Source: a virus
Strand: one strand, 5' to 3'
IMG/VR virus record: IMGVR_UViG_3300012984_000568
Location: 1 to 64,000 of that record
Length of the DNA stretch: 64,000 bases
The position numbers and the translations under genes were made by a program. The notes under the pieces are model-generated. The model was not told the origin of the DNA, made no database searches, and worked only from the letters and a program-made list of their open reading frames with translations. Positions 1 through 64,000 of this stretch are shown here, piece by piece (within the stretch, counting starts at the first letter, position 1; every line of letters begins with the position of its first letter).

Positions 1-1167
1 ATGAGTGAGTGGGGGGTAGTGACACTTTCGAGCGAGACATGGGCTCCGTCGCGGCACTTCTCGATTCCCGTTCCACGGGCAGCGCCGGTTCGTTACACCG
101 GGCCCATGGTCCGTCTTGGCGACGTTGTCGATTTGGTGAGCGCAGGAAGTGGGCAGCGACGAGACGAACCGGTTGTCACCCCGAGCGGTGTGTCCCCACG
201 ATCGGGTGCCGTGCAGCCGCGCGCGCACGCGCCGACAGGGCCAGTCTTCAGACTGGGTCAGGGGCTACTCCCCGGGGACATCCTCGTTCCCCTGATCGGA
301 AAAGGACCGTGCGTATTGGCGGTGCCAGAGCACGCGGGCCTTGCCTTTTCTCGTGGTTTTGCGGCCGTGCGGACAAATGGGCAGCTGGCCCCAGCAGTGC
401 TTTGGGCGCTGCTCAGTTCACGTTCAGGGGTCGAGGCGAGGCATGCGCTGGACCGCGGCGCGATCGTACCGAGACTTTCAGCAGTCATGCTCACCGAGGT
501 GCTGATCCCGATGATTCCGCTCGCCGCCATTCCGTCTGTTCAACCGTTGTTGCCAAATCCTGCCGTTGACTGCAGCGGCATCGACGTGGTTGCGAGTCTT
601 TGGCGAGTTGTCTCGATGCGGACGGCTTCGAGTTGGGAGCCGACGCGACTGCTTGATCCTCTGAATGAGACCGGCAGCGTGCTGATCGCCGAACTCGGCA
701 AGGTTTGGGCAGGGCGCCTGGACGCGAGCAAGTTCAAAGAGGGGCCGTTTCCTGGCGGGACGCCCGCACTGCGGCCGAGCGACGTGGGCAGATTGATGAC
801 GCCCCGCTGGTGGGCGGAAGCTCAAAGCAGCGACGTCATCAAGCCGGAATCGATCATGGTCGGCGCGCTATCGGCGCGCGTCGCAACCTCGGAACAACCA
901 GTCGCCATCGCGCGGGACGTCCTCGTCGTCGACATTCTCACTAGACCGACCCTAAACGCCGCGGAGGTCCGGGACCGCGTCGTTGCCTACCTAAGCAGCG
1001 CACTTGGGCAACGTCGTCTCTCGCTGCAAAAAAAAGGCCTCATTCCGCGTCTGTCAAAGAAGAACTTCTTGCAAGTGAGAATTCCCGCGCCCGAGCAGCT
1101 TCCAGCGACGAGTCCCTCAGTGACGGAGCTACTCGAGACCAGCTTGGAGCGGGCGCTGTGGAGCTAA
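1..1167 (+). CDS. Type I restriction-modification specificity subunit-like protein (two TRD-like halves; may be 5'-partial)
   Basis: HsdS-like motifs VRLGDVV, LLPGDILV...G, GAIVPRLSAVMLTEVLIPMIP, with a second copy GLIPRLSKKNFLQVRIPAP. Confidence 0.65.
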   Translation: MSEWGVVTLSSETWAPSRHFSIPVPRAAPVRYTGPMVRLGDVVDLVSAGSGQRRDEPVVTPSGVSPRSGAVQPRAHAPTGPVFRLGQGLLPGDILVPLIGKGPCVLAVPEHAGLAFSRGFAAVRTNGQLAPAVLWALLSSRSGVEARHALDRGAIVPRLSAVMLTEVLIPMIPLAAIPSVQPLLPNPAVDCSGIDVVASLWRVVSMRTASSWEPTRLLDPLNETGSVLIAELGKVWAGRLDASKFKEGPFPGGTPALRPSDVGRLMTPRWWAEAQSSDVIKPESIMVGALSARVATSEQPVAIARDVLVVDILTRPTLNAAEVRDRVVAYLSSALGQRRLSLQKKGLIPRLSKKNFLQVRIPAPEQLPATSPSVTELLETSLERALWS

Positions 1168-2039
1168 CGATCGCGTACATCGACCAAACCCTGACTCCAA
1201 CCTACGGCGTGATCGGGGCGGCGTACGAACTGCTTCTGGAATCGACTGATGACGCGGTAGACGATGCGTTGGGAAAGCTGGACGCCACGCGCGCTGATTT
1301 GGCAAGAGTTGCCAGGCGTTGTCTGGACCTGCGACGCTTTGAAGCGAACGGACCGGCCGGGTTTGATGCACTTTGCGTCCTCACGTTCATTATTGGCAAT
1401 TGGGGCCGCGATTCTGGCGCGAACCGCGCGGGATTCGAGTTCGAACTGAGGCGAGAGGCGACCAAAGCCGGCGACAAGCCGCTCTATGTACCTTTCTGGG
1501 TTCCCTCGGTGGCAGGGATAAATCAGACAGACCTGCTTTTCCCAATAGTTGCGGCGAAACGAACACGCGCGCTTCGAGCGTACGAGGGCCTAGTCCACCA
1601 TTTACGATCCTTAACCGCCGACGCTTCGGAGGTTGCACTAACAGCCGTCCTGTGGCGGGTCGCCGCACTCAGCGACGGTCTGGCGCGGGACAGTGGCGGC
1701 ACAGCAGCGCGATTCAATGCGTTGCGGTTCCAAGTGGCGCAAGATCCCACAATTTCCGACCACGAGAAGCGACTCTGGAACCCGCTTACGACACGCTTCG
1801 TCCATAGCCGTGATGCGCTAACGCACATGATTTGCGAACGCGAAGGCGTCGTGCATGAGGTGTTCGAAACCGCAGTCGAATATGTCTTAGCGCAGCGTCA
1901 CGGGCTTGTCCCGGCGGCATCAGCGCTTGGGCTTGCTGTTTTGCAGGAGATTGCCGTCCACCTGTCCGACATGGATGCTCCGACCGTAGAGTGGGAACGG
2001 GTTCAGAGAGAACACCTGTGGATCGACGATCAGGCATGA
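1158..2039 (+). CDS. Hypothetical helical protein with a HEPN-like RxxxxH motif
   Basis: GTG start overlaps the upstream gene end; 293 aa; motif SRDALTH in the C-terminal half. Confidence 0.5.
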   Translation: MELTIAYIDQTLTPTYGVIGAAYELLLESTDDAVDDALGKLDATRADLARVARRCLDLRRFEANGPAGFDALCVLTFIIGNWGRDSGANRAGFEFELRREATKAGDKPLYVPFWVPSVAGINQTDLLFPIVAAKRTRALRAYEGLVHHLRSLTADASEVALTAVLWRVAALSDGLARDSGGTAARFNALRFQVAQDPTISDHEKRLWNPLTTRFVHSRDALTHMICEREGVVHEVFETAVEYVLAQRHGLVPAASALGLAVLQEIAVHLSDMDAPTVEWERVQREHLWIDDQA

Positions 2040-2067
2040 CGGTTTGGAAGCAAGGGAGAGCTCCCGC

Positions 2068-3669
2068 ATGGGATATGAGGTGACCACCGCGTGGATCCTT
2101 CCGCCCAGAGACATCACCGGCGAAGACCACCTCGCCCTGCGCGCGGTCGGTGAGGCGATCTACACTGAGCTGGTTCCCTGCGTCACCAACGTCACGGAGC
2201 GAATCCGCCACTACACCTTCTTCCCATGGTTCACTTGGAAATTCGCGCGCGAGAGGCGCGATGCTGACTACGACGAATTCGTGCGCTTGTTCCGACGGGC
2301 CGAGTGCTTGAATACCTTGATTGGCGCGCACCACGAGACCGGCGGCTCATCGGAGATGCACGGCGCAGGTCTCGCGGGAAGAGGGACGCTGCTCGATCCG
2401 CTTCGCGACCTCGGAAGTGGATCGCTCAGGCTCTCGACCTACGCAGACCCCGGGATTGACGGAGCGGAGCGTTACTTCAAAGCCCAACTCGGCGGGCTCG
2501 ATCAGTACTACCGCGGGACGCTGCAGAGCCTCGACGTCATGGGCGGCAACCGCCAGAGCGGATTGAAGGTCACCCCAAGACGCGGCGTTCGGCTCGCTGA
2601 GGCGTTCGACGCAGGGGTTCCGGGTGATCTGTTTTGGGACACCGTCGTTCGAGACGAGGTGTCCGCGAAGCGTCTCGATGAACTGTCGGCGTTCTGCCCC
2701 TGCCAGCTCGAGCATCAACAAAGAGAGGTCAGCTCCATTCTCGACGTACTATTGAATCGGGACCGAGCGGCGGACGTGCCGGACATGCGGGACGCCGTGC
2801 GGTTGGTCTGCGATTTCCTGGCGGCACAAAATACAACGGCCGAGCGCGGCGCAATCGTATGGGACTTCCGTGAGAGCGCCTATGGGGGGGTGGTTGCGGG
2901 CGGCGCGTGGATTGACCCAGCTCTTCCCAAATGGGCTGCATACCATCGTCATGAGTTGCTCAGCGTGGCGGTGCAGTCGTTGTTTTGGGCGGTATTCCGA
3001 GCGGTCGAGGACGCCGACGCCGGCGGCCAGCTTCCGGTCCTTCACTCCAGCAGCCGGGTCGCCGAATGGTTCATAGGCCGCCACGAGGCGGATCTGGGCG
3101 AGCTCGATCTCACTCGCCCAGTACTCAGCGTCTTCGAGCAGGCGATGAACGAGCTCCCGATACAGGAGGCGATCGCGGACGAGGGACATGAACTACGGCA
3201 GGCCCAACGTCTCATGGCCGAGGAAGAGATTGGGCCCGCGACTGTGGGCGCGCTCAGGCTGCTCACATCCCTGATCGCGCGAATGTCCGATGAGCCACCT
3301 TACGGAGGGTTTGGACGAGAAGAGGCGTATTTCACGGACTACCCCGTCAATCTACGAACCCTGCGCAGCTTCGCTCGCGGGAAGTGGCAATCACTCACAA
3401 TGAGGGATTGGCTGTCCTGGCTCGTGACGCACTGGTGCGTTGGTCACCACCTCCGGGTTGCGTTGCGAAAGCTGCATGCGCAAGGGATCGACACGTTCCG
3501 CCTTCGCCCAACCGAGCTTGGGCTTCAGCCGATCAGAAACATTGACGTAGGCTACGGCAATCCTCGCCTCGACGAGACCCTTCGGGCGCTCCGCGACCTA
3601 GGAATGATCAACGCACAGCACCAGCTTACGCAAGCTGGTGAGCTCCTTCGAAAGGAGCTGCATGGCTGA
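2068..3669 (+). CDS. DUF6361-like defence-associated protein
   Basis: N-terminal EDHLAL...ELVPCVTNVTERIRHYTFFPWF motif, central YFKAQLGGLDQYY, C-terminal wHTH-like LRDLGMI...LTQAGELL; GGGAGAG RBS before ATG 2068. Confidence 0.55.
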   Translation: MGYEVTTAWILPPRDITGEDHLALRAVGEAIYTELVPCVTNVTERIRHYTFFPWFTWKFARERRDADYDEFVRLFRRAECLNTLIGAHHETGGSSEMHGAGLAGRGTLLDPLRDLGSGSLRLSTYADPGIDGAERYFKAQLGGLDQYYRGTLQSLDVMGGNRQSGLKVTPRRGVRLAEAFDAGVPGDLFWDTVVRDEVSAKRLDELSAFCPCQLEHQQREVSSILDVLLNRDRAADVPDMRDAVRLVCDFLAAQNTTAERGAIVWDFRESAYGGVVAGGAWIDPALPKWAAYHRHELLSVAVQSLFWAVFRAVEDADAGGQLPVLHSSSRVAEWFIGRHEADLGELDLTRPVLSVFEQAMNELPIQEAIADEGHELRQAQRLMAEEEIGPATVGALRLLTSLIARMSDEPPYGGFGREEAYFTDYPVNLRTLRSFARGKWQSLTMRDWLSWLVTHWCVGHHLRVALRKLHAQGIDTFRLRPTELGLQPIRNIDVGYGNPRLDETLRALRDLGMINAQHQLTQAGELLRKELHG

Positions 3670-6109
3670 GGGCCTCGGCCTCCTTCAGGAGCTGAAGAAC
3701 GGAAGTTACCAGGCGGCCATCCTCGGTTCCTACAACGTCAGTTTCCCGTTCTTCGAGCAAGTGGTCCTGCGAGCGCTGCGCAGCCACGGCAGTGACCACA
3801 ACGTTCTGTTGATGGATGCTGCTCAGTGCGCAGCATGCCTCGGCGATGACGAGCTCGCACCTCGTTCTGCAGGCCGCCTCTACGCGCTCGTCCCTGTCGC
3901 TGCCCCCGGAGTCTTCCATCCCAAGTTCTTGCTGCTGCTGGGCAAGCGGCAATCGAAGCTCATCCTCGGCAGCCACAATTTGACCCTGAGCGGGTTCGGC
4001 TTGAACCGAGAGATATCCAACATGATCAGCATCCACGACCGTGAGTCGGAGGGTATCGGAAGGGCGGCCTTCGATTTCGCTCTCGCTTGGGCCGGCACGG
4101 CAGCGGGCGAGGTTGCCGAGTTGGTCGAGGCAGCACGAAACTGGGCGCCGTGGCTTGCAGGCAAGCGCGGCGCGAGCTCGGAGGTGGCCGCGCTTGGAAC
4201 CTATCCCATTGGTCCGTGCCTTTGGGACCAGCTGGAACCACTTCTGGGCAATGGCGTCTCGAGGATCACCGTGCTTGGTCCCTATTTCGACAATGGGATG
4301 CGCTTCATCACAACACTCCGAAATTATTCGGATGCGGAACTCGTGGTGGCCATTCACCCGGAACACTCGCAACTTGACCCTGTAGTGGCGAAGCGCCTAC
4401 CGGGTGTGTCATTCAAGGATCTTTCGTCCTGGCAGGGAGACCATCCCAAACGCCTCGTTCACGCAAAGGCGATCCATTTTGTGCTGAAGAACGGCGAGTC
4501 GGTGTTCGTGAGCGGCAGCGCCAACCCAAGCGCCCCGGCATGGCTTGACGCGGAGCGCCGCAACGCGGAGCTAGTGGTCGTTCGATGGCTACCCAAAGGT
4601 AACGTGCTCGCCGACCACCTCGGCATCACTTCACTGAGAGATTGCCCTGATGTCACGGAGGCTGTCTGGCAAGCAATCGATGGTCGCCGTGCCTCGGAAA
4701 CAGAGCGTGTCGATGCCAAAGGTCAACGGGCGTGGGTTGCGCTCGAGAACGAGAATGGGTTCACCGTCGAATCGAGCTTCGCTGGCCCCGACACGCCGGT
4801 CGCCGTGCTGGATGCTGAACGCGTTGAGCTCCTGCAGACCAAAGTCACTTCAACGGTCGACTCGCGCCGCATGATCGGGGCTACGGACAACGAGGTGCGC
4901 CAACTAGCAACGTACCTGGAGGTCAACGACGGGGCTGGCGTTCGTCGCGCCGTTGTTCAACACCTTCACGAACTACGTGATCGCGCGACGAGCAAGGAAC
5001 GGCGCTCCCTGCGCAAGGCGCTCATGGATCTGGATATGGCCGACGAGGGCATCGACGTCTACATGGCGGTGATCGAGAAGGCCATTTTCGACGGCGAGCC
5101 CGCGCCTCGACAGCGAGCAGGGCGAACGGGCCTGCCACAGAAGCATAGCGCCACTCCTGAAGGTTCAGTCGGTGTGGGTGAGCTCGAGAAGAGGGGTCGG
5201 AGAAGACCGCGCCTAAGCACAGGCGACGTCGGCGTCGTGCTTGACGCACTCATCCATAAACTCGGGGAAGGACTGCCCGGTGTTTCGGCCGCCGCTGCGC
5301 GCATCAGCGAGGAGCAGGTCGACGAGCACACCGAAATCGCGATTCCGCGGACCCGTGCAGAACAGCGAGCGCTAGCGCAGCGTTGCCGATTGAAAACTCG
5401 CAAGTTGATTCGACGAATGCTCAAGCGGTTGGAGCTGGCGTGGAACGAGGAAGCCGAGCCGTTCGCTGTGGCCGTGCAGTTCGTGGCCTGCCTCGGTTTG
5501 CTCCACCGCATTAGCGAACGTCAGGCCAAGTTCGAGTGGCTCCCTGCCGGAGGCGAATTGGTCGAGACCGAATGGCTGTGGAAATTGTTCAAGCGGGCTG
5601 CCGTCGTCGGGTTCGCTCCTCGCCACGGCGCTAGGACAGCGTTGGAGGCGGAGCATGGCGAGTTCTCGGAATTGGCATCCGCGGCGGCGCTGACGCTCTG
5701 GTCAGCCTGGACCACCGGGCTGGACCTGGGCACCGCCATGTCCACCCAGGCTGTCGAGGACGAAGAGCAGGAGGAGAATCTGACCGGTCTTTCCCTGCTG
5801 CTAAACTGCTTGGACCCAAACCTCATGCCCGACGATGAGGAGCTGGCGTACCTGTTCGGTGAGGACGGGCGCGCCTGGCTGGATCGGCACATGAAGTGGG
5901 CGAGCGCCATCCGGTCTTCTTCGTCGGCGAAGGGCGCCGCGAGGCCAGGCAGCGTCGTTCGCTTCCTGCTGGGCGGCGATGTCGAGCTGGGTGTCGTGGT
6001 GAAGACGCTCGATGGCAAGGTCGAAGTCATGGACAGGACGACGGGGGCGCTTCGGCGATATGATGCGAGCGCAGTAGAACGCCTGGCGCTGGAGTTGCTG
6101 CGGACATGA
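3662..6109 (+). CDS. Phospholipase D-superfamily nuclease with two HxK motifs and a long helical C-terminus
   Basis: VFHPKF...ILGSHNLT and LVHAKA...VSGSANPS; AAGGAG RBS; start overlaps the upstream gene end. Confidence 0.8.
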   Translation: MAEGLGLLQELKNGSYQAAILGSYNVSFPFFEQVVLRALRSHGSDHNVLLMDAAQCAACLGDDELAPRSAGRLYALVPVAAPGVFHPKFLLLLGKRQSKLILGSHNLTLSGFGLNREISNMISIHDRESEGIGRAAFDFALAWAGTAAGEVAELVEAARNWAPWLAGKRGASSEVAALGTYPIGPCLWDQLEPLLGNGVSRITVLGPYFDNGMRFITTLRNYSDAELVVAIHPEHSQLDPVVAKRLPGVSFKDLSSWQGDHPKRLVHAKAIHFVLKNGESVFVSGSANPSAPAWLDAERRNAELVVVRWLPKGNVLADHLGITSLRDCPDVTEAVWQAIDGRRASETERVDAKGQRAWVALENENGFTVESSFAGPDTPVAVLDAERVELLQTKVTSTVDSRRMIGATDNEVRQLATYLEVNDGAGVRRAVVQHLHELRDRATSKERRSLRKALMDLDMADEGIDVYMAVIEKAIFDGEPAPRQRAGRTGLPQKHSATPEGSVGVGELEKRGRRRPRLSTGDVGVVLDALIHKLGEGLPGVSAAAARISEEQVDEHTEIAIPRTRAEQRALAQRCRLKTRKLIRRMLKRLELAWNEEAEPFAVAVQFVACLGLLHRISERQAKFEWLPAGGELVETEWLWKLFKRAAVVGFAPRHGARTALEAEHGEFSELASAAALTLWSAWTTGLDLGTAMSTQAVEDEEQEENLTGLSLLLNCLDPNLMPDDEELAYLFGEDGRAWLDRHMKWASAIRSSSSAKGAARPGSVVRFLLGGDVELGVVVKTLDGKVEVMDRTTGALRRYDASAVERLALELLRT

Positions 6110-6348
6110 AGCGCTCCCTGACTCTTGCCCCGCCTGCGCCAATTCAGGTCAAGTCCGTGGTACGCGCGCGCCCTGAAGTTGCTGAGCTGGTTTGGACTGT
6201 ATTACGCCAATACTTCGCCGCGATGTCGGCGCCGTCGACGCGCCCTCCGTACCGAAACCGCTGCCGCGGACGGATATCGACCTGCACGCGTCAGTGTTCG
6301 ACCTCGACCGCAGCTGATGCAATGCATGTTCGCGATCCGGGCTCCACG

Positions 6349-6377
6349 AGTGGCGGGGTAGCGGGACTCAAACCCGC
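6349..6377 (-). repeat. Degenerate tRNA-like 3' end, candidate distal att site of the small element
   Basis: Minus strand GCGGG-TTTGAGT-CCCGC-TACCCCGCCAC (T-arm plus acceptor-like 3' strand), loosely similar to the core at 10094. Confidence 0.4.
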
Positions 6378-6429
6378 AAGCGGTACAAATTGCCGAAGTT
6401 GCCATGAGGCGCTGACCTTCCTTCGCGAT

Positions 6430-7155
6430 CTAGACGGTTACGGCGCGGGCCTCGTGCTCGAGCATCGGCGTCCAATTCGAAACGTAGGTCGTCCCGCCGT
6501 TCCCATCCCGCAGGGCGAAGCGGACGTGCTCCACGCCACTGCTGTGTTGGCGCTCAACGTGAGCACGCTCGCTCGCCAAGCACGCTGCGCACGCCCGCAC
6601 GCGAGGCTCCTGGCCGCAGCCCATGCACGTCACGGGTCGCACGGGATGGGTGGCTGGCGCGCTCTGGGACCGCTCTGCCGCTTGGGCGCGGAGGGAGGCA
6701 AGCTCGCCAGCAGTGATTGTAACCTCGTCACGAAAGTCGCGGTACTGGGCGACCAGGGCCTTGACGGTCGCGGGCGCCACTGCGTGGCGTTTGACGATCT
6801 CGATCGGCGTCGCTTCCGCGTCCAATTCCCTAAAAACGAGCGCGGCGATGTCACCAGCCGCACCGCCGAGCTCGGAGATTGTTGTGCGATGGCGCAGTGT
6901 CGTGATCGTGCGCTTGACCTCAGTTTCATCGAACACGTGCACGCCGTCGATCACCTGTGCGCGAAGCAAACCGGCGCGCTCGCGCCGCACCACGGTCGAT
7001 GGGCTCACGCCCATCAGCGTCGCGACCTCAGTGCGCGTCAGTCGGCGTGCAGTTGGCGCGTCACCTGTCTCGACGGTGACAACCTCGGCAACCGCCACCT
7101 CATCGTTCACGGGTTCGCTATGTGTATAGGCGTTTTCGCCTAGATCGGCGGTCAT
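6430..7155 (-). CDS. HTH DNA-binding protein (MerR/HTH_17-like N-terminus, CxxC..CxxC C-terminus)
   Basis: LTRTEVATLMGVSPSTVVRRERAGLL; CMGC...CAAC. Confidence 0.65.
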   Translation of the reverse strand: MTADLGENAYTHSEPVNDEVAVAEVVTVETGDAPTARRLTRTEVATLMGVSPSTVVRRERAGLLRAQVIDGVHVFDETEVKRTITTLRHRTTISELGGAAGDIAALVFRELDAEATPIEIVKRHAVAPATVKALVAQYRDFRDEVTITAGELASLRAQAAERSQSAPATHPVRPVTCMGCGQEPRVRACAACLASERAHVERQHSSGVEHVRFALRDGNGGTTYVSNWTPMLEHEARAVTV

Positions 7156-7276
7156 GGAAGATCCCTCTCATCGCAAAGATAGCGAGCCACGACGAAATGG
7201 CGAGCCGCTCCTGCGAAATCTTGCGGCTCAGCTGTCGGTCCTTGCCGAACGTTCGCGGAGGTGTACGGTCGTAGCC

Positions 7277-8290
7277 ATGCCCTCGCCGGCTCGAATTCGC
7301 AAAGGTTCACCGCCGTTCAACGCACCGGAGCTCGGAAGGGTTCTTGCGCGAATCGCCGAAGAGATCCGCTTGGCCGTTTGCGCGGTCGACGGTGCATTGC
7401 GAGCTGAGTTTGACACGAGCGAAGCTTCGCTCGCCGACCTTCGAAAAACGCAGCCACACGTGCAGCTTCCCAAGGTGCCGTACTGCTGCAAAGACCCCCA
7501 TATTCGCATCCGCCATGATCACGAGATGCTTTGCATCCGGTCCCCGCGCATCGCTGAAAAGCTGGACAAACTTGCGCAGGAGTTGCTCGGGCCAGATGCG
7601 CCGGGTCTCGCGATTTCTGCCTTTGATTTGAGGCCTTTTCCCAAGGCCGCTCGCCCGATCATTGACGCTCGAGCTTCATGCGAGGCGATTGTTGGTGAGG
7701 CGTGGAAGCGTGGCTATACGCCGTTCCAGGACGGTTCCGCCGACGTGATGTCTGTGGCTTGCGTGCTCACTGGGTCGCCGTGTCCCTTCGGCATAGCACT
7801 GCTCTCACTCTCGAAGATTGTAGAAACACCTACGCGGAGGGCGGTCAGGGACCTCGCTGACACGTTGTACTTTACTGGCTCGCGGCTACATTGGATCGCC
7901 GCGCGTATCGCCGACTGCGGGAATGTAGCGGGATTCGCGCAAGCGGTCGCGGGGCGTCTGCGCGAACTGCAGCCGTCACTACAAATGCTCGATGCTCAGA
8001 TCCGGGACGTATGTCTCTTTGACCCGACACCGCGTGGGCGCCGCTCGCGCGATATCGTCTTCCAAGAGGTCGTGTGCGCGTTGGCGAACGAAGGCTTCAG
8101 CGACGCGGAGATCGCGTGTCTCATCGTCGCGAACAAGGCACGGAAACCCGGTGTCTGGCGAAAGCGAATTGCCGACCACCTCGACCACGCAGCTAATCGC
8201 GGCTTTGGAATACCGCCGGTCAACCGCTTCGCCACCTCGTTTAGCCTTGGGTTTCCGTCGCATCTCGAGACCCTGAAGCAGCTCAACTGA
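7277..8290 (+). CDS. Hypothetical protein of the small integrative element (start uncertain)
   Basis: Long ORF upstream of xis-int; C-terminal PRGRR...EGFSDAEIA HTH-like segment. Confidence 0.5.
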   Translation: MPSPARIRKGSPPFNAPELGRVLARIAEEIRLAVCAVDGALRAEFDTSEASLADLRKTQPHVQLPKVPYCCKDPHIRIRHDHEMLCIRSPRIAEKLDKLAQELLGPDAPGLAISAFDLRPFPKAARPIIDARASCEAIVGEAWKRGYTPFQDGSADVMSVACVLTGSPCPFGIALLSLSKIVETPTRRAVRDLADTLYFTGSRLHWIAARIADCGNVAGFAQAVAGRLRELQPSLQMLDAQIRDVCLFDPTPRGRRSRDIVFQEVVCALANEGFSDAEIACLIVANKARKPGVWRKRIADHLDHAANRGFGIPPVNRFATSFSLGFPSHLETLKQLN

Positions 8291-8377
8291 TCAGTCGCGT
8301 GCCCCCCCATTCTGGGGTGCTACCTTGCGGACCTATCGCTCACGATGGCTTCATGCAGTTCACGAAAGGAAGCCATC

Positions 8378-8638
8378 ATGCCGAGTCCGTATCTGCTACT
8401 GCAGGAAATTGCCGAAGAAACGCGGACGCCTCTGAGCACCGTCCGACACTGGATCGCAACCGGGAGGCTGCCGAGCGTGCGGCCCGGGCGGCGCCGACTG
8501 GTCAGACGCGCGGACCTTGACGCGTTCCTGGCCCCGCCCGCCAACGACACAGTTGCCGACTCGGGTGCGGCGGTCCCGAGCGAGCTCGACCGCCAGCGTG
8601 CTTCGAAGGCATGTCGCCGCTTGGGGCTGCAGCCATGA
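8378..8638 (+). CDS. Excisionase-family HTH_17 protein
   Basis: YLLLQEIAEETRTPLSTVRHWIATGRLPSVRPGRRRLVRRADLDAFL; AAGGA RBS. Confidence 0.85.
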   Translation: MPSPYLLLQEIAEETRTPLSTVRHWIATGRLPSVRPGRRRLVRRADLDAFLAPPANDTVADSGAAVPSELDRQRASKACRRLGLQP

Positions 8639-8907
8639 ACCACGAGCAGCCGATTCACGCCTCCGAGGTACGCCAAATGCTGCGCGACGGCACGCTGATT
8701 ACCCGTGCCTCAGCTGAAGGGGCGCACGACATGGAACACGACGAAGTCCTTACCCTTCGTGATGTAGCAAGGTTGCTGCACTTCGAGCGACACACCATCA
8801 AAAAGCTGCTCGATCTCGGACTTCCGTCCCATCGCGTGGGTTCGATGCGCCGGTTTTTGCGCTCTGAGGTGCTTGTCTGGCTGAAGGCTCAGAAGGAGAC
8901 CAAGTAA
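8635..8907 (+). CDS. Excisionase-family HTH_17 protein
   Basis: EVLTLRDVARLLHFERHTIKKLLDLGLPSHRVGSMRRFLRSEV; coupled to int (TAATG). Confidence 0.8.
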   Translation: MNHEQPIHASEVRQMLRDGTLITRASAEGAHDMEHDEVLTLRDVARLLHFERHTIKKLLDLGLPSHRVGSMRRFLRSEVLVWLKAQKETK

Positions 8908-10280
8908 TGGCCGTCGTCCCGCGAAAGACCAAGACAGGAACCACCTATCGGGTCACGGTTCGAGACGCCGAGGGGAAGCAATTCTGGGAACCCGCCGGGT
9001 CCGATCGCCGCGCCGCACAGTCGCTCGAACGCAAGCGGAAGCGCGAGGTGCGCGACGGCACTTTCGCGCGCGGGAAACGGCCGACCATGCCATTCGGTGA
9101 GTTCCTCGCGGCGTGGGGGAAAGATCGCCGCAACCGCAACGCAGACGACGACCGGCGAATCATCGACACCCACCTGTGCAGCCGCCCGTGGCTAGCGAAT
9201 CTGCCGTGTGAAGAGCTTCGCCCGCTACACGCCGAGCGACTCGTACGTGAGTTGCTCGAAACCGTGAGCTCTCAGACAAGTCGCGCGCTCGGCGAAAAAT
9301 ACGTCTCGAATATTTACGGCCTCTTCCGCACGGCGTGCAGCGACGCCCGCCGACAAGAGCTCATGTTCGTCGACCCGTGCATCCTGCCGCGCGGCCTTCT
9401 GAGTCGGAAGCACCGCCGCGGAACGCGGCAGCCCTACGCCATCGAGAACGTGACGAAGTTGATCGGCCTACAAACCGAGGCGGGCGTCTTCGCCGCGTTG
9501 GCGCTGCTCACGGGCATGCGCGAGGGTGAGATCTGCGGCCTCCGATGGCGCGATGTCGACGAGGAGGTCAAGACTCTGGGCTGCATCAAGCTCACCTCGC
9601 AATACGACGGTCAGCCCCTTAAGACGGAGCGAGGACAGGGCGAGCACTCGCGGAACATCCCGATCCACCCCGAGCTGGGCCGCAAGCTCGCCTGGTGGCG
9701 CAGCAAAGGCTTCGAGCTCACAAACTGTCGCAAGCCGGGCCCCACAGACTTCATCGTCGCTCGCCGAGAGCGCGGAAACCTCGAGCGGCTCGTGAACCAC
9801 ACCAAGAAGAGCGGCGCCAAGCTCTGGGCGCGTGCCTGCCGTGAGGCCGGCGTCGAGAGCCAGACCCTCCACGCCACCCGCCACACCTTCATCACGCTCG
9901 CCCGCCGCGCCGGCGCCCGAACCGAGGTGGTCGAACGCATCACGCACAACTCGTCCGGGACGATCGTCGACCACTACACTCATTGGGACTGGGAGCCGCT
10001 CTGCGAGGCGGTCCTCGCAATTCGGCTCCCAGAGCCCGTTGCCAAAAATGTTGCCGCGCTTGCGGCGCGGCCCATTTTTTCCGTTCAAACAGAGTGGAGG
10101 CGCCGGGAATTGAAGTCGGTTCCTCAAGTAGTCCCGCGGGCAATTCTACGTCAATCCGTGGAATTGCAGCCTGATTTCCGGACGCGGTTTCCTGCGCAAT
10201 TTCACCGGTCAGGTGCAGACTTGGCCGCGCGTCAAAGTCGGGGCCGTTTGGGGGCGGAGAATCGAACAGCGAGCCGATAG
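8907..10280 (+). CDS. int: Tyrosine recombinase/integrase of the small element; ORF reads through the att core
   Basis: TGMREGEI, LHATRHTF, ITHNS, VDHYTH catalytic motifs; EWRRREL is the antisense tmRNA 3' end translated. Confidence 0.92.
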   Translation: MAVVPRKTKTGTTYRVTVRDAEGKQFWEPAGSDRRAAQSLERKRKREVRDGTFARGKRPTMPFGEFLAAWGKDRRNRNADDDRRIIDTHLCSRPWLANLPCEELRPLHAERLVRELLETVSSQTSRALGEKYVSNIYGLFRTACSDARRQELMFVDPCILPRGLLSRKHRRGTRQPYAIENVTKLIGLQTEAGVFAALALLTGMREGEICGLRWRDVDEEVKTLGCIKLTSQYDGQPLKTERGQGEHSRNIPIHPELGRKLAWWRSKGFELTNCRKPGPTDFIVARRERGNLERLVNHTKKSGAKLWARACREAGVESQTLHATRHTFITLARRAGARTEVVERITHNSSGTIVDHYTHWDWEPLCEAVLAIRLPEPVAKNVAALAARPIFSVQTEWRRRELKSVPQVVPRAILRQSVELQPDFRTRFPAQFHRSGADLAARQSRGRLGAENRTASR

Positions 10281-11358
10281 CGAGCACGGCGGCGCACAGC
10301 TCGGACCAGTCGCGGTGCGTGTAGCGGTCCACGATGTCCCCCTTGGCGTTGTGCGTCACCTTGGAGACCACCGCTTTGTCGCCCCCACCACGGCGCGCCA
10401 GCGTGATCATCGTGTGCCTGGTCGAGTGCAGGGTCTTGTTTGGGATGCCCGTCACCTTGAGCGCCTTCCGGGTGAAGAGCTTCGAGAAGCTCGACTTGGT
10501 ATGGTGCGGCGCCCTGGCCCACCGGCTGACATTGGGTACGATGTAGTCCTCGGGGGTCGGGGCTCGGCCCATCAGCTGAACGAACCCGACTCGAGCCCAG
10601 TGCTCCAAGATGCGCTGCAGGTCAGGGTGCACGGGCACCACGCGGCGCTTCTTGGTCTTCAGCGCCCGCCCGCCGTATTGGGTCCCGACCTCAAGCGCCC
10701 AAAGTGGGGTGGGGGCTTGGTCGAGGTCGCTCCAACGACGCCCGCAGGCCTCGCCCTCGCGCATGCCGCCGAGCAGGCAAAGGGCCAGGAGCACGCGGAT
10801 CGGCTCCGGGATCTTGTGGTGCGAAACGAGCACCGCTGTCTCGGTACGCGTGTAGGACTCGCGTTCCTTCGGGTCTTCGTCCGCAAAGTAGCCGCGGGGC
10901 AGCACGCACGGATTGGCCGTCACGAGTTCGGCGATCTGCGCGTCGCGGAACATCGTGTTCAGCGCGCCGTACGAGTTCTGAAGCGACTTCAGCTTCACCT
11001 TGCCGGCAATCTTGAGCTGCTCGAGCGCGGCCATGATGTGACGCGGCCGCACTTCCTCGATCTTGAGGCCGGCGAACTCTGGCAACGCGAGAAAGCGGCC
11101 GAGGTTGCGGCGATCGTCGGGTGCCGAGATGTTGCGGCGCGCGGCGCCCCACGTGGTGCCGTACTCAGCAACGGTCGGCTCGGCCGTCTTTTGGTTCGGG
11201 CGAAACGTGCCCTGCTTCACCTCGCGCTTGCGTTGCTTGTCGAGGCGTTGGGCTTCGCGCTTGTCGGTTCCGGAGCGCTCATTGTACGCAGCGCCCTGGA
11301 ACCAGGTGACGACGTAATAAGTCGTCACGTGCTTCCGCTTCTTGGTGACTACAGCCAT
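9940..11358 (-). CDS. int: Prophage tyrosine integrase; ORF reads through the att core
   Basis: GGMREGEA, LHSTRHTM, VTHNA, VDRYTH; clearly homologous to 8907-10280. Confidence 0.92.
   Translation of the reverse strand: MAVVTKKRKHVTTYYVVTWFQGAAYNERSGTDKREAQRLDKQRKREVKQGTFRPNQKTAEPTVAEYGTTWGAARRNISAPDDRRNLGRFLALPEFAGLKIEEVRPRHIMAALEQLKIAGKVKLKSLQNSYGALNTMFRDAQIAELVTANPCVLPRGYFADEDPKERESYTRTETAVLVSHHKIPEPIRVLLALCLLGGMREGEACGRRWSDLDQAPTPLWALEVGTQYGGRALKTKKRRVVPVHPDLQRILEHWARVGFVQLMGRAPTPEDYIVPNVSRWARAPHHTKSSFSKLFTRKALKVTGIPNKTLHSTRHTMITLARRGGGDKAVVSKVTHNAKGDIVDRYTHRDWSELCAAVLAIGSLFDSPPPNGPDFDARPSLHLTGEIAQETASGNQAAIPRIDVELPAGLLEEPTSIPGASTLFERKKWAAPQARQHFWQRALGAELRGPPRRAAPSPNECSGRRSSRTSCA
10094..10114 (-). 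repeat. att core: 3'-terminal fragment of tmRNA (ssrA) or tRNA-Ala at the element/prophage junction
   Basis: Minus strand TTCAATTCCCGGCGCCTCCAC = T-loop, T-stem 3' strand and alanine-type acceptor strand; the rest of the gene is absent; lies between two integrases. Confidence 0.8.
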
Positions 11359-11651
11359 CAGCTCGCCTTCTTTTTTGCGCGTTGCTGCTCCAAGTACGAT
11401 TTCAAGTCGCTCACGTAGAAGCGCAGCAGCGAGCCGATTTTGAACGAGGGGATCTCGTTCTCGCGCGCTCGCTTTCGGAGCACTTCGACCGGCATCTTGA
11501 GGAACGTCGCGGCCTCTTCGCTCGTCAGCACCTCAGGCGGCAGCGACACGAGCGCGCTTTGCGCGAGCAGCGCTGCCTTGACCTCGGAGCGAACGAGCTC
11601 CGCGAGCTGACCGGCAGTCATGGTCACCATCATCATTTTCGGATCGGTCAA
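11358..11651 (-). CDS. xis: Excisionase-family HTH_17 protein
   Basis: EVLTSEEAATFLKMPVEVLRKRARENEIPSFKIGSLLRF; coupled to int. Confidence 0.85.
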   Translation of the reverse strand: MTDPKMMMVTMTAGQLAELVRSEVKAALLAQSALVSLPPEVLTSEEAATFLKMPVEVLRKRARENEIPSFKIGSLLRFYVSDLKSYLEQQRAKKKAS

Positions 11652-11911
11652 GCTGCTCTCCTCGCTGCCAGCTGCGCCAGCACGGACTCGCGGGTGTCAC
11701 CTTCGCGCCACGCTTGTGCGTCGACCTCGTCAATGCCGACGGTGGGCGACTTGCCATCAACGCGGGGGAGCAATGCGCGCACCTTCGACACGCCTTCGAG
11801 CACCGCGCGCAAACGCGTCGCGGCCGTCACCACGGCGAGCGCTTTCACTCGCTTGCGATGCCAGACCCACCAATCAATGGGCGCGAGCTGTTCTTCGGAA
11901 GCGTTCTGCAT
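11648..11911 (-). CDS. Phage hypothetical protein
   Basis: Stop overlaps the xis start; in operon. Confidence 0.55.
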   Translation of the reverse strand: MQNASEEQLAPIDWWVWHRKRVKALAVVTAATRLRAVLEGVSKVRALLPRVDGKSPTVGIDEVDAQAWREGDTRESVLAQLAARRAA

Positions 11912-11918
11912 CGGTCCC

Positions 11919-12377
11919 TCAAACGGCTTTTCGAAGTGGTTCTTGCCAAACGCCGAGTTCGTTCAGCTCGGCCCAAATCGCTCGCAGGCGCTCGCACTCT
12001 TGCTCTTGGAACGTGAGCCGCTGGGCGGCATCGAAGTGCGCGAACACGCCTTTGCCGGCGTGGAATAGGTCGTGATGCCTGCGGCACATCGGCAGCAAGA
12101 AGCGGTCAGGCGCGGTCTGACCCATGCCCTTGCGGGCGTCACCCTTGCCGTCGATGAGGTGGTGCGGGTCGGCCTTGCCGCAGCGCTTGCCACCCACACA
12201 GCAGGGGAGCGTTTTGACCCACGCCTTGTACGCGGGTTCGTCGCCAGGCTTCGGGCGGCGAGCCTTGCGCTTGAACGCAGTGCGCTTGAGTTCGCACACG
12301 CGAGCCAATGGCTTGGCCGCGAGCAGCGAGCTCGTGGAGCGCAGAGGCGACTTGCGGCGCAAGGGCGTTCGCTTCAC
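11919..12377 (-). CDS. DUF968/Ref-like His-Cys nuclease-family phage protein
   Basis: YKAWVKTLPCCV..ADPHHL..GMGQTAPDRFLLPMCRRHHDLFH. Confidence 0.75.
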   Translation of the reverse strand: MKRTPLRRKSPLRSTSSLLAAKPLARVCELKRTAFKRKARRPKPGDEPAYKAWVKTLPCCVGGKRCGKADPHHLIDGKGDARKGMGQTAPDRFLLPMCRRHHDLFHAGKGVFAHFDAAQRLTFQEQECERLRAIWAELNELGVWQEPLRKAV

Positions 12378-12505
12378 TTCCACCCCACAACGAGGTGATG
12401 CCACAAGCATCCGAAACCGTGCTCAACGCCCAAGGCGAGCAGGGCACCGACTATCGCGAGCAGAACGATCGCGCGTACGTAGTCCTTGTCGCTGGGCCCG
12501 TACAT
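12374..12505 (-). CDS. Small membrane protein (43 aa, not in the ORF track)
   Basis: MYGPSDKDYVRAIVLLAIVGALLALGVEHGFGCLWHHLVVGWK; TGATG and GTGA overlaps with both neighbours. Confidence 0.6.
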   Translation of the reverse strand: MYGPSDKDYVRAIVLLAIVGALLALGVEHGFGCLWHHLVVGWK

Positions 12506-12957
12506 CAGCCGACCCCCAGCTGCCGTACCCAGCGGCGCACCTGCGACAGCTCACCGCCGCGCTTGCGGCTCGGCCGGTCCCACGACTCCTCGCGCGTCAG
12601 GCCGTCGTCGACGAACCCAGCCGCGCGCAGGGACGTCCCAGGCTCGTCCAGACGCGTGTACGTGCGAGCCTGCGTGTAGCCGATGCTGCCTGCTGCTCGG
12701 CACAATGCGCCGTAGAGCTTCGAGCACGCATTCTTTCTGCCATCCGTAGCGCAGCGCGTGATCTCGACGATGCGCCGCCCGCGGAGCGCCGGCGCCTTGG
12801 GCTCGCTCGCCATGGCCACGCCGGCGAGCTCGTCCCCGACGTAAACGGCCGATGCGAACAGCCCGCCCACGACCTTGGGCAAGTGCCGGTGCAAGAGCTT
12901 CACCTGCTTGCGCGCGCCCGTGATGCTCAGCGGGCGAAGCTCGAGCCGCTCTCCCAT
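12505..12957 (-). CDS. XF1762-family / Mom-like GNAT-fold protein (putative DNA modification)
   Basis: LELRPLSITGARKQVKLLHRH..GVAMASEP..EITRCATDGRKNACSKLYGA..YTRLDEPGTSLRAAGF; GGAG RBS before ATG 12957. Confidence 0.8.
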   Translation of the reverse strand: MGERLELRPLSITGARKQVKLLHRHLPKVVGGLFASAVYVGDELAGVAMASEPKAPALRGRRIVEITRCATDGRKNACSKLYGALCRAAGSIGYTQARTYTRLDEPGTSLRAAGFVDDGLTREESWDRPSRKRGGELSQVRRWVRQLGVG

Positions 12958-13322
12958 TTGGACTCCAAAGGTCGACGCCGGCTGCGCCGAAGCGCTTCCC
13001 GTCTGCATGACGGAGCACGCGGGCCGGCCAACGCTCGCTGTTCGGTTTTTGTGGTCAGCCGAGCCCCAAGGACTTCCACCCTGGTTCCGGGTACGGAGCG
13101 GGCTCCACAACATTGGGCGGACCCAAGAGTTTCGCTGACGCTCCTGACCGTTGCTCGACGCTGTCTCTCCAGCTGTCAAAGTGTCGACTGTGCACACCGC
13201 TCGGGCCATCGAGCATTGGGACCGTGGTCCGTGCCCGGTTTGGCCTTGTTGCGCCACCCGCGATTGGTCGCAGCCGTTACTGACTACGAATGTTGCCGTT
13301 TTTGCATCCGCGGCCGACACTG

Positions 13323-13394
<72 letters not shown>

Positions 13395-13568
13395 ATAAGC
13401 CAGCGGTACGGCGCACACAGCCGCCGAAGCAGCCTGCCTTGGCACCCCACGATCGCGCCGCTGGCAGCACGCTCGTGTCGCTTTGCATCAACGCTGACTC
13501 ACCAATGTCTTGGGTGAGCCAGCTCCGCTCAGCGATATAGGAGTTCTTTCGCCCCTCAAGTGCGGGGC

Positions 13569-13646
13569 TGGGCGCGCGGTCAGGGGTCGAACCTGACTTG
13601 CCGTGCACGGCGTTCCCATAGCGAACCTCGCGGTTCACTCGCGCGC
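13569..13646 (-). ncRNA. tRNA-like RNA (acceptor stem, T-arm and CCA; non-canonical D and anticodon region)
   Basis: GCGCGCG...TCAGG-TTCGACC-CCTGA-CCGCGCGC-CCA, with internal GTGAACC-GCGA-GGTTCGC and GCCG-TGCA-CGGC hairpins. Confidence 0.55.
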
Positions 13647-13859
13647 TTGGCACTGACCCGTGCCACGGAGTCTCGTAAATTATCTGCCCAATATGGGCGC
13701 TAGAATCAGCTCGGTAGGTTTGATGGCTCTCGTGGTCGCAGGCACTCACGCACGAGGCTTTCACCTCGACCGCCGCATGGCTTCCTCCCTTGGAGCATTG
13801 CGAGATGCACGCCGTGACGATAGCAAGCCGCACAACGAGCATCCAGAACGAGAGCGCCT

Positions 13860-14018
13860 TCATTTGGCGTTACCTTTCTGCGGGTAGACGCACACGTCGA
13901 AAAAACCGACCTGCCAATCGCCGCCAGTCGATGAGCAGCGCTCAGCGCGGTACTGCTCGATGCACTCGATGGTGACGATGCCGAAGAGCAACGCGATGAG
14001 CGGGAAAAAGAACTTCAC
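13860..14018 (-). CDS. Small membrane/secreted Cys-containing protein
   Basis: VKFFFPLIALLFGIVTIECIEQY..RCSSTGGDWQVGFFDVC; AGGAGG RBS; coupled overlaps. Confidence 0.55.
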   Translation of the reverse strand: MKFFFPLIALLFGIVTIECIEQYRAERCSSTGGDWQVGFFDVCVYPQKGNAK

Positions 14019-14344
14019 GCCGCCCTCCTGGCGCTGAACACGCGGTCCCACTCTTGACGAAAAAAAGGCCCAATCTTCGGCGCGTCGAGCAGCTTGGCGA
14101 CATTCGGCGCAACCTTGCCGCTCTCCCAGCGCTTGATCGTCTCGAAATGGACACCCACATCGAGCGCCGCACCCTCAAGGGTGAGCGATGCAGAGAAGCG
14201 CGCACGGCGCACGCAACCACGCAAACGTGCGCTGGTGCTGCTTTCTGCCGTGGCGATGCTCTGCTCATGCTCACGACGACGCGCAGCGACATCGCAAGAA
14301 GAAGACAGCGCCTCTCCCGAGAAACCGGGCCGCCTCAGCGCCAT
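14015..14344 (-). CDS. XRE-family HTH protein (CII-like position)
   Basis: RRARFSASLTLEGAALDVGVHFETIKRWESGKVAP. Confidence 0.7.
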   Translation of the reverse strand: MALRRPGFSGEALSSSCDVAARRREHEQSIATAESSTSARLRGCVRRARFSASLTLEGAALDVGVHFETIKRWESGKVAPNVAKLLDAPKIGPFFRQEWDRVFSARRAA

Positions 14345-14556
14345 GGGATTTGGTCCCTTTCAGCTTCGGCATCCACCTGGCGGCGGATACGCTCCGCTTC
14401 GGCCTGGTCGAGCAGCTCGGTGAACGAGTCGCGGCGTTCTTCGCGGTGTTGGCGATGCTCAGTGCGCAGCACGGCTGCCAGGCGAACCAGTGAGCGCGCA
14501 GCCACGAACAAGCCAACGAGCGACACGATGGCCGCAATGACCTGCACCGCGTTCAC
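14335..14556 (-). CDS. Small membrane-anchored phage protein
   Basis: N-terminal hydrophobic helix; coupled to the cro-like gene. Confidence 0.5.
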   Translation of the reverse strand: MNAVQVIAAIVSLVGLFVAARSLVRLAAVLRTEHRQHREERRDSFTELLDQAEAERIRRQVDAEAERDQIPWR

Positions 14557-14795
14557 GCTGCCCCCTTGCGGCGCTCGGGGCGCAGCGGGATCGTCCAGAG
14601 CTCTGGGGCGATGCCTTTCTTGGAAAGAGCAACGACCTCCCGCACGTTGGCTTTCTTGTGCAGAGTAACGATGTCACTGATCGCCGATTGGCGCAGACCA
14701 ACATCGTCACCGAGCTCCGTCTGGGTCTGACCTTTCAGCAGCTCCACCAGGGCCGCCCAACCCTTCGTTTTGCCGATGTTTCCTGGCTTCCTCAT
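14553..14795 (-). CDS. Cro-like HTH protein
   Basis: QTQTELGDDVGLRQSAISDI...GIAPELW; divergent from the cI-like gene. Confidence 0.75.
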   Translation of the reverse strand: MRKPGNIGKTKGWAALVELLKGQTQTELGDDVGLRQSAISDIVTLHKKANVREVVALSKKGIAPELWTIPLRPERRKGAA

Positions 14796-14810
14796 TCGCG
14801 GGAGCAAGAA

Positions 14811-14845
14811 ATATCACATACGCGATATTATCGCAATCGCAATCT
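14811..14845. promoter_or_regulatory. Repressor operator pair between cro and cI
   Basis: ATATCACATACGCGATAT and TTATCGCAATCGCAATCT; AT-rich; matches the array at 15971-16020. Confidence 0.7.
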
Positions 14846-14894
14846 TTCTCCGCCCTTGTCGCCGGGTCGCAAACACCGAGAATGCTTCTGGAAG

Positions 14895-15335
14895 ATGGCC
14901 GCTGAGTCGGAGACGAAAGAAAAAAAACGTGGTGCACCGCCGCCCGAGGAGATGAAACAGCTTCCGCGTCGGCTGAAGGAGGAATTCCTTCGGAAGAAAA
15001 AGAAGGACGGCCTCACGCAGCAAGCAATCGCTGACGCGACAGGGCTATCCCAAGGACTCATCAGCGATCTGATGGCCGAGCCGCTCACCGAGGGGATGAC
15101 CGTCGCCGCCCTGGCGCTGATCTGCAAAGAGATGAACGTCTCCCTCGACTACATCGTCATGGGCGTGGGCGACGAGGCGCCGAAGCTTCACCGGTCGCAG
15201 CCGCCTCGTCCGCTTCCACCGGCCGAGCGGTCTTTACGCGAGAGCGAGACGCCCCCGGCGATGTTTCCTCCGGAGGCGAAGCCTCCGCCTCCGGCTGCCC
15301 CTGGTAAGGAATCGTCCCGCAATAAAGCGCGCTGA
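14895..15335 (+). CDS. CI-like XRE repressor (no S24 peptidase domain; Pro-rich tail)
   Basis: GLTQQAIADATGLSQGLISDL...LALICKEMNVSLDYIVMG. Confidence 0.8.
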   Translation: MAAESETKEKKRGAPPPEEMKQLPRRLKEEFLRKKKKDGLTQQAIADATGLSQGLISDLMAEPLTEGMTVAALALICKEMNVSLDYIVMGVGDEAPKLHRSQPPRPLPPAERSLRESETPPAMFPPEAKPPPPAAPGKESSRNKAR

Positions 15336-15653
15336 CGCGCCCGACGTAGTCCTCCGATCCGTGGGCACGGATCGCGAGGCGTCTGCGCCCCGGAAGAACG
15401 CCGTAAATGCGGGTCTCAAACTGTCCGCTGGGTGTCTTTCGAATCATCGCGATCGCGCGTTCGCGCGGCTCGTTCCCCTGTCCGCTCTTCTTCACTTCAA
15501 GCCCTCAGAAAAAACTAGAAACCCCTGACTAGGATTTAACCCCATCGGGTGATTCTGTGTTCCGGTTTCTTACAAAAACGACACAGCTGCATTTTGCCTT
15601 CCTAAAGGTGACGCCCGGCGGCATCTTATGCCGAGCCGGCATGATGTTCCATT

Positions 15654-15941
15654 GTGCGCGTGGTAAAGCCTGCTGCGCGCCGCGTCATGCTGCGCCTCGG
15701 TCTTCGCGTGATCGAAGAGCGCCAAAAAATTGACACGACCCAAGAGGAGCTCGCGGAGCGCCTCGGCTTATCGAGACGTCAGATGAACCGCGTCGAAGCG
15801 GGCGACGCCAACATCAGCTTGAGCACGCTGGTAGAACTCGCTGCGGCCCTCAGGGTCGAGATCGCGGAGCTGTTCACCTTGCCAGCCAAGAGCACCGCAC
15901 GCCGAACGGGGCGCCCGGTTCATAAGAAGTCGCGCACTTAG
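15654..15941 (+). CDS. XRE-family HTH transcriptional regulator
   Basis: TQEELAERLGLSRRQMNRVEAGDANISLSTLVELAAALRVEIAELF. Confidence 0.85.
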   Translation: MRVVKPAARRVMLRLGLRVIEERQKIDTTQEELAERLGLSRRQMNRVEAGDANISLSTLVELAAALRVEIAELFTLPAKSTARRTGRPVHKKSRT

Positions 15942-15970
15942 AGTCGTTCGTCGGACCGGCCGGGTAAGTA

Positions 15971-16020
15971 TTTTTGCGATTGTGATAATTGCGTTTGCAA
16001 TAATATCAGGAACGCGATAT
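15971..16020 (+). promoter_or_regulatory. Three tandem repressor operators / early promoter
   Basis: TTTTTGCGATTGTGATAA, TAATTGCGTTTGCAATAA, ATATCAGGAACGCGATAT directly upstream of the early operon. Confidence 0.7.
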
Positions 16021-16029
16021 CTGTAGGGC

Positions 16030-16242
16030 ATGACCAACGCCGCAATGACCGCCGCCGCTACCGAGATCGTCTCCTTCGCCGAGCTCCACGACGGCAAAGA
16101 GCGCGTCACGGAAATCGCCACCTACGGCTTCAAGGGTGAGCTGACGAACGAGCTCGGCTTCCCGGTCACGAACCCCGACGAACGCTTCGAGTTCCTCAAC
16201 GCCATCCAGGACCACGCGAAGTCGATCGCGGCTGGTTTCTGA
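16030..16242 (+). CDS. First early gene, hypothetical
   Basis: Follows the operators; typical codon usage. Confidence 0.65.
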   Translation: MTNAAMTAAATEIVSFAELHDGKERVTEIATYGFKGELTNELGFPVTNPDERFEFLNAIQDHAKSIAAGF

Positions 16243-16272
16243 GAGTCCCCGCGCGCCGCTCCTCGTTCCGAG

Positions 16273-16333
16273 GGGCTGCAGCGACTGAGCCCCGGCTGTC
16301 CCCCCCTCCGCCGCTGGTTCGTCACTGCAGCCC
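16273..16333 (+). ncRNA. Long hairpin with C7-rich loop (candidate sRNA)
   Basis: GGGCTGCAG/CTGCAGCCC, GAGCC/GGTTC and CGGC/GCCG stems; loop TGTCCCCCCCTCC. Confidence 0.45.
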
Positions 16334-16591
16334 ACTCGGGCCGAGCAGCCCGAGGGAAACACGACTGAGGGGCTCAACAGCCAACCAATCGAGACAGCCA
16401 ATGCGCACCAGACTCACAATCGAATCTGACCAACCAATCATGGTCTTGGTCATCCCACTGCCGCAACGTGTCGAGCGTCGAGCTCCGCGTTGCGTGATCG
16501 TCACCACGGGTTATTCCCGTGACTCCGAGCTGCCGCCGTCGGGCCCGGCGGCGAGCGTTCAACCGTTTCCTCCGCTCCGGAGGGCAGGGTA

Positions 16592-17035
16592 GTGTCCGCG
16601 GCGCAAGTTGTCGGTGCGCTGCTGCGCTTTCCCGGTGGCGAGCACATCCCGCAGCCGCCCAGCGAAGAGGCGCTCGTGGCGCAGGCGAAAGAGTGGGGCG
16701 AGCTCGCGGCGACGCATCATTTCGGCGCGCGTATCGCAATTGCGCGCGGTGACTACAGCGCCGCTGTGAACCACTTGGTTCACGAGCGCGGCAAGATCGA
16801 CCAGATGATCGCGATCATGAAAGAGGCGCGTGGCCTGCCCACTGGCAAGCGCGCGCTCGAGCTCGAAGCGCTGCAGCTGGTGCTCGGCGCGGTCAAAGAC
16901 GAGTTCGCTTTCCTGCCGGGCGTCACTGGCGACGACACGGCCAACACAATCGAGGCAGCGGCAGAGCGCGTCGACAATATCCAGGCGCGTCTACTGACTC
17001 TCGCCGAGGGCTTTCGTCACAACACCGAATCCTGA
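16592..17035 (+). CDS. Phage hypothetical protein
   Basis: 147 aa helical ORF in the early operon. Confidence 0.6.
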   Translation: MSAAQVVGALLRFPGGEHIPQPPSEEALVAQAKEWGELAATHHFGARIAIARGDYSAAVNHLVHERGKIDQMIAIMKEARGLPTGKRALELEALQLVLGAVKDEFAFLPGVTGDDTANTIEAAAERVDNIQARLLTLAEGFRHNTES

Positions 17036-17044
17036 CCGAACGAC

Positions 17045-17240
17045 GGAGCTCTGTTCGGACGACGTTCTGACTCACACACGCCATTTTCCTCGAATCCGGC
17101 GTCCCCAGCGTCGGTGGCGATAAGTGTGGGTCAGAGCGTCCTCCGAGCAGAGCTCCAATCGAACTGGGCGGACGGGGGTGCAGCTCCTGAGTCAGCTCCC
17201 CCTCGCTGGCTCTCCTAAGGAGCTGTCCCGCCTTCCGCTC
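17045..17240 (+). ncRNA. Two long intergenic hairpins with C-rich loops (candidate sRNAs / RNase III substrates)
   Basis: ~37 bp imperfect stem 17045-17156 with apical TCCCCAG loop; second stem 17166-17240 with loop TCCCCCTC. Confidence 0.5.
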
Positions 17241-17253
17241 GAATCGAGGAACC

Positions 17254-17436
17254 ATGCCAAAGCCGACCACGAGACGCCTGCTGCAACAGGCAAAGCACTG
17301 CATTGAGGAAGCGCTGGCCGTCGTCGAATCGGCGGAGCTCACAGACCACGCGCTCGACGACGCCGAGCATGCCCTCGAGTTGCTCGAGAGCCACATCATC
17401 CCAGCATTCAAGGGCGACTCTAAGCCGGTGGGCTAG
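17254..17436 (+). CDS. Phage hypothetical protein
   Basis: GAGGA RBS; helical 60 aa. Confidence 0.6.
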   Translation: MPKPTTRRLLQQAKHCIEEALAVVESAELTDHALDDAEHALELLESHIIPAFKGDSKPVG

Positions 17437-17649
17437 ATGCCGATTTACACCGTTCGCAATCACCGCAGCACGGTCGAGCTCGGCGACTTCGGTGATGCGC
17501 TGAAGCTCTACCGCAATCAACGCCTGCGACGCGCGGCGCCAGTGATCGGCACGAGTGACCCGCGTGGATGGTCACCCGAGCAGGACGCCGCAATCGACTC
17601 TGTGAACCACGAAACGAACAAGCGACACCCGGAGGGAAAGACCAAATGA
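17437..17649 (+). CDS. Phage hypothetical protein
   Basis: Abuts the upstream stop and overlaps the next start. Confidence 0.5.
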   Translation: MPIYTVRNHRSTVELGDFGDALKLYRNQRLRRAAPVIGTSDPRGWSPEQDAAIDSVNHETNKRHPEGKTK

Positions 17650-18038
17650 GCAGCTTTATCAAACCGTTCCTCGACGAAATCCGCGCCAAGCTCGACGACA
17701 TCGAGGCCGATGTAGAGACGCGCGCGGCCAACATCATGCGCGAACTCGAGGGCATCACGCAGGCGGCCAAGCGCGGCAAGAGCGCCACGAATCCGGCCAG
17801 CTCGAGCACTCGCGCCAAAGGCGAGAAGCGCACCCCCGAGGCGCTCGAGCGCGATACCGAGCACGTGTTCACCGTCATCAAGGCTCACCCGGGCGAGCGC
17901 ATCGAGAAGCTCGCGGTTCACGCGGCCATGTCGACGAAAGAGATGGTGCTTCCAATCAGGAAGCTGCGCGCTGCCAAGCGCATCACCGCTCAAGGCGCTC
18001 AGCGGGCCACCACCTACACCGCCAAGGGCGGAAAGTGA
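17646..18038 (+). CDS. Small DNA-binding protein (N-terminal coiled coil, basic linker, winged helix)
   Basis: GEKRTPEAL...IKAHPGERIEKLA...LPIRKLRAAKRITAQGAQRATTY. Confidence 0.65.
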   Translation: MSSFIKPFLDEIRAKLDDIEADVETRAANIMRELEGITQAAKRGKSATNPASSSTRAKGEKRTPEALERDTEHVFTVIKAHPGERIEKLAVHAAMSTKEMVLPIRKLRAAKRITAQGAQRATTYTAKGGK

Positions 18039-18219
18039 ACTACTCGCTCCAGTTCGCGCGCCCTGAGCAGCGCCTCAAATCGCCGGTTCAGCAACGCGCT
18101 CGAGCGTGGGACCGGCTGCTCGCGGCGTACCTCGTGGCCCACCCCGGCACGGCGGCGAGCGAGGTCAAGGTCATCGAGGTGGCGCTCTGGCAAGCCTCAC
18201 GACAGCAGGCTTCGCGCCG

Positions 18220-18513
18220 ATGAGCCAGCGCCGCGCCAAGGGCACGGTCGTTGCTGGCGTAATGCAGGCGCCCGCGAACGCTCAGCACTACCCGCACACC
18301 AAGCAGCTCGAGCTTGGCGCGGTGACGGTCGTCCTTCACTCGTACCCGAGCAAGCTGCCGACGCCTGTCGAAGCGGACGAACTCGTGCGCCGCCAGGCGT
18401 TCGACATGCCCATGGAGGAAGCGCGCCGGCTCGCTCCGTTTCTGTTCGAGCATGCGACGCTAACTATCGCGAAGCCAAGCGATGCCGCCTCCGACGCTCT
18501 GATGAAAGGCTGA
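18220..18513 (+). CDS. Phage hypothetical protein
   Basis: Coupled ATGA overlap with the small ORF 18035-18223. Confidence 0.5.
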   Translation: MSQRRAKGTVVAGVMQAPANAQHYPHTKQLELGAVTVVLHSYPSKLPTPVEADELVRRQAFDMPMEEARRLAPFLFEHATLTIAKPSDAASDALMKG

Positions 18514-18518
18514 TTTGA

Positions 18519-19163
18519 ATGACGACCCCCTCCCGTATTTCAATTTCTCGCACAGATTGGCTGCGCATCGGTAACGAGCTGTTTGGCGCTGACCCGCGCG
18601 CGTGGCGCTTCAAATGCCCTGCATGCGGGCACGAGCAAAGCCACAACGAGACCAAGGCTCGTCGTGCCGACATAGGCGATACCTCTGGATGGATCTACTT
18701 TGCTTGCGAAGGACGCCACAATCCGGGCGTCGGCTGCGACTGGTCGCTGGGCGGCCTATTCCAGATTCATACGCTCGAAGTGATCGAGGAATCCGGCCGC
18801 GCCGTAGCATGCATGCGGTTCGCTGACCCGCGCGCCGACGAACTGCTAACGGCAGCGACAGCCGCGCTGCCGCAGCACTTGACGACAGAAGCCAGCACCT
18901 GGGCTGAATTCGTGTGGCCGGACTGGGTGCCCGCTTGCGAGCGTGAACTCATCCAGGGATTTTGGTCTGACAAGTACGGTCGAGCTCCGCGTGATTACCT
19001 GAGCAACCTCAGGAACAACCGCGGCCCCATTTTTGGATCCGTCGTCACGCTACCGAAGCTCTGTCGCGAGAGCGAGAGTGTAACGGGGCGCTACATTCAC
19101 CGCTGGAACAACATCGGCGTTGTCGTTGATGAAGCAGGCGCTTCACAGGCGGTCAGCTTCTGA
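18519..19163 (+). CDS. VVA0879-like Cys-rich phage protein
   Basis: ELFGADPRAWRFKCPACGHEQS...CEGR...GCDWSLGGLFQIH. Confidence 0.65.
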   Translation: MTTPSRISISRTDWLRIGNELFGADPRAWRFKCPACGHEQSHNETKARRADIGDTSGWIYFACEGRHNPGVGCDWSLGGLFQIHTLEVIEESGRAVACMRFADPRADELLTAATAALPQHLTTEASTWAEFVWPDWVPACERELIQGFWSDKYGRAPRDYLSNLRNNRGPIFGSVVTLPKLCRESESVTGRYIHRWNNIGVVVDEAGASQAVSF

Positions 19164-19192
19164 TCTGCCCAAAAGTCCCAAGGAAAAAACGG

Positions 19193-20842
19193 ATGAGCAC
19201 AGCCGCGGCGACCGTCGAAACGGTCAATCAGATTCCGCTCGAAGAGCTTCACGCTTCACCCAACAACCCGCGCAAGCATCTGGGTGACCTGACCGAACTC
19301 GTCGCGTCAATCAAACAGGTCGGCGTGCTGCAGCCGATTGTCGCGCGCGAGCACGCCGTGCAGGGGTTCGAAGTGGTGTTCGGTCACCGTCGGCGCCAGG
19401 CCGCAATCGATGCCGGATCGAGCACGGTGCCCGTCATCGTGCGGGCGTACACCGACGATGAGATGCTCGAAGCCGCCGTCGTTGAGAACAACAACCGCCG
19501 CGACGTTCACCCGCTCGACGAGGCCGACGGCTTCGATGCGCTGATCAAGCGTGGATACGACCTGCAGCGCCTGGCCGACAAGATTGGCCGCCCCGTGCCC
19601 TACGTCGCGCAGCGGCTGAAGCTTTGCGGGCTGAGCAAGGAGTGCCGCAAGGCCATCGACGACGAGCGGATCTCGATCGGCGTGGCGCTGCTCCTGGCCA
19701 AGCTGCCGAACCAAAAGCTGCAGGACGAAGGGCTCAAACACATCCAGGGCTTTGGCATGCACGACGGGCAAATGTCCGTCGCCGAAGCTCGGTCAACGCT
19801 CGAGCGCGACGTGATGTGCGCGCTCAAGGATGCCCCGTTCAAGTCAGATGACGCGGCGCTAGTCCCGGCGGCTGGCGCATGCACGACGTGCCCCAAGCGC
19901 ACCGGCGTGCAGGTCGATCTGTTTGCCGATGCTTCGAGCCCGGACCTCTGCACCGACCCGAAGTGCTTCCGCTCCAAGGTCGACGCGGTTTGGGTCATTC
20001 GCTCGAAGGAGCACAAGGCCGCCGGCGGCGAGGTCCTGAACCAGAAGGACGCCGGCAAGCTGCTCGGCCACGTGTGGGACGGCGAAACCGCCAAGCTGCG
20101 CGACCGCTTCGAAAAGCTTGATGATCGGAAATACTTGGCCGGCAAATCGCGCACCGTGCGCAGCCTGCTCGGGAAGGAGCTCCCGCCGATCACGCTCGCG
20201 CGCGACCCTGAGTCCGGCTTGATCGTCGAGCTCGTCGCCAAAAAGGACGTGGACGCCGCGGAGCGCAAGGCCGCCGGAGAGGCCAAAGCGAGCAGCAAAT
20301 CGCAGAAGGACACCCCTTCAGCGGCCGAGAAGCGCCAGCGCGAAAAGGACCTCGCGATGTCCGAGGCGCAGCGCCGGCTCATTGCCGCGATCGTGAGCGC
20401 CATCGAGAAGGACAAGGCCTGGGGTGGCGTCGAGCTCGGCGTGCTGCAAGGGCTTGCGCTCTGCGCGCGCACCTCGGTGTGGAGCGAGTACGAGCGCAAG
20501 GCCATCAAGCGCCGCGGCTGGGACCAGACACCGGAGGTGGACGGCAAGCGTCAGAAACCCGTCGACGACATCTTCGAGAACCGCGTGCTCACATCGTCCA
20601 AGAGCGTGATCGCGGGGCTCATTGTCGAGCTGCTGATCGGCCGTGAGGTGCCGGGCAAGAACCGAGAAGAGGCTGACACCGGCGTATCGCTGATTTGCGC
20701 GGCGCTTGGGCTCAGCTTCGAAAAGGAGCTCGAAACGGTACAGAAGGAGCGCGCCTCCAAGTCTGGCGCCAAGGCTGGCAAGAAATCCACAATGGCTACG
20801 CCGCCGAAGTCGAAGGTCAAAAACAAGGGGCGGAAGAGGTGA
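19193..20842 (+). CDS. ParB/Spo0J-family protein with HTH and Cys-rich region
   Basis: SPNNPRKH..LVASIKQVGVLQPIVAR..VVFGHRRRQAA..ENNNRRDVHPLDEA. Confidence 0.9.
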   Translation: MSTAAATVETVNQIPLEELHASPNNPRKHLGDLTELVASIKQVGVLQPIVAREHAVQGFEVVFGHRRRQAAIDAGSSTVPVIVRAYTDDEMLEAAVVENNNRRDVHPLDEADGFDALIKRGYDLQRLADKIGRPVPYVAQRLKLCGLSKECRKAIDDERISIGVALLLAKLPNQKLQDEGLKHIQGFGMHDGQMSVAEARSTLERDVMCALKDAPFKSDDAALVPAAGACTTCPKRTGVQVDLFADASSPDLCTDPKCFRSKVDAVWVIRSKEHKAAGGEVLNQKDAGKLLGHVWDGETAKLRDRFEKLDDRKYLAGKSRTVRSLLGKELPPITLARDPESGLIVELVAKKDVDAAERKAAGEAKASSKSQKDTPSAAEKRQREKDLAMSEAQRRLIAAIVSAIEKDKAWGGVELGVLQGLALCARTSVWSEYERKAIKRRGWDQTPEVDGKRQKPVDDIFENRVLTSSKSVIAGLIVELLIGREVPGKNREEADTGVSLICAALGLSFEKELETVQKERASKSGAKAGKKSTMATPPKSKVKNKGRKR

Positions 20843-21029
20843 GGCGGGGAGACCAACCCAAGCATCCAACGCTCACACCGTTGCGGGCGCTCGATCTGCT
20901 CCTGGTGGTGATCGAGAAAGCCGGGCAGACCCGCGGCTCCGGACACAACACGTCGAGCGCCACTGACAGAACGATCCGAGAACTCACCGATCACGTGAAA
21001 GCCGCGCTTGTGCGCGGGAGGAAACGTCG

Positions 21030-21371
21030 ATGACCACCAAACCAGACTCCCCGCACTCACCAAGTCGTGCGCCCAGAAACGTGAACGAAGCTCTAACCCC
21101 GGATTCGCCGGGAGTGGGGCTGACCAAAAGTCCTGATGGGGGCGGCGAGGCTCTCAACCAAACCGCTAGCGCCGTAGCCTACGCCGCCCTGTCTGCAATC
21201 GAAGCGGGGAGGGACCGAGTGGAGCTGGTGAATGCGATCCCTGATGAGCGCCTCGATTCGATTGCGTCTTCGGCGCGCAAGTGTCTACCCGACAGCATTG
21301 GCGTTGCGATACCCGCGGCGGACTTGCTGCTGATGATCGCCGAAATTCGGCAAGGAAGGACCACGCGATGA
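21030..21371 (+). CDS. Phage hypothetical protein
   Basis: Coupled ORF in the early operon. Confidence 0.5.
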   Translation: MTTKPDSPHSPSRAPRNVNEALTPDSPGVGLTKSPDGGGEALNQTASAVAYAALSAIEAGRDRVELVNAIPDERLDSIASSARKCLPDSIGVAIPAADLLLMIAEIRQGRTTR

Positions 21372-21919
21372 GCACCGAACCCCATACCAAGCAACCAATC
21401 CAACCCGGCGCCTGGCTCAAGTGCATCGACGCCTACAACACCGACAACGCCCTGATCGTTGGCAGCCAATACCTCGTCACCGCAATGCACGACGCGACGA
21501 ACGTTGTGCTTCTAGGCGTTGACTCTCTGCCGTTCTGGCATGTGTCACGCTTCGTGGTTGGCGAGTGCACAGCGGCAAGCTCTACCCCTGGGAGTGGGGA
21601 AGCTCGCTCCGAATCCGATTGTCGGCGCTGCGGCGAGGTCCCGTGTGTCTGCGACAACCCTCAGCGGCCGGCGGCCCCGTTCTGCTCGACGCCCGCATGC
21701 TCAGTTCGCGGCGTAGTGGCTACATGTGACAATCTCTGCACCTACTGCGCTCATCGCCTCGGCGATGTCGGCTGGGACCCTGGGCCTTTTCACGCGAGCG
21801 CGGAGAACGTCGCTGCTCGCGCTCGCCTTGCCGCTTGGAGCAAGCCAGTCCGCCCATTGGCATCGCCGAAAGCACTAGGCGAACTGGCCAAGCCACACCC
21901 GTGGGTCTGCGATGAATAG
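21368..21919 (+). CDS. Cys-rich phage hypothetical protein
   Basis: SH3-like N-terminus (QPGAWLKCIDA...GSQYLV) plus CxxC clusters. Confidence 0.55.
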   Translation: MSTEPHTKQPIQPGAWLKCIDAYNTDNALIVGSQYLVTAMHDATNVVLLGVDSLPFWHVSRFVVGECTAASSTPGSGEARSESDCRRCGEVPCVCDNPQRPAAPFCSTPACSVRGVVATCDNLCTYCAHRLGDVGWDPGPFHASAENVAARARLAAWSKPVRPLASPKALGELAKPHPWVCDE

Positions 21920-22050
21920 CGAATCACGAGTCGTAGAGGTCCCGCTGACCCGGGGCAAGATCGCGATCATCGACGCTCGTCGGCTGCCGCGCTGTTGAAT
22001 TGGCATCGTGCCCTGTCCGGTGTCGACATGCGCATGCGACCAGGAACCGA
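21912..22050 (+). pseudogene. Truncated HNH/AP2 homing-endonuclease remnant
   Basis: MNSESRVVEVPLTRGKIAIIDA matches the typical HNH N-terminus (IPLTxGKxAIVD); stops after 28 codons. Confidence 0.5.
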
Positions 22051-22068
22051 ACAACTCACGGAGACCAC

Positions 22069-22323
22069 ATGAAAGAGATCATCGAGCCCGTTGCCGCCGC
22101 TGTGCACAACTCTTGGATGGCTGAGAAGCGCATGCAGGGAGTGGACGACAAGCGCTCCGAAACAGGCGAAAACCTGCTTGTCCCGTATGACCAGCTGAGC
22201 GAGGACGCCAAGGACCTGGACCGAGTGCTGGTCCGCTCAGTGATCGGCGCGCTGCTCGGTCTCGGCTACACGCTTCAGCGACCAACGTCGCCGAGCGCTC
22301 CCGTAGCGGCGGTGGTCAGATGA
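22069..22323 (+). CDS. RyR-repeat domain protein
   Basis: AAAVHNSWMAEKRMQG...LLVPYDQLSEDAKDLDR; GGAG RBS. Confidence 0.75.
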   Translation: MKEIIEPVAAAVHNSWMAEKRMQGVDDKRSETGENLLVPYDQLSEDAKDLDRVLVRSVIGALLGLGYTLQRPTSPSAPVAAVVR

Positions 22324-22850
22324 TTACGCGAGACCCTATCAGCTACCCCGGTGGTCTCTCAGGTCACTACGGAAGCCCGATGCCGCCGGTGTTCGCCGAA
22401 GCGCTGGAACGCTGCGGCATCAAGGTTCTCAGCGGAACGCCCATTGTCGGACAGCTCGGCGCGTTCACGTTCCGTTTTCACAACTACTACTGGATCGTTG
22501 ATGGCCCGATGCCGCTCGACGTGGCGCTGAAGCTGTACGCCGATCCGGTTGGGAAGACCGACATCCGGAGCGGCGGGCACTGCGGGTGTCCGAGTCCTGA
22601 AGAATATGGCGCCGATTACTTCGACGCGGATGGGAAACAGCTCTGCAGTGATCCAGACGGGAAGGAAGCCGCTTCGCTTGCCGGGTTCATCGAGCGCGGT
22701 ACGCTCCCGCCTGACGCGGCAGATGACTACCGTTTCGTCCCAGACAAGCGCGTCGGCTACGCCCGCGCTGAGGTGCGTTGCTACCACGTCGACAGCGAAC
22801 TCGGGCTCTACATCTTGGCGAATGCGATTCGCGGATTGGGGGCGCCATGA
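22320..22850 (+). CDS. Conserved-looking phage hypothetical protein
   Basis: GQLGAFTFRFHNYYWIVDG..IRSGGHCGCPSP..YHVDSELGL. Confidence 0.65.
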   Translation: MITRDPISYPGGLSGHYGSPMPPVFAEALERCGIKVLSGTPIVGQLGAFTFRFHNYYWIVDGPMPLDVALKLYADPVGKTDIRSGGHCGCPSPEEYGADYFDADGKQLCSDPDGKEAASLAGFIERGTLPPDAADDYRFVPDKRVGYARAEVRCYHVDSELGLYILANAIRGLGAP

Positions 22851-23048
22851 ACCTTGCCGCCGAACGCGCCCGTCTCCTCCGCGAATACGTCAGCGAGGGA
22901 ATCAAAGACGCCGCTGCAGCTGAGTTCGCGGGCTACCCTCCTTGGGACAACGAAGGGAGGCCGCTCAGAAGTGGGATTCCGTGTTTGGCTCGGTACAACT
23001 CGTGGAACCGCGAGTACTCGGCACTCGTACAACGAATGAGGGAATCGA

Positions 23049-23465
23049 ATGGTTGACCGTTGCTTGTTTTTCGGGTGCTGGAACGGGCCGGGGCATCAAC
23101 TTGTCGGGCCAGGCCGTCGCTGTACCGGATTGCCAAACGCAGAGGCCGATCGGCTTGAGTGCGCGCTCGACTCAAAGTTTGCTCCACAGCGCGATCGAGG
23201 CGGCCCGATCACTTTCGGAGAGCGCTGGCTTGACGAGTGCCCCCAAGGCCAGTTCCTCCGTCACCAGCTGCTCGGCTACACCTTGATCCAGTGGTGGGAC
23301 CGCTGCCAGGGCGACAAGCGCGGGGCGTGCAACAGCACCGTCTTGCTCGAAGGTGAGCACACGACAGAGGAGATGCTCGCCGCTCTGGCGCTCCACTTCC
23401 AGCATGTGCTCGAGAATCTGAAGCGTGCCGGCGTGGAGCTGGTGGAGGTGTTTGTGAATGGCTGA
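23049..23465 (+). CDS. Phage hypothetical protein
   Basis: LFFGCWNGPGH...WWDRCQGDKRGACNS. Confidence 0.65.
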   Translation: MVDRCLFFGCWNGPGHQLVGPGRRCTGLPNAEADRLECALDSKFAPQRDRGGPITFGERWLDECPQGQFLRHQLLGYTLIQWWDRCQGDKRGACNSTVLLEGEHTTEEMLAALALHFQHVLENLKRAGVELVEVFVNG

Positions 23466-23883
23466 GCCCACCGAAGAAGAGCGCGCGGAGCTCCGGAAAC
23501 TAGCCGTGGCGGCAACGCCTGGCCCTTGGTCTCAGGGTCCCGGCTCGGAATCTCGCTCCTTCGTCTACAACACAACCGGAATGCGTCGACAGGTGGCGCG
23601 CACGCTGAAGCTTGGCGACAACCACGACGCTCGCTTCATCGCCGCAGCCAACCCAGCAGTCGTGCTCTCCCTGCTCGACGCTCTCGACTCCAGGGATAGG
23701 GCGTTGGCCGAAATCAAGGCCGCGCTGCGCCGCTTCGTCCCATCGAAGCTCGACTCCACTCGGTGTCGCAACTGCGAGGAGCCCCGTCACGAGCACTACT
23801 CGGGCCCATTTGCCGAACCAGACACGCTGTATTGCTCCAAGTACTTCGTGCCCATGAGGCCTACGGAGGGGCAATCCCGATGA
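23458..23883 (+). CDS. Ead/Ea22-like phage protein
   Basis: ELRKLAVAATPGPW...DARFIAAANPAVVLSLLDAL. Confidence 0.8.
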   Translation: MAEPTEEERAELRKLAVAATPGPWSQGPGSESRSFVYNTTGMRRQVARTLKLGDNHDARFIAAANPAVVLSLLDALDSRDRALAEIKAALRRFVPSKLDSTRCRNCEEPRHEHYSGPFAEPDTLYCSKYFVPMRPTEGQSR

Positions 23884-25151
23884 ACATCGACAACATCGCC
23901 ACGTGGACGCAGATCGCCTACCGCGCACCGGATAAGCGCCCATCACGCAAGCATAAGAAACGGCGCGCCCGCAACCTTCGACGCTGCCGAGTCGCGCTCG
24001 TTCGCTTCGCTGGCCACCACTTCACGGTGACAAGTGATCCCGCGAAGGTCAAGGCACACATCCAGCGGTTCGTCGACCAGTGGATGTTTTCGAAACCAAT
24101 CAGGGTCCCGACGTCGCTGCGCGGACTTCTCGGAAAAACCGTGGGCACCGCTTGGTCGACCTGGAAGATGACGCTCGACATGCAGGAGTTGATCGCCCAG
24201 GCAACGGCCATGGCGAATCAGATGAAGGCGAGTAACCCAGATGAGTAGTATTACTGACCAAGTCCGTTGCATGGCCTGCGTAACCGAGAGCCTCGGCCCG
24301 CCGTTTCCAACGCCGCAACCGCAGCATGTCGATAGGTGCCCGTACGCGCCGACTACCCCAGCATCACCCGAGCCAGTGGAGCGATGTCCTGATTGCGACA
24401 GGCCGCTGTCTGGCGGCGATACCGGGACACTCGCGACGCATTGCTTCGCCAATCGTCAGGGTGATTGGCTCGGCGAGCGCCTCTGTCGCGACAACACCAT
24501 CGCCCGCCTGCGCTCAGAGCTCGCCAGTGTACAGGCACTGAATGCGGCCGAGAAGAACGTGCTGTTTTCAGCCGAGCAGCTGCACAAGAAGCTCGTGAGC
24601 GAGTCGATTGACGACGAAGACACCGGGGTCGAGCTCGAGCTCGTGAACAGCGCGGTTCGCGTGCTCTTGGACCTTCGAAAGGAAACGCCCAATGTTCCAT
24701 TGTAGCATCAGCATCCTCACCCGAGACCTCCACCAAGTAGAGCGCGACATCATCACCGTCACCCAAGCTCGAATGCGGGCGCCGACCCTGGCCAACCTGA
24801 TATGCCTGGAAGAGTTGTTTGCGCGACGGGAGCGGGCGGTTCGTGATGTGGAGAGTCAGGTGCGTTGTGGTGCTTGAGACCGCCGAGGAATTCGAAAAGC
24901 GCGCGTCCGCCGGAGCGCCGACGCATGCGGAAGCCGTGGCGCTCATCAAGGAGCGAGATGCCGCCGTAGCTCGGGCTGCGAGGCTGGAGCTGCTGGATGA
25001 GCTAACCGAGCGAGGTTGCGAGTTGATGCGCGAAGCAGCAAACAACCCAGCGCTCGACCACGACACGGTGATGTCGCGCATTGCCGGCGTGTTCGCGCAA
25101 GCGATTCGCGAGGCAAAGTCCAAATACGGAGCAGCAAAGGAGCCCGGGTGA
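23880..25151 (+). CDS. Cluster of small hypothetical genes (23880-24248, 24241-24705, ~24846-25151)
   Basis: Closely spaced or overlapping ORFs on the operon strand. Confidence 0.45.
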
Positions 25152-25310
25152 TGCGAAACCACAAGGTCGTTTTCAGGCTCTACGGCATCCGACGCCCGCT
25201 CAAGTGGCGCCGGCGCATGGCGCGCCAGAACCGCCGACTCGCTGACCAGCTTGGAAAGAAGTGGCGCGCGTGCCGCGGATCCCACTCTCGCTGGTGGGAG
25301 CAGGGGTTGA

Positions 25311-26510
25311 TTGAATCGATGTTCGAAGGAGTTCGCTTTGACTGACCAATCTCGCCTCCAACGCGCCCTCCTGCTTGCCGACCTAGTTCCTGGAAAACCG
25401 AGTGACCCGGCGTCGCCTGGCTGGGGCGGAGTCGAAGCTGACCAGCTCACGGAAGCGCTGCTAGCCCACCGTGACCCTCAGGTGCGCATCGCGATAGCTG
25501 TCTCGAATCTGCTGCTCAAGGAGGCGAGCCGCGGCGCATTGCAGTCCTTCGACGAGCGAGAGGAGCAGGTGCACCCGATTGCGAGGGCTCACCAGCCGTT
25601 ACTCGACGGGCTGCGTGAGGCTCAATCCGAAGCCGAGGCAAACCCGAAGCTTCAGGAAAGAGTCGACGCGCACCCGAGTGGATTCGTTCACCCAGCGCCA
25701 GCATCGCCACCCACAAAAGAACAAGAGCCGCCCGAAGACGACTCCCGCTCTGACCCTCGGCAGAAGAATCGCCAGAGAGCCGCCGTCCAAACTGACAAGG
25801 CCGGACAGGGAATGCATACCATGCCGCACGCTGAAAGTTACCTGGCCCCAGGTCTGCAATTCAAAACGCTACGCGAGGAGCGCGACACCCTCCGCGCCAG
25901 AGTGGAGGAGCTGGAGGCGCGGCTCGGCGTGCTACCAGGCAACCCCGTCGAGGACGCAACGACTCGCCAGCAGCTGCAGCGAGGGCTCGACGACGTGGCC
26001 GGCGCGCTGGGCCGCCCGGCGCTTCTTGTAAGCGAGCACGGTCCGGCGGTGAAGGCCCGCATCCAGCAGCTCGAAGGCGAGCTAGCCACCCTGGGCTCAG
26101 CGTGCGACAAGATGCGCGTTCAGCACTCCGAGACATGCCGCGGCTTGGATGACGAAGCGAGCGAGCTGCGCACCGAGGTCAACCGCATCAACGCCGAGCT
26201 AACCGAGCTGAAGCGCCAGCAGCCCTACATGGACGAAGAGCAGCGCGAGCTAGGGAGGCGTGAGCGGGATGGCGAGGTAGCGGAGCTGGTCAAGAAGCTG
26301 GAGGGCTGGGATGTAGTCGGCGACGCGCTTCGGGAGAGAGAGGCTGTTGTCGAAGCCGCGCGCCGAACGGCTGACGTGTGGGAGCGGATGTTTCGTGAGT
26401 CGCATTCCAGATTGAGTCGCGCCCGCACCCTGATGATGGTCGGCACTCGTGACGAGATTTCGAAGTTCGCGGAAAACCTAGACCACGAACCAAGCGAGAC
26501 GAAGACATGA
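25311..26510 (+). CDS. Coiled-coil phage protein (start uncertain)
   Basis: Heptad-rich C-terminus LREERDTLRARVEELEARL... Confidence 0.6.
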   Translation: MNRCSKEFALTDQSRLQRALLLADLVPGKPSDPASPGWGGVEADQLTEALLAHRDPQVRIAIAVSNLLLKEASRGALQSFDEREEQVHPIARAHQPLLDGLREAQSEAEANPKLQERVDAHPSGFVHPAPASPPTKEQEPPEDDSRSDPRQKNRQRAAVQTDKAGQGMHTMPHAESYLAPGLQFKTLREERDTLRARVEELEARLGVLPGNPVEDATTRQQLQRGLDDVAGALGRPALLVSEHGPAVKARIQQLEGELATLGSACDKMRVQHSETCRGLDDEASELRTEVNRINAELTELKRQQPYMDEEQRELGRRERDGEVAELVKKLEGWDVVGDALREREAVVEAARRTADVWERMFRESHSRLSRARTLMMVGTRDEISKFAENLDHEPSETKT

Positions 26511-26687
26511 GCAAGCGGGCGCCGAAGCGAATTTACCTCGAGATTTGGCCAGAGGGCACAAGTCGCGAAGACCAGGTGCACTGCGAGCCTACTGGATACG
26601 GCGTCGACATGCGTACCGGGGCGACAAGTCGCATTGTCGCCTACGAGCGCGTGGCTCGACAGATGGCTACTGAACGAAAGGCGAAGC

Positions 26688-27713
26688 GTGGCACACGAAA
26701 ACGATGACTACGACTTTCGGAGAGCTGCCCAACGAATGGCGCTCGATCCGACCGACGAGAACATGGGGGTGACACTATCGGAAGACTTCTTGAACGAAGT
26801 TGCGCCGAAGGCCACACCCAACGACCTCCAATCCAAACTCGAAGACTCCAGCAACGTCATCACGCTTCACCAGCCGCTGAAGCCAGCACCTTGCCCGTTC
26901 TGTGGATGCGACGAGTGGGAATTCAATGGCGGCGACTCGGATGTCGTCGTCCAGTGTTGCGCTTGCTTGGCGGAGGGGCCGGTTGCGACCGTCGGGTGCC
27001 GCGGCGAGGATGAACTCGAAGGCGTTGACCTGGAATCGGAAGCGACGGAGCTCTGGAATAAGCGGCCCACTCAACAGCTCGCTGAGCTATGCGGAGACGC
27101 GAGTGGCTCGCTGCTTCTTGATGTCCAGCAGGATTGCATTGCGGCGAACAAACGATGCGCAGACCTAGAATCCAAGCTCGAAGCCCTCACCAACGCCGCC
27201 GCTGGCGCCCTCGGCTTCCTCCCTAGGAATGACCCTGGGGCTAGGATGGCGGCGGATAGGATTGAGAGGGTGCTGGGGGAGATTGGGGTGGCGTTACCGG
27301 CTCCAGCGCGTCCAATCGTTGTCGGTTCGAAGTGGCGCGACTCGGCGACCGAGAGCGAATTCACAGTGAAGAGAGTGGCGCGCGGAAAGGTGACGTACCT
27401 GACGCCAAAGGATGAATGCTGGGCGTTCCCAGAATACACGTGGGCTGAGGCGGTGTTCCGCAACAGCTTCGTTTGGGTCAGCGACCCCGAGCCAGCCAGC
27501 GAGCCTCGCGCGGTCGTCGTAAACAGCATCTGGCGCGGCAATGCCGGGCGCCGTTGTACGGTGCTCAAAATATATCCAGGGGAAGACAGGTGCGTAAGCG
27601 CGGCATGGGAGGACGACCCAATCCCGATGCTTCTGTTTTCGAAGCATGCCTTCGTTGAGTTCTTTACCTGGATCAGTGACCCTCCCGCCACCAGTGAGGG
27701 TGGGGAGCCGTGA
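26688..27713 (+). CDS. Lar-family (restriction alleviation) Zn-ribbon domain protein with duplicated C-terminal domains
   Basis: PCPFCG...VVVQCCACLAEGP...ATELWNKRP; two ~58 aa repeats (IVVGSKWR...FVWVSDP and VVVNSIWR...FTWISDP). Confidence 0.7.
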   Translation: MAHENDDYDFRRAAQRMALDPTDENMGVTLSEDFLNEVAPKATPNDLQSKLEDSSNVITLHQPLKPAPCPFCGCDEWEFNGGDSDVVVQCCACLAEGPVATVGCRGEDELEGVDLESEATELWNKRPTQQLAELCGDASGSLLLDVQQDCIAANKRCADLESKLEALTNAAAGALGFLPRNDPGARMAADRIERVLGEIGVALPAPARPIVVGSKWRDSATESEFTVKRVARGKVTYLTPKDECWAFPEYTWAEAVFRNSFVWVSDPEPASEPRAVVVNSIWRGNAGRRCTVLKIYPGEDRCVSAAWEDDPIPMLLFSKHAFVEFFTWISDPPATSEGGEP

Positions 27714-27857
27714 GGGCCTACACCCGAATGCGAATCAGGCAAGCCTGGGATACCGGGCCAGCAATTTTCGGACGCTACCTAGCGACGTCAGTGGTAATTG
27801 GCTATGCAACGTGGCGCTTTACGATCTGGTTCTTTGGCCGGTGGTAGAGTCGAAGCC

Positions 27858-29602
27858 ATGAGCGAGCCAACCGAACCAAAGTGGATGGTCATCGCCAACG
27901 TGAAGCGCGAGACTACTCATGGCACCGGTCGCGCCGACGTCGAATCTGGCCTGAAGCACTTCTCGCCCGGAACCAAGGTGTACGTCACGCGGACGATGCA
28001 CGACCGTGCGCATGTTCTCGGGCGTCATCGTGGCGGCTCGCGCTTGGTGAGCATGGTGGTGGAGCTCCGACATCTGGAGAACTTTCGCGCGAAGCTCGTC
28101 TATGACCCGGGTGTGCTCGGTAATTGGGACGCTGCTCCGCTGAGCGAGTCCGATGCTCAGGACTATCTGGCGCGCGCGATCGCTGGATCGAGGTGGGGAC
28201 AGTGACTGACTCCGATCGTCCCATTCTCCAACCGTACGATCTCGTGCGCGCCACGTTCGCGCCGAAGCGCATCGACGACCTGAAGCCCGAAGCGGCATGG
28301 TGGGTAGGAAAAACCGCGAGCTGGCGCGTTGCGTGGCTCATAACGCCTGAGGATGGCGGCCCATACGTGGGTCAATGGGCGATGACGCTCAGTCGCGAAT
28401 CGGACGCCGAGACCGGGCCGCACAACGCAGTTGGGTGGGTTCCGTCGGGTGACTTGGAGGATGTCGAGCTGTTGCGGAGAATAGTCGATGGCTGACCCCG
28501 ACCGCCCCATGGTTTCGCCCCCGCTCCCAGCTGGAGGCAAGCCCTGTCCCGACTGCGAGAGACCTTGGAGCGGTTCCGGCGTGCGCCACTGCCAGCGCGC
28601 GGCGCCGGGGAGCAAGTGCGTGGTCGAGGGATGCAATAGCCGGCCGCTCACCGAATGCATTGGTGCGGACGGGCAGCGGCTTGCGGTGATTTGCGCGAAG
28701 GGCGGCGCGCACCGGTGGAGAAAGCCAGCGTGACAACAACGGAAGAGACAGCGCTGGAAGTTCTGAAGCTCCGTCGAGAATTGGAGGACCAGCAGCGCTC
28801 CTTTTCGGCTCAGAGCCAGCTGCTCTGCTCGGTCGTAGAGGCAGCCCGGTCGGTCGAGGCGTTATTCTCGACCAACCACTGCGAAGAGTTAGAGAGCCTA
28901 CGCGCAGAGCTTCACGCGCTAGATACAGCTCCCAGCCAGTGGGAGCCCGAGCCCCAGCATGGCTGGCGCCCACCGGAGGATGGCTAGGAGCATGAGCGAA
29001 CAGACCCACTATCGAAAGCTCGTGCAGGCCAAGGACGTGCCCGACCTGCCGCTGCTCTACGCGATCAAGCGCTGCGAGCCGCATTGGGCGCTCATCTGGG
29101 ATTTGGCGGAGCTCCCAGAAATGGCCACGTTCCCGTTCAAAGTGGTGCGCGCCAAGCTTCAGCAGATGATCAACAGCGGGCTCATCTCGGGCTGCTGCTG
29201 CGGATGCCGCGGCGGGTTCGAACTCAAGCCTGCAGGCGTCGAGCGACTAGGAGCGAACTAATGCTAACGATCACGTCCTACCCATGGGCAAACATTCGCG
29301 TCACTGGCGAGCCGTCGCTGGATGTCATGTCGCGGCCGGCTCGTTCACCGTTGCCAGCCGGCCCAGCACCGACGGAGGTGCTCTTCTCGCTGTACTACTC
29401 CGGCTCTGACAAGAGCGTGCTGGCGCTGATTCAGGACGCCATTGGGTCAACCGCAGACTCGCCGAGCCCGCGCACGCCAACCATCGAGGAATGCACCTCG
29501 CTACTCGAGCGGTTGCACGCGCTACATCCAGAGGCAACGTTCCGCGCGATTGGGCCTGGTTACAAGCTCGCGATTAATCGCACGGGCTGGCTTGACGCCT
29601 AG
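27858..29602 (+). CDS. Terminal cluster of small early genes (27858-28205, 28202-28495, 28488-28733, 28730-28987, 28992-29261, 29261-29602)
   Basis: Coupled start/stop overlaps; converges on the late operon. Confidence 0.55.
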
Positions 29603-29879
29603 CCGCGCGTCTCGACCATTCCAACGCCGCGATCATCAAACGGCGCTCTGCAGCACGCGACGACGTGCATCATCGACGGCGATGTGTGGCAAGAGCATGT
29701 GCACCGCTCATGAGCCGGAGCAGGGACGTCCGGCAGCTGCTCGACCGATGCCTTGATTCCGCAATCCGCTAGCACGGACGCGAAAGCGTTCACCAGTTCG
29801 GGAGGCACACCGGAACCATGCGCGATCGTCGCTCCCTTTGATTGCTCGCTCATGAGCGTAATGATGCCACAAACGAGCT

Positions 29880-29912
29880 AACGCCCGCCAACCTTTGCGG
29901 CTGACGGGCGTT
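29880..29912. terminator. GC-rich hairpin near the early/late convergence
   Basis: AACGCCCGCCAACC-TTTGC-GGCTGACGGGCGTT. Confidence 0.5.
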
Positions 29913-29939
29913 TCGGGTGGAGCTCGAAATGGCTCGGGG

Positions 29940-30200
29940 CTAAGTTTTGCTTCCGCGCGCGGCGTACTGTCTTGCGAGTCTCAGCACGTAGTCCCGGTCT
30001 GCCTGTTGGTCTATCGCGCGGAACGACTGACAGAGCTGATCGAGCTCGAGTTCCAGCCGCGTCGTCGCCGCGTCCGGCTTGGTTGGCTCATCATCAGGGA
30101 TGCTCTCGAGTGGCGGTCGCTCCCCGTCGAGCAGCTGCGCCAGGGTGACGGTCTGAGAGACCTGGCGCCGGCGAGGTGGCAGCGGCGGCGGCTTGTTCAC
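29940..30200 (-). CDS. Hypothetical protein, end of late operon
   Basis: Coupled to the upstream gene. Confidence 0.5.
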   Translation of the reverse strand: MNKPPPLPPRRRQVSQTVTLAQLLDGERPPLESIPDDEPTKPDAATTRLELELDQLCQSFRAIDQQADRDYVLRLARQYAARGSKT

Positions 30201-30883
30201 GGCAGCGGGGGCGGGGGCGTTTTCACCTCGAGGATGATGCCGCCAGTGACGCGAGCCTTAGCGCGCGGCGCCGAGAACTCGACCGTTGTGCTCGGCAAGG
30301 CGTTGGGCTGCTTTGGAATGGCGACGCCGAACCGCGCCCAGATTTGGCGGTTGTAGTCGTCATAGTCGCGCGCCCACGCACGGCACTTGGTGGCGCCCAG
30401 CGCGGCAGCATCCACGGCTTCGGGGAGGGGCTTGGTGACCGTCTCTTGCGCCTGCACCTTGGCTTCGGTGTTGTCCTGCTTCTGGCGAATTTGACCGGCG
30501 TAGAGCTCGGCGAGCACGGTCACGGCGCCGAGAAACGCGGTCACCGCGGCGAGGAACTTGAAGACCGCGCTCTTCCACTGTCCGCGGCTTGGTGGTCGCT
30601 CGCTCGACGTTCCGCGCGCGCGGAGTTCGGCGAGCTCGTCCCGCTGCGCCGGAGGCCCCATGCCGACCAGGGTTGGCTCGTGCTCCGCCGGCTCGAGCAG
30701 CGGCTGGCTCCCCACACGCGTGCGCGGCATCGCGAGCGCGCGTGGCGGATCCATCCGCATCGCCGGCGGCGGCTCTGTGGGGGCTGCGTGCGCGTCCGGG
30801 ATTGGGGTGTGCGGCGCGTTTGAGACGTTGGGCTCTGCCACGGAGCGCGGCAAGCCGTCGGGGCGTGGCGGAGGGCGAGGCAT
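30197..30883 (-). CDS. Single-pass membrane protein with Pro-rich N-terminus (lysis region)
   Basis: TM segment AVFKFLAAVTAFLGAVTVLA. Confidence 0.6.
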   Translation of the reverse strand: MPRPPPRPDGLPRSVAEPNVSNAPHTPIPDAHAAPTEPPPAMRMDPPRALAMPRTRVGSQPLLEPAEHEPTLVGMGPPAQRDELAELRARGTSSERPPSRGQWKSAVFKFLAAVTAFLGAVTVLAELYAGQIRQKQDNTEAKVQAQETVTKPLPEAVDAAALGATKCRAWARDYDDYNRQIWARFGVAIPKQPNALPSTTVEFSAPRAKARVTGGIILEVKTPPPPLP

Positions 30884-30886
30884 TGG

Positions 30887-31336
30887 TCAACGGAAGGTGC
30901 GAATTAGGGCGAGCACGGCGATGGCGCCAATGACGAGCAGAGCGACGTACGGCACCCACCGGCGCTCGAGGTCATACGCTCGTTGTCTTCGGTCGATCGC
31001 TTTTACGAGCTCGTTGGTCTCGATCGAGAGCTGCGCCGCCTTTCGGCTGCTCTTTTTGATGATCGTGAGGTCTTCGCCGCGCTTGCGGTCCGATTCTTCT
31101 AGCTTGGTGAGCCGCTCCATCACGCGAATTTCAAAAGGCCTCTCGGCTGGGGTGAGTTCGTCGTGGTCGGTGTCGCGGATCTCGTGATCGGCTTGCCCCA
31201 GGTTCGACAGCGGGCGCAGGCGCGTGACGCCGGCTACCGCTTCAGCGATTTGGAGCTTTGGGCGAGAGTCGAACGACTCCATCGGTGTGATCGCGCGATC
31301 GGCGTCGTCGAACTTGGGGGGCAACTCGCTTGCCAT
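30887..31336 (-). CDS. Coiled-coil protein with C-terminal TM helix (lysis region)
   Basis: WVPYVALLVIGAIAVLALIR; coupled to the endolysin. Confidence 0.6.
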   Translation of the reverse strand: MASELPPKFDDADRAITPMESFDSRPKLQIAEAVAGVTRLRPLSNLGQADHEIRDTDHDELTPAERPFEIRVMERLTKLEESDRKRGEDLTIIKKSSRKAAQLSIETNELVKAIDRRQRAYDLERRWVPYVALLVIGAIAVLALIRTFR

Positions 31337-32133
31337 CAGGAGTTTTTCTCCGCGTTCAGATCGAGGCCAGCGGCAAGGTCGGTGGTGAGCTTGTCCCAAC
31401 CGGCAGCGTTGTACGCTTCTTGCTCGGCAAGGCGCTGCGCGAGCAACTCTTCGCGCGTCACCGGCGCTGGGATCTCGTGCGGCGGCACCGCATCGCTAGG
31501 GTTCGTCTTGGCCAGCGGCAGCGGCCCGTCCGCGACGTTCTGATCGAGCAGCATCGGCTTGATCGCCCCACCGGGGCCGCCTGGATTGTACGGACCGACC
31601 GTGCGCTGCCAGATCGCGAACGGCCTGTCTCCTGGCGTCGCTGGCTTCGCTGCGTGCGTGTAGTGAGCGACCCAAAGCGGGCGAGCGAGAACCCACGCCG
31701 GCTTGCCGAGGCGGCCGAAGTCGCGCTGCGTGATGTAGATCATCACCTCGCCGAACTCGCTCAGCAGCCCATCGCAAAACTGGCTTAGCTTCGGCTCCCA
31801 CGACGGCTCGAGCTTCGCGGTCAGGTCGTCTTCGACGTCGATCGCCGGCGCGATGTCGCCCGCTCCGATTCCGCAGGTGATGGCCTGCGCGCAGAATGCG
31901 TCGAGCTGCTCGGTGACGCCCTGGGTTGACCGAAAAAAATGATAGAGCCCGACCTGGAGCCGGGCCGCCCGCGCGTTCTTGATGTGGGCCTGAGCGCTAG
32001 CGTCCTTCGATGAGCCGTAGGTTGCGCGCACGATTGCGAACTTGCTGGCCTGCGCGATGGTTGACCAGGAAACGCCTGCGGGGGCGCTAGTGTTTTGGAA
32101 ATGCGAAACGTCGACGCCGTAGATGCGGGGCAT
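31336..32133 (-). CDS. Endolysin, glycoside hydrolase family 25 muramidase
   Basis: GVDVSHFQ, RATYG, GLYHFF, AIDVED, LWVAHY, IWQ, LDQN. Confidence 0.9.
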   Translation of the reverse strand: MPRIYGVDVSHFQNTSAPAGVSWSTIAQASKFAIVRATYGSSKDASAQAHIKNARAARLQVGLYHFFRSTQGVTEQLDAFCAQAITCGIGAGDIAPAIDVEDDLTAKLEPSWEPKLSQFCDGLLSEFGEVMIYITQRDFGRLGKPAWVLARPLWVAHYTHAAKPATPGDRPFAIWQRTVGPYNPGGPGGAIKPMLLDQNVADGPLPLAKTNPSDAVPPHEIPAPVTREELLAQRLAEQEAYNAAGWDKLTTDLAAGLDLNAEKNS

Positions 32134-32531
32134 CACAGGTTTTCCCCACCAGGAACGAGCACGATGCCTTTGGCCGCACACTCGTCGGTAAGTCGGACCA
32201 CTTCCGCGCCATTATTCGCGCCGTGGCGTTGAGCCTCGACGAGCGCGTTGTATTCGCGATGCAACCGGCGCGACTCCTCGCCCATGCCGTCAGGGTAGTG
32301 AGACACGGCGGGCTGGGGAGGCGACCAGCCACTCAATTCTGCCGCAAGCGCATCGGCGAAGCGCTTGCGCTGACCGGCAGGCGAATCTGGCACCCAACTT
32401 GCGGCCCAATCAATCAACGATTCACGCGTTAGCATCTTATTCTCGTCCCTCTCTCGAACGTCGCCCGCTCTGCGCGGCATCGAAGTCACGGCCGTTGGCG
32501 CCTCATCGGTACCGACCGCGGCTCTCAGGAA

Positions 32532-32786
32532 TCAGACCTCGTCAGCCCAGCGCCAGCACCAGGCGCCCGCGGGATTCGAGCTCTTATGCACCACCGAAGT
32601 GAAGCGCTCGAGCTGTTGTCCATACGGGTCCGTTTTGGACTCGTCTCCCGACACGATCACGAGGTTGCACCCCGGAATCGTTCCGCCGCCGCAACCTGGC
32701 CAGACCTTGGTGACAAGGGCCGGATGGGCCTCACGGTGCGCGTCAATGTAGACGATGCTGTCGCCGATCTTGAGTTCTCGTTCCAT
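32532..32786 (-). CDS. Phage hypothetical protein
   Basis: KIGDSIVYID...HPALVTKVW...CNLVIVSGD...WRW. Confidence 0.65.
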   Translation of the reverse strand: MERELKIGDSIVYIDAHREAHPALVTKVWPGCGGGTIPGCNLVIVSGDESKTDPYGQQLERFTSVVHKSSNPAGAWCWRWADEV

Positions 32787-33083
32787 TTCGATGCTCGCTT
32801 TCCGCGGCTGCTTTGCCGCGCAGAGCGGGCGACGTTTTTTTTCGCAACTGGGCGCGCGAGCGCCCGAACAGTTCCCGCCACGGCGCGCCAGCCGACCCGC
32901 ACGCTGAACCGACCAGCGTCAGGGAACCGGCGGCGCCGTAGGCTGCTTATCCGCTCACGAAATCTCTAAACATCTGCCGTGCCACACCGAGCGCGCCCTT
33001 GCTGAAGTAGTAGCCACACACACCGAGAGCGACGACGATTGCCGCCGCCTCGCAGGTGCGGACGAAGGCCTTGCTCGAGCGCA

Positions 33084-33779
33084 TCACGCAATGACGCTGG
33101 CTCGGCGCATCGACTGCGGAATGCCGCGGCGCGCGAGGCGACTGCCGTTCGTCTTCTTGGGCTCAGCCGCAAAGCGCTGCTGCCAGCCCTTGCTCACGGC
33201 ATGGAGGTCCAAATAGGCGAGGTAACCTCCAGTCAGGATTTGCAGCGGCTTGGTGACGGCGCCCGTGTAGCTCAGTGGTCCCGTCACGGGGACCGAGGGC
33301 ATCCAGAACTTCGGCAGCACGAAGTCCGACACGTACACGCCGTCGATCGGGTACGCGAACGAGTCGTCCTCGCACGCGTCGCAGACCTCCGTCGCGTAGA
33401 GCTTTTGCCCCGACTCGTCGAGCAAGCAGGCGTTGATTTCGGGATCGGCCAGGAGCTCGAGCAGCTCGTGGCTGAACGTCACCGTCCAGTTTCCGCCGTT
33501 CTTGCGCGTGGTCTCGGCGAAGCAGTACCCGATCGGCGTGCCCGCCTTCGTGGTCTCGTGATAGCCAAGCGACCCGGCGACGTCGGCGTTGTCGACCACG
33601 ATCAGCTGCCAATCGTAGGCGCTCATCGGGGTGTCCTTCGCCGAGAAATGGCATTGCGCTTGGATGCCATAGGCCTTGCCGAAGTGGTGCTCGACCTGCT
33701 TGTTGCAGGCGTCGATCACGCGCTTCACGTCGGTGTCCGCAACCACGGTGGAGTGGTTTTTGACCTGTACCGCGATCAT
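33084..33779 (-). CDS. Putative zinc metallopeptidase
   Basis: LGYH...VTFSHELLELLADP...EVCDACE...VSDFVLP. Confidence 0.7.
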   Translation of the reverse strand: MIAVQVKNHSTVVADTDVKRVIDACNKQVEHHFGKAYGIQAQCHFSAKDTPMSAYDWQLIVVDNADVAGSLGYHETTKAGTPIGYCFAETTRKNGGNWTVTFSHELLELLADPEINACLLDESGQKLYATEVCDACEDDSFAYPIDGVYVSDFVLPKFWMPSVPVTGPLSYTGAVTKPLQILTGGYLAYLDLHAVSKGWQQRFAAEPKKTNGSRLARRGIPQSMRRASVIA

Positions 33780-34096
33780 TTGCTCGCCTCCGTGCACCGG
33801 CTGTTCGCCAAACAATTCTTCGCGCCAGACAGGCACTTGACCTGCGCGGCGGTTAGCGTTTTGCACCACGCATCCGGATCGGCCGCCTCGAAGCCGCAGC
33901 CGAGGCGCTTGGTGTTTTCGATCGCGTTGGCGCAGCTCGAGCCACCCGCCGCGGCGAACACCGTGCCGTCGACTGACGGGTCATCTGCTGGCCAGCTGGG
34001 ATCGGGGGTAGTCGGGTCCTTCGAGAGCGAACCGACGTTGCAGGAATTGCACGCGAGCGCGAGGGCTCCAACCAGGAGCAAGGCGAGCCGGTTCAT
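33776..34096 (-). CDS. Cys-rich lipoprotein
   Basis: MNRLALLLVGALALAC lipobox. Confidence 0.65.
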   Translation of the reverse strand: MNRLALLLVGALALACNSCNVGSLSKDPTTPDPSWPADDPSVDGTVFAAAGGSSCANAIENTKRLGCGFEAADPDAWCKTLTAAQVKCLSGAKNCLANSRCTEASK

Positions 34097-34740
34097 TTGT
34101 ACGCCGCCTCGATCTTGGCCAAGAAAGCCTTGCCGCGCGCGACTCCGATACCCTCGTCCGGGGTGATGCGTTCGCCCGGTTTCCGCGCTGCAATCCTCGC
34201 TGAGAGCTGCTCGACGACGGCTTTGACCGCGCACTCCACGAACGCGAGGCCTTCCGTCTTGCCGAGCGCCAGTAGGTCGTCTTCGTAGCTGCCGCCGCTC
34301 GACGTCAGAACCGACTCGACTTCGCTGAAGAGCGTATCGGGCGTCGGTGCGCACTCGCCAATCTTGGGCCACACCGAGCCGCCAGGGCCGAACAGGCTGC
34401 ACCCGGGGAGACCGCAGGCGAGCATGAGCGTCAGAAGGAACATCGGCAACGGCGGGACGAACGGCTTCGCAGCCTTCAGCGGCGCGCTCGAGCGATTCGA
34501 CGGCGCACCAGGGAGCAGCAATGCCGCCGAGACGATCACAGCCACCGCAAAGTCGGTCCACGTGGTTGCGCCCGTCAGCGTGGCCTGCAGTGACGCCACG
34601 AACGGCAGAATCGGCGGAAGCCACACCTGAACGACAGCGGGGAGCTTTCCCCAAAAGGGCTTGGTGGCGGAGAAAATGCGGGTGAATTGGGCGAAGAACG
34701 CGAGCGAGATCGCGACGACTTGGGCGACGGTGAAGTGCAT
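34093..34740 (-). CDS. Holin-like membrane protein with an internal lipoprotein-type segment
   Basis: Three N-terminal hydrophobic segments, then MFLLTLMLACGLPGC and a helical domain. Confidence 0.55.
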   Translation of the reverse strand: MHFTVAQVVAISLAFFAQFTRIFSATKPFWGKLPAVVQVWLPPILPFVASLQATLTGATTWTDFAVAVIVSAALLLPGAPSNRSSAPLKAAKPFVPPLPMFLLTLMLACGLPGCSLFGPGGSVWPKIGECAPTPDTLFSEVESVLTSSGGSYEDDLLALGKTEGLAFVECAVKAVVEQLSARIAARKPGERITPDEGIGVARGKAFLAKIEAAYK

Positions 34741-34767
34741 GAGTTCCCTCTTTCGTTGTGTGAATCG

Positions 34768-34854
34768 CCGAGACGCAGAAGACCGGCCTCAGTGCTCCGC
34801 CCAGTGGGAGGGTGGAACCAACCGGGCGGCAGAGGCCGTTCTTCTGCGTCTTGG
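34768..34854 (-). ncRNA. Long intergenic hairpin with C-rich loop
   Basis: AGACGCAGAAGA/TCTTCTGCGTCT, CGGCCTC/GAGGCCG and CCGCCCGGT/ACTGGGCGG stems; loop TTCCACCCTC. Confidence 0.5.
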
Positions 34855-34859
34855 TGGAG

Positions 34860-35219
34860 CTAGTTGTTGCCGACGTAGAGTTCGAGCGTCTTGTCGCGGG
34901 TCGCGCCGTTGGATAGGAACCAACGGCTTCGGAGCAAGTAGCGCTTTGGATCGGGGCGCACGCCTGGCGTCACGACCGGATTAGCGACACCACCGTCGAC
35001 GCTGCACGTCGCCTTCCAAAACACGTCGAACGTCACCACGACGAGGCCGAGCGTGAACGCGGACGGAACCACGGGAACATCCGCGTCATCAACCTCAGTG
35101 ACCGTAACCGATGTGACCGTCACGCCCTCCGGAACGTCGCCGCCCCTGAACGTGATGGCGACGCGATCGTCCGGGTCTTTGACGCCTGGAAACCTGGGGA
35201 GTTTTGCGCTTGCGCTCAT
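34860..35219 (-). CDS. Phage fibre-tail adaptor-like protein
   Basis: KDPDDRVAITF...GG...YLLRSRWFLSNGATRDKTLELYV. Confidence 0.65.
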   Translation of the reverse strand: MSASAKLPRFPGVKDPDDRVAITFRGGDVPEGVTVTSVTVTEVDDADVPVVPSAFTLGLVVVTFDVFWKATCSVDGGVANPVVTPGVRPDPKRYLLRSRWFLSNGATRDKTLELYVGNN

Positions 35220-38200
35220 TTCAAAACCAGGAGCGGTGAGGTGAACGGAGCATCGCCGAGATCGAACAGCGGAGAGCAGAACAGCAGCGACGCCACCGGC
35301 GCCCCGCTTGGGTCGAACGTCTTGGACGCGCCTGAGCGCTCGAGCGAGCGCACGCTGGTGCACGCCGTGAGCGCCGTGGTCGTGGTTGCTCCCGAGCTCG
35401 CCAGCGAACGAGTGACGCTTGGCGCCGAAATCGACCCTGAGAAATCCACCGACGCGCTCGACACTGCCATGCTGCGCGATGGGCTGCAGACGGTGCCTAG
35501 CGCAACCTGGGCGGCGCTTGAGCGTGCCAGCGAGCGGCTAGCGGAGGGGGAGCTCGTCGACAGCGTCGTGTCGACCGAAGCCCCCGAGCTCGCCAGGCTG
35601 CGGCTGCTCGAGCAGACAAGGGCAGCCGCGGCCACTGCGGCGCACGAGCTGCCGAGTCCGCGGGAAGCAGCGCAGACGGCGCCCACGGTGAGCACAGGAG
35701 CGCTCGAGCGGGCGAGAGAACGCGTCGTCGACGGGGCCGACGTCGAACCGGTGGTGTCGACCGAGGCCCCACTGGTCGCCAGGCTCCGCGTGCTTGAGCA
35801 AACCGTCCCCGTGTCGCTCACCGTCGCACCGGAGCGCGCGAGTGAGCGTGAGGCGGACGGCACCGAGACCGAGCCCGTTGAGTCGACGGATGCCCCAGAG
35901 CTGGCCTGGGACCGGACCGCCGAGCATGCCGCGAGGAGCAAGGCTGCGGCGGCCCCGCTCGAGCTCAGCGATCGGGACAGGCCCGGCGCGACCGTCGGTG
36001 ACTCCAGAGGGGCGCCCGACTTGGCGAGCGAGCGGATTGGCTGCCCCAGGGCGCTTGGGTTAGGGCTTACCGCGCCGCTATTGGCCGCGCTGCGCGTTGC
36101 CGCCGGCGCGTCGCCCGTCGTGTCAACCGCAGCTCCCGACGTCGCCAGCGAGCGCGTGGTGCTCGGAACCGAGGCCGTAGCCGTCGAGTCCACGGAAGCC
36201 CCCGAGTTCGCGAGGGAGCGACTCGGCTGCGCAGCGGCGCCGGCGGTGGTCTGAGTCGCCCCTGACGTTGCCTGCGAGCGCGCTGGGGTGGCAGCAATGA
36301 CGGCTGACGAGAGAGTCGCGCCAGAAACGCAGTCGCCCGGCCCACCAATCGAGATCGAAACCGCGGTGACGCTGGAAGCGCACGGGGAGAGCGGAGACCG
36401 AGATGGCGACGAAATATCGCTGGCGACGCATACCGCAGCGAACGCGCGGGCAGCGCTTCGGGTCGCGCTCGGCGCGCTCACTGAGCCGGTGCTATCGACA
36501 GACGCGCCAGATCGCGCCTGGGTGCGAGCAATAGCGGGAGCTGCGGTGACGTAGGTCTGCGTTGCCCCGGACCGGGCCTGCGACCGGCTCGTGGACGGAG
36601 CGCTCGCGCTCGTTCCAGTCGCGCGCATCCTGAGCACCACGCCAGGCCCGCGCGCGTTGGTAGTCGTACCGCCCGTCGTAGCCGTGAAGACCGGCGCCGC
36701 CGAACTCGTGCCGCTCAGCGCCTTCGCTGAAGCAATAAACCCGGCGATCTGATTGCCAGTCGCGGTGGTTGGTTCCGCCAGCTCCGTGACCGAGCTGTAG
36801 GTGATTCCCGTCGTGGTGACGGCTTCGGCTGAGTAGGTCGCTGCGTTCGACGCACCGTTAAATGCCAGCAGCACAACGTCGCCAGCAACTTCTCCAGGAT
36901 CACTTCCAGCCGTGATCGATACGTTGCCGGAGGTAGTGTCGCTTCCAGTTGCGCTCGCATAAGAGATCGTCGAACCAGCAATCGGACGCAGCAGAACGAA
37001 CGTTGCAGAGCAAACGTTGTTCGTCCCGACCGTGACAGATAGCGTCCCGCTCTCGCTTCCAGTTGCAGGGGTCGTCTTGCGATAGACGAACGTATTCGTG
37101 TTGCCCGTGCCCGAGCCGAGCGTTGTCGAGTAGCCGCCCGCGCCCGTGAGCGAGTCGATCAGTGTATAGCCGGTCGGTGTCGTAACCGTGCCGCTATTCG
37201 CTGTGCTCGGCTTCTGCGCGACAATCAGGATGATCTCATCGCCGGCCTGGATGGTCGGCAACGTCGAATAGCTAGGCGCGACGCTGGTACCGCCGCTCGT
37301 CGAATAGACGGGCGTGTTCGCGCCTAGGTTGCGCGTTCCGACGTAGACGAGCGCAGGCGAACTCGTGGTCGTTCCAGCATTCGTGCCGCCAGTCTCAGTG
37401 ACCGCGCACGTATAGCTTCCGAGATCGTCAGTGTACGCAAGCGCAGCAGTCGTGTAGCTCGAAGTAGTGCCACCGCTACCCGTGCTGACGTTGGTGCCGT
37501 TGATCTTCCACTGGTAGGAGAGAGTGCCGCCGCCAGATGCCGTCGCGGTGACCGAGAACGAAGCCGTCGCTCCGCTTGCAACCTGAGTCGACGCCGGCTG
37601 ACCTGTGATGTTCGGGCCGACGCTGCCGGGAATCAGCGCAATCGCAGTCGCTGACCACGCAGCGGCACTCGGCCCACCCGTCGAGATCGAGACCGAGCCA
37701 CCAGACGAAAAGCCATCGAGTGTCGCGACGTCGGGAAATGCGCTGCTTTTTACATAGCTCGAGTTTGTGCCGCAGCTGCCCGCTGTCTGAGTAGAGCCGT
37801 CGTTGGCGTTGACGAGCAGAACGCAAACATCGCCGGAGGTCGTGCCGGTTAGCGATACCGACGGTGCCGAGGCGGTGCCGGAACTCTGATTCTGGACGCG
37901 CAACCCGCTGCACGCAGGCAGCTCGACGATCGACATCGTGATGCCGTCGCCGCCTGAGATTGCCGCCGATGTGACAGTGTTGGCGCCAGCCGCAATGCCG
38001 AGCGCGTAGAAAATCCTAACCCACTTGAGGGTGCTTGGATCCTGAAAGGCGGTTGTCGCCGTGTACGAATTGCCGCGCGTGTCGCTGACCGATACGGGCG
38101 AATTGTCAGTTGACCACACGCATGCCGCGATCGTGTTGCCTGCGGTGTTGGCTGAACCGAATGCGACGGGGTTCGCTACCCCGCCGAAAACAACAGCGGA

Positions 38201-38227
38201 GGCCGATTGGATTGCGGGATCTGCCAT
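35216..38227 (-). CDS. Large Ser/Thr/Ala-rich virion fibre protein with Ig domain and ~21 C-terminal repeats
   Basis: Ig-like ITGQPASTQV..ASFSVTA..LSYQWK..GSYTCAVT; repeats RSxAxSGA every 20-23 aa. Confidence 0.7.
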   Translation of the reverse strand: MADPAIQSASAVVFGGVANPVAFGSANTAGNTIAACVWSTDNSPVSVSDTRGNSYTATTAFQDPSTLKWVRIFYALGIAAGANTVTSAAISGGDGITMSIVELPACSGLRVQNQSSGTASAPSVSLTGTTSGDVCVLLVNANDGSTQTAGSCGTNSSYVKSSAFPDVATLDGFSSGGSVSISTGGPSAAAWSATAIALIPGSVGPNITGQPASTQVASGATASFSVTATASGGGTLSYQWKINGTNVSTGSGGTTSSYTTAALAYTDDLGSYTCAVTETGGTNAGTTTSSPALVYVGTRNLGANTPVYSTSGGTSVAPSYSTLPTIQAGDEIILIVAQKPSTANSGTVTTPTGYTLIDSLTGAGGYSTTLGSGTGNTNTFVYRKTTPATGSESGTLSVTVGTNNVCSATFVLLRPIAGSTISYASATGSDTTSGNVSITAGSDPGEVAGDVVLLAFNGASNAATYSAEAVTTTGITYSSVTELAEPTTATGNQIAGFIASAKALSGTSSAAPVFTATTGGTTTNARGPGVVLRMRATGTSASAPSTSRSQARSGATQTYVTAAPAIARTQARSGASVDSTGSVSAPSATRSAARAFAAVCVASDISSPSRSPLSPCASSVTAVSISIGGPGDCVSGATLSSAVIAATPARSQATSGATQTTAGAAAQPSRSLANSGASVDSTATASVPSTTRSLATSGAAVDTTGDAPAATRSAANSGAVSPNPSALGQPIRSLAKSGAPLESPTVAPGLSRSLSSSGAAAALLLAACSAVRSQASSGASVDSTGSVSVPSASRSLARSGATVSDTGTVCSSTRSLATSGASVDTTGSTSAPSTTRSLARSSAPVLTVGAVCAASRGLGSSCAAVAAAALVCSSSRSLASSGASVDTTLSTSSPSASRSLARSSAAQVALGTVCSPSRSMAVSSASVDFSGSISAPSVTRSLASSGATTTTALTACTSVRSLERSGASKTFDPSGAPVASLLFCSPLFDLGDAPFTSPLLVLK

Positions 38228-38230
38228 TGC

Positions 38231-39406
38231 TCAAAACAATCGCTTGCGGAACAGCCCAGCGGTCCAACCAGACCAATAAAGAATCCCGTCCTGGCTGATC
38301 ATGTTTACGGGGCCGTCGCCCGTGGAGAGATCCGTCAGTTCAGTCCAGCTCGTCGGATTTGAGACCGGCGCCCGCCAAAGCTGATCCATGTAGTCGAACG
38401 ATCGCCAGGTGCGCCCCGTGTAGATGTAGCCATCTCCGCCATTGCACACGCCGGTGTAGATGCCACTCGGCAAAGCCGACAACGCCGCCCACGTAAGCCC
38501 ATTGTCGCTCGAGATGATCGGTTGCCCGCCTGCGCCCGCAATCAACCGACCATCGGGCAGGTACATAATGTGCTGGCCGACGTGAACCGCACTGAAAGCG
38601 CTGGTCACTTGCGTCCACGAGCTGCCGGCATTGGTCGTCCGCCAAATCCCGCTCCCGTCAGTGCCGACGAGCCACGTGTTTGCGTTGCCCTGTCCTGTTG
38701 CTGGATCGTAGAGAAACGCAGGGGGCTGCGTTCCGCCAGGCCATCCAGCGGGTGGGTTGTGGGCGGTCCACGTGCTCCCACCGTCAGTCGTCTCTAGGAT
38801 CCCGCTCGTAGAGAACCCTGTCCAGGGTGAATGTCCTCCGACAATCACATGATTGAAGTCAGTCGGATCGACAGAAAACGACGTGACGTCCTGAGAGCCA
38901 ACCGTGCTCGAAATAGACACGTAGCCCGCTGGCTTAAACCAGTTCGCGCCGCCGTCAGTTGTTTTCCAGAACCCAAAAACATCCGCAGTTTCACTGCGGA
39001 CACCGACAGTCAGATAGCCGAGCAGCGGATTCGTTGGGTGCCACCGGAGCTGATTCGGTGAATCGAAATACGTTGTGTTGTTGGTACCATTGACCGGCGA
39101 GATCTGTCCGCCCGTCCACGTGGCTCCGTAGTCGGTAGATTTCCAGAGCCCTTTTTGGTCTACGCAACACCAGATCTCACCCGCGCGAGAAGGGTTCGCT
39201 ACGACCCACACGACGCCATACGTAGCGGGGCTGGGCGGCACCATCGACCCGACGGGTGGGGTGATGTTGTTCCAAACATTGAGCGGCAATCCGGGCAAGC
39301 TCGAAACGCTTGCGCCGCTTCTTGCCTGCGAGCGCGAAGCGCTGGGCGCGGTCGACAGCACGCATACAGCGGCCGCCGCGCGCCCTATCCCTCGTTGTAC
39401 CGGCAC
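38231..39406 (-). CDS. BNR/Asp-box beta-propeller protein (virion-associated)
   Basis: KSTDYGATW, KTTDGGANW, ETTDGGSTW, RTTNAGSSW, SSDNGLTW. Confidence 0.8.
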   Translation of the reverse strand: MPVQRGIGRAAAAVCVLSTAPSASRSQARSGASVSSLPGLPLNVWNNITPPVGSMVPPSPATYGVVWVVANPSRAGEIWCCVDQKGLWKSTDYGATWTGGQISPVNGTNNTTYFDSPNQLRWHPTNPLLGYLTVGVRSETADVFGFWKTTDGGANWFKPAGYVSISSTVGSQDVTSFSVDPTDFNHVIVGGHSPWTGFSTSGILETTDGGSTWTAHNPPAGWPGGTQPPAFLYDPATGQGNANTWLVGTDGSGIWRTTNAGSSWTQVTSAFSAVHVGQHIMYLPDGRLIAGAGGQPIISSDNGLTWAALSALPSGIYTGVCNGGDGYIYTGRTWRSFDYMDQLWRAPVSNPTSWTELTDLSTGDGPVNMISQDGILYWSGWTAGLFRKRLF

Positions 39407-39412
39407 AAAGCC

Positions 39413-40282
39413 TCAGATCGTACCGATGCCCGCCGAAATATCGTGATTGAACGTGCCGGACGAAGCCGTGATTGGCAGGCCGCTATTCGTGGTCTGCGCG
39501 TCGCCGTGGTGCCCCGCCACGATGCCCGCCGAGAGGGCGTTGACCGAGATGCTGCGTGCGCCAAGCGCTGCCAAGGCGCTCAATGTCACAGTGACGCCGT
39601 TGGTCATCTGAATCACCGTTCCGGAAGGCAGCGGGCCCTCGAGTGGTTCGACCCACAACGTGGTGTCGCTCGTGCTCGCATCCTTCACGCAGCGGACCAA
39701 GGTGCGGCCGTCGCAGAAGTGGACCAGGCGCGAGGACGCTGCGGTGTTGCTGATGTTGTCGACCAACACCATGCCGTGCACGGTATCGTTCAACGTGATG
39801 CCAGTAACGTTTGCCGCGCCAATCGTGCCGTTTACGTTCGTCTTGCTCGAGAGCAATGCCGCAGAGGCGAAAGCGGGAGCTCCCGTGCACAGCGCGCCGT
39901 CGACCTTGTCGTAGGTATCGGCGGCGGTGAGGTTGATCGCGCAACCACCGCTCGAATACGTGCCTGTGCCAACGACGTTTTGGCCGTCGAGCGTGGTCAG
40001 CTGGTAGGTGTTCGTGGTGACGCCGGCGACCTTGAAAGTACCGTTGGCGTTCAGCATGCCAGCGACCCCGCGCTGCACGATGATGTCACCATTCGAAAAG
40101 CCGTGAGAGTTGCTGGTGACGACAGCGGGCGTAGCAGTCGTGATGCCGGTGATCGCTTTGATGCACGTGTCCGTCAGCGTGCCGTCGAGCTTGAGCGGCA
40201 TGAAACAGAAGTTGTGTGCATCCCAGTCGATGTCCGCAGCAACGAATCCCTGGCGGCCCTTATCGAAGAATCGGTTAGACAT
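39413..40282 (-). CDS. Virion structural protein with inserted FCCH-like beta domain
   Basis: FVAADIDWDAHNF..., ITGITTATPAVVTSNSHGFSNGD, C-terminal GLPITASSGTFNHDISAGIGTI. Confidence 0.65.
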   Translation of the reverse strand: MSNRFFDKGRQGFVAADIDWDAHNFCFMPLKLDGTLTDTCIKAITGITTATPAVVTSNSHGFSNGDIIVQRGVAGMLNANGTFKVAGVTTNTYQLTTLDGQNVVGTGTYSSGGCAINLTAADTYDKVDGALCTGAPAFASAALLSSKTNVNGTIGAANVTGITLNDTVHGMVLVDNISNTAASSRLVHFCDGRTLVRCVKDASTSDTTLWVEPLEGPLPSGTVIQMTNGVTVTLSALAALGARSISVNALSAGIVAGHHGDAQTTNSGLPITASSGTFNHDISAGIGTI

Positions 40283-40377
40283 TCGTTTCCCTTGGTTGGT
40301 CGTGCGCCGAGCAGGGCTCGGCCTCTGCAGCGCGTGGGCTGCGGTGGATGTTGTGAGTCGACTGCGCTAAGTCCGGC

Positions 40378-41754
40378 TCAATTGGGGAGCGCGAAGACGT
40401 ACGTCGGAGGCACGGTTGCTTGGTACAACCGAGAGACCGTGAGATTGGTGCCGTTGGCGCCCAAGAGCTCTGCTTGCAGCTCGGTCACCAGCACCGGGTC
40501 CCAAAGCAGATATCCGCCCTCGGCCAGATGGGTGCCGTCGACAGACAGGGAGCGGTTTGCCATGTCGGCCTGCGTTAGAACCTGGCCAACGTTCGCCATG
40601 CGGTGCGCGAATGTTGGCCACGTCGACAACAGGTCCGCGTTGATGATCTGTCGCGCGGCTTCGAAATTTGCGTCGCCTTGGACAGCTGACAACGTGCAGG
40701 CGATCACGCGGAAGCCATCCGCCATGCCGCGGCTGCACACCGACTTGTATGCAGGGAGGACGAGCGCGGCGACTTGACTTGGCGTAAGCGTGCCCAGCCC
40801 GGCGGACACGTCGTTGATCGAGATGCCCTGGCAGACGAGAATGTTTTTCGCTCTCGATGCCGAGTAGCGAGGGAGAGCATCGGTCAGATAGAACGCGGGG
40901 ATTTGCGCCGGATTCGTCGTACCCGTACCCGCCGCCGCAACGTTGATCGCGCGAGGGGGATTAGCCAGTCCATTCAAGGACGATTGCCACGCCGGGCGCC
41001 AAGCCGCGCCAACGGAATCTCCCAGGATGATAATCAGCGGCGCGGACGTCGGAGGGTTGCCGACGGGCTTGCTCACCAAATACGCTTGGAGATCGCCTTG
41101 GTCGGTCGACGACAGCGCCTGATAGAAAACCGCGTACTGACTTACTGCTAGGTGGGAGTTCGCGTATCCGGTCCAACGCCCCAGCTGGAAGTTGGTCAGC
41201 GTTCCGGCGGTGGGCGCCGTCGCGATCACCTTCGTCGACGTGACGCCGTTGATCGTGAGTCTGATCTCAAACTGAGTCGGGCTGCATGTCAGAAGTAGGT
41301 TGCACTCGGTGACGTTGTGACCCGGCTGAATACCAGTCAGCCCGGGTATGACTGCGGTGTACGCGGGCGATTGGAGAACAAAGCTCCCACCCTGCATATA
41401 CATCGCAAGATCGGTCCCGGCGCTGTGCGTAGCATACAGCAACGGCATGGTCTGCTGCCCGCCGCGTGACTGCCATGCGAGGCCGATCGTGCAGTTGTTC
41501 GCCGGCACCGGACTCGCCGGCGCAGGGAACACCATGTAATTCGGATCGCCCGAGTGAAAGTCGAGCGCGGCCGTTTCGCGCCAAGGCCTAGCGCTCCCAC
41601 TGGCCGTGATGTTTCCGGACAGCGGCGCAGGCTGCGCGATCTGCTGAACGCGACCGTATGGCGTCGCGGCGATCGTCGAGCCCGCGTCTGAGTAGGCGGT
41701 CTGAGATCCGTCGAACCAGAGCGCCAAGTTCGGCAGGGTTGCCGGCGTGCTCAT
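40378..41754 (-). CDS. LamG-like lectin plus SGNH/GDSL esterase domain protein
   Basis: LALWFDG...ALSSTDQGDLQAYL; IIILGDSV, NVAAAGTG, SIND, DGTHL. Confidence 0.8.
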   Translation of the reverse strand: MSTPATLPNLALWFDGSQTAYSDAGSTIAATPYGRVQQIAQPAPLSGNITASGSARPWRETAALDFHSGDPNYMVFPAPASPVPANNCTIGLAWQSRGGQQTMPLLYATHSAGTDLAMYMQGGSFVLQSPAYTAVIPGLTGIQPGHNVTECNLLLTCSPTQFEIRLTINGVTSTKVIATAPTAGTLTNFQLGRWTGYANSHLAVSQYAVFYQALSSTDQGDLQAYLVSKPVGNPPTSAPLIIILGDSVGAAWRPAWQSSLNGLANPPRAINVAAAGTGTTNPAQIPAFYLTDALPRYSASRAKNILVCQGISINDVSAGLGTLTPSQVAALVLPAYKSVCSRGMADGFRVIACTLSAVQGDANFEAARQIINADLLSTWPTFAHRMANVGQVLTQADMANRSLSVDGTHLAEGGYLLWDPVLVTELQAELLGANGTNLTVSRLYQATVPPTYVFALPN

Positions 41755-42779
41755 ACAGCAACCGATCCGCCGTACTTCGCGGTGACCGCCGCGCGCACTG
41801 CCGACCAGTCGGGAAGATTCGGAGTGTAAACGAGCACCAAGAGCTCTGCGTTCGCGGGTACCCCAGCTCCGGGGGAGTGGAATACTCGAACGTTCGAAAC
41901 TGCGTCGTTACCTGCGTTGCCCGTAGCCGAAACGGCGCCGATCTTGGTTGTGTCGCTCGCATTATTCGAGCGTTTGATCTCCAGGATGTTCCAGTTAAGC
42001 GGATTGATAGTTACGCTGACGCCCGCGACGTTGGCGTTCTTATGGTAAAACCCTGTCGACGGCGTAGCGCTGAGACAGCCGACGCGATTGCCATACGCGG
42101 CGTCGCCGTTACCAAGCAGGCACGCATCCGCCGCCGTTGCCAAGTAGCGGAATACAGCAAATACGTAATACGGCGTGGTTCCCGGCGCGGGCAGCGTGAG
42201 GCCGGAAATGGAAAGCACGTCGTCAGAGCCGTCTGCAACGAGACTGTTGCAGCCTCCAAGACTTGCTGTGATAGCGGCGCGCGCAGTGCCTGAGGCAGTG
42301 CCGTTCTTGCCGTTGCCGCTACGATCAGTAACGGTCAACGTGGTCCCGTTGTCGGTCGTACCGACGTTCGGCTCCAAGATCGCCCAGGCGCCTGGGAAGT
42401 AGGTTGTCCAGTCGACAGAGGCAGCCGAAACCGTCACGTTCACCGCGGGAGAGTCGCCGGTTCCGCCAGCGGATGCCGTAGCGGTCGCGGTCAGAGAAGC
42501 AGCGCCTGTGCTCGAAGGCGTCCAGCTGTACGTCCACGACGTGCCGGATCCAGTCATCGATCCCACAGTCGAGCCGTTCACTTTGAAGGCGACGCCGCTC
42601 GCACTGACGCTCGTGGTTACATTGACCGTTACCGGCGTACCCTGCGTCACGGTCGCACCCGCGGTAGGCGAGGTGATCGCGCAGGTGATGCCACCGATGT
42701 CGTCAGCGGTTGTCGAGTTCTTCAGAGAAAATAGGTACTGCGACCCACCGAGAGCTTTCTCGATCGTCAATGCGCGCAT
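41751..42779 (-). CDS. Ig-like plus LamG-like adhesin protein
   Basis: ITSPTAGATV...VAFKVNG...WTYSWTP...LTATAT; DRSGNGKN. Confidence 0.7.
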   Translation of the reverse strand: MRALTIEKALGGSQYLFSLKNSTTADDIGGITCAITSPTAGATVTQGTPVTVNVTTSVSASGVAFKVNGSTVGSMTGSGTSWTYSWTPSSTGAASLTATATASAGGTGDSPAVNVTVSAASVDWTTYFPGAWAILEPNVGTTDNGTTLTVTDRSGNGKNGTASGTARAAITASLGGCNSLVADGSDDVLSISGLTLPAPGTTPYYVFAVFRYLATAADACLLGNGDAAYGNRVGCLSATPSTGFYHKNANVAGVSVTINPLNWNILEIKRSNNASDTTKIGAVSATGNAGNDAVSNVRVFHSPGAGVPANAELLVLVYTPNLPDWSAVRAAVTAKYGGSVAV

Positions 42780-42814
42780 GCGTTCAACCTTTCAAACGAG
42801 ATTGCGAGTCGCGG

Positions 42815-43585
42815 TCAGAGCAATCGCCAGGTCAGCTCGACGTCCCACGTGTAGGTGGTCGAAGCTTTTCCGGTGACCGTCATCACGACGCTGTTGCCGA
42901 CGACGGCGAGAGCCGGTGTGCCGCACGCAGCGTCGTCCTTCTGAATTGCGAAGACGTTGTTCACCGAGCCCCAGATGGTCGGCGCAGCTGAGGCAATGCG
43001 GCGATAGACGGCGCGCTGCTCGAGAAACACCATGTTCCCGGCAGCGTCCACACCCTTCCAGCGCGCGAACAGTGAAACGAGGTTGTTTGCTGCTAGCGGT
43101 ATACTGAGCGTGTTCGCCGTGGTCGCGTTGGCTGTCGTGTAGCGACCGACGGTGCGCGTCTCGACCTTACGCAACGTGGTAGCGTCGTGCAGCTGCAGCT
43201 CGTACGAGGTTCCGCCGCCATTGGCGTCCTGAATGAAGCGGAGGATGCCAACGTCGTCGAAGCTCGGCGGGTTGATGCCAGTTGAGCGCGCAACGAACTC
43301 GGCAATTGCATCGCCGTTCTGCGTTTCGTCGGGCGAACCGGAGACAACGCGGCTCTTTTTCGCGATGAAGCGAGCGGGCACCGCATCGCTGCTGAACTGA
43401 TACGACACCCAGCCGCGCTCGGCTGAGCTACCAGTGCTCAGCGCCGCATCTCCGGGGAATACGACGGAATCGGCCGTGTCGCGCATCACGCTGCCGACTC
43501 GGTTCGCCGTGTTCGCGTTCGCCGCGGTTTCGGTTTTGACGACGTCGGCAGAGGCCTGAAGCGTTGCTCGAGAGACAGCGGTCAT
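42815..43585 (-). CDS. Tail-associated protein
   Basis: VKTETAANANTANRVG N-terminal motif; beta-rich C-terminus; position. Confidence 0.55.
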   Translation of the reverse strand: MTAVSRATLQASADVVKTETAANANTANRVGSVMRDTADSVVFPGDAALSTGSSAERGWVSYQFSSDAVPARFIAKKSRVVSGSPDETQNGDAIAEFVARSTGINPPSFDDVGILRFIQDANGGGTSYELQLHDATTLRKVETRTVGRYTTANATTANTLSIPLAANNLVSLFARWKGVDAAGNMVFLEQRAVYRRIASAAPTIWGSVNNVFAIQKDDAACGTPALAVVGNSVVMTVTGKASTTYTWDVELTWRLL

Positions 43586-43594
43586 CGGGATTCC

Positions 43595-44371
43595 TCAGAC
43601 AAACGAGTCATCGAAAGTCACATCGAAAATGTCGGTGTAATCGACGAGCAGGACCGGCCACAGGTGGGTCGGGCGTAGCTTCAGCACCAGGCGCTCGAAC
43701 TCTTCGCGGCGCGTGTTCAGCACGTCAGCGTGGTTGGGAAACGTCGATGCGCCGATGTAGAAGAAGTACGGCCAAGTCGTTGGATCGTCGGGGACTGGCG
43801 GTGGCGCGCGGCGCGTCAGGTCTTTGTTGACCAGATAGTGAGTGTCGTTCGCCAGGAACGTGTTGCACTGGGGTTGCGTGGCATTGGGTAGCCCATATGC
43901 GGTGCACTGCGGTTGCACCGAGAGCAGCGAGTTGGGCGTGCACTGCACCGTGCCAATGCGCGGGCGCTGCGTGTAAGCTCGAGGGTCGCGGGCGACGTAG
44001 GGCGGACCAGAGCTCCACCAGTCGTGCACGTACACGTCGAAGCCCGCCGCGCGGAGGACACCTTGGATGTAGCTCGGTGATTGCCCACCGGTTGAGCGCC
44101 ACTCCGCAGCAAGCGCCAGCCGTCGCAACGCGACGTCGGCGGTCGCGGCTGGGACGAGCCCAAACTCCCGTTCCCACTCCTCAAGAGCCCCTGGCGTGCG
44201 GGCGGTGGCCGGGAATTGGTCCGACCAGATATCGTCGACGAATTGCCGGAGCGCGTCAGGGGTGCCGGTCAGCCCCTCGAACAGCTTTCGCAGCGTCTTG
44301 TTGCCGGTGAGCGCCCACGTCGGGCTGCGCGGCAAAAGGTGCTGGAGGGTGGCGAGAAACCGGGATGGCAT
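43595..44371 (-). CDS. Baseplate wedge / tail protein (Mu gp48-like)
   Basis: LQHLLPR..W..FPATA..LEEWEREFGL..TGGQSPSYIQ..LKLRPTH. Confidence 0.75.
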   Translation of the reverse strand: MPSRFLATLQHLLPRSPTWALTGNKTLRKLFEGLTGTPDALRQFVDDIWSDQFPATARTPGALEEWEREFGLVPAATADVALRRLALAAEWRSTGGQSPSYIQGVLRAAGFDVYVHDWWSSGPPYVARDPRAYTQRPRIGTVQCTPNSLLSVQPQCTAYGLPNATQPQCNTFLANDTHYLVNKDLTRRAPPPVPDDPTTWPYFFYIGASTFPNHADVLNTRREEFERLVLKLRPTHLWPVLLVDYTDIFDVTFDDSFV

Positions 44372-44439
44372 GAGGCGGCAGACACACGGTGGTCGGGCGA
44401 GCAGTTGCGCGAGCTTGCGGGCCGACTTAGCGTTGCTGG

Positions 44440-45225
44440 ATGTTCAGAGGGCTGTGCGCGTTGGGGCTGGTGGCGCTTGGATGCGGTGGGACAGCGGCTG
44501 AACCGCCTGAGCACGGGTTGCTGGCGGCACAGGCAGGGTCACCAAGCGATGCGCGCGGTGGCTCTGGGTCGGGGAGCATTGGCGGCTCTGCGCCGACTGC
44601 GCAGGGCGGAAGAGGCGGCAGCACGGCGCCCAAGGGCGGCGCCGGCGGTAGGTTGAGCATCGAAGACCGAGGCGGTGAGTCGAGTGGCGGCAGCGCCGGA
44701 CGAGCGAGCAGCGGTGGTCAGGGCGGAGACCCGGTCGAAGCAGGCGGTTCCGCGCCGGCGGTGGCAGGCTCGTCTAGCGGTGGTCAGGCAATCGTCGACA
44801 GCGGCGGATCGGCGTGGGGCGGCAGCTCTGCTGGTGGCTCGTGGGCTGGCAACGGCGGTGCCGCCAGCACCGGCGGCGGCGGGGCGGGTGGCTCCGTCGA
44901 TAGCGGATCGGGAGGTGCGAGTGCGGGTTCAGGCGGTAGCGCACCGTGCGTTTGCTCGAGCGGCGAGTGTTGCGATGGGTGCCAGTTCCGACCCTATTCC
45001 TATTTCCTGGGGGAGTTCCCGTCTACCACTCGCTGCTCCTCGGCGACTTGGCTCGAGACAGGATACCGAAACAAGTTCTGCACCGGTGCGTCAGCTACCG
45101 ACGTTCGCTGGAGTCCAACGCCTTGGTTCGTAGATAAGAATTGTGACGATGGTACCAGTACCGGCATGGTCTGCGCCGCAGTCGGCACCGGAAGCCTTGC
45201 CGCTCAATGCGTGCCGAAACCTTAA
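44440..45225 (+). CDS. Gly-rich lipoprotein with Cys-rich C-terminal domain, opposite strand to the tail operon (moron)
   Basis: MFRGLCALGLVALGC lipobox, GGS/GGA linker, CVCSSGECCDGCQF. Confidence 0.7.
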   Translation: MFRGLCALGLVALGCGGTAAEPPEHGLLAAQAGSPSDARGGSGSGSIGGSAPTAQGGRGGSTAPKGGAGGRLSIEDRGGESSGGSAGRASSGGQGGDPVEAGGSAPAVAGSSSGGQAIVDSGGSAWGGSSAGGSWAGNGGAASTGGGGAGGSVDSGSGGASAGSGGSAPCVCSSGECCDGCQFRPYSYFLGEFPSTTRCSSATWLETGYRNKFCTGASATDVRWSPTPWFVDKNCDDGTSTGMVCAAVGTGSLAAQCVPKP

Positions 45226-46445
45226 GCGCGCACCGACAGAGCAATTTCAGTTTGCGCACCAGTGGCATGCGCGACGACGAATCTCCCGTCCGCCACCACG
45301 ATTCGATTCCAACCCGCCGTTGCGACGCGGTGATTGCCGACCGCAACCGTTGACCAACTCGCGCCCTTGTTCGTCGAGTAAGCGATTCCGCCAAAGCTGG
45401 CGCTCTGGGTCACCATCACCCAGAGTGGACCGATTACCGCGAGGTCATTCGCTGCTGGCGGGCCAGGCGTAAGCGTCCAGGTCAAGCCGTCTGGCGATGT
45501 CGAATAGCCGAGGCCGTTTCCGATCGCCATCCACAGTCCATCGTACGAGCTGTAGGCAACGCCAACCCAAAGGCCTGAGCCTCCGAGTGCTCTTTCTGTC
45601 CAGTTGATGCCGTCAGGTGACGTGAGGCACTTGCTGTAGGAACCGAGCGGGAGGATCACAAAGAGTGACCCGTTCCACACGATTCGCCGCGCGCCACCGC
45701 AGCCAGAGACCCACGCGCCTGGCGTAGTGCGCACTGTCCAGCTGCCAGCAAGCCCAGTCGGCGACGTATAGATCACCCCAGCATCGCCAGCGAGAACCCA
45801 CAGGCTGAGGCTCTCTGCCCAGCAAGCGACGGCGTGCGCCGGCACCGTCGCAGAGAGAGGGCCCCAGGCGAGACCGTCTACCGACGTGTAGTATCCGGTC
45901 GGCGCAGCCCAGGTCATCAGGAAGCCCGGCGCGCCGTTGATTTTTCCGTATGCAACGCACTGATACGCCGCGTTGTTCAGCCCCGAGTGATCCCACTCGG
46001 TGCCATCCTCTGACGACCAAGGGCGGAACCCAGAAGTATTGCTCGGAGAGATGACCACGTAGCGTCCGCCGAGACTGACTCCGAGCGTTGGTGCCCACGC
46101 GATGTCCACCGGTCCGTCAGGCGTAACTAAATCGCCAGCGTCGTGGAAGCTTCCGCGCTCAGGCCAATTGATAGCTTGTTTCTTTTGAATTTCGCGGCGA
46201 CAGGCATCTCGAAGGGCATCGAGATATTGCGACGCGCCGACCTTGTCGGGCGTGTTCGTCGGAGTGATGCGCGCGGCATCGAGTAGCGCCTGCTCGAAGC
46301 CGAGGAAGTCGTTGACGAGGTCCTGCTCCCAGGGTGTACCCGTGCCGTCGTTGACGACTACAATGTTCTGCGCCTTGCCATTGGGATAGCCAGGATCGAG
46401 CGTCGATACCTGCCCTGGATAGCGAGTCTTTGGATCGAGTGCCAT
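45222..46445 (-). CDS. Tail fibre / receptor-binding protein with propeller-like repeats
   Basis: YPNGKAQN..DGTGTPW..GFEQALL..SQYLDAL anchor; TSPDGxxW repeats. Confidence 0.75.
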   Translation of the reverse strand: MALDPKTRYPGQVSTLDPGYPNGKAQNIVVVNDGTGTPWEQDLVNDFLGFEQALLDAARITPTNTPDKVGASQYLDALRDACRREIQKKQAINWPERGSFHDAGDLVTPDGPVDIAWAPTLGVSLGGRYVVISPSNTSGFRPWSSEDGTEWDHSGLNNAAYQCVAYGKINGAPGFLMTWAAPTGYYTSVDGLAWGPLSATVPAHAVACWAESLSLWVLAGDAGVIYTSPTGLAGSWTVRTTPGAWVSGCGGARRIVWNGSLFVILPLGSYSKCLTSPDGINWTERALGGSGLWVGVAYSSYDGLWMAIGNGLGYSTSPDGLTWTLTPGPPAANDLAVIGPLWVMVTQSASFGGIAYSTNKGASWSTVAVGNHRVATAGWNRIVVADGRFVVAHATGAQTEIALSVRA

Positions 46446-46461
46446 GCTGTTTCGCGCTCGC

Positions 46462-47646
46462 TCAGGCGTAGTTGATATGGTCCAGTTTGGCTTTTTGCCC
46501 TGGGCCAAGAGTGAATGCCGGACCAGGCGAAGCGGTAACCTTCGTCACGCTCGCGCCGTTGGCATCAACGATCGTTTGCACGACGCCACCAATGGCAGAA
46601 TCGGTGACGCGGTCTCGGCGTGGCAACGTCGACAACCCTTCGATGTACGGCTCTCGGGTGCGCAAGAACTCGTCTACGCCAGCCTTCAAAGCTTCCCGCG
46701 TTGCTTGCACATCAGGGTCGAATCCAGCAACGGTGACGAGAACTGCTGTTCGAGTGATCGGGTAAACGTTGATCGCGGCGCCTACGGGCCGGCGGCTAGC
46801 AAGCCCAGAGCTGTCGATAAACTGGAGCGCGTTGAAAACCGCCGTGATCTGCGCTGGCGTGGCAATGCCATCCGCGCTCCCCGAACTCGCCTGGTCCGCC
46901 TCGACGTAGATGTCGACTTCGCCCGGGCGTGGGCTGGCGTACGGATAGACGTTGATGATCCCCGGAACTTCGAGCGCCCAGTCAACGTAGTCGGCGTAGC
47001 AGCCGCCCTGGGGCTTGCCCTGAGTTTTGGTAAGCAGGCGCGCGCGGTAAGCGTCGGTGGTTTCGGCATCTGTGCCTGCGACTTCCTGACCAACAACCGT
47101 TGCCTTGCTGACGACGTTTGGCGGCGGGTTGGCGAACTCGAGCACATCGCCGTTCTGCCGGTTTCCAATGCTGCCTGACCCGTCGCCGCCGGATTGGTCC
47201 GAAACGGCGCGCACGTTCACGGTAACCGTCGAAGCGTCGAGCGCCACTTCAGCTACGGTCTCATAAATGATGTTGGCTGCCGGAAAGAGCAGTGCGGTGC
47301 CGCTCGCCAACTTGCCGGTCTGGACCGTGACCGTGACGCTGATCTTGTGCTGCGCCTGTATCGCTGGCTCGGGGTCACCGATGCCACTGCGTCGGCCGAG
47401 TTCGACGAGCGGGCGAACGATCTTGCCGTTGATCGTCGTCTCTTTGTCCGTCGCATAGGCGACGAAAAGCTGCAGGAAGATAAAGCCGCAGTATTTCCAC
47501 AGAATGACGACGAGGCCGGCGAGCACCTTGGCCAGGACGTTGATGAACGCCTTGGGCAGGATTGGCACGGTCTGCTCGAGCGACGCGCCAATCTGATCGG
47601 AGATGTTGCCGCTCAGCTCCTGAGTCGATGGTGTGGGCAGGCTCAC
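46462..47646 (-). CDS. Baseplate J / Mu gp47-like protein
   Basis: GTDAETTDAYRARLL..PQGGCYADYVDWALEVPGI. Confidence 0.92.
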   Translation of the reverse strand: MSLPTPSTQELSGNISDQIGASLEQTVPILPKAFINVLAKVLAGLVVILWKYCGFIFLQLFVAYATDKETTINGKIVRPLVELGRRSGIGDPEPAIQAQHKISVTVTVQTGKLASGTALLFPAANIIYETVAEVALDASTVTVNVRAVSDQSGGDGSGSIGNRQNGDVLEFANPPPNVVSKATVVGQEVAGTDAETTDAYRARLLTKTQGKPQGGCYADYVDWALEVPGIINVYPYASPRPGEVDIYVEADQASSGSADGIATPAQITAVFNALQFIDSSGLASRRPVGAAINVYPITRTAVLVTVAGFDPDVQATREALKAGVDEFLRTREPYIEGLSTLPRRDRVTDSAIGGVVQTIVDANGASVTKVTASPGPAFTLGPGQKAKLDHINYA

Positions 47647-48071
47647 TTGGAGATTCCGGGCGGCTTGAGACTGAAGAGAGTTTTTTCGCCGTTGATGACG
47701 ACGGCGATGTCGACCTGGACCTTGTCGACGCCGGGCATGGTGGCGCGCGCAGCGACCGAATCAGCGACGCTCTCTTGCATCCAAGAGAGGTCTTTGACCG
47801 CTGCGTCCTCGAAGCGAGTTAGGTTTGCCGGGATGAGCGGCAGGGTCTTCAGCGCGTGCTGCAGTTCGCTGCGATAACGCTTGTCCGGATCAGACTCGTC
47901 GAAGTTCGCCCAGAACTGCTTTGAATCGTCAGCGGAGAGTCCAGAGTCATCAGAGTTCCCTCCGAAGCAGCTCAGGTACGCGGCAACGTCGAGCCCTTCG
48001 GTAAGGGTGATTTGCCCGTTTTCCGCGATGATTTCGCCACCGTCTGGCGTCTGAAAGATCAGGACGTCCAT
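47643..48071 (-). CDS. Mu gp46-like baseplate protein
   Basis: GLDVAAYLSCFGGN..FWAN..AAVKDLSWM. Confidence 0.8.
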   Translation of the reverse strand: MDVLIFQTPDGGEIIAENGQITLTEGLDVAAYLSCFGGNSDDSGLSADDSKQFWANFDESDPDKRYRSELQHALKTLPLIPANLTRFEDAAVKDLSWMQESVADSVAARATMPGVDKVQVDIAVVINGEKTLFSLKPPGISK

Positions 48072-48077
48072 TTCGAT

Positions 48078-48518
48078 TCAGGACCAGGGGATGACAGTGT
48101 TGGGTGGAGCGACGAGAGTGCTCAGCCCCGTTTTCATCCACGTGTTGATCAGCGAGGCGATCGCGCTCGCCGCTGCGGCTGCTGTGGGCGGCTTCGCACC
48201 GCCGAACTGCGCAGCAAAACCGACGGGGGCCGGCGGGGGCGTGGGCACGAATCCGGCCATGCCACCGCCAACAGTCACCGCGAACGCTGCGAACGCGCTC
48301 TCCATGCCGGGGATCGCGGAGGGCGCCGCGAACGCGCCGGCGAGCGATGAGGCTAGCGCAGCACTTGCGCTGGCGACCGTCGTTGACGCCGGTACGATGC
48401 TAGCTGCCCAGCCCTGTACTGCGTCTGCCCACGACTGCGCGCACGCGGCGTAGCCGTCAGGCGGACTCTCGAAAGTCGACTGTAGCCCGCTCGAGAGAGC
48501 GGAAAGATTGAGGGGCAT
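48078..48518 (-). CDS. Baseplate-region hypothetical protein
   Basis: Ala-rich ORF between the spike and gp46-like genes. Confidence 0.6.
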   Translation of the reverse strand: MPLNLSALSSGLQSTFESPPDGYAACAQSWADAVQGWAASIVPASTTVASASAALASSLAGAFAAPSAIPGMESAFAAFAVTVGGGMAGFVPTPPPAPVGFAAQFGGAKPPTAAAAASAIASLINTWMKTGLSTLVAPPNTVIPWS

Positions 48519-49063
48519 CAGGTGCCCGGGGTGGGCTTGTCCGTGGGACCGACGCCCGTCGGGTGCAGATGCGTCGAGAGCGAAACACTCGCGCCGCCCG
48601 TCATCGCAGTGACTTCACCCGGGGCTTTGATGCTGCCGTCCTTGTCGATGACGACTCCGTTGATGATCACTTTGCCGCCGCTCACTGCCGTGGAAAGTTC
48701 GATGTCGGCGCCGTCCTTGAGTGCCGAGATCGCAATCTTGCCTGGGCCCTTCAGCCATATCTCGCAGACGACAGAGCCGTCGGCGGGGTCGCGCGCGTAG
48801 ATGCGTTTCTCGCCCGGCAGCGCTTTCCCCTTCGTCTTGGTGTTGGCATAGCCAGCGGAGCGCAGCGCGCCTTGCCCGGTCGAGTCAGCGGCGCCAGCGA
48901 AGTCGTCGGGCAACGGCAGAGAATCATCGCCGGCGTCCGCGACGTGCTCGAGCGTGAGCAGCTCGCCGCCGCCGGCGTCGACCGTAACCTCGACGAGCTC
49001 GCGGCCGTCATCTTTGGTTACTCGCTCGCTCGATTGAACGACGCCCGTTCGCGCATGCGCCAT
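48518..49063 (-). CDS. Baseplate spike (Mu gp45-like)
   Basis: GDDSLPLPDD..PGEKRIYAR..VSLSTHLHPTGVGPT (HxH tip). Confidence 0.85.
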   Translation of the reverse strand: MAHARTGVVQSSERVTKDDGRELVEVTVDAGGGELLTLEHVADAGDDSLPLPDDFAGAADSTGQGALRSAGYANTKTKGKALPGEKRIYARDPADGSVVCEIWLKGPGKIAISALKDGADIELSTAVSGGKVIINGVVIDKDGSIKAPGEVTAMTGGASVSLSTHLHPTGVGPTDKPTPGT

Positions 49064-50169
49064 CAGTCCGCCTCATCCCAGGGCAAAACGTCCGGGGTCT
49101 CGCCGCTGAAGGCGCCAGGCAACACGAGGTTGAGCGATGCACTGAGCTTTTCCGTGCTCTGGCGCAGGGTCACCTCGCGGATGAGCATTTCCGTTTCTCG
49201 GTAAACCATCGCACCAGGAGCGAGCAGCGTGAGGCTCGTGTTCGGGTCCCAAAGCTTCCCGTCCGGATCTCGCCAGGTGGGGAGATCGTCAATCGTGTAG
49301 CTCACAATGTTCGCGAACATTCTCCCCATCATGGCTTTCGCCGAATCGGGAGCATCCGCGCGCTCGGTGTCGTTGAACTTCTTCGATATCGGACGGTATT
49401 CGTTGATTGGCGCGCCCGAGTCGAGGCGCGTTCCGAGGTGCGGGTTCAACGCCACCGTGACGCCGCCTTTTTTGCCTTTGCACGCCGGGGCGTAGCCAGT
49501 GATTTGGCTGTAGAAGTCCTGGGGCGAGAAGTTTGCGCTCACCTTCGTCAACGGCGGGACGGCTTCGACGAACTGCACGACCGGCGCGCCGCGTTTGATG
49601 GTGCGCCAAAACAGCACCTTCCCCGCCTCGGTATTCGTAATCACGAATCCGCGCTGCTGCGCGAGAGGGACGAGGAAGGCGTGGATCTTCTTTTCGATCT
49701 CGATGCTGACCCGATCGAACTTCGGGCCCGGGTCGCCGCGAAACTCGCAGTCCAAATCGAACGGGTCGCAGAGCTGCTGCGCGATCGCCTGCAGCGTCAT
49801 CTTGGTGAACTGCGTCTTGATTGCGCCTTTCGGCCGGCGCCCCTTGTAGCCTTCGCCGGTTGGCGCGGTGCAGTCGCAGAGCATGCCGGGGAAGGCGTAG
49901 CAGGACACCGACACCGTCTTCGAATCACGGTCTATCCTCGGGTCCGGCGTCAGCATCGTCCCAGTGAACAGCGGGTCGCCGTTCAGCAGGACCTGCACAG
50001 GCTGGTACGAGAAGGGCCGGAATAGGGTGCGAAATTCCTTCCGGGATGGCTCGAACGGAGCCGAGAATCGAATCGAATCGAACTTGTCGACCGACAGCGT
50101 GACCTCGAGATCGAGCCAGTTTGCGAACTTCTTGCCGGCGATCACCAGCTCGATTTTCTCGTCGAGCAT
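49063..50169 (-). CDS. Baseplate hub (Mu gp44/P-like)
   Basis: IELVIAGKKFANW...LAQQRGFVITNTEAGKVLF...GKLWDPNT. Confidence 0.85.
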   Translation of the reverse strand: MLDEKIELVIAGKKFANWLDLEVTLSVDKFDSIRFSAPFEPSRKEFRTLFRPFSYQPVQVLLNGDPLFTGTMLTPDPRIDRDSKTVSVSCYAFPGMLCDCTAPTGEGYKGRRPKGAIKTQFTKMTLQAIAQQLCDPFDLDCEFRGDPGPKFDRVSIEIEKKIHAFLVPLAQQRGFVITNTEAGKVLFWRTIKRGAPVVQFVEAVPPLTKVSANFSPQDFYSQITGYAPACKGKKGGVTVALNPHLGTRLDSGAPINEYRPISKKFNDTERADAPDSAKAMMGRMFANIVSYTIDDLPTWRDPDGKLWDPNTSLTLLAPGAMVYRETEMLIREVTLRQSTEKLSASLNLVLPGAFSGETPDVLPWDEAD

Positions 50170-51572
50170 CAGGCCGCAGTCGGGTAGTAGACGATGCGTT
50201 TGCTCGCCGGCAGCTCGAGCAGCTCATCACCAGTGAGGTCGTTGCTCGTGATCAGCAGGTCGAGCTTCCCGTCCTTGTCGACGGTGCCGTAGAGCTCGGC
50301 GCACAAGTCGATGACGGTGCGCGGGCGGGTCAGGACCACAGCGCGCTCCGGCAGCGCCGAGAACGACGCTTGAATCAGGTAGCCAGCCGTCTTCGCCACT
50401 ACGTTCTGCAGCGCGGCGTAGGCTTCGCCGGTGTCGATGGCTTGGCTGGCATCGCCGATGGGGCCGAGTGCCGCAAACCCGTCGTCCCGCCAAGCCACGA
50501 GCGCGTCCATTTGCTCGAGCACCGCAGCAGCTGTCGAGAGGATCTGCGTTCGATTGCTGAAGCCCGCCGCAAGCGCGACGGTTGGCGCCTTGATCGGCTG
50601 CGAAATCGCGGTGACCACTGACCCCGCGACGGCGTTCATCGAGAAGAGGCTCGCGATGTGGAAGTCGTTGGCTACTTCCGCTTGATGCCCCGCGAGAACT
50701 GACGCCGAACTGAGCGCTTTCGCTGGACTGCCTGCGCTGGAGCCGAAGATCTCCGTGGCGAGCCGCGCATACGCGTCCAAGCGCGAGGCGATGCCAGCGA
50801 GCGCCCGTCCCGGCGCCTGGATCAGGTTCGAAATCTGCAGCGCAAGCGCCAGCGGGTTGCCAATGAGCACATCCATTCCGCCGTTGACCGCGGCCAATCC
50901 TTTGCCAAAGCCGTTGCGGACATCGGCAATAGAATCGGAGATCTTTCCTAGCGCCGCCTTGACCTTCTTCAGCAATCCCTTGAGCGTGCCAATGGCCGCC
51001 TGCTTCCGCACCGTGGCGAGTAGGTTGGTGTTCGACAAGAACTGCGCGGCGACGGCAGCATTGAAAAGATCGAGCAAGCCTTCGATGTCGCCGGTACCGC
51101 TGCTCGTGTCGTCCGGGTAGATCGCGGGGATGCTGGTCCAAAACGTCACCGTGACGACGCTCTGATTTGAGGCCGTGACCAGCGCGTCGTTTCGCTCGAC
51201 GGTACCAAACGGCAGGGCCGCGATCGTGCCGTAGAGAGGGTGCTCGAGCCGCCCAATCCCTGGCTCCATCAGCGCCGCTTCGAAGCCGCCGGCGAGCAGG
51301 TCGCAGTTCTTCCCGCCGAAGAAACAGACCATTGGATACTTGCGCGAGCTATACCCAGTCTGCTGCACATAAGAATCGCTGACGCCGGGAAAGTCGAAGG
51401 CTGTGCCGCGGACGTCGAAGCTGCGCCCGACGTCGGTGTACGCAAACGGCACACGCGTACCGGTGACGGGTGACGTGTATGCCGCTTCCTTGAGCCGATC
51501 GCGCCAGCTGCTTTGACCACCGAAGCCAATCAGCTTCGAGGCGACACTCGATACGGGTCCGAGGTCGGGCAT
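50169..51572 (-). CDS. DNA circularization protein (Mu gp43/N-like)
   Basis: WRDRLKEAAY...ALMEPGIGRLEHPLYG; C-terminal LCAELYG...SNDL. Confidence 0.85.
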   Translation of the reverse strand: MPDLGPVSSVASKLIGFGGQSSWRDRLKEAAYTSPVTGTRVPFAYTDVGRSFDVRGTAFDFPGVSDSYVQQTGYSSRKYPMVCFFGGKNCDLLAGGFEAALMEPGIGRLEHPLYGTIAALPFGTVERNDALVTASNQSVVTVTFWTSIPAIYPDDTSSGTGDIEGLLDLFNAAVAAQFLSNTNLLATVRKQAAIGTLKGLLKKVKAALGKISDSIADVRNGFGKGLAAVNGGMDVLIGNPLALALQISNLIQAPGRALAGIASRLDAYARLATEIFGSSAGSPAKALSSASVLAGHQAEVANDFHIASLFSMNAVAGSVVTAISQPIKAPTVALAAGFSNRTQILSTAAAVLEQMDALVAWRDDGFAALGPIGDASQAIDTGEAYAALQNVVAKTAGYLIQASFSALPERAVVLTRPRTVIDLCAELYGTVDKDGKLDLLITSNDLTGDELLELPASKRIVYYPTAA

Positions 51573-53851
51573 CAGAAAGCACCGCTGGGCGTGAGGTTGA
51601 GGCTCACGCCGCCCTTGGACTGGCTCACAACGCGTGCGGCCGATCCGCCCTCGGCGCGCACGGCGATCTCGCCGTTGAATTGACCGGAGCCAGCCGCGCG
51701 CTCGGCTGGCGTGACCACTTGCGGCCCACTGCCTTCGCTGGGCGACGCACCTTGTTCACCACCGCCAAGCGCGCCTTCCGTGACTCCGTGACCAACACCT
51801 TGCACGAACTTGATTGCGCGCTCGATGCCGGAAACGATGGCCTCGACTTTGCCGATCACCCACCCCAATGCAGTTTCGAACGCATTAGAGATTGTGCTCC
51901 ACAGCCCAGCAAAGAACGTGGACAGTGGTGTCCAGATGGCGACGAACACGCCATAAAGATCCTTTGCCGTCTGTACGATCCCGCCCCACCAGAACGAGAA
52001 TACCGTCTTCACGCCTTGCCAGAGCGCGCTGTAAAACGCCGACAACGGCCCCCAGATCGCCTTGATATCCTCGATATAGACGTTGGCGACCGCGACGATT
52101 GCGTCCCATGCGAGTGAGAACGCCGTTCCGACGACACCCCACAACCAAGTGAAAAAAGCGACAATCGGCTCCCACATCGGCCTGAACAGATTGACGACGA
52201 AGCGCATGACCGTGCTCAGCGCATAAAGCTCGAGCGTCCAAATGCCGACGATGAAGTCGACTACGCCACGCACGGTCGACTTGAGGCCGTCCCAGAAGGC
52301 GCTGAAGAACGACGCGACCGGTCTCCAAACACTCAGGAAGGCATCCGAAACCTTGTGCCAGAGGTTCGAGAACCAGGCACCGACCGCCGCGGCGCCTTCC
52401 TTGATCGTCGTCCAGAGACGAGAGAAGAACGCCGAGATCTCGGGCCAGTATGCGACGATCAGCGCGATCGCGGCGACGATGGCTAGGGCGAGCGCGACGT
52501 AGGGATTGCTCGCGACGAAGTTGGCGATGTTGATCGCGGCGTTCGCCGTCTTGACGGCCGCCGAGAACGCCATGAAGACCGCGATGATCTTCAGAATGCG
52601 CATTCCCCACGTCACGATCTTCGGCATGTTGTCGGCAATGCTCTTGATGAAGTCGCTGACCCGAGTGACGATCAGTTCCTGATTCGCCTGGATCCACGCG
52701 TTCACCTGGTCGATGACTTGCCGAAGCGCGCCGCTCTTCAGCTGGAAGAGCTTCACTTCGAGCACTTCAATCGTAGAGAGCAGCAGTTTCCAGCTGCCCA
52801 TCGTGGTGTCGAGGCGGATCTGTGCGACCTTTTCGGCGTAATTGCCGGTGTTCTTGAGGCTCTCGAGCAGCTTGTCGAACTCCCCGGACTAGGCCATGCG
52901 CTCGAGCCCGAGCGCCGCCTTGTCGCCGCGCAACCCGACGAGCTCGGCAAAGAAGCTCATCTTGCTCATGTTGCCGCCAGCCTTGTCGCCGGCTTTCACG
53001 AACTGGCCGAGGACGTCGCGGAACGAGAGCATGTTGCCCTTCGCGTCCTGAAACTTGACCCCCATCGCCCTCATCTTGTCCGCCGCCTCCTTTGAGGGGT
53101 GGGAGATTTTGGCGAGCATGGTGGCGACCGCGCTGCCCGCGGTCGACGAGTCGATACCCGTCTTCTGCAGCAAGCCTACCGCCGCCGCGGTGTCTTCGAT
53201 CGACACGCCGAGGGCCTGAGCAGTTGGCGCCGCGATCGCGAGCGCCGTGCCCATGTCGGTGATCTTGGCGCCGGTCTTTTCCGCGGTGAAGGCCAGTACG
53301 TTCGCGACGTAGCCAGCCTGCTTCGCCTCCAAGCCGAAACCGCGGATTGCGCTACCAACGACGGTCGCGACTTCGGCCATGCCCTCTCCGGAGGCCGCGA
53401 TCGCGTTCAAAACGCCGGGAATGCCCTGCAGGATTTCCTCGGCGTCAAAGCCCTTGCGGGCCATGAACTCCATCGCTTCGGAGACTTCGGACGCCGAGAA
53501 CTGCGTAGTTACACCGAGGCTCAGCGCTGACTGTTCGAGCTCCGAGATCTGCGCGCGGGTCTTACCCATGACCGCGCCGACGTTCGTGATCGACTGCTCG
53601 AACTCAGCGCCGGAATGCACCACGTGATGCAGGCCGGCGCCGACGGCAGCACCGATCACAGCGCCTGCCGCTATCGCCTTGTGCGCTACGGCCTCAAAGC
53701 TCGCGCCGATCTTCTCATTGGCCTCGGCAATGCCGTGGATCGCTTTGGACGCACCAACACTGAAGCCGGACACGTTCGAGCGGATCTTCGCGATGACCGC
53801 GGAGACCTGGTCGTTGCCCTTGAAAAGGGCCTCGATTGAGAAGCGAGACAC
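51572..53851 (-). pseudogene. Tail tape measure protein interrupted by an in-frame TAG at 52889-52891
   Basis: TMP core (EFEQSITNVGAV..TQFSASEVSEAMEFMARKG) continues in frame after TAG (SGEFDKLLESL..RLDTTMGSW) into Trp/Phe 11-mer repeats; 759 codons in total. Confidence 0.8.
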
Positions 53852-54483
53852 TTACGCTTTCGTGTGCTTTTTGAGTGCTTCGCGAATGCCGTTGTAGAAG
53901 AACCGAATCTCCTGCATCGACAACGTTCGTGGGTCGGGCAAACCTGGATAGTCACTGCATATCTGCAGCAACATCTCGCGGTAGACGGGAACCAGCCTAT
54001 GGCACTCGGCGCCGGTTTTTCTGTCTCTCTCGAGCCGCGCATCGACGCCGTTGCGCACGATTAGGTCGACGACCCTTACCCCAAAAAAAGGCCGACCAAC
54101 GCTGCGCAGAACGTGTAGTCGGGCGCCGCAAGCTTCGACAATTCGCCCCTCGGCCATCCGGTGAGGTCGGCGAGCATGGCGATCATCATGTGCTGTTCGC
54201 CCTGCTCTTTGCCGTCGTCCATCGCCATGAAGGTCGCGCCCTTGGCCATCCGGAACGTTAGCGGCTTGGCGCCGTCCACGGGCGGCGTGTACGTCGCCGT
54301 GCCGTCTTCTCCGACGACGAGCGTCCCCACGGAGATCTCTTTCACGATCTTCGCGCGGAGCTTCTTGAGCGATGTGAGCTCCTTTTTGGTCAGCCCGTCT
54401 TCGTCGATGTCGATGCGCCGCAACGTGCACAGCCGCTCGAACTCTTTTTCAGCGGCTTCCACCGCAACACGCAATTCAGCCAT
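53852..54483 (-). CDS. Tail assembly chaperone G (54076-54483) and -1 frameshift G-T product ending at 53852
   Basis: Slippery T7 run (GGC CTT TTT TTG GGG TAA) just before the stop; the -1 frame gives YPGLPDPRTL..EIRFFYNG and ends directly at the TMP start. Confidence 0.8.
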
Positions 54484-54517
54484 GATTTACCCTCGTCCGT
54501 TTCTTCAAACAGCCGCT

Positions 54518-54901
54518 TTACTGCGGCGTGAGCTTGCCCTGGCCCATGAGCGTGATACTCGTGGTTGCCTTGGCGGTGCTGAAGTCGTGATCGTCCGCGA
54601 CGATGCCCTTGCCCTGGTAGGTGGTGCCGTCGATGTACGTGATTGTGCAGGGCACGATCTCCATCGCGTCGGCCTTGTCCTGCAGGAACTCGTTGTCAGC
54701 CTTGTCGTTGTCGATTGTGATCGTGATGTCGCTGACCGACCACGGCTCAACCGTGCCGAGCACTCGGACCGTGCCATCACCGTTGGCTTCGACGGCCACC
54801 TTCTTGCCGCCGAGCTTCACCTTCGCGTCCGCATCGGTCGCGACGGCGAACGGGCGCCCGTCGATCTCGATGCCTTTGATCGAACCACCTACTGCTGCCA
54901 T
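54518..54901 (-). CDS. Tail tube protein
   Basis: Position after the sheath; MAAVGGSIKGIEIDGRPF...TYQGKG..SITLMG. Confidence 0.8.
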   Translation of the reverse strand: MAAVGGSIKGIEIDGRPFAVATDADAKVKLGGKKVAVEANGDGTVRVLGTVEPWSVSDITITIDNDKADNEFLQDKADAMEIVPCTITYIDGTTYQGKGIVADDHDFSTAKATTSITLMGQGKLTPQ

Positions 54902-55005
54902 TTGAATCCTCGCTCGTGCGTGGGGGAAGTGCGGGCACACCGCGGCCTTCCCGACTGCGCAGCTGGGCGCTCAGGGGTCAGGCCGCGACGCGCGGTGATT
55001 GGTTG

Positions 55006-56793
55006 TTAGGCGACCAGCGTCTGCGGGTCGATGTAGTACGAGAACTCGAGCGTGACGGCCTTTTGCTTCGTGTTTCCCGAGATGTACCAAGTAGACTTGG
55101 TGTCGATTCGATTCGGAGCAGCGATGCGCGCCGTTGTCGACTTCTTGGTAGCCGCTGGGTCGCTGATGAGCGCCGCCAAACCGAGGTCATCCGCGAGCGC
55201 GGAGATTTCGGCGATCGCTGCGGACGGCTTGCGCGCGTCCGGGTTTGACGTCGCTTGGTCGGACGGAATGAGCACCGCGCGGCGCCACTTCGGACCGCCG
55301 AAGATCAGGGCTTCGTTGAAGATAATATTCATGATCTTCACGAGGTCCTTCACGTGGCGGTAAGCCGGAGGCTCCTCGCCAGTGGGCGCGTAACACGTCA
55401 AGATGTCCTCGAGCACCACGACCTTGTCCTCGATCGAGGTGGTCGAGCACCCCGCCAAGTTGGCTTGGTTGCGCGTCGGGAAGTCCCATTGCGCCGCGTC
55501 GGAGCCAGGGACAACGCCCTGTCCCGCGCTCGTGATCGGCAGCCCGCAATAGTCGAGTGCTGGGTTGGAGGCGGCTTGCACGGCAATGCGCGCGAGCGCT
55601 CGAGCGGCGACCACCAAAGGCAGGGTGGGTGAGTCCGGGGCAGCGATGATCGAGTTGATCCGGTCCGTTTTGCGCGTCGAGCTCACGGCGGACGCCTGGT
55701 CGACCGTGCTGTGGATCGTGCCGGTGAAGAAGACGATCGGCTTGTGGACGGTCGTCCCCCAACGCCCATCACCGAAGTTCTGGTAGGCGTCGAGCGCGTT
55801 CGTGTTGGCGACCGGCAGGGTGTTCAGACCGAACACCTCCCAAACGTTGCCAACCCAACCGAGCTGAGTGGTGGGGTCCGGGTCGGTGAGGCCGCCGTTC
55901 ATCGCTGTCGCGGCGAACACGACGCCGGTCTGCTGCATGAGGACCTCGATCTTCATGAGGTTCCCCATCGTGCCCTTCCAGCCTGCCGTGAAGTTGATCT
56001 TCGTCGCCGGCACGGTGATCGTGAACGTCGCGCCGACGCCGAAGTCGGTCGAGCCGTCCGTGATGGTAAAGCTCAGGCCGTTGACCGTGAACACGGTTGC
56101 AGCGCTGGCGCCGACCGTCTGAGTCAGAGTGCGCGAGAGCACATTGCCGAGCGGGTCGGTGAGCGTCCACACGCCACCGTTCACCACCGCGGTGTTCAGC
56201 ACGAGCTTATAGGCGCCGGGCAGCGCGGGACCAACGACAGAGAGCGCACCGATCGTGCCGTTGCCGGTACCAGACAGCGCGGAAGCCGTAGGCGTGCCGT
56301 AGGCGAACGACGTCGTGACCGGCATGTGCAACACGGAGTTCATCGCGAACCCGATCTTGGCCAGAGTCAGATTGACGTCGATGGCGCCGGCCGGGATACC
56401 GAACGACTTCGACGCCACTCCGCCGACGCGAACGACGTAGTCCGCCGCAAAGGCTGCTGTGCCAGAGGGGGTGAGGTCGCCCGTGGCAGCGGTCGCGCCG
56501 ACCGCGTCCGTCATCGGATAGACGGTGACCGGGATGGTGCCCACGCCATCACCGTTGGACGGAAAAAGCTCGCGCATCGCGAGGTAGATGGCCGACTTGT
56601 AGCCGTAGAGCGCGCCCGCGGCGCCAGCGCTCGTGAGCTCCTGCTTGGCAGCAGGGAACGAAACGCCGGTTTGCCCCTGAGCAAACACTGCAATGCGCGG
56701 CGGCAGGACGGCGCGAGAACCACCCGCCAAGGCCTTGTATTGGACGTCGATGCCAAGGACGCTGGCAATGGCGGTGCTATCGATCTGAGTCAT
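55006..56793 (-). CDS. Contractile tail sheath protein (Mu L-like)
   Basis: LPPRIAVFAQG..AGALYGYKS..AATGDLT..AGWKGTMGN..NGGLTDPD. Confidence 0.9.
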   Translation of the reverse strand: MTQIDSTAIASVLGIDVQYKALAGGSRAVLPPRIAVFAQGQTGVSFPAAKQELTSAGAAGALYGYKSAIYLAMRELFPSNGDGVGTIPVTVYPMTDAVGATAATGDLTPSGTAAFAADYVVRVGGVASKSFGIPAGAIDVNLTLAKIGFAMNSVLHMPVTTSFAYGTPTASALSGTGNGTIGALSVVGPALPGAYKLVLNTAVVNGGVWTLTDPLGNVLSRTLTQTVGASAATVFTVNGLSFTITDGSTDFGVGATFTITVPATKINFTAGWKGTMGNLMKIEVLMQQTGVVFAATAMNGGLTDPDPTTQLGWVGNVWEVFGLNTLPVANTNALDAYQNFGDGRWGTTVHKPIVFFTGTIHSTVDQASAVSSTRKTDRINSIIAAPDSPTLPLVVAARALARIAVQAASNPALDYCGLPITSAGQGVVPGSDAAQWDFPTRNQANLAGCSTTSIEDKVVVLEDILTCYAPTGEEPPAYRHVKDLVKIMNIIFNEALIFGGPKWRRAVLIPSDQATSNPDARKPSAAIAEISALADDLGLAALISDPAATKKSTTARIAAPNRIDTKSTWYISGNTKQKAVTLEFSYYIDPQTLVA

Positions 56794-57542
56794 GGATTCT
56801 CAGGCTCCTGGGAAATCGGGAAGTCTGCGGTGAACAGGAGTTCGCCGGTTTCGGCGCGCATGAACGACGACGAGATGAGCTCGAGCGGCGCGCCCTGAAC
56901 TTGTTCGGAGAACTCGTTGAACGTGACGGCGAGCGAGACGCGCGCGCCTACGATGTGCTGCGCGACCCGCTCACTGGGGCCGACGGGCGACATCTGAATG
57001 CTTTGGACCCAACGTCCGCCCCAAATGACTTTGTTCTCACCCTTGGCCATTGGAAAGCCGAGGGTGATGTAGTGCGCCGACATGAGGATCGTGCGCACGA
57101 GGCGGTAAGCCCGCTTCGCTTCGATTGCGGCGAGTTCGTCACCGGTGAAGTGGCCCAACCCGTTTGGGTTGTCGGCAGTCAGGCCCAAGCCAAAACAGTC
57201 AATTAAGAACGTCCCGTCGGCGGCTTGGCGCTCGTGCGGGTCGCCCTTCGACTTGTCGAACGCCTCTTGGTCGAACGACACGTTGACGATGGGCGAGCGG
57301 TCGAAATCGGGCTTCGGCTTGCCCGCGCTCGGGGCGTCGGACCACATCTCCCACGCGTTCGAGCGCTCGACGAAAACGCGGAGTTTCCAGAGCTTCTCGT
57401 TCTTGCTAGCCGCTTTCGCCATCGCCTGCTGCGACAGCGACTCGGCGAGAAGAATTGCCCCGATTTGGTAGCAAATCAGCTCGGAGTTGTCCTGCCGATC
57501 GATCAGGGTGGTGATCTTCGACGGGATAGTCGCGATCGTCAT
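56790..57542 (-). CDS. Tail completion / terminator protein
   Basis: Position upstream of the sheath; LIDRQDNSELI..IGAIL..SPIVNV. Confidence 0.65.
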   Translation of the reverse strand: MTIATIPSKITTLIDRQDNSELICYQIGAILLAESLSQQAMAKAASKNEKLWKLRVFVERSNAWEMWSDAPSAGKPKPDFDRSPIVNVSFDQEAFDKSKGDPHERQAADGTFLIDCFGLGLTADNPNGLGHFTGDELAAIEAKRAYRLVRTILMSAHYITLGFPMAKGENKVIWGGRWVQSIQMSPVGPSERVAQHIVGARVSLAVTFNEFSEQVQGAPLELISSSFMRAETGELLFTADFPISQEPENP

Positions 57543-57546
57543 TTAG

Positions 57547-57936
57547 CTATCCGGGCGGCGGAGCGAGCTCGAAGAACTCGAGAATCAGGACGAGGCAGCC
57601 GAGCGTGCGATCGGGAATCGTCTCGGCGATCGTGAACGTCTGCGACTGGCAGCCGACGGTCTCAGCGAACGTCACCTGCCAGCACTTCGACTTGTCGGCG
57701 TCGAGCACACGGACCGGCTCCATGTTGACGAGCGCCAGGTCGCGCATCGACAGCGCCACCGAGCAGCGCCGCAGGCTCACCGTCTTGCCCGTCTCGGGAT
57801 CGACCGCGTGGGCGATGTCCGCCTGCATGCCGCGGAGCTCGGCCGTCCTGCCGCCGGGCTCTTGGAGGGTGACGACGCAGCCGTCGGCGTTCAGGATCGC
57901 CTGAATGTCGGCGGCTGCGATATCAGCGAGGCTCAC
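57547..57936 (-). CDS. Head-tail connector / head closure protein
   Basis: MSLADIAAADI..DIAHAVDPETG..PDRTLGCLVLILE; position. Confidence 0.65.
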   Translation of the reverse strand: MSLADIAAADIQAILNADGCVVTLQEPGGRTAELRGMQADIAHAVDPETGKTVSLRRCSVALSMRDLALVNMEPVRVLDADKSKCWQVTFAETVGCQSQTFTIAETIPDRTLGCLVLILEFFELAPPPG

Positions 57937-58448
57937 TTGACGAAGTGGCCTTCGGCGTCTAGTTGGGCGAGACGCTCGGCGCCGTTGTGCATGATGTCGG
58001 CAGCGAAGACCTCTTCGCCCTCACCAAGCACGCCCCGCAGGCAGTGAATGGACTTGTTTTGGGCGAGTACGTAGCGCCGATCACTCGGCTGGCCCTGAGC
58101 GTCAGCAGCGCGAGCGATGCTCGACGACTGCGCGTCCGCTTGCTTTGCTAGCGCCGCATCCACGAGCAGTCCATGCTCGTATTCCGCGAAGTAATTTTCG
58201 TAGTTCTCGGCACGATATCCCTTCGCCACGAATTCGTCCACGGAGGGGCGCGTGTAGCCTTCGGGAAGTTTCTCGGTGCCATCGAGAACCACGGCGGCTC
58301 GAGCCTTCTCTTTCACCTGAGACTCCAGATCGGCAACTAGCGCAGTGAGTTGCGCATGGTTCAGACCATCCGTCTTCACTTCGGCGCTGAGTTGGACACC
58401 AAGCGCCAGGGCGCGTTCCGAGAGTTGCTTTTTGCTGAGATCTGCCAT
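57933..58448 (-). CDS. Head-associated hypothetical protein
   Basis: Directly after the capsid gene. Confidence 0.55.
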   Translation of the reverse strand: MADLSKKQLSERALALGVQLSAEVKTDGLNHAQLTALVADLESQVKEKARAAVVLDGTEKLPEGYTRPSVDEFVAKGYRAENYENYFAEYEHGLLVDAALAKQADAQSSSIARAADAQGQPSDRRYVLAQNKSIHCLRGVLGEGEEVFAADIMHNGAERLAQLDAEGHFVK

Positions 58449-58509
58449 TCGAATCACCAATCGGTTGATGCGAGTAAAGTGAGGGCGCGCAGAGGCGCCC
58501 CCAAATCGC

Positions 58510-59598
58510 TCAGAACACGGTGATGCAACCGAAGGTATCGATTGCGACGGGGATGGTTAGCGGTCGCGTGCCAGCCGACACCTTCAGGTGCTGACCGTCT
58601 TGGGTGATCCACGCGTACGTGGACAGGTCGAACCCGTTGCCACTCATGCGAGTCGGCAGGTACGGGAGCACACGCGGATCGGGAGCAACGATGCGCGGGA
58701 TGCCACCGAACGATAGGTCCATGCGCGCGCTGGGCGACGTCATGATGACCTTGTTGTCGGCGACGTACGGCGTCAGCACCTTGGTCTGCGGATGAATGTA
58801 CGACCCGTCGTACAGCCACATTTCGAACCGGTAGTTCTGCACTACGATGGTGCCGGCGAACGTCGCATCTTGTGGACCTGCCTCAGCGGAGGGCACGGCA
58901 AGCTTGACCAAGTCCTGCATACCGATGCTGGCGATCGCAGCCTTGACGTCTGCGTTCTTGGTGAAGCGCTGCCATGCGCCGGCGCCGAAGGTGAGCTTGG
59001 CCGGGCGCTTGCGTCCGTCCTTGCGCAAAATGGCCGCCAATGCAGCCAGGTCACCCATCGGATCGCCGGTCGATCCGTTGGCCGCCCACGTCGTGCCGAC
59101 GGTGAAGAAGTGCGTGGACTTCGGCTGAAAGTCCAAGGTGTACAGTTCGACTCCCGCGTCATCGAACAAATGCAGTTCGCCGGTCTGCAAGACCTGCGAG
59201 GACATGAGTTCGACAGCGCGATTGACCTTGTTGCCCAGCTTCCGGAAAATGCTGAACGCCTTGACGATCGCGGTCGCTTGGAATACCGGGTCTTCGAACG
59301 GAACCACGCCCGGCTGACGCTTCAGGAGGTCGAACGACGTGATCGTTCCTTCCTCGTTGAACAACGGCGGGCGAAAGCTCTTGTTGGTGAATTTTCCGTC
59401 GGCGTTTTGGCGCGCGCCGGTGGAAAGGTCCTGAATTACGACAGCGACTTCTTCCGAGTCGCGCTGTACGTCGATCTCGACCTCTTCCGTGTTGTGGATT
59501 TGGCGCGGACCGGTGTGGAACTGGCTCGACAGGTACATCGGCGCCGGAGCTTCATCCGTGTACGCCTCGATCATCCGTCGGGTGGATGAATCACTCAT
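58510..59598 (-). CDS. Major capsid protein (lambda gpE family)
   Basis: IHNTEEVEIDV...NRAVELMSSQVLQTG...LDFQPKSTH...RPLTIP. Confidence 0.92.
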   Translation of the reverse strand: MSDSSTRRMIEAYTDEAPAPMYLSSQFHTGPRQIHNTEEVEIDVQRDSEEVAVVIQDLSTGARQNADGKFTNKSFRPPLFNEEGTITSFDLLKRQPGVVPFEDPVFQATAIVKAFSIFRKLGNKVNRAVELMSSQVLQTGELHLFDDAGVELYTLDFQPKSTHFFTVGTTWAANGSTGDPMGDLAALAAILRKDGRKRPAKLTFGAGAWQRFTKNADVKAAIASIGMQDLVKLAVPSAEAGPQDATFAGTIVVQNYRFEMWLYDGSYIHPQTKVLTPYVADNKVIMTSPSARMDLSFGGIPRIVAPDPRVLPYLPTRMSGNGFDLSTYAWITQDGQHLKVSAGTRPLTIPVAIDTFGCITVF

Positions 59599-59728
59599 TG
59601 GGATTGTTCCTTATTGCGGTACGGAGAACGCACGAACGCCAATGGGCGATGCGTACCCGTCAAAACGAGTTGGGTTGTTTGAGGGCGGCGCCGACTCCGT
59701 AAACGGGAGCGCCGCCCCAGAGTGTCAA

Positions 59729-60139
59729 TCAGTCGTGGGTGTCGAAACCTGCGATGTGATTCACATCGATCGGGATGATGTCGTAGTCACGCAGCTGGTC
59801 GAGCACCGCGCCGTCGATGTTCACGCCGGTACCGTCCACGTCGATGATGAGCTTCGACTTGTCTACGGTGCCTTTCACGAGCGCGCGGACCTTGTAGTCA
59901 GCCGCGCCGGTCGTAGTGAGCGGATAGGTCAAAACGGCTTTGGGAATGCCGTTTTGGTTGGTCGAACCGCCTTTGGCAAACACCACGAGCTTCAAGCTCA
60001 CGCTGTCGCGCGCAAAGATTGTTCCTGCGGGAAAGGTCTTCGCGCTAGCCGCGGTGAACACCTCGTCGCGAAATTCTTCGTCACGAAGGGCGACGGCACT
60101 GACCTCGATGTCAGTGACGGTCATGCTGTTTGCGGGCAT
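59729..60139 (-). CDS. Head decoration protein (lambda gpD-like)
   Basis: TFPAGTIFARD..GIPKAVL..LRDYDI; position. Confidence 0.8.
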   Translation of the reverse strand: MPANSMTVTDIEVSAVALRDEEFRDEVFTAASAKTFPAGTIFARDSVSLKLVVFAKGGSTNQNGIPKAVLTYPLTTTGAADYKVRALVKGTVDKSKLIIDVDGTGVNIDGAVLDQLRDYDIIPIDVNHIAGFDTHD

Positions 60140-61515
60140 TACGCCACCTTCTTGCTGGTGCGGCCGAGTTGGCGATCGATTTCGTCAGCGACCTTGTCGC
60201 CCTTGTCTTCCGAGGAAGCCTCGGGAGTAGCTGCGGCAGCAGCCGCCGGGGAAGCGCCGGCGACAACTGCGCCAGCGGCGTCAGAATCGTCCTGGCGAGC
60301 ACCACGCGATGCGCGGTTCATCCCAGCAGCCATGTACTTGGCTTGCAGGGTTGCGGTCATTGCGGTGCCGGCGTTGATGGCGGCAATTGCCGTCGGCATG
60401 TCGCCAGATGCTTCGCCCATGGTGAGGTGGGCGCAGACGCGATCGCGCTCTTGAGTGACGCCCTGAGCCAGCACCGCCGCGTGAAGTTCCGGGTGCTGCG
60501 CGAGCAGTTCTTTCTCGTTCATTTTGGTCTTTCTGCTTTCGTGCCCGGGTTCCCGGGGCGGTGATGGTGGCGGCTCCGCGGCGGCCGAGACCGACGGGGG
60601 CTGCTGCGGTGCAGGCGCGCCATTGTTGGCGGCCGCAACTCTTGACGCGGGGGTCGGGTCAACCTCGACTTCATCGTCACCGGAGGCCTTGGTGCCGCGC
60701 TTAGGCTTCTTTGGCTTCTTGTCGATGAGTCCAGCTTCGAAGGCCGCCGCGGCCAGCATCGTGGCGCCGCGGCCGAAGTCACTGTTGACGCGCTCGACCG
60801 TGAACTGCATGCCAGTGGCATTGGTGCGCCCCCGAGCGATCGCATCAGCGAACAGCTCGTGGCAGGCATCGAGTTCCGCCACGATGACCGCCTTGCCATC
60901 GGGCGTGCGGGGGTCCGGGCGCTTGTTCGGCGCCGGCGTACTCGTCACATTGATGATCTCCTGGTCGGCCCAGAAGCTGTAGGTCTGCACGACTCCAATG
61001 CTGCCGAACTCGGACGCTGGACCTAGCGGGGTGATTGGCCCTGCCATGGCGGCTAGTGCGTAGGCGGCGGAGCACGCTAGCGACGCCTGCACAGCGATCG
61101 GCTTGCCAAACGCCTCGATCGCCGAGAGCGTGTCGAACATTCCGTCGCAGTAGCCGCCGGGGCTGTGTACGTCGAGAATCACGCTCTGGACGTTCGGATC
61201 GGCTCCGGCGAGCGCGAAGGAGTCGCGAATGTCCTGATAGCAGGTCTGATCTTCACCCATCAGCCACGCCCAAAAGTCGGGCGTTTCGGAGAGCACGCCC
61301 GCGACGCGGATTTGCGCAACGGTACCGACAACTGCGTAGTTTTCAGGATCGGACGAGGACGCGGCTCGAGCGCCTTCGACTGTAGCCGAGTAACGCGGGC
61401 GCGCAGCGAGCGCGGCGTTGAAGTCCTCGCGTTGCTTGATCGAAAGAGAGAGGCCCGACTTGTACAGCCGACCGATTTTCTCGGCGACGTCCGGGCGCAG
61501 GAACATTTGAAGCAT
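60139..61515 (-). CDS. S49 capsid maturation protease (lambda gpC-like) with probable nested scaffold (Nu3-like, 60139-60522)
   Basis: ILDVHSPGG, ACSAAYALA, GSIGV; internal MNEKELLAQHPEL after a Pro-rich linker. Confidence 0.9.
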   Translation of the reverse strand: MLQMFLRPDVAEKIGRLYKSGLSLSIKQREDFNAALAARPRYSATVEGARAASSSDPENYAVVGTVAQIRVAGVLSETPDFWAWLMGEDQTCYQDIRDSFALAGADPNVQSVILDVHSPGGYCDGMFDTLSAIEAFGKPIAVQASLACSAAYALAAMAGPITPLGPASEFGSIGVVQTYSFWADQEIINVTSTPAPNKRPDPRTPDGKAVIVAELDACHELFADAIARGRTNATGMQFTVERVNSDFGRGATMLAAAAFEAGLIDKKPKKPKRGTKASGDDEVEVDPTPASRVAAANNGAPAPQQPPSVSAAAEPPPSPPREPGHESRKTKMNEKELLAQHPELHAAVLAQGVTQERDRVCAHLTMGEASGDMPTAIAAINAGTAMTATLQAKYMAAGMNRASRGARQDDSDAAGAVVAGASPAAAAAATPEASSEDKGDKVADEIDRQLGRTSKKVA

Positions 61516-61517
61516 TT

Positions 61518-63170
61518 TTAGGCGGCTCTCTCGAGGCGAAGGCGCGTGCGGGCGAGCTCGATATCCTCGAGTGCGTCGAGCGCATCTTGGCCTTCGGCGA
61601 AATCGTCTTGTGGTTTGCTCTCGTCGGCCGCTGGCTGCTTTGGCGCTTTTGTGGCGGCTTCCAGGGCAGCAAGCGGGGCGTTCGCAGCAGCGATCAGCTC
61701 GTTTTCTCGCTTTAGCTTTGGCGCGTTCTTCGAGAACTTAGTCCCGAACGTTTCGCGCGCCGCGCGATCACGGGTCATGAAGCCTTCTTTGACGGCTTCC
61801 GCGTACCCCTTGACCATCTTCATGATGTCGACCGACGGCTTGATTTGCCCGGTCCAATCGCTAGATGTCCACGCCGCGAAGATGTCGAACTTCGACCAAT
61901 CGCGCCAAGCTTCAATGAAGCCGTCTGCTCGCACGCGCCCAGCAAGCGTCTCAGCTAGGAGCCACTCCGTGTAAATCGGCTGGCAGAAGTTGTCTCCGAA
62001 TTCCTGACGAACCTTGTTCAGGTACATCTTGAATTCGTTGATGGCGGCCTGCGAAGCGCTGTAGTTCGAGTTGAAAGAGAGCAGCAGAATCTCGGGCGGC
62101 ATCTCGTGCGCCCACGCAATTCCCTGGATGATCGCGGCTTCGAACACACCGAACGTCTCGACGGTGCCGTTCGACTGGAAAGCCTGAGGCTTTTCGCCTT
62201 TTTGCAGCTGCTCGATCACGAGCCCTGGAACGTGCTGGGCGGTTCTGAATGCGCGATCTGGACCAGAAGACTCCGAGGAAGCGACCTCGACACCATTCTT
62301 GGTTGCGCTGCGTGTCAGCGGACGGGACGACACAGCGTCCTCGCCCTTCTCGATATACATCGCGAGGCAACTGAGGATGAACGCCTTGCGTTGCGTGCTG
62401 TCTCTGAAGCGATCGATCTCCTTCAAGCTTTGCAGGACGAGCGACAGCAACGGCTTGCCGCGGACGTCGTCCATGCGCTTGTCGGTGCCGTAAAGCAGCC
62501 AAGCTAGCCGGCGCCCAGACTTTTCCCCGAAAGCCGGTAGCCGCTTCGACGTACCGTCGGGCTGCCGCACCCAATAGGCCACCTGGCGACCCATCGAGTC
62601 GACCTCAACACCATGCTTGATTTCGTTCCCGCCTTGAGGGCTTGCTTCAATTGGAGTCTGGACGGCCTCCCCGTTGATCAGCTGCACGCGCGGGAGCTGC
62701 GTGCGGGGGTCCTGACGCAGCAGCACAAGCACATCGCCGGCGACGAGCGCTTCGGTGCGCGCGATCGCTTGGAGCGCACCGAACGTTAGCTTTTCGCCCT
62801 GGTCACAGAGCCATGCGTTGGAGCGCCAAAGCGAGAAGCGGTTCTCCGTCTCTTCGGTCCAGTCCGCGAGCTCGTCCTCAGCGAAACCGAGGATCGCCTC
62901 CTCTGGAGTGGCCTCGAGGTGCAACCCGACGTTGATTTCGTTCGTGACGAGACGGCGAATCAGGCCGCGGGCGTACAGGTTTTTTTCGTACAGCTCCGCA
63001 CTGCGGCGCCGAAGGGTCCAGTAGTCCGGAATCAGGACTTCAGTCGCGCCGAATCCGCCGGCGAACTTGGAACCGTCATCCCACGAGAAACGGACATCGG
63101 GGAGTTGCCCGAGCGTTAGTTTCGGAACTTTCGGCCGAAACCAGCTCTTTACGACGTCGACGATGTACAT
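61518..63170 (-). CDS. Portal protein (lambda family)
   Basis: LRRRSAELYEKNLYARG, HGVEVDSMGRQVAYW, RGKPLL, NYSASQAA. Confidence 0.93.
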   Translation of the reverse strand: MYIVDVVKSWFRPKVPKLTLGQLPDVRFSWDDGSKFAGGFGATEVLIPDYWTLRRRSAELYEKNLYARGLIRRLVTNEINVGLHLEATPEEAILGFAEDELADWTEETENRFSLWRSNAWLCDQGEKLTFGALQAIARTEALVAGDVLVLLRQDPRTQLPRVQLINGEAVQTPIEASPQGGNEIKHGVEVDSMGRQVAYWVRQPDGTSKRLPAFGEKSGRRLAWLLYGTDKRMDDVRGKPLLSLVLQSLKEIDRFRDSTQRKAFILSCLAMYIEKGEDAVSSRPLTRSATKNGVEVASSESSGPDRAFRTAQHVPGLVIEQLQKGEKPQAFQSNGTVETFGVFEAAIIQGIAWAHEMPPEILLLSFNSNYSASQAAINEFKMYLNKVRQEFGDNFCQPIYTEWLLAETLAGRVRADGFIEAWRDWSKFDIFAAWTSSDWTGQIKPSVDIMKMVKGYAEAVKEGFMTRDRAARETFGTKFSKNAPKLKRENELIAAANAPLAALEAATKAPKQPAADESKPQDDFAEGQDALDALEDIELARTRLRLERAA

Positions 63171-63433
63171 CAGAAGCCTGGCACTACGTGCGTCGATCCG
63201 GTGCGGCAGAGCATCGACTCAAGCATGGTGACCTGATTGAACAACCACGCGGCGTGCTCACGCATCGAGGTGAGATTCAGTCTGGTCACAAGGTGACGCG
63301 TTTGCCCGCTGTCGAATTGGTAGCTGGCCATCCCGTCTACAGCGACCTTCGCGATCGCCGTGTTGAGCGACGCGAGCTGAAGCTTGAACGCCGCGAGCTG
63401 CGTCGAAAGCGTCTCGTCGCAGGAGTCGGCCAT
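63170..63433 (-). CDS. gpW-like head completion protein
   Basis: Between terminase and portal; ASYQFDSGQTRHLVTRLNL. Confidence 0.75.
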   Translation of the reverse strand: MADSCDETLSTQLAAFKLQLASLNTAIAKVAVDGMASYQFDSGQTRHLVTRLNLTSMREHAAWLFNQVTMLESMLCRTGSTHVVPGF

Positions 63434-63436
63434 TGT

Positions 63437-64000
63437 TCAGTTTGGGGCTTCGTAGAAGAAAAGTTGCTGCTCGATGCAAGCCGAGAAGAATTCATCCCAG
63501 TCCACGAACTCGCGCTTTTTCTGCTTCACGCAATAGTCGTGAGCGATCATCTCGAGTGCCGCGTTGGCGTACACAAGACAGTCCCATAGCTCGTTTTTTG
63601 CGCCGCTTGGCCGGCGCCATTCAGTCCCGATGCGCTCATTCGTGACAGCGTCGCGCTTCTCGACTTTGACCTCGACCGTAAGCTCTTTCAGCTGATCGTC
63701 GACGACGTCTTGTGGCGCGTTGAAGTGCCCGTGCGGTTGCAGCCCATCGCCGATCCAACTGCGGCGCAAGCGCGCGCTCCAACGGTCCTTGTAGATGTCG
63801 ACCGTGATGCCGTAGGCGATGGTGCCCATGGTGGTCGTGAATTCCGAGAATTCTTTGAGGTTCGCGCCCTTCGGCGGCAGTTCGCGCCCCTTGATCGGGA
63901 ACACGCCGGCGCCGCAATCAGCGGCGAAGCGATAGACTTGGTCCGTTAGATGACCTGAATCGATGAGCGTGAGTTCGATCCGGTACCGCTTGCCGTCGTC
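63437..64000 (-). CDS. Terminase large subunit (lambda gpA family), C-terminal part only
   Basis: LIDSG..VFPIKG..VDIYKD..QLKELTVE..NELWDCLVYANAA. Confidence 0.9.
   Translation of the reverse strand, partial: DDGKRYRIELTLIDSGHLTDQVYRFAADCGAGVFPIKGRELPPKGANLKEFSEFTTTMGTIAYGITVDIYKDRWSARLRRSWIGDGLQPHGHFNAPQDVVDDQLKELTVEVKVEKRDAVTNERIGTEWRRPSGAKNELWDCLVYANAALEMIAHDYCVKQKKREFVDWDEFFSACIEQQLFFYEAPN

Follow-up and report, generated by a model that had tools for sequence, protein, structure and literature searches.

Why should two homologous integrase genes converge on a single attachment core, and why should the reading frame of each run through that core into the DNA of the other element? This question is raised by the 64,000-nt stretch of viral DNA analysed here (the window), in which the order xis-int, core, int-xis is found in mirror image. 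A preliminary description of the locus regarded this geometry as a coupled recombination-state switch, in which each element supplies both the C-terminal tail of the other's integrase and antisense transcription. Based on the present analysis, we propose, with a probability of roughly 0.8, that two integrative elements lie head-to-head at one ssrA site, that their integrases are Mx8-family proteins whose genes run across their own attP, and that these undergo a C-terminal tail exchange of the Mx8 type.

The first integrase gene, intA, occupies 8907-10280 on the plus strand (457 aa), and the second, intB, occupies 9940-11358 on the minus strand (472 aa); they encode an A-type (antisense-core) and a B-type (sense-core) Mx8-like tyrosine integrase, respectively, each in its prophage form. 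The two genes converge and overlap by 341 bp at 9940-10280, as originally reported. They are also clear homologs, as was claimed from shared motifs that are indeed present, with 39% identity over 417 aa (BLASTP, E 1e-79). Both proteins match PF00589 (Pfam; IntA E 1.3e-14, IntB E 1e-11). An alignment of 25 sequences, IntA and IntB among them, shows no variation at R200, H311, R314, H336 and Y346 (IntB numbering), so that both possess the conserved R...HxxR...H/W...Y catalytic domain of tyrosine recombinases. Upstream of each lies an excisionase-like HTH_17 (PF12728) gene, xisA-like at 8611-8907 on the plus strand (E 4.7e-8) and xisB-like at 11358-11651 on the minus strand (E 1.8e-10), the stop of each overlapping the start of its int by 1 nt, and the two encoded proteins are homologous as well (E 3e-6).

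Both int ORFs are uninterrupted through the shared att core at 10093-10114 (minus strand), a 22-bp identity block reaching from the tmRNA T-loop through the discriminator base plus 2 nt; the open frames and the tmRNA-type core had been recognized before, with the core placed at 10094-10114. The core is single-copy in the window (chance expectation 0), and the 84,372-b record holds one further, directly repeated copy at 84253-84274. This copy is continuous with 121 nt from the 3′ end of a minus-strand tmRNA gene (Rfam RF00023, 46.2 bits, E 9e-17); these 121 nt are the visible part of ssrA, the gene being cut by the record end. Because the core is directly repeated 74 kb away and fused there to the ssrA body, the element to the right, prophage B, is bounded: its left 54 kb fill 10093-64000 (minus strand), and it extends to record position 84274, adjoining ssrA, for a total of about 74 kb. 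It carries genes for sheath, baseplate hub, tape measure, major head protein, protease and portal, and is a complete-looking, myovirus-like tailed prophage. Islander defines an island by a tDNA and its cognate 3′ fragment in direct orientation with the integrase between them, and prophage B shows just this, with same-strand cores, the right one fused to the tmRNA body, and intB between. The core at 10093-10114 is the displaced ssrA 3′ fragment, which serves B as attR and the left element, A, as the ssrA-side att.

Since the sequence is of metagenomic source and the core is common to many elements, two genomes might have been joined at the 22-bp core by the assembler. However, assemblers use k-mers longer than a 22-bp repeat, the same geometry exists on other contigs, and the junction (about 3170-13371) is covered at even depth and with 0 differences by an independent Logan contig of 10,202 nt, which probably derives from the same sample, leaving such a chimera a vanishingly small likelihood. 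The Logan contigs at the junction contain no alternative joints and are not informative on excision.

Element A is probably a small island. Its first HTH_17 gene (8345-8638, plus strand; PF12728, E 5.7e-11) is MerR/excisionase-like and belongs to PHROG 66 (excisionase/regulator), and its DNA similarity to other loci is confined to the HTH-xis-int module at 8338-10115. Most of its cargo genes had no matches in Pfam or PHROGs. An orphan fragment resembling a tRNA 3′-end, with T arm, acceptor and CCA, lies at 6351-6377 (minus strand) as a single copy in the record; it was rejected as a second ssrA core for its different sequence and single occurrence, and it may mark where a defence-like block (1-6109) gives way to A's int module. 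Element A could alternatively be a decayed remnant, an int module left beside ssrA, with B the sole live element and the overlap inconsequential for A. This would suit the record, in which no distal ssrA core of A was found (window 1-9000, up to 4 mismatches, blastn-short), the unrelated tDNA fragment, the lack of recognizable replication or structural genes in Pfam and PHROGs searches, and the truncated int of a relative (locus L017). Nevertheless, intA is full-length and keeps all residues invariant in the 25-sequence alignment, including the catalytic Tyr, its GC3 resembles that of the neighbouring genes, both HTH_17 genes are intact, and, as the record opens on a gene boundary, the end of A may lie further left on the 100,763-b source contig. 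Therefore, we consider decay of A a tenable but doubtful reading.

The two-element reading draws on the precedent of phage Mx8, in which attP lies inside int and integration replaces the C-terminus of the integrase, changing its activity (IntP/IntX; PMC6070905). Mx8 is the best phage match of IntB (tblastn, 28% identity, E 5e-30, residues 2-358). Both intA and intB share the layout of the Mx8 gene: the ORF contains the t(m)DNA core, situated beyond the catalytic domain and tens of codons past the catalytic Tyr, a long tail comes after the core, and an excisionase-like HTH gene overlaps the int start; pairwise comparison of the xis-like proteins with Mx8 Uoi gave no significant similarity (E 0.04). 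The systems differ in target, which is tRNA-Asp in Mx8 and ssrA here, and in that the ssrA-targeting family has hundreds of uncultured Polyangiaceae-type relatives. Moreover, the tRNA core is antisense within the int of Mx8, whereas the core polarity of the B-type is opposite, which places int at the tDNA-distal end, reading into the former tDNA downstream region.

This difference in polarity divides the whole family. The closest integrases come from Polyangiaceae MAGs. The B-type proteins read the core in sense, as SIPGAS (48), QFPAPP (16) or NSRRL (2), while the A-type proteins read it in antisense, as WRRRELNPGPRG.. (that is, antisense ssrA), VEAPGIE or GGAGN. The same rule holds at the DNA level in 50 loci (21 sense, 29 antisense); in 14 of the 29 antisense loci the core continues into the ssrA body, and a complete tmRNA stands beside many A-type ints (ARAGORN or Rfam). 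On a FastTree phylogeny of 166 tips, with orientation labels taken from the peptide motifs, core polarity changes 3 times compared with 27-40 times in shuffles, and 60 of the 66 sense tips share one clade with IntB. The A-type and the B-type are sister clades of Mx8-like integrases in Polyangiaceae-type myxobacteria.

Reading through the core is likewise a property of the family, which bears out the analogy to Mx8 drawn earlier: the int frame is open across the core in 49 of 50 related loci versus 35 of 100 control frames. By polarity, the frame is open at every sense locus (21/21; control frames 13/21 and 7/21) and at 28/29 antisense loci (control frames 9/29 and 6/29). Homologous partners were found for 53 of the 63 B-type post-core tails, and 81 pairs read the core in different frames, so that the tails are conserved as protein despite the differing core frames. 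The A-type tails share the pattern ..IPxSAAxHCAGQExPT... In P0056, a natural attP-form homolog of the B-type, AF2 predicts a confident catalytic core, a disordered linker at 372-435 and a confident three-helix module at 437-504, the last being coded entirely beyond the core.

For IntB, a native tail beyond the core that is exchanged on integration was also found. Its conserved part is encoded at 11358-10273 (minus strand), followed by the linker, or P arm (10272-10115), the core, and then a foreign tail of 50 codons of element-A DNA (10092-9943), antisense to a hairpin and to the catalytic-Tyr region of intA. The native tail has its coding sequence at the opposite end of the prophage (L002 1327-1500, minus strand) and matches the conserved tail-subfamily HMM weakly (15.7 bits, E 0.001), yet at rank 1 of 1,228 sequences, whereas the prophage-form tail gave no match to the same HMM; phmmer searches of both forms against the homolog tails returned no matches. 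In the rebuilt attP form, the stop of intB overlaps the ATG of the next gene. As for arm-type sites in the rebuilt attP of B, the candidate repeat CGCGSCCAA was rejected, since its observed count was equalled or exceeded in 75 of 100 shuffles. For intA, the conserved part ends at about 10025 on the plus strand and is followed by about 84 codons that pass through the hairpin and the core and then read the intB linker in antisense; no native IntA tail was found in the record, beyond which the left end of A may lie. As the preliminary description had stated, it is literally the DNA of the other element that codes for each prophage-form tail.

We therefore envisage the following course of events, in a soil myxobacterium that would be the host of both elements. 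A B-type element carries the tmRNA 3′-end core in sense inside int, about 60 codons past the catalytic Tyr, and because of this sense orientation its int would come to lie at the ssrA-distal prophage end, reading out through the displaced core. In A-type elements, as in Mx8, the core is in antisense, about 40 codons past the Tyr, and because of this antisense orientation the A-type int would adjoin ssrA and converge on it. One element of each polarity at the same site would then necessarily yield the xis-int, core, int-xis order, and the int genes would overlap because both families run across their own attachment site. Integration would cut each int at the core and swap the native conserved tail for whatever sequence lies across the junction; since this sequence is here partner DNA, intA and intB would represent IntX-like prophage alleles. 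By analogy with Mx8, whose integrase is 28% identical, loss of the native tail may lower or alter integrase activity in the lysogen, and if so, whether the replacement tail is coded by a partner or by the host would be incidental.

The coupled switch first suggested for this locus goes further, in that partner-coded tails together with convergent antisense transcription would make Int activity depend specifically on the presence of the partner. Partner DNA does code each prophage-form tail, read-through is conserved, tail exchange in Mx8 changes activity (PMC6070905), and head-to-head int pairs across one core, the geometry in question, recur on two unrelated metagenome contigs (L118 and L147). 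However, the three head-to-head cases differ from one another: their overlaps measure 341, 54 and 200 bp, their tails are unrelated, and the B-type ORF of L118 ends 2 codons past the core. The tails are antisense to the variable linker or the catalytic end of the partner, conservation is limited to the native (attP-form) tails and does not include the partner-coded ones, and a bidirectional terminator-like hairpin separates the genes. Of the 25 internal junctions examined, 2 are head-to-head, 14/29 antisense-core loci directly abut the ssrA body, and at most related loci the elements occur singly or in tandem, one MAG contig bearing a three-element A-type array. The opposite core polarity of the two clades is by itself enough to predict the mirror geometry, which is its automatic outcome. 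No evidence was found for a purpose-built coupled switch, and the idea, while interesting if true, is required by no finding; partner-specific tuning of this kind is most unlikely.

The hairpin itself (10053-10071) is G+C-rich with T runs on both strands, was detected on both strands by a terminator scan, and lies inside both ORF tails; its fold is mildly better than that of shuffles (z -1.6/-1.7). The peptide that it encodes, VAKNVAALAAR, is kept in close IntA homologs abutting an intact ssrA. The hairpin belongs to element A and probably represents an ssrA terminator supplied by that element, and its position between the catalytic parts should limit antisense read-through.

This position also allows an addition to the two-element reading, namely that prophage-state int mRNAs end at an ssrA-type terminator before any in-frame stop, and that the prophage-form Int is then tmRNA-tagged for degradation, while the attP-form gene has a normal stop. 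The hairpin lies upstream of both stops (10278-10280 and 9940-9942), the stops of three B-type prophage-state loci (L003, L005 and L147) fall at or after the terminator T run, the rebuilt attP-form intB ends on the ATG of its neighbour, and mycobacteriophages sense integration through ssrA-like tags and an attP inside a gene (PMC4557955). On the other hand, core and terminator are just 7-15 codons apart, so that absence of a stop equals the chance expectation, the early stop in L118 does not fit, the fold is unexceptional (z about -1.7), and in the A-type the hairpin precedes the conserved native tail, for which read-through would be needed. Such non-stop control is therefore improbable. Still less probable is the head-to-head junction as a regulatory device, in which both int mRNAs would be non-stop, both integrases would be tagged, and Int supply would report occupancy of the ssrA site. 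If it were true, arrival or loss of a partner would shift the end of each ORF and its antisense exposure, and the tagging tmRNA would be the product of the very gene that both elements occupy.

Several known systems resemble the two-element arrangement in part. Island arrays at tRNA and tmRNA genes are reportedly treated in Williams's 'Traffic at the tmRNA gene'. The Islander work notes tandem arrays at tDNAs and also that the integrases of Mx8 and SSV reach across attP (PMC4383910). The present locus shares with such arrays the ssrA hot spot, the displaced 3′ fragment with a regenerated gene, and several elements per site (PMC4383910). In classical arrays, however, the islands follow one another head-to-tail, each bringing a single fragment and a single int and all oriented alike, whereas here the elements are head-to-head with overlapping int ORFs, because the integrase clades carry the core in opposite orientation. 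The archaeal SSV1-type integrase likewise has attP inside int (PMC4383910), but integration splits the SSV1 gene into two inactive halves, whereas here the catalytic part stays intact and the tail alone is exchanged. Mycobacteriophage BPs and its relatives show integration-dependent immunity, with attP inside a coding sequence and ssrA-like tags (PMC4557955); there too integration alters a protein C-terminus and thereby its stability or activity, but the split gene is that of the repressor, not int, and the integrase lineage and the host are different. In the literature searched, an attP-spanning bacterial int with an integration-rewritten C-terminus is described for Mx8 only, beside which a review sets Mx9; no description of the ssrA-targeting family or of head-to-head integrase pairs was found there, which is not proof of novelty.

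In conclusion, the ssrA family extends Mx8-type C-terminal exchange to a large family with two polarities. These polarities explain the head-to-head prophage pairs and their overlapping int genes. In annotation, gene callers cannot call both overlapping ints, and provirus boundary tools merge the elements, so that here 10 kb of a second element stand inside the 'provirus'. The findings suggest that an attP-spanning int is the rule for a large uncultured ssrA-targeting family in Polyangiaceae-type myxobacteria, in which the excised form alone would carry the conserved tail, predicted in one subfamily to fold as a three-helix module. The family offers many natural variants for studies of how recombination takes its direction from an exchanged tail.

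The window carries two convergent integrase ORFs, intA (8907..10280, plus strand, 457 aa) of the small element A and intB (9940..11358, minus strand, 472 aa) of the tailed prophage B, and reading of both ORFs together with sequence comparison upheld the preliminary description of them as homologous genes overlapping by 341 bp (9940-10280). IntA and IntB share 39% identity over 417 residues (E 1e-79) and both match PF00589. Upstream of each int, an HTH_17 excisionase-like gene ends with a stop that shares one base with the int start, and the pair of xis-like proteins shows homology as well (E 3e-6). The conserved integrase sequence ends at ~10025 in IntA and at ~10273 in IntB; therefore, what overlaps is the C-terminal extension of each integrase and, in addition, the final ~28 codons of the IntA catalytic domain.

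The core sequence TGGAGGCGCCGGGAATTGAA, for which chance predicts no copy, occurs once in the window, and a search of the 84,372-b record found a second copy on the same strand at 84256-84274. Comparison of the flanks gave a 22-bp block of identity (window 10093-10114, record 84253-84274), which starts at the tmRNA T-loop and ends two bases beyond the discriminator base. The right-hand block runs on into a minus-strand tmRNA gene (Rfam RF00023, 46.2 bits, E 9e-17), the match to model positions 264-374 being cut short by the record end alone. On sequence grounds, the direct repeat of the core and the tmRNA at its right-hand copy together bound prophage B at 10093 and 84274, about 74 kb; intB lies at its ssrA-distal end, codirectional with ssrA. 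Prophage B encodes a tail sheath, baseplate hub, tape measure, major head protein, protease and portal. Window ~3170-13371 is also covered, with 0 differences, by a 10,202-nt Logan contig that probably comes from the source sample, so the junction is not the artefact of one assembler. Inside B, 2 kb from intB, lies a tRNA-Met (CAT) gene (13322-13394, minus strand; ARAGORN; Rfam 64.7 bits), which is crossed on the same strand by a 452-codon ORF (12505-13863).

Nearly all IntB homologues (B-type) translate the tmRNA core in sense, ~60 residues past the catalytic Tyr and in any of three frames (SIPGAS 48, QFPAPP 16, NSRRL 2). IntA homologues (A-type) carry it antisense, ~40 residues past the Tyr, either as WRRRELNPGPRG.., which is the intact ssrA body translated in antisense, as VEAPGIE, or as GGAGN, where the frame runs into a TGA within the core. 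The same rule is seen on DNA, at 21 sense-core and 29 antisense-core loci from Polyangiaceae, Polyangiales and Myxococcota MAGs and soil metagenomes; a complete tmRNA (ARAGORN or Rfam) adjoins many of the antisense-core integrases, and in 14/29 antisense loci the core extends into the ssrA body. On a FastTree phylogeny of 166 integrases, cut 22 residues past the Tyr, 3 changes of the polarity label are seen, versus 27-40 in 200 label shuffles; one clade, including IntB, holds 60/66 sense tips, and IntA falls in a clade without sense tips. The integrase of myxophage Mx8 has its tRNA core antisense, like A-type. Because the two clades have opposite polarity and a single common target, double occupancy would yield only xis-int > core < int-xis, and the arrival order of the two elements would be irrelevant to this outcome.

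Reading from the catalytic domain across the core, the int frame meets no stop in 21/21 sense loci (control frames, 13/21 and 7/21) and in 28/29 antisense loci (9/29 and 6/29). Past the core, the B-type tails include three subfamilies, '..AFxVALAEHPGAxPPARPPAKTRPVGYVARKRG', '..NRRRKRRLLSLxEADPxAAAPGLAxCRALDAAY..' and '..WGLALAAERVL..', each common to proteins with differing core frames; 53/63 tails are homologous to at least one other (E < 1e-3), and 81/243 tail pairs join different core frames. Since a DNA signal alone could not restore frame, these tails are coding. The pattern is the same for A-type, with '..IPxSAAxHCAGQExPT..' found in all three antisense frames. In an AlphaFold2 model of P0056, a B-type protein naturally in attP form (29-sequence alignment), the integrase body is confident, residues 372-435, with the core-encoded SIPGAS among them, make up a disordered linker, and residues 437-504 form a three-helix module, again confident. 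The databases thus contain integrases of both kinds, attP-state ones with the conserved tail and prophage-state ones; at two prophage-state loci, L003 and L005, the ORF goes from the core directly into a strong intrinsic terminator. At L003 (11205-12060), two ssrA cores with 814 bp between them come after the B-type int, and the same strong terminator follows each core; the two-gene cassette between the cores, toxin-antitoxin-like by eye, would be a mini-islet with an att core at either end.

Judged from their sequences, both int genes of the window are prophage alleles. Beyond the right-hand core, in L002 (the ssrA end of B), the IntB frame continues on the minus strand for 57 residues, TETERELSDDSETRQSTRTSES...EAWGLVFAAHKVGVLPEVG, and an HMM of the WGLA tail subfamily placed this peptide at rank 1 of 1,228 sequences, 1,226 of them window decoy frames (E 0.001), and left the prophage-form IntB tail in that set unmatched. 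Prophage IntB has, in place of these 57 residues, 50 residues from element-A DNA, read antisense to a hairpin and to the last part of the intA catalytic domain. The IntA tail past the core is the antisense of the IntB linker, whereas in close relatives adjoining intact ssrA it is the antisense of ssrA instead; the native IntA tail should lie at the left end of A, which was not located in the 84,372-b record. Directly after the rebuilt attP-form intB stands a small gene (L002 1109-1327, minus strand; record ~83864-84082) that gave no match in a Pfam search. Its ATG overlaps the TGA stop of attP-form intB (TGATG), which suggests that translation of the two genes is coupled only in the excised state.

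The hairpin (10053-10071) is G+C-rich with T runs on both strands, terminator-like both ways, and its fold energy is just modestly better than that of shuffles. Its encoded peptide, VAKNVAALAAR, is kept in close IntA homologues, indicating that the hairpin belongs to A; plausibly it is an ssrA terminator supplied by A. It sits between the two catalytic parts, upstream of both int stop codons, and if it works, the antisense transcript overlap would be held to a few tens of bases. More speculatively, both int messages would then end without a stop codon; however, the distance from core to terminator is so short that the lack of a stop matches chance expectation, and in L118, a metagenome contig, the B-type ORF stops 2 codons past the core.

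The same arrangement, with both ORFs across a shared core, occurs on two unrelated metagenome contigs: in L118, a B-type int is followed by the core and a convergent A-type int (54 bp ORF overlap), and in L147 an A-type int by the core and a convergent B-type int (200 bp). The partner-coded tails are unrelated across the three cases. Other junctions are mostly single occupancies beside ssrA or head-to-tail arrays. On JBMOMJ010000048.1 (Myxococcota MAG), three A-type integrases (L014, L011 and L017), each with an ssrA core, are ~100, 73 and 9.9 kb apart, and a complete tmRNA gene adjoins only the first; the trio is a head-to-tail array at ssrA of ~185 kb.

The conserved module of A, an element with loosely drawn limits, (HTH_17, HTH_17 (xis), int; 8338-10115) is its sole part with DNA relatives, and to its left are a 241-aa HTH protein and a 378-aa protein of no known family. 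Between this module and a PLD-gene block lies an orphan fragment resembling a tRNA 3' end (6351-6377, minus strand; GCGGGTTTGAGTCCCGCTACCCCGCCA, T arm, acceptor strand and CCA), which is single-copy in the record, bears no relation to the ssrA core, and may be a third element's scar or boundary. The four-gene block further left includes two overlapping genes (2044-6109, plus strand) for 541 and 823 aa, the latter PLD-like (Pfam E 7.6e-7) and ZacB-like (PADLOC, E 1.3e-11); from these matches, the pair is possibly defence cargo beside the integrase module. The provirus record begins exactly at a gene-start ATG (window position 1), which probably reflects where the provirus call trimmed the host contig; with ~10 kb of A, foreign to B, the call merged two elements.

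Mx8-type integrases together with double occupancy account fully for the anatomy. The attP of Mx8 is located inside int, and integration makes a new 3' end that alters enzyme behaviour (PMC6070905); Islander explicitly allows Mx8 and SSV integrases extending across attP, and lists tandem arrays at tDNAs, where the most enriched target is the tmRNA gene (PMC4383910). The preliminary description had proposed a coupled recombination-state switch, in which A and B each supply the other's integrase tail and antisense transcription; partner-coded tails do occur, and the switch is an improbable but conceivable reading that no observation requires. Relative to the literature searched, the attP-spanning layout appears, from sequence comparison, to be newly recognized as family-wide in many uncultured ssrA-targeting integrases. 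Apparently new as well are that what is exchanged is a conserved tail, which in the one modelled subfamily is predicted to be a folded helical module, and that a sister clade has flipped core polarity, a flip that leads to the head-to-head pairs with overlapping int ORFs, themselves apparently new.

What the first reader, a model, noticed from the sequence alone, without database searches (positions are those of the whole stretch)
16243..17240. Family of long hairpin RNAs with C-rich (anti-Shine-Dalgarno-like) loops at the start of the early operon
Seen: three intergenic imperfect stems of ~20-40 bp with unrelated stem sequences but similar loops: TGTCCCCCCCTCC (16297-16309), TCCCCAG (17102-17108) and TCCCCCTC (17197-17204). 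A fourth lies in the late operon (34768-34854); all are on the sense strand. Known: C-rich loops are the mRNA-seeding elements of sRNAs such as RNAIII and cuckoo RNAs, long stems are RNase III substrates, and (from memory) the myxobacterial developmental sRNA Pxr depends on a C-run loop. Inference: a phage-encoded, transcript-embedded sRNA array that silences host GGAGG-type RBSs or mimics a host regulator. This is the best candidate for an undescribed system here.
Basis: partly seen in the sequence, partly recalled or inferred. Interest (0 to 1): 0.8.

Follow-up and report, generated by a model that had tools for sequence, protein, structure and literature searches.

The report
Conserved C-loop RNA hairpins between phage genes
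Four very long RNA hairpins topped by cytosine-rich loops sit between genes of a soil prophage and are kept by selection in its relatives; they look like built-in mRNA control elements of the phage, but their function has not been tested.

Summary
HP1 (16255-16349), HP2 (17045-17156), HP3 (17159-17247) and HP4 (34766-34856, minus strand) are among the longest hairpin-type inverted repeats of the 84-kb provirus. Each is intergenic and starts 6-12 nt after a stop codon. Each has a G-free, C-rich apical loop on the sense strand. In three syntenic soil-metagenome relatives, HP1-3 keep their fold through 9-14 double compensatory changes each (at most 2 of 500 shuffles reach this). G-U pairs outnumber A-C mismatches 29 to 9 on the sense strand, which points to RNA. 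The HP1 loop (7-9 C, then UCC) does not vary; HP2 and HP3 loops vary but stay C-rich.

No Rfam family matches, and there are no U-tract terminators or own promoters. Mosaic joints lie right after HP2 and right after HP3.

The HP1 loop is complementary to the G-rich ribosome-binding site of the next gene. That site is its best target among 89 phage gene starts, and the best site in the whole of contig L003.

My reading: these are cis-acting punctuation elements of the phage's own polycistronic mRNAs (processing, stability, translation control) with anti-Shine-Dalgarno-type loops. A host-directed sRNA array is not excluded and has no support. This is a new variant of a known kind. No RNA data exist, the host is unknown, and HP4 has no comparative data.

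The parts
15960..16029 (+). AT-rich promoter/operator-like region in front of the first gene of the operon, with the palindrome ATTGCGTTTGCAAT and an extended -10-like TGTGATAAT
   Evidence: Read directly from the sequence. The consensus scan found no sigma-70 match, so the promoter is inferred only.
16030..16242 (+). 70-aa gene, first cistron, with no known family
   Evidence: Third-position G+C is 0.87. No Pfam or PHROG hit and no DUF1127. Syntenic in L003 and L005.
16255..16349 (+). HP1: hairpin of about 37 pairs with apical loop 16297-16309 (7 C then UCC; 9 C in relatives)
   Evidence: 10 of 37 pairs have compensatory double changes, matched by 1 of 500 shuffles. The loop is invariant in L003 and L005, and two further metagenome contigs carry +CC in it.
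16357..16445 (+). A/C-rich, G-poor stretch predicted to be largely unstructured, with CCAACCAATC twice; weakly resembles a Rho-loading (rut) site
   Evidence: C/G ratio is 1.7 here, 1.4 in L003 and 1.8 in L005. Direct repeats. It is not the most C-skewed stretch of the operon.
16463..16560 (+). Run of four short G+C-rich hairpins in the leader of the 147-aa gene
   Evidence: Fold (z = -2.8). Conserved in L003 and poorly in L005.
16568..16594 (+). Ribosome-binding site GGAGGG (16579-16584) and GTG start (16592). The site is locked in a local 7-pair hairpin with UCCUCCG (16568-16574) and is also complementary to the HP1 loop.
   Evidence: It is the best HP1-loop target among 89 gene starts at -18.0 kcal/mol. 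In L003 it scores -26.9 and is the best site of the contig; in L005 it scores -24.5 and is second best.
16592..17035 (+). 147-aa all-helical protein gene, flanked by HP1 and HP2
   Evidence: 12 relatives at 59-77% identity. No Pfam, PHROG or PDB fold match.
17045..17156 (+). HP2: hairpin of about 47 pairs, starting 8-10 nt after the stop codon in all four homologues. The lower stem is nearly invariant and the apex is variable with a C-rich loop (17102-17108).
   Evidence: 14 of 34 pairs have compensatory changes, matched by 0 of 500 shuffles. The consensus fold is -58.2 on the plus strand against -41.6 on the minus strand.
17159..17247 (+). HP3: hairpin of about 33 pairs, 2-5 A-rich nt after HP2 and ending at the ribosome-binding site of the 60-aa gene; loop CUCCCCCU (17197-17204)
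   Evidence: 9 of 32 pairs have compensatory changes, matched by 2 of 500 shuffles. Absent from L004 and from the X4 contig, both of which diverge right after HP2.
17254..17436 (+). 60-aa gene downstream of HP3
   Evidence: Third-position G+C is 0.80. In L005 only HP3, the ribosome-binding site and ATGCCAAAACC are shared; a different gene follows.
34766..34856 (-). HP4: hairpin between two minus-strand late (tail-region) genes, 6 nt after the upstream stop codon; sense-strand loop is UUCCACCCU within CCACCCUCCCAC
   Evidence: No relatives were found, so there is no comparative support.

Best explanation
The hairpins are cis-acting structured elements of the phage's own polycistronic mRNAs, placed at gene-cassette boundaries.

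Shown:
- They are sense-strand RNA structures under selection.
- They sit directly after stop codons.
- They have G-free, C-rich apical loops.
- They coincide with mosaic joints.

Inferred:
- Stems of 33-47 pairs are double-stranded RNase (RNase III-type) substrates and exonuclease barriers.
- HP2 would cap the 3' end of the 147-aa cistron and HP3 the 5' end of the next one, with a cut in or beside the 2-5 nt A-rich linker between them.
- This would give each cassette its own stability and output.
- The exposed C-rich loops would act as anti-Shine-Dalgarno-type pairing modules.
- For HP1, the partner would be the G-rich ribosome-binding site and start of the very next gene (CGGAGGGYGGGGUG against a 9-C run followed by UCCG). 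Pairing would hold that gene's translation down, either within the same transcript or after the hairpin is cut out.

I put about 0.5 on the general reading (cis-acting mRNA elements for phage gene expression) and about 0.3-0.35 on the specific HP1-to-RBS pairing.
For: - Structure under selection: compensatory double changes in 10/37, 14/34 and 9/32 pairs, with only 3-4 sequences each. At most 2 of 500 shuffles and no slid register reach these values.
- RNA of the sense strand: 29 G-U against 9 A-C cells (binomial p = 0.002). Folding the minus strand gives 1 and 2 G-U cells for HP1 and HP2 and a much poorer consensus for HP2.
- Position: all four are intergenic and start 6-12 nt after a stop codon. 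HP3 ends at the next ribosome-binding site.
- No U tract and no promoter of their own.
- The hairpin regions are as conserved as the coding DNA beside them: HP1 is 84% and 74% identical, the 147-aa gene 72% and 68%.
- Mosaic joints: L004 and the X4 contig diverge right after HP2. L005 diverges right after HP3, the ribosome-binding site and four codons.
- HP1 loop against the next gene's ribosome-binding site: rank 1 of 89 gene starts, best site of contig L003 and second best of L005. Both partners are conserved.
- Established background: 6C sRNA pairs with G-rich ribosome-binding sites through C-rich loops and without a chaperone (PMC6486639). C-rich loops are a general signature of RBS-pairing RNAs (PMC4615179).
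Against: - No RNA data of any kind. Processing, stability effects and pairing are all inferred.
- In the window itself the HP1-RBS duplex (-18.0) is not the best site in the operon; the top is -22.4, inside the HP3 stem.
- That ribosome-binding site is already closed by a local hairpin.
- Any CCUCC-like loop pairs with any strong Shine-Dalgarno sequence, so the complementarity is partly trivial.
- The X2 relative has the longer C run but apparently the window's RBS spacing, so loop length and RBS do not covary strictly.
- HP2, HP3 and HP4 loops have no specific cis partner.
- RNase III processing does not explain why the loops are C-rich.
- The G-U against A-C count is biased, because the consensus was derived from the plus strand, and HP3 shows no strand asymmetry.
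- The comparative set is small and comes from one clade.
Confidence: 0.5

Rival explanations
1. Transcript-embedded sRNA array. The hairpins are cut out of the operon mRNA and their C-rich loops pair in trans with GGAGG-type ribosome-binding sites of host mRNAs, or of many phage mRNAs, to silence them.
For: - Loops are conserved or stay C-rich while stems covary.
- Loops carry anti-SD cores: CCUCC in HP1 and HP4.
- Precedents exist for operon-embedded C-loop sRNAs. [quoted passage not shown] Cuckoo hairpins have variable stems and a constant loop (PMC4615179). 6C is another case (PMC6486639).
- From my own knowledge, DicF of the E. coli Qin prophage is likewise processed out of an operon transcript.
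Against: - No promoter or terminator of their own and no Rfam match.
- The stems are 2-4 times longer than any cuckoo, 6C or RNAIII module.
- HP2 loops vary in sequence between relatives, which argues against a defined seed.
- HP4 sits deep inside a tail-gene operon.
- Host and host targets are unknown, so nothing could be tested.
- The only specific target found is phage-encoded and adjacent.
Confidence: 0.15
2. Transcription-level control. The hairpins are pause, attenuation or antitermination signals, with the C-rich loops recognised by Rho or by a phage or host protein. This would be comparable to nutR/tR1 after the first gene of the lambda rightward operon, or to the put RNAs of HK022.
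For: - HP1 lies just after the first small gene of the operon.
- It is followed by an A/C-rich, G-poor stretch in all three relatives, with C/G of 1.4-1.8.
- A 349-nt untranslated spacer inside an operon is an obvious Rho entry point.
- Similar loops on unrelated stems suggest a shared ligand.
- From my own knowledge, Rho prefers C-rich RNA.
Against: - No U tracts, and hairpins without U tracts did not terminate purified mycobacterial RNA polymerase (PMC3993855).
- No N-, Q- or NusG-like protein was found among 30 proteins scanned.
- The C-skewed stretch is not the strongest in the operon.
- HP4 lies between tail genes far from any operon start, where termination would be harmful.
- Nut and put elements are much shorter.
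Confidence: 0.17
3. Plain stability or processing stems that double as recombination boundaries. The loops have no partner and are C-rich only because G-free, A/U-poor loops stay unpaired in G+C-rich RNA and resist A/U-preferring endonucleases.
For: - Position after stop codons and very long stems.
- Mosaic joints exactly at the HP2 and HP3 borders.
- HP2 loops vary freely in sequence and length.
- RNase E prefers AU-rich sites even in a 69% G+C organism (PMC8034643).
Against: - The 13-nt HP1 loop is invariant in five sequences while neighbouring stem positions change.
- Large loops cost stability, so a stem kept only for stability would be expected to carry a small tetraloop.
- CCCCCTC is otherwise rare: 3 on the plus strand of 84 kb, 2 of them in these loops.
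Confidence: 0.13
4. DNA-level element: cruciform or single-strand hairpins serving as a replication, packaging, partition or recombination site.
For: They are long inverted repeats next to a ParB-like gene. Mosaic joints lie beside them. Individual minus-strand folds are about as stable as plus-strand folds.
Against: - Excess of G-U over A-C pairs on the sense strand, and a poorer minus-strand consensus for HP2.
- The C-rich loop is always on the sense strand, even though HP4 lies on the opposite DNA strand.
- The four stems are unrelated in sequence, so there is no common protein-binding site.
Confidence: 0.05

Closest known systems
CcsR / 'cuckoo' RNAs of Alphaproteobacteria (PMC4615179, PMC8034643)
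   Same: Several adjacent hairpins with unrelated, variable stems and a shared C-rich, anti-Shine-Dalgarno-like loop. They are co-transcribed with a small upstream ORF (71 aa there, 70 aa here) and embedded in the mRNA rather than free-standing.
   Different: Cuckoo hairpins are 24-50 nt with the exact loop motif CCUCCUCCC. Here the hairpins are 90-112 nt with loops of 7-9 C plus UCC, UCCCC, or CUCCCCCU. There is no DUF1127 protein and no Rfam hit. The host has a one-piece tmRNA. The elements are spread between coding genes, not tandem in a UTR.
6C sRNA of high-G+C Gram-positive bacteria (PMC6486639)
   Same: Loops with runs of six or more C that pair with G-rich ribosome-binding sites through G-C pairs, without needing a chaperone. 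The setting is G+C-rich, where G and C runs are otherwise rare.
   Different: 6C is a short, free-standing, conserved chromosomal sRNA. There is no sequence or structure match here, the stems are several times longer, and the location is inside phage operons.
RNase III processing signals in polycistronic phage mRNAs (T7 early region; lambda sib and the N leader) - from my own knowledge
   Same: Long, imperfect intergenic hairpins in a phage polycistronic transcript, placed between cistrons. After cutting, their halves protect the 3' or 5' ends of the neighbouring messages.
   Different: The T7 sites are shorter, have a characteristic internal loop, and show no conserved C-rich apical loop. Cleavage here is untested and the host's RNases are unknown.
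P1/P7 C4 antisense RNA and P4 CI RNA (Rfam RF01695) - from my own knowledge
   Same: A structured RNA made from the same operon transcript as its target, with loops complementary to a downstream ribosome-binding site in that operon. This matches the HP1 loop and the ribosome-binding site of the 147-aa gene.
   Different: No match to the C4 model. C4 is about 77 nt and is cut out by RNase P. Its target sites are specific sequences, not a generic G-rich Shine-Dalgarno site.
Conserved stem-loops at gene-cassette junctions of phage early regions (PeSL cassettes of T4-type phages; hairpins in Mu-like early operons, as noted in earlier findings e1-234564 and e1-399982)
   Same: Conserved intergenic hairpins that sit exactly where neighbouring genes are exchanged between related phages.
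   Different: Those are short hairpins of about 30-50 nt, often repeated copies of one sequence. Here there are four unrelated, much longer stems that share only loop composition.

Membership tests
Cuckoo / CcsR RNA family | 2-4 adjacent hairpins, each 24-50 nt | tested here: not met
   The hairpins are 95, 112, 89 and 91 nt. The definition is from PMC4615179.
Cuckoo / CcsR RNA family | Loop motif CCUCCUCCC in every hairpin loop | tested here: not met
   The loops are 7-9 C plus UCC, UCCCCA, CUCCCCCU and UUCCACCCU.
Cuckoo / CcsR RNA family | Neighbouring DUF1127 small protein, alphaproteobacterial host, and a match to the Rfam models | tested here: not met
   No DUF1127 even at E up to 10. The tmRNA is one-piece. 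No Rfam hit at E up to 10.
6C RNA (Rfam 6C) | Match to the family covariance model | tested here: not met
   Rfam found only the tRNA at gathering score. At E up to 10 over 15500-18700 it found only microRNA-precursor look-alikes.
6C RNA (Rfam 6C) | Loops with at least six consecutive C | tested here: inconclusive
   HP1 has 7-9 C. The HP2 homologues have 4-7, HP3 has 5 and HP4 has 3.
Pxr sRNA of myxobacteria | Match to the Rfam Pxr model (three stem-loops, conserved SL1 and SL2) | tested here: not met
   No hit. The Pxr paper I read does not mention a C-rich loop.
P1/P7 C4 - P4 CI antisense RNA | Match to Rfam C4 | tested here: not met
   No hit.
P1/P7 C4 - P4 CI antisense RNA | Loop complementary to a ribosome-binding site further down the same operon | tested here: met
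   For HP1 only: rank 1 of 89 gene starts, and best or second-best site in L003 and L005.
RNase III processing signal of phage polycistronic mRNA | Intercistronic hairpin with at least about 20 bp of near-continuous duplex | tested here: met
   33-47 pairs each, all between cistrons.
RNase III processing signal of phage polycistronic mRNA | Cleavage by RNase III in vivo or in vitro | not testable with these tools
   No RNA run is listed for this DNA, and the host is unknown.
Intrinsic (Rho-independent) terminator | G+C-rich hairpin followed directly by a U tract | tested here: not met
   None of the four is followed by a T run.
Lambdoid nut / boxB antitermination site | Short boxB stem-loop with a boxA partner and an arginine-rich N-type protein | tested here: inconclusive
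   The stems are 33-47 pairs rather than about 5. No N- or Q-like family was found among 30 proteins scanned, but N proteins are often missed by profile searches.

The most novel reading that the evidence does not exclude
The phage carries pre-sRNA-like hairpins inside its operons. A double-strand RNase cuts them out, much as microRNA precursors are cut, and the released poly-C-loop hairpins bind G-rich ribosome-binding sites genome-wide. This would shut off host translation, or time phage translation, from within ordinary mRNAs.
Probability: 0.12. Interest if true: 0.8.

Novelty: new variant of a known kind. Interest (0 to 1): 0.5.

Why it matters
If the loops really pair with ribosome-binding sites, this would be a phage-borne version of the C-rich-loop regulators known from cellular sRNAs (6C, cuckoo/CcsR, RNAIII). 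It would be built into the spacers of polycistronic mRNAs on unusually long stems. It would also link three things usually treated apart: mRNA processing, translational control, and the modular exchange of phage gene cassettes. The three early-operon motifs are absent from Rfam and have enough covariation to seed new RNA families. The practical limits are that the clade is small, known only from soil metagenomes, and has no identified host.

Tried and rejected
- **Collection scans:**
  - Both genome-contig scans (147-aa profile, ParB-like protein) found nothing.
  - Viral-contig scans with the 70-aa, 147-aa, ParB-like and 215-aa proteins found no true relative.
  - L002, a 31% local match, has no comparable hairpins.
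  - A DNA-pattern scan with the conserved HP1 lower stem gave 17 hits, all unrelated chance matches.
- **Phage collection:** blastn found no match.
- **Sequencing runs:** no RNA holder is listed. Laying contigs of three soil runs gave two more relatives, but the difference table was cut, so only a few hairpin positions could be read.
- **Sliding-window folding:**
  - Pair counts and MFE over the whole provirus do not discriminate in 63% G+C DNA.
  - Other apparent 'gaps' with stable folds had z-scores between -2.3 and +0.5, none comparable to HP2-HP4.
  - A candidate fifth C-loop hairpin at 18478-18572 is not significant (z = -0.5). Its CCCCCTCC lies in the first codons of a real gene.
- **Purine-rich tract near 75,240:** it looked like a loop target but is the antisense of a Pro/Ser-rich coding linker.
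- **147-aa protein:** the structure model is a helical bundle with mean pLDDT 71 and no informative PDB match.
- **Host:** the protein atlas on the integrase gave mixed phyla. The genome search cannot draw relatives for a virus record.
- **Other loop partners:** pairing of the HP2 loop with the G run in the HP3 stem, and a pseudoknot between the HP1 loop and the downstream GAGGGG, were considered and dropped. They are not conserved or are geometrically strained.
Full report
**Setting**

The window is the first 64 kb of an 84,372-bp IMG/VR provirus record from a soil metagenome, about 63% G+C. The record ends inside a one-piece tmRNA gene. Integrases converge near 10 kb, so the prophage probably occupies about 10-84 kb.

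Codon-position G+C shows a rightward operon from about 14 to 29 kb. It includes two HTH regulators, a ParB-like protein and a Lar-like protein. Almost everything else is leftward, including tail genes around 35 kb.

The finding lies at the head of the rightward operon. The order there is:
- an AT-rich, palindrome-bearing region (15960-16029)
- a 70-aa gene (16030-16242)
- a 349-nt non-coding spacer
- a 147-aa gene (16592-17035)
- a 218-nt spacer
- a 60-aa gene (17254-17436)

**The observation**

| Hairpin | Coordinates | Pairs | Energy / z-score |
|---|---|---|---|
| HP1 | 16255-16349 | about 37 | z = -2.9 |
| HP2 | 17045-17156 | about 47 | -78.2 kcal/mol, z = -10.2 |
| HP3 | 17159-17247 | about 33 | z = -5.3 |
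| HP4 | 34766-34856 | about 33 | z = -5.7 (plus), -7.9 (minus) |

- HP4 lies between two minus-strand genes. On that sense strand its loop is C-rich: UUCCACCCU within CCACCCUCCCAC.
- HP1, HP3 and HP4 are three of the five longest hairpin-type inverted repeats in the window. HP2 was missed there only because its arms are far apart.
- The four stems are unrelated in sequence.
- The apical loops hold about 22 C, 8 U, 1-2 A and no G.
- CCCCCTC occurs just three times on the plus strand of the 84 kb, twice in these loops.
- Each hairpin starts 6-12 nt after a stop codon.
- None is followed by a T run, and no promoter-like site precedes any of them.
- Simple sliding-window folding does not single these hairpins out. 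G+C-rich DNA folds everywhere, and other 'stable' spacers have unremarkable z-scores.

**Relatives**

The 147-aa protein has 12 relatives at 59-77% identity. One metagenome scan returned three syntenic contigs, L003, L004 and L005. Laying contigs of other soil runs showed two more relatives, at roughly 95% and 90% identity.

- **Fold:** HP1, HP2 and HP3 are present and fold the same way in these relatives.
- **Covariation:**
  - HP1 has compensatory double changes in 10 of 37 pairs, HP2 in 14 of 34 and HP3 in 9 of 32.
  - 90-98% of cells are paired.
  - At most 2 of 500 column shuffles reach the observed values.
  - Registers slid by 1-3 columns give at most 3 such pairs.
- **Conservation:** the hairpin DNA is as conserved as the coding DNA beside it.
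- **Strand:** on the sense strand there are 29 G-U cells against 9 A-C cells. The minus-strand consensus of HP2 is far weaker, at -41.6 against -58.2. This favours a sense-strand RNA, with two cautions: the consensus was derived on that strand, and HP3 is symmetric.

**Loops in relatives**

- **HP1:** the loop is a C run followed by UCC in every sequence. It has 7 C here and 9 C in L003, L005 and both laid contigs.
- **HP2:** the lower stem is nearly invariant. The apex changes freely and stays C-rich and almost G-free: UCCCCA, AAUCCCCCACC, UGUCCCCCCCAUC and CCAUCAUCACUCC.
- **HP3:** the loop is CUCCCCCU in two sequences and CUCACCU in the third.

The loops are under some constraint beyond being unpaired.

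**Known families**

Rfam finds only the tRNA at gathering score. At E up to 10 on 15500-18700 it reports only microRNA-precursor look-alikes for HP2 and nothing for Pxr, cuckoo-type, 6C or C4 models. The three neighbouring proteins have no Pfam or PHROG family and no DUF1127. The 147-aa protein models as a helical bundle with no informative PDB match. No antiterminator-like family was found among 30 proteins scanned.

**Two further observations that shape the reading**

1. **The hairpins mark mosaic joints.**
   - L004 and the 12.5-kb X4 contig are homologous up to the last base of HP2 and unrelated after it.
   - L005 shares HP3, the ribosome-binding site and ATGCCAAAACC, and then continues with a different gene.
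   - HP2 and HP3 are separated by only 2-5 A-rich nucleotides: AA, AAAG or CAAAA.
   - This looks like a 3' cap for one cassette abutting a 5' cap for the next.

2. **The HP1 loop is complementary to the unusually G-rich ribosome-binding site and start of the next gene.**
   - That site reads CGGAGGGCAGGG here and CGGAGGGYGGGGUG in L003 and L005.
   - Among 89 predicted gene starts of the provirus it is the best HP1-loop target, at -18.0 kcal/mol against a mean of -5.4 (sd 3.9).
   - In L003 it is the best site of the whole contig, at -26.9 against -18.5 for the next. In L005 it is second best, at -24.5.
   - Cautions:
     - In the window itself stronger sites exist, though they lie inside stems.
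     - The ribosome-binding site is also closed by a local 7-pair hairpin.
     - A CCUCC-type loop will match any strong Shine-Dalgarno site.
   - The loops of HP2, HP3 and HP4 have no specific cis partner.

**Interpretation**

The shown facts are:
- selected sense-strand RNA hairpins
- position after stop codons
- no transcription signals of their own
- C-rich loops
- cassette boundaries

These fit best with cis-acting punctuation elements of the phage's own polycistronic mRNAs. Duplexes of 33-47 pairs are natural substrates for a double-strand RNase and barriers to exonucleases. The HP2-linker-HP3 layout suggests a cut that leaves each cistron with a protective stem. The loops behave like anti-Shine-Dalgarno modules, as in 6C, where G-C pairing with G-rich ribosome-binding sites needs no chaperone (PMC6486639). 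The best candidate partner is the next phage gene.

I give about 0.5 to this general reading and about a third to the specific HP1-RBS pairing.

The rival readings are:
[quoted passage not shown] There is no direct support here.
- **Transcriptional control through Rho or a loop-binding factor (0.17).** The A/C-rich stretch after HP1 supports it. The position of HP4 and the lack of U tracts count against it, and hairpins without U tracts did not terminate a purified actinobacterial polymerase (PMC3993855).
- **Stems for stability only, with incidental loops (0.13).**
- **A DNA-level role (0.05).**

**Novelty and verdict**

Every ingredient has a precedent: intercistronic processing hairpins, C-rich RBS-pairing loops, operon-embedded regulatory RNAs, and hairpins at phage module borders. 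The combination does not match any described family and fails the defining tests for cuckoo, 6C, C4, Pxr and intrinsic terminators. That combination is very long unrelated stems, all topped by poly-C-type loops on the sense strand of both operons.

I class it as a new variant of a known kind. It is of moderate interest, limited by the small uncultivated clade, the unknown host and the absence of any RNA data.

Noticed in passing
window 17155-17158 and 17247-17265; L004:716 onward; L005:3516-3530: Mosaic joints coincide with the hairpin borders. L004 and a 12.5-kb metagenome contig diverge right after HP2. L005 keeps HP3, the ribosome-binding site and the first four codons (MPKP), then encodes a different protein.
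   Followed up: partly
window 15960-16029: AT-rich region in a 63% G+C genome, with the palindrome ATTGCGTTTGCAAT, repeated TTGCG motifs and an extended -10-like TGTGATAAT. It is probably the operator and promoter of the operon, downstream of two HTH regulator genes on the same strand.
   Followed up: no
window 16372-16439: The A/C-rich spacer after HP1 holds CCAACCAATC twice, 49 nt apart, and a 21-nt imperfect direct repeat. The first copy is conserved in L003.
   Followed up: partly
window 18519-18540: The third plus-strand copy of CCCCCTCC lies in codons 3-5 of a 214-aa gene (phrog_32023), not in a significant hairpin.
   Followed up: partly
L006:11225-11275 (provirus about 75,225-75,275), minus strand: A 45-nt pyrimidine-only tract (CCCUCUCCUCUCCACUCCCCCUCCUCUCC) lies inside a 346-aa minus-strand ORF, where it encodes a Pro/Ser/Leu-rich linker. 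Its complement is the strongest purine tract in the record.
   Followed up: partly
L007:252-372 (record end), minus strand: The 3' third of a one-piece tmRNA (Rfam positions 264-374, 46.2 bits), cut by the end of the record. It is probably the attachment-site end of the prophage rather than a phage gene.
   Followed up: partly
L006:8816-8861 (provirus about 72,816-72,861): A 19-bp near-perfect hairpin (z = -5.4 on the minus strand) inside the 490-aa ATPase-like gene.
   Followed up: no
window 22000-22323: A 107-aa early-operon protein with a RyR domain (Pfam PF02026, E = 9.5e-11). This domain is found sporadically in phages and its role there is unknown.
   Followed up: no
L005:2323-2526: Relative L005 has about 200 extra non-coding bases between the 70-aa gene and HP1, with no significant fold. 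The spacer length is therefore flexible upstream of HP1.
   Followed up: partly
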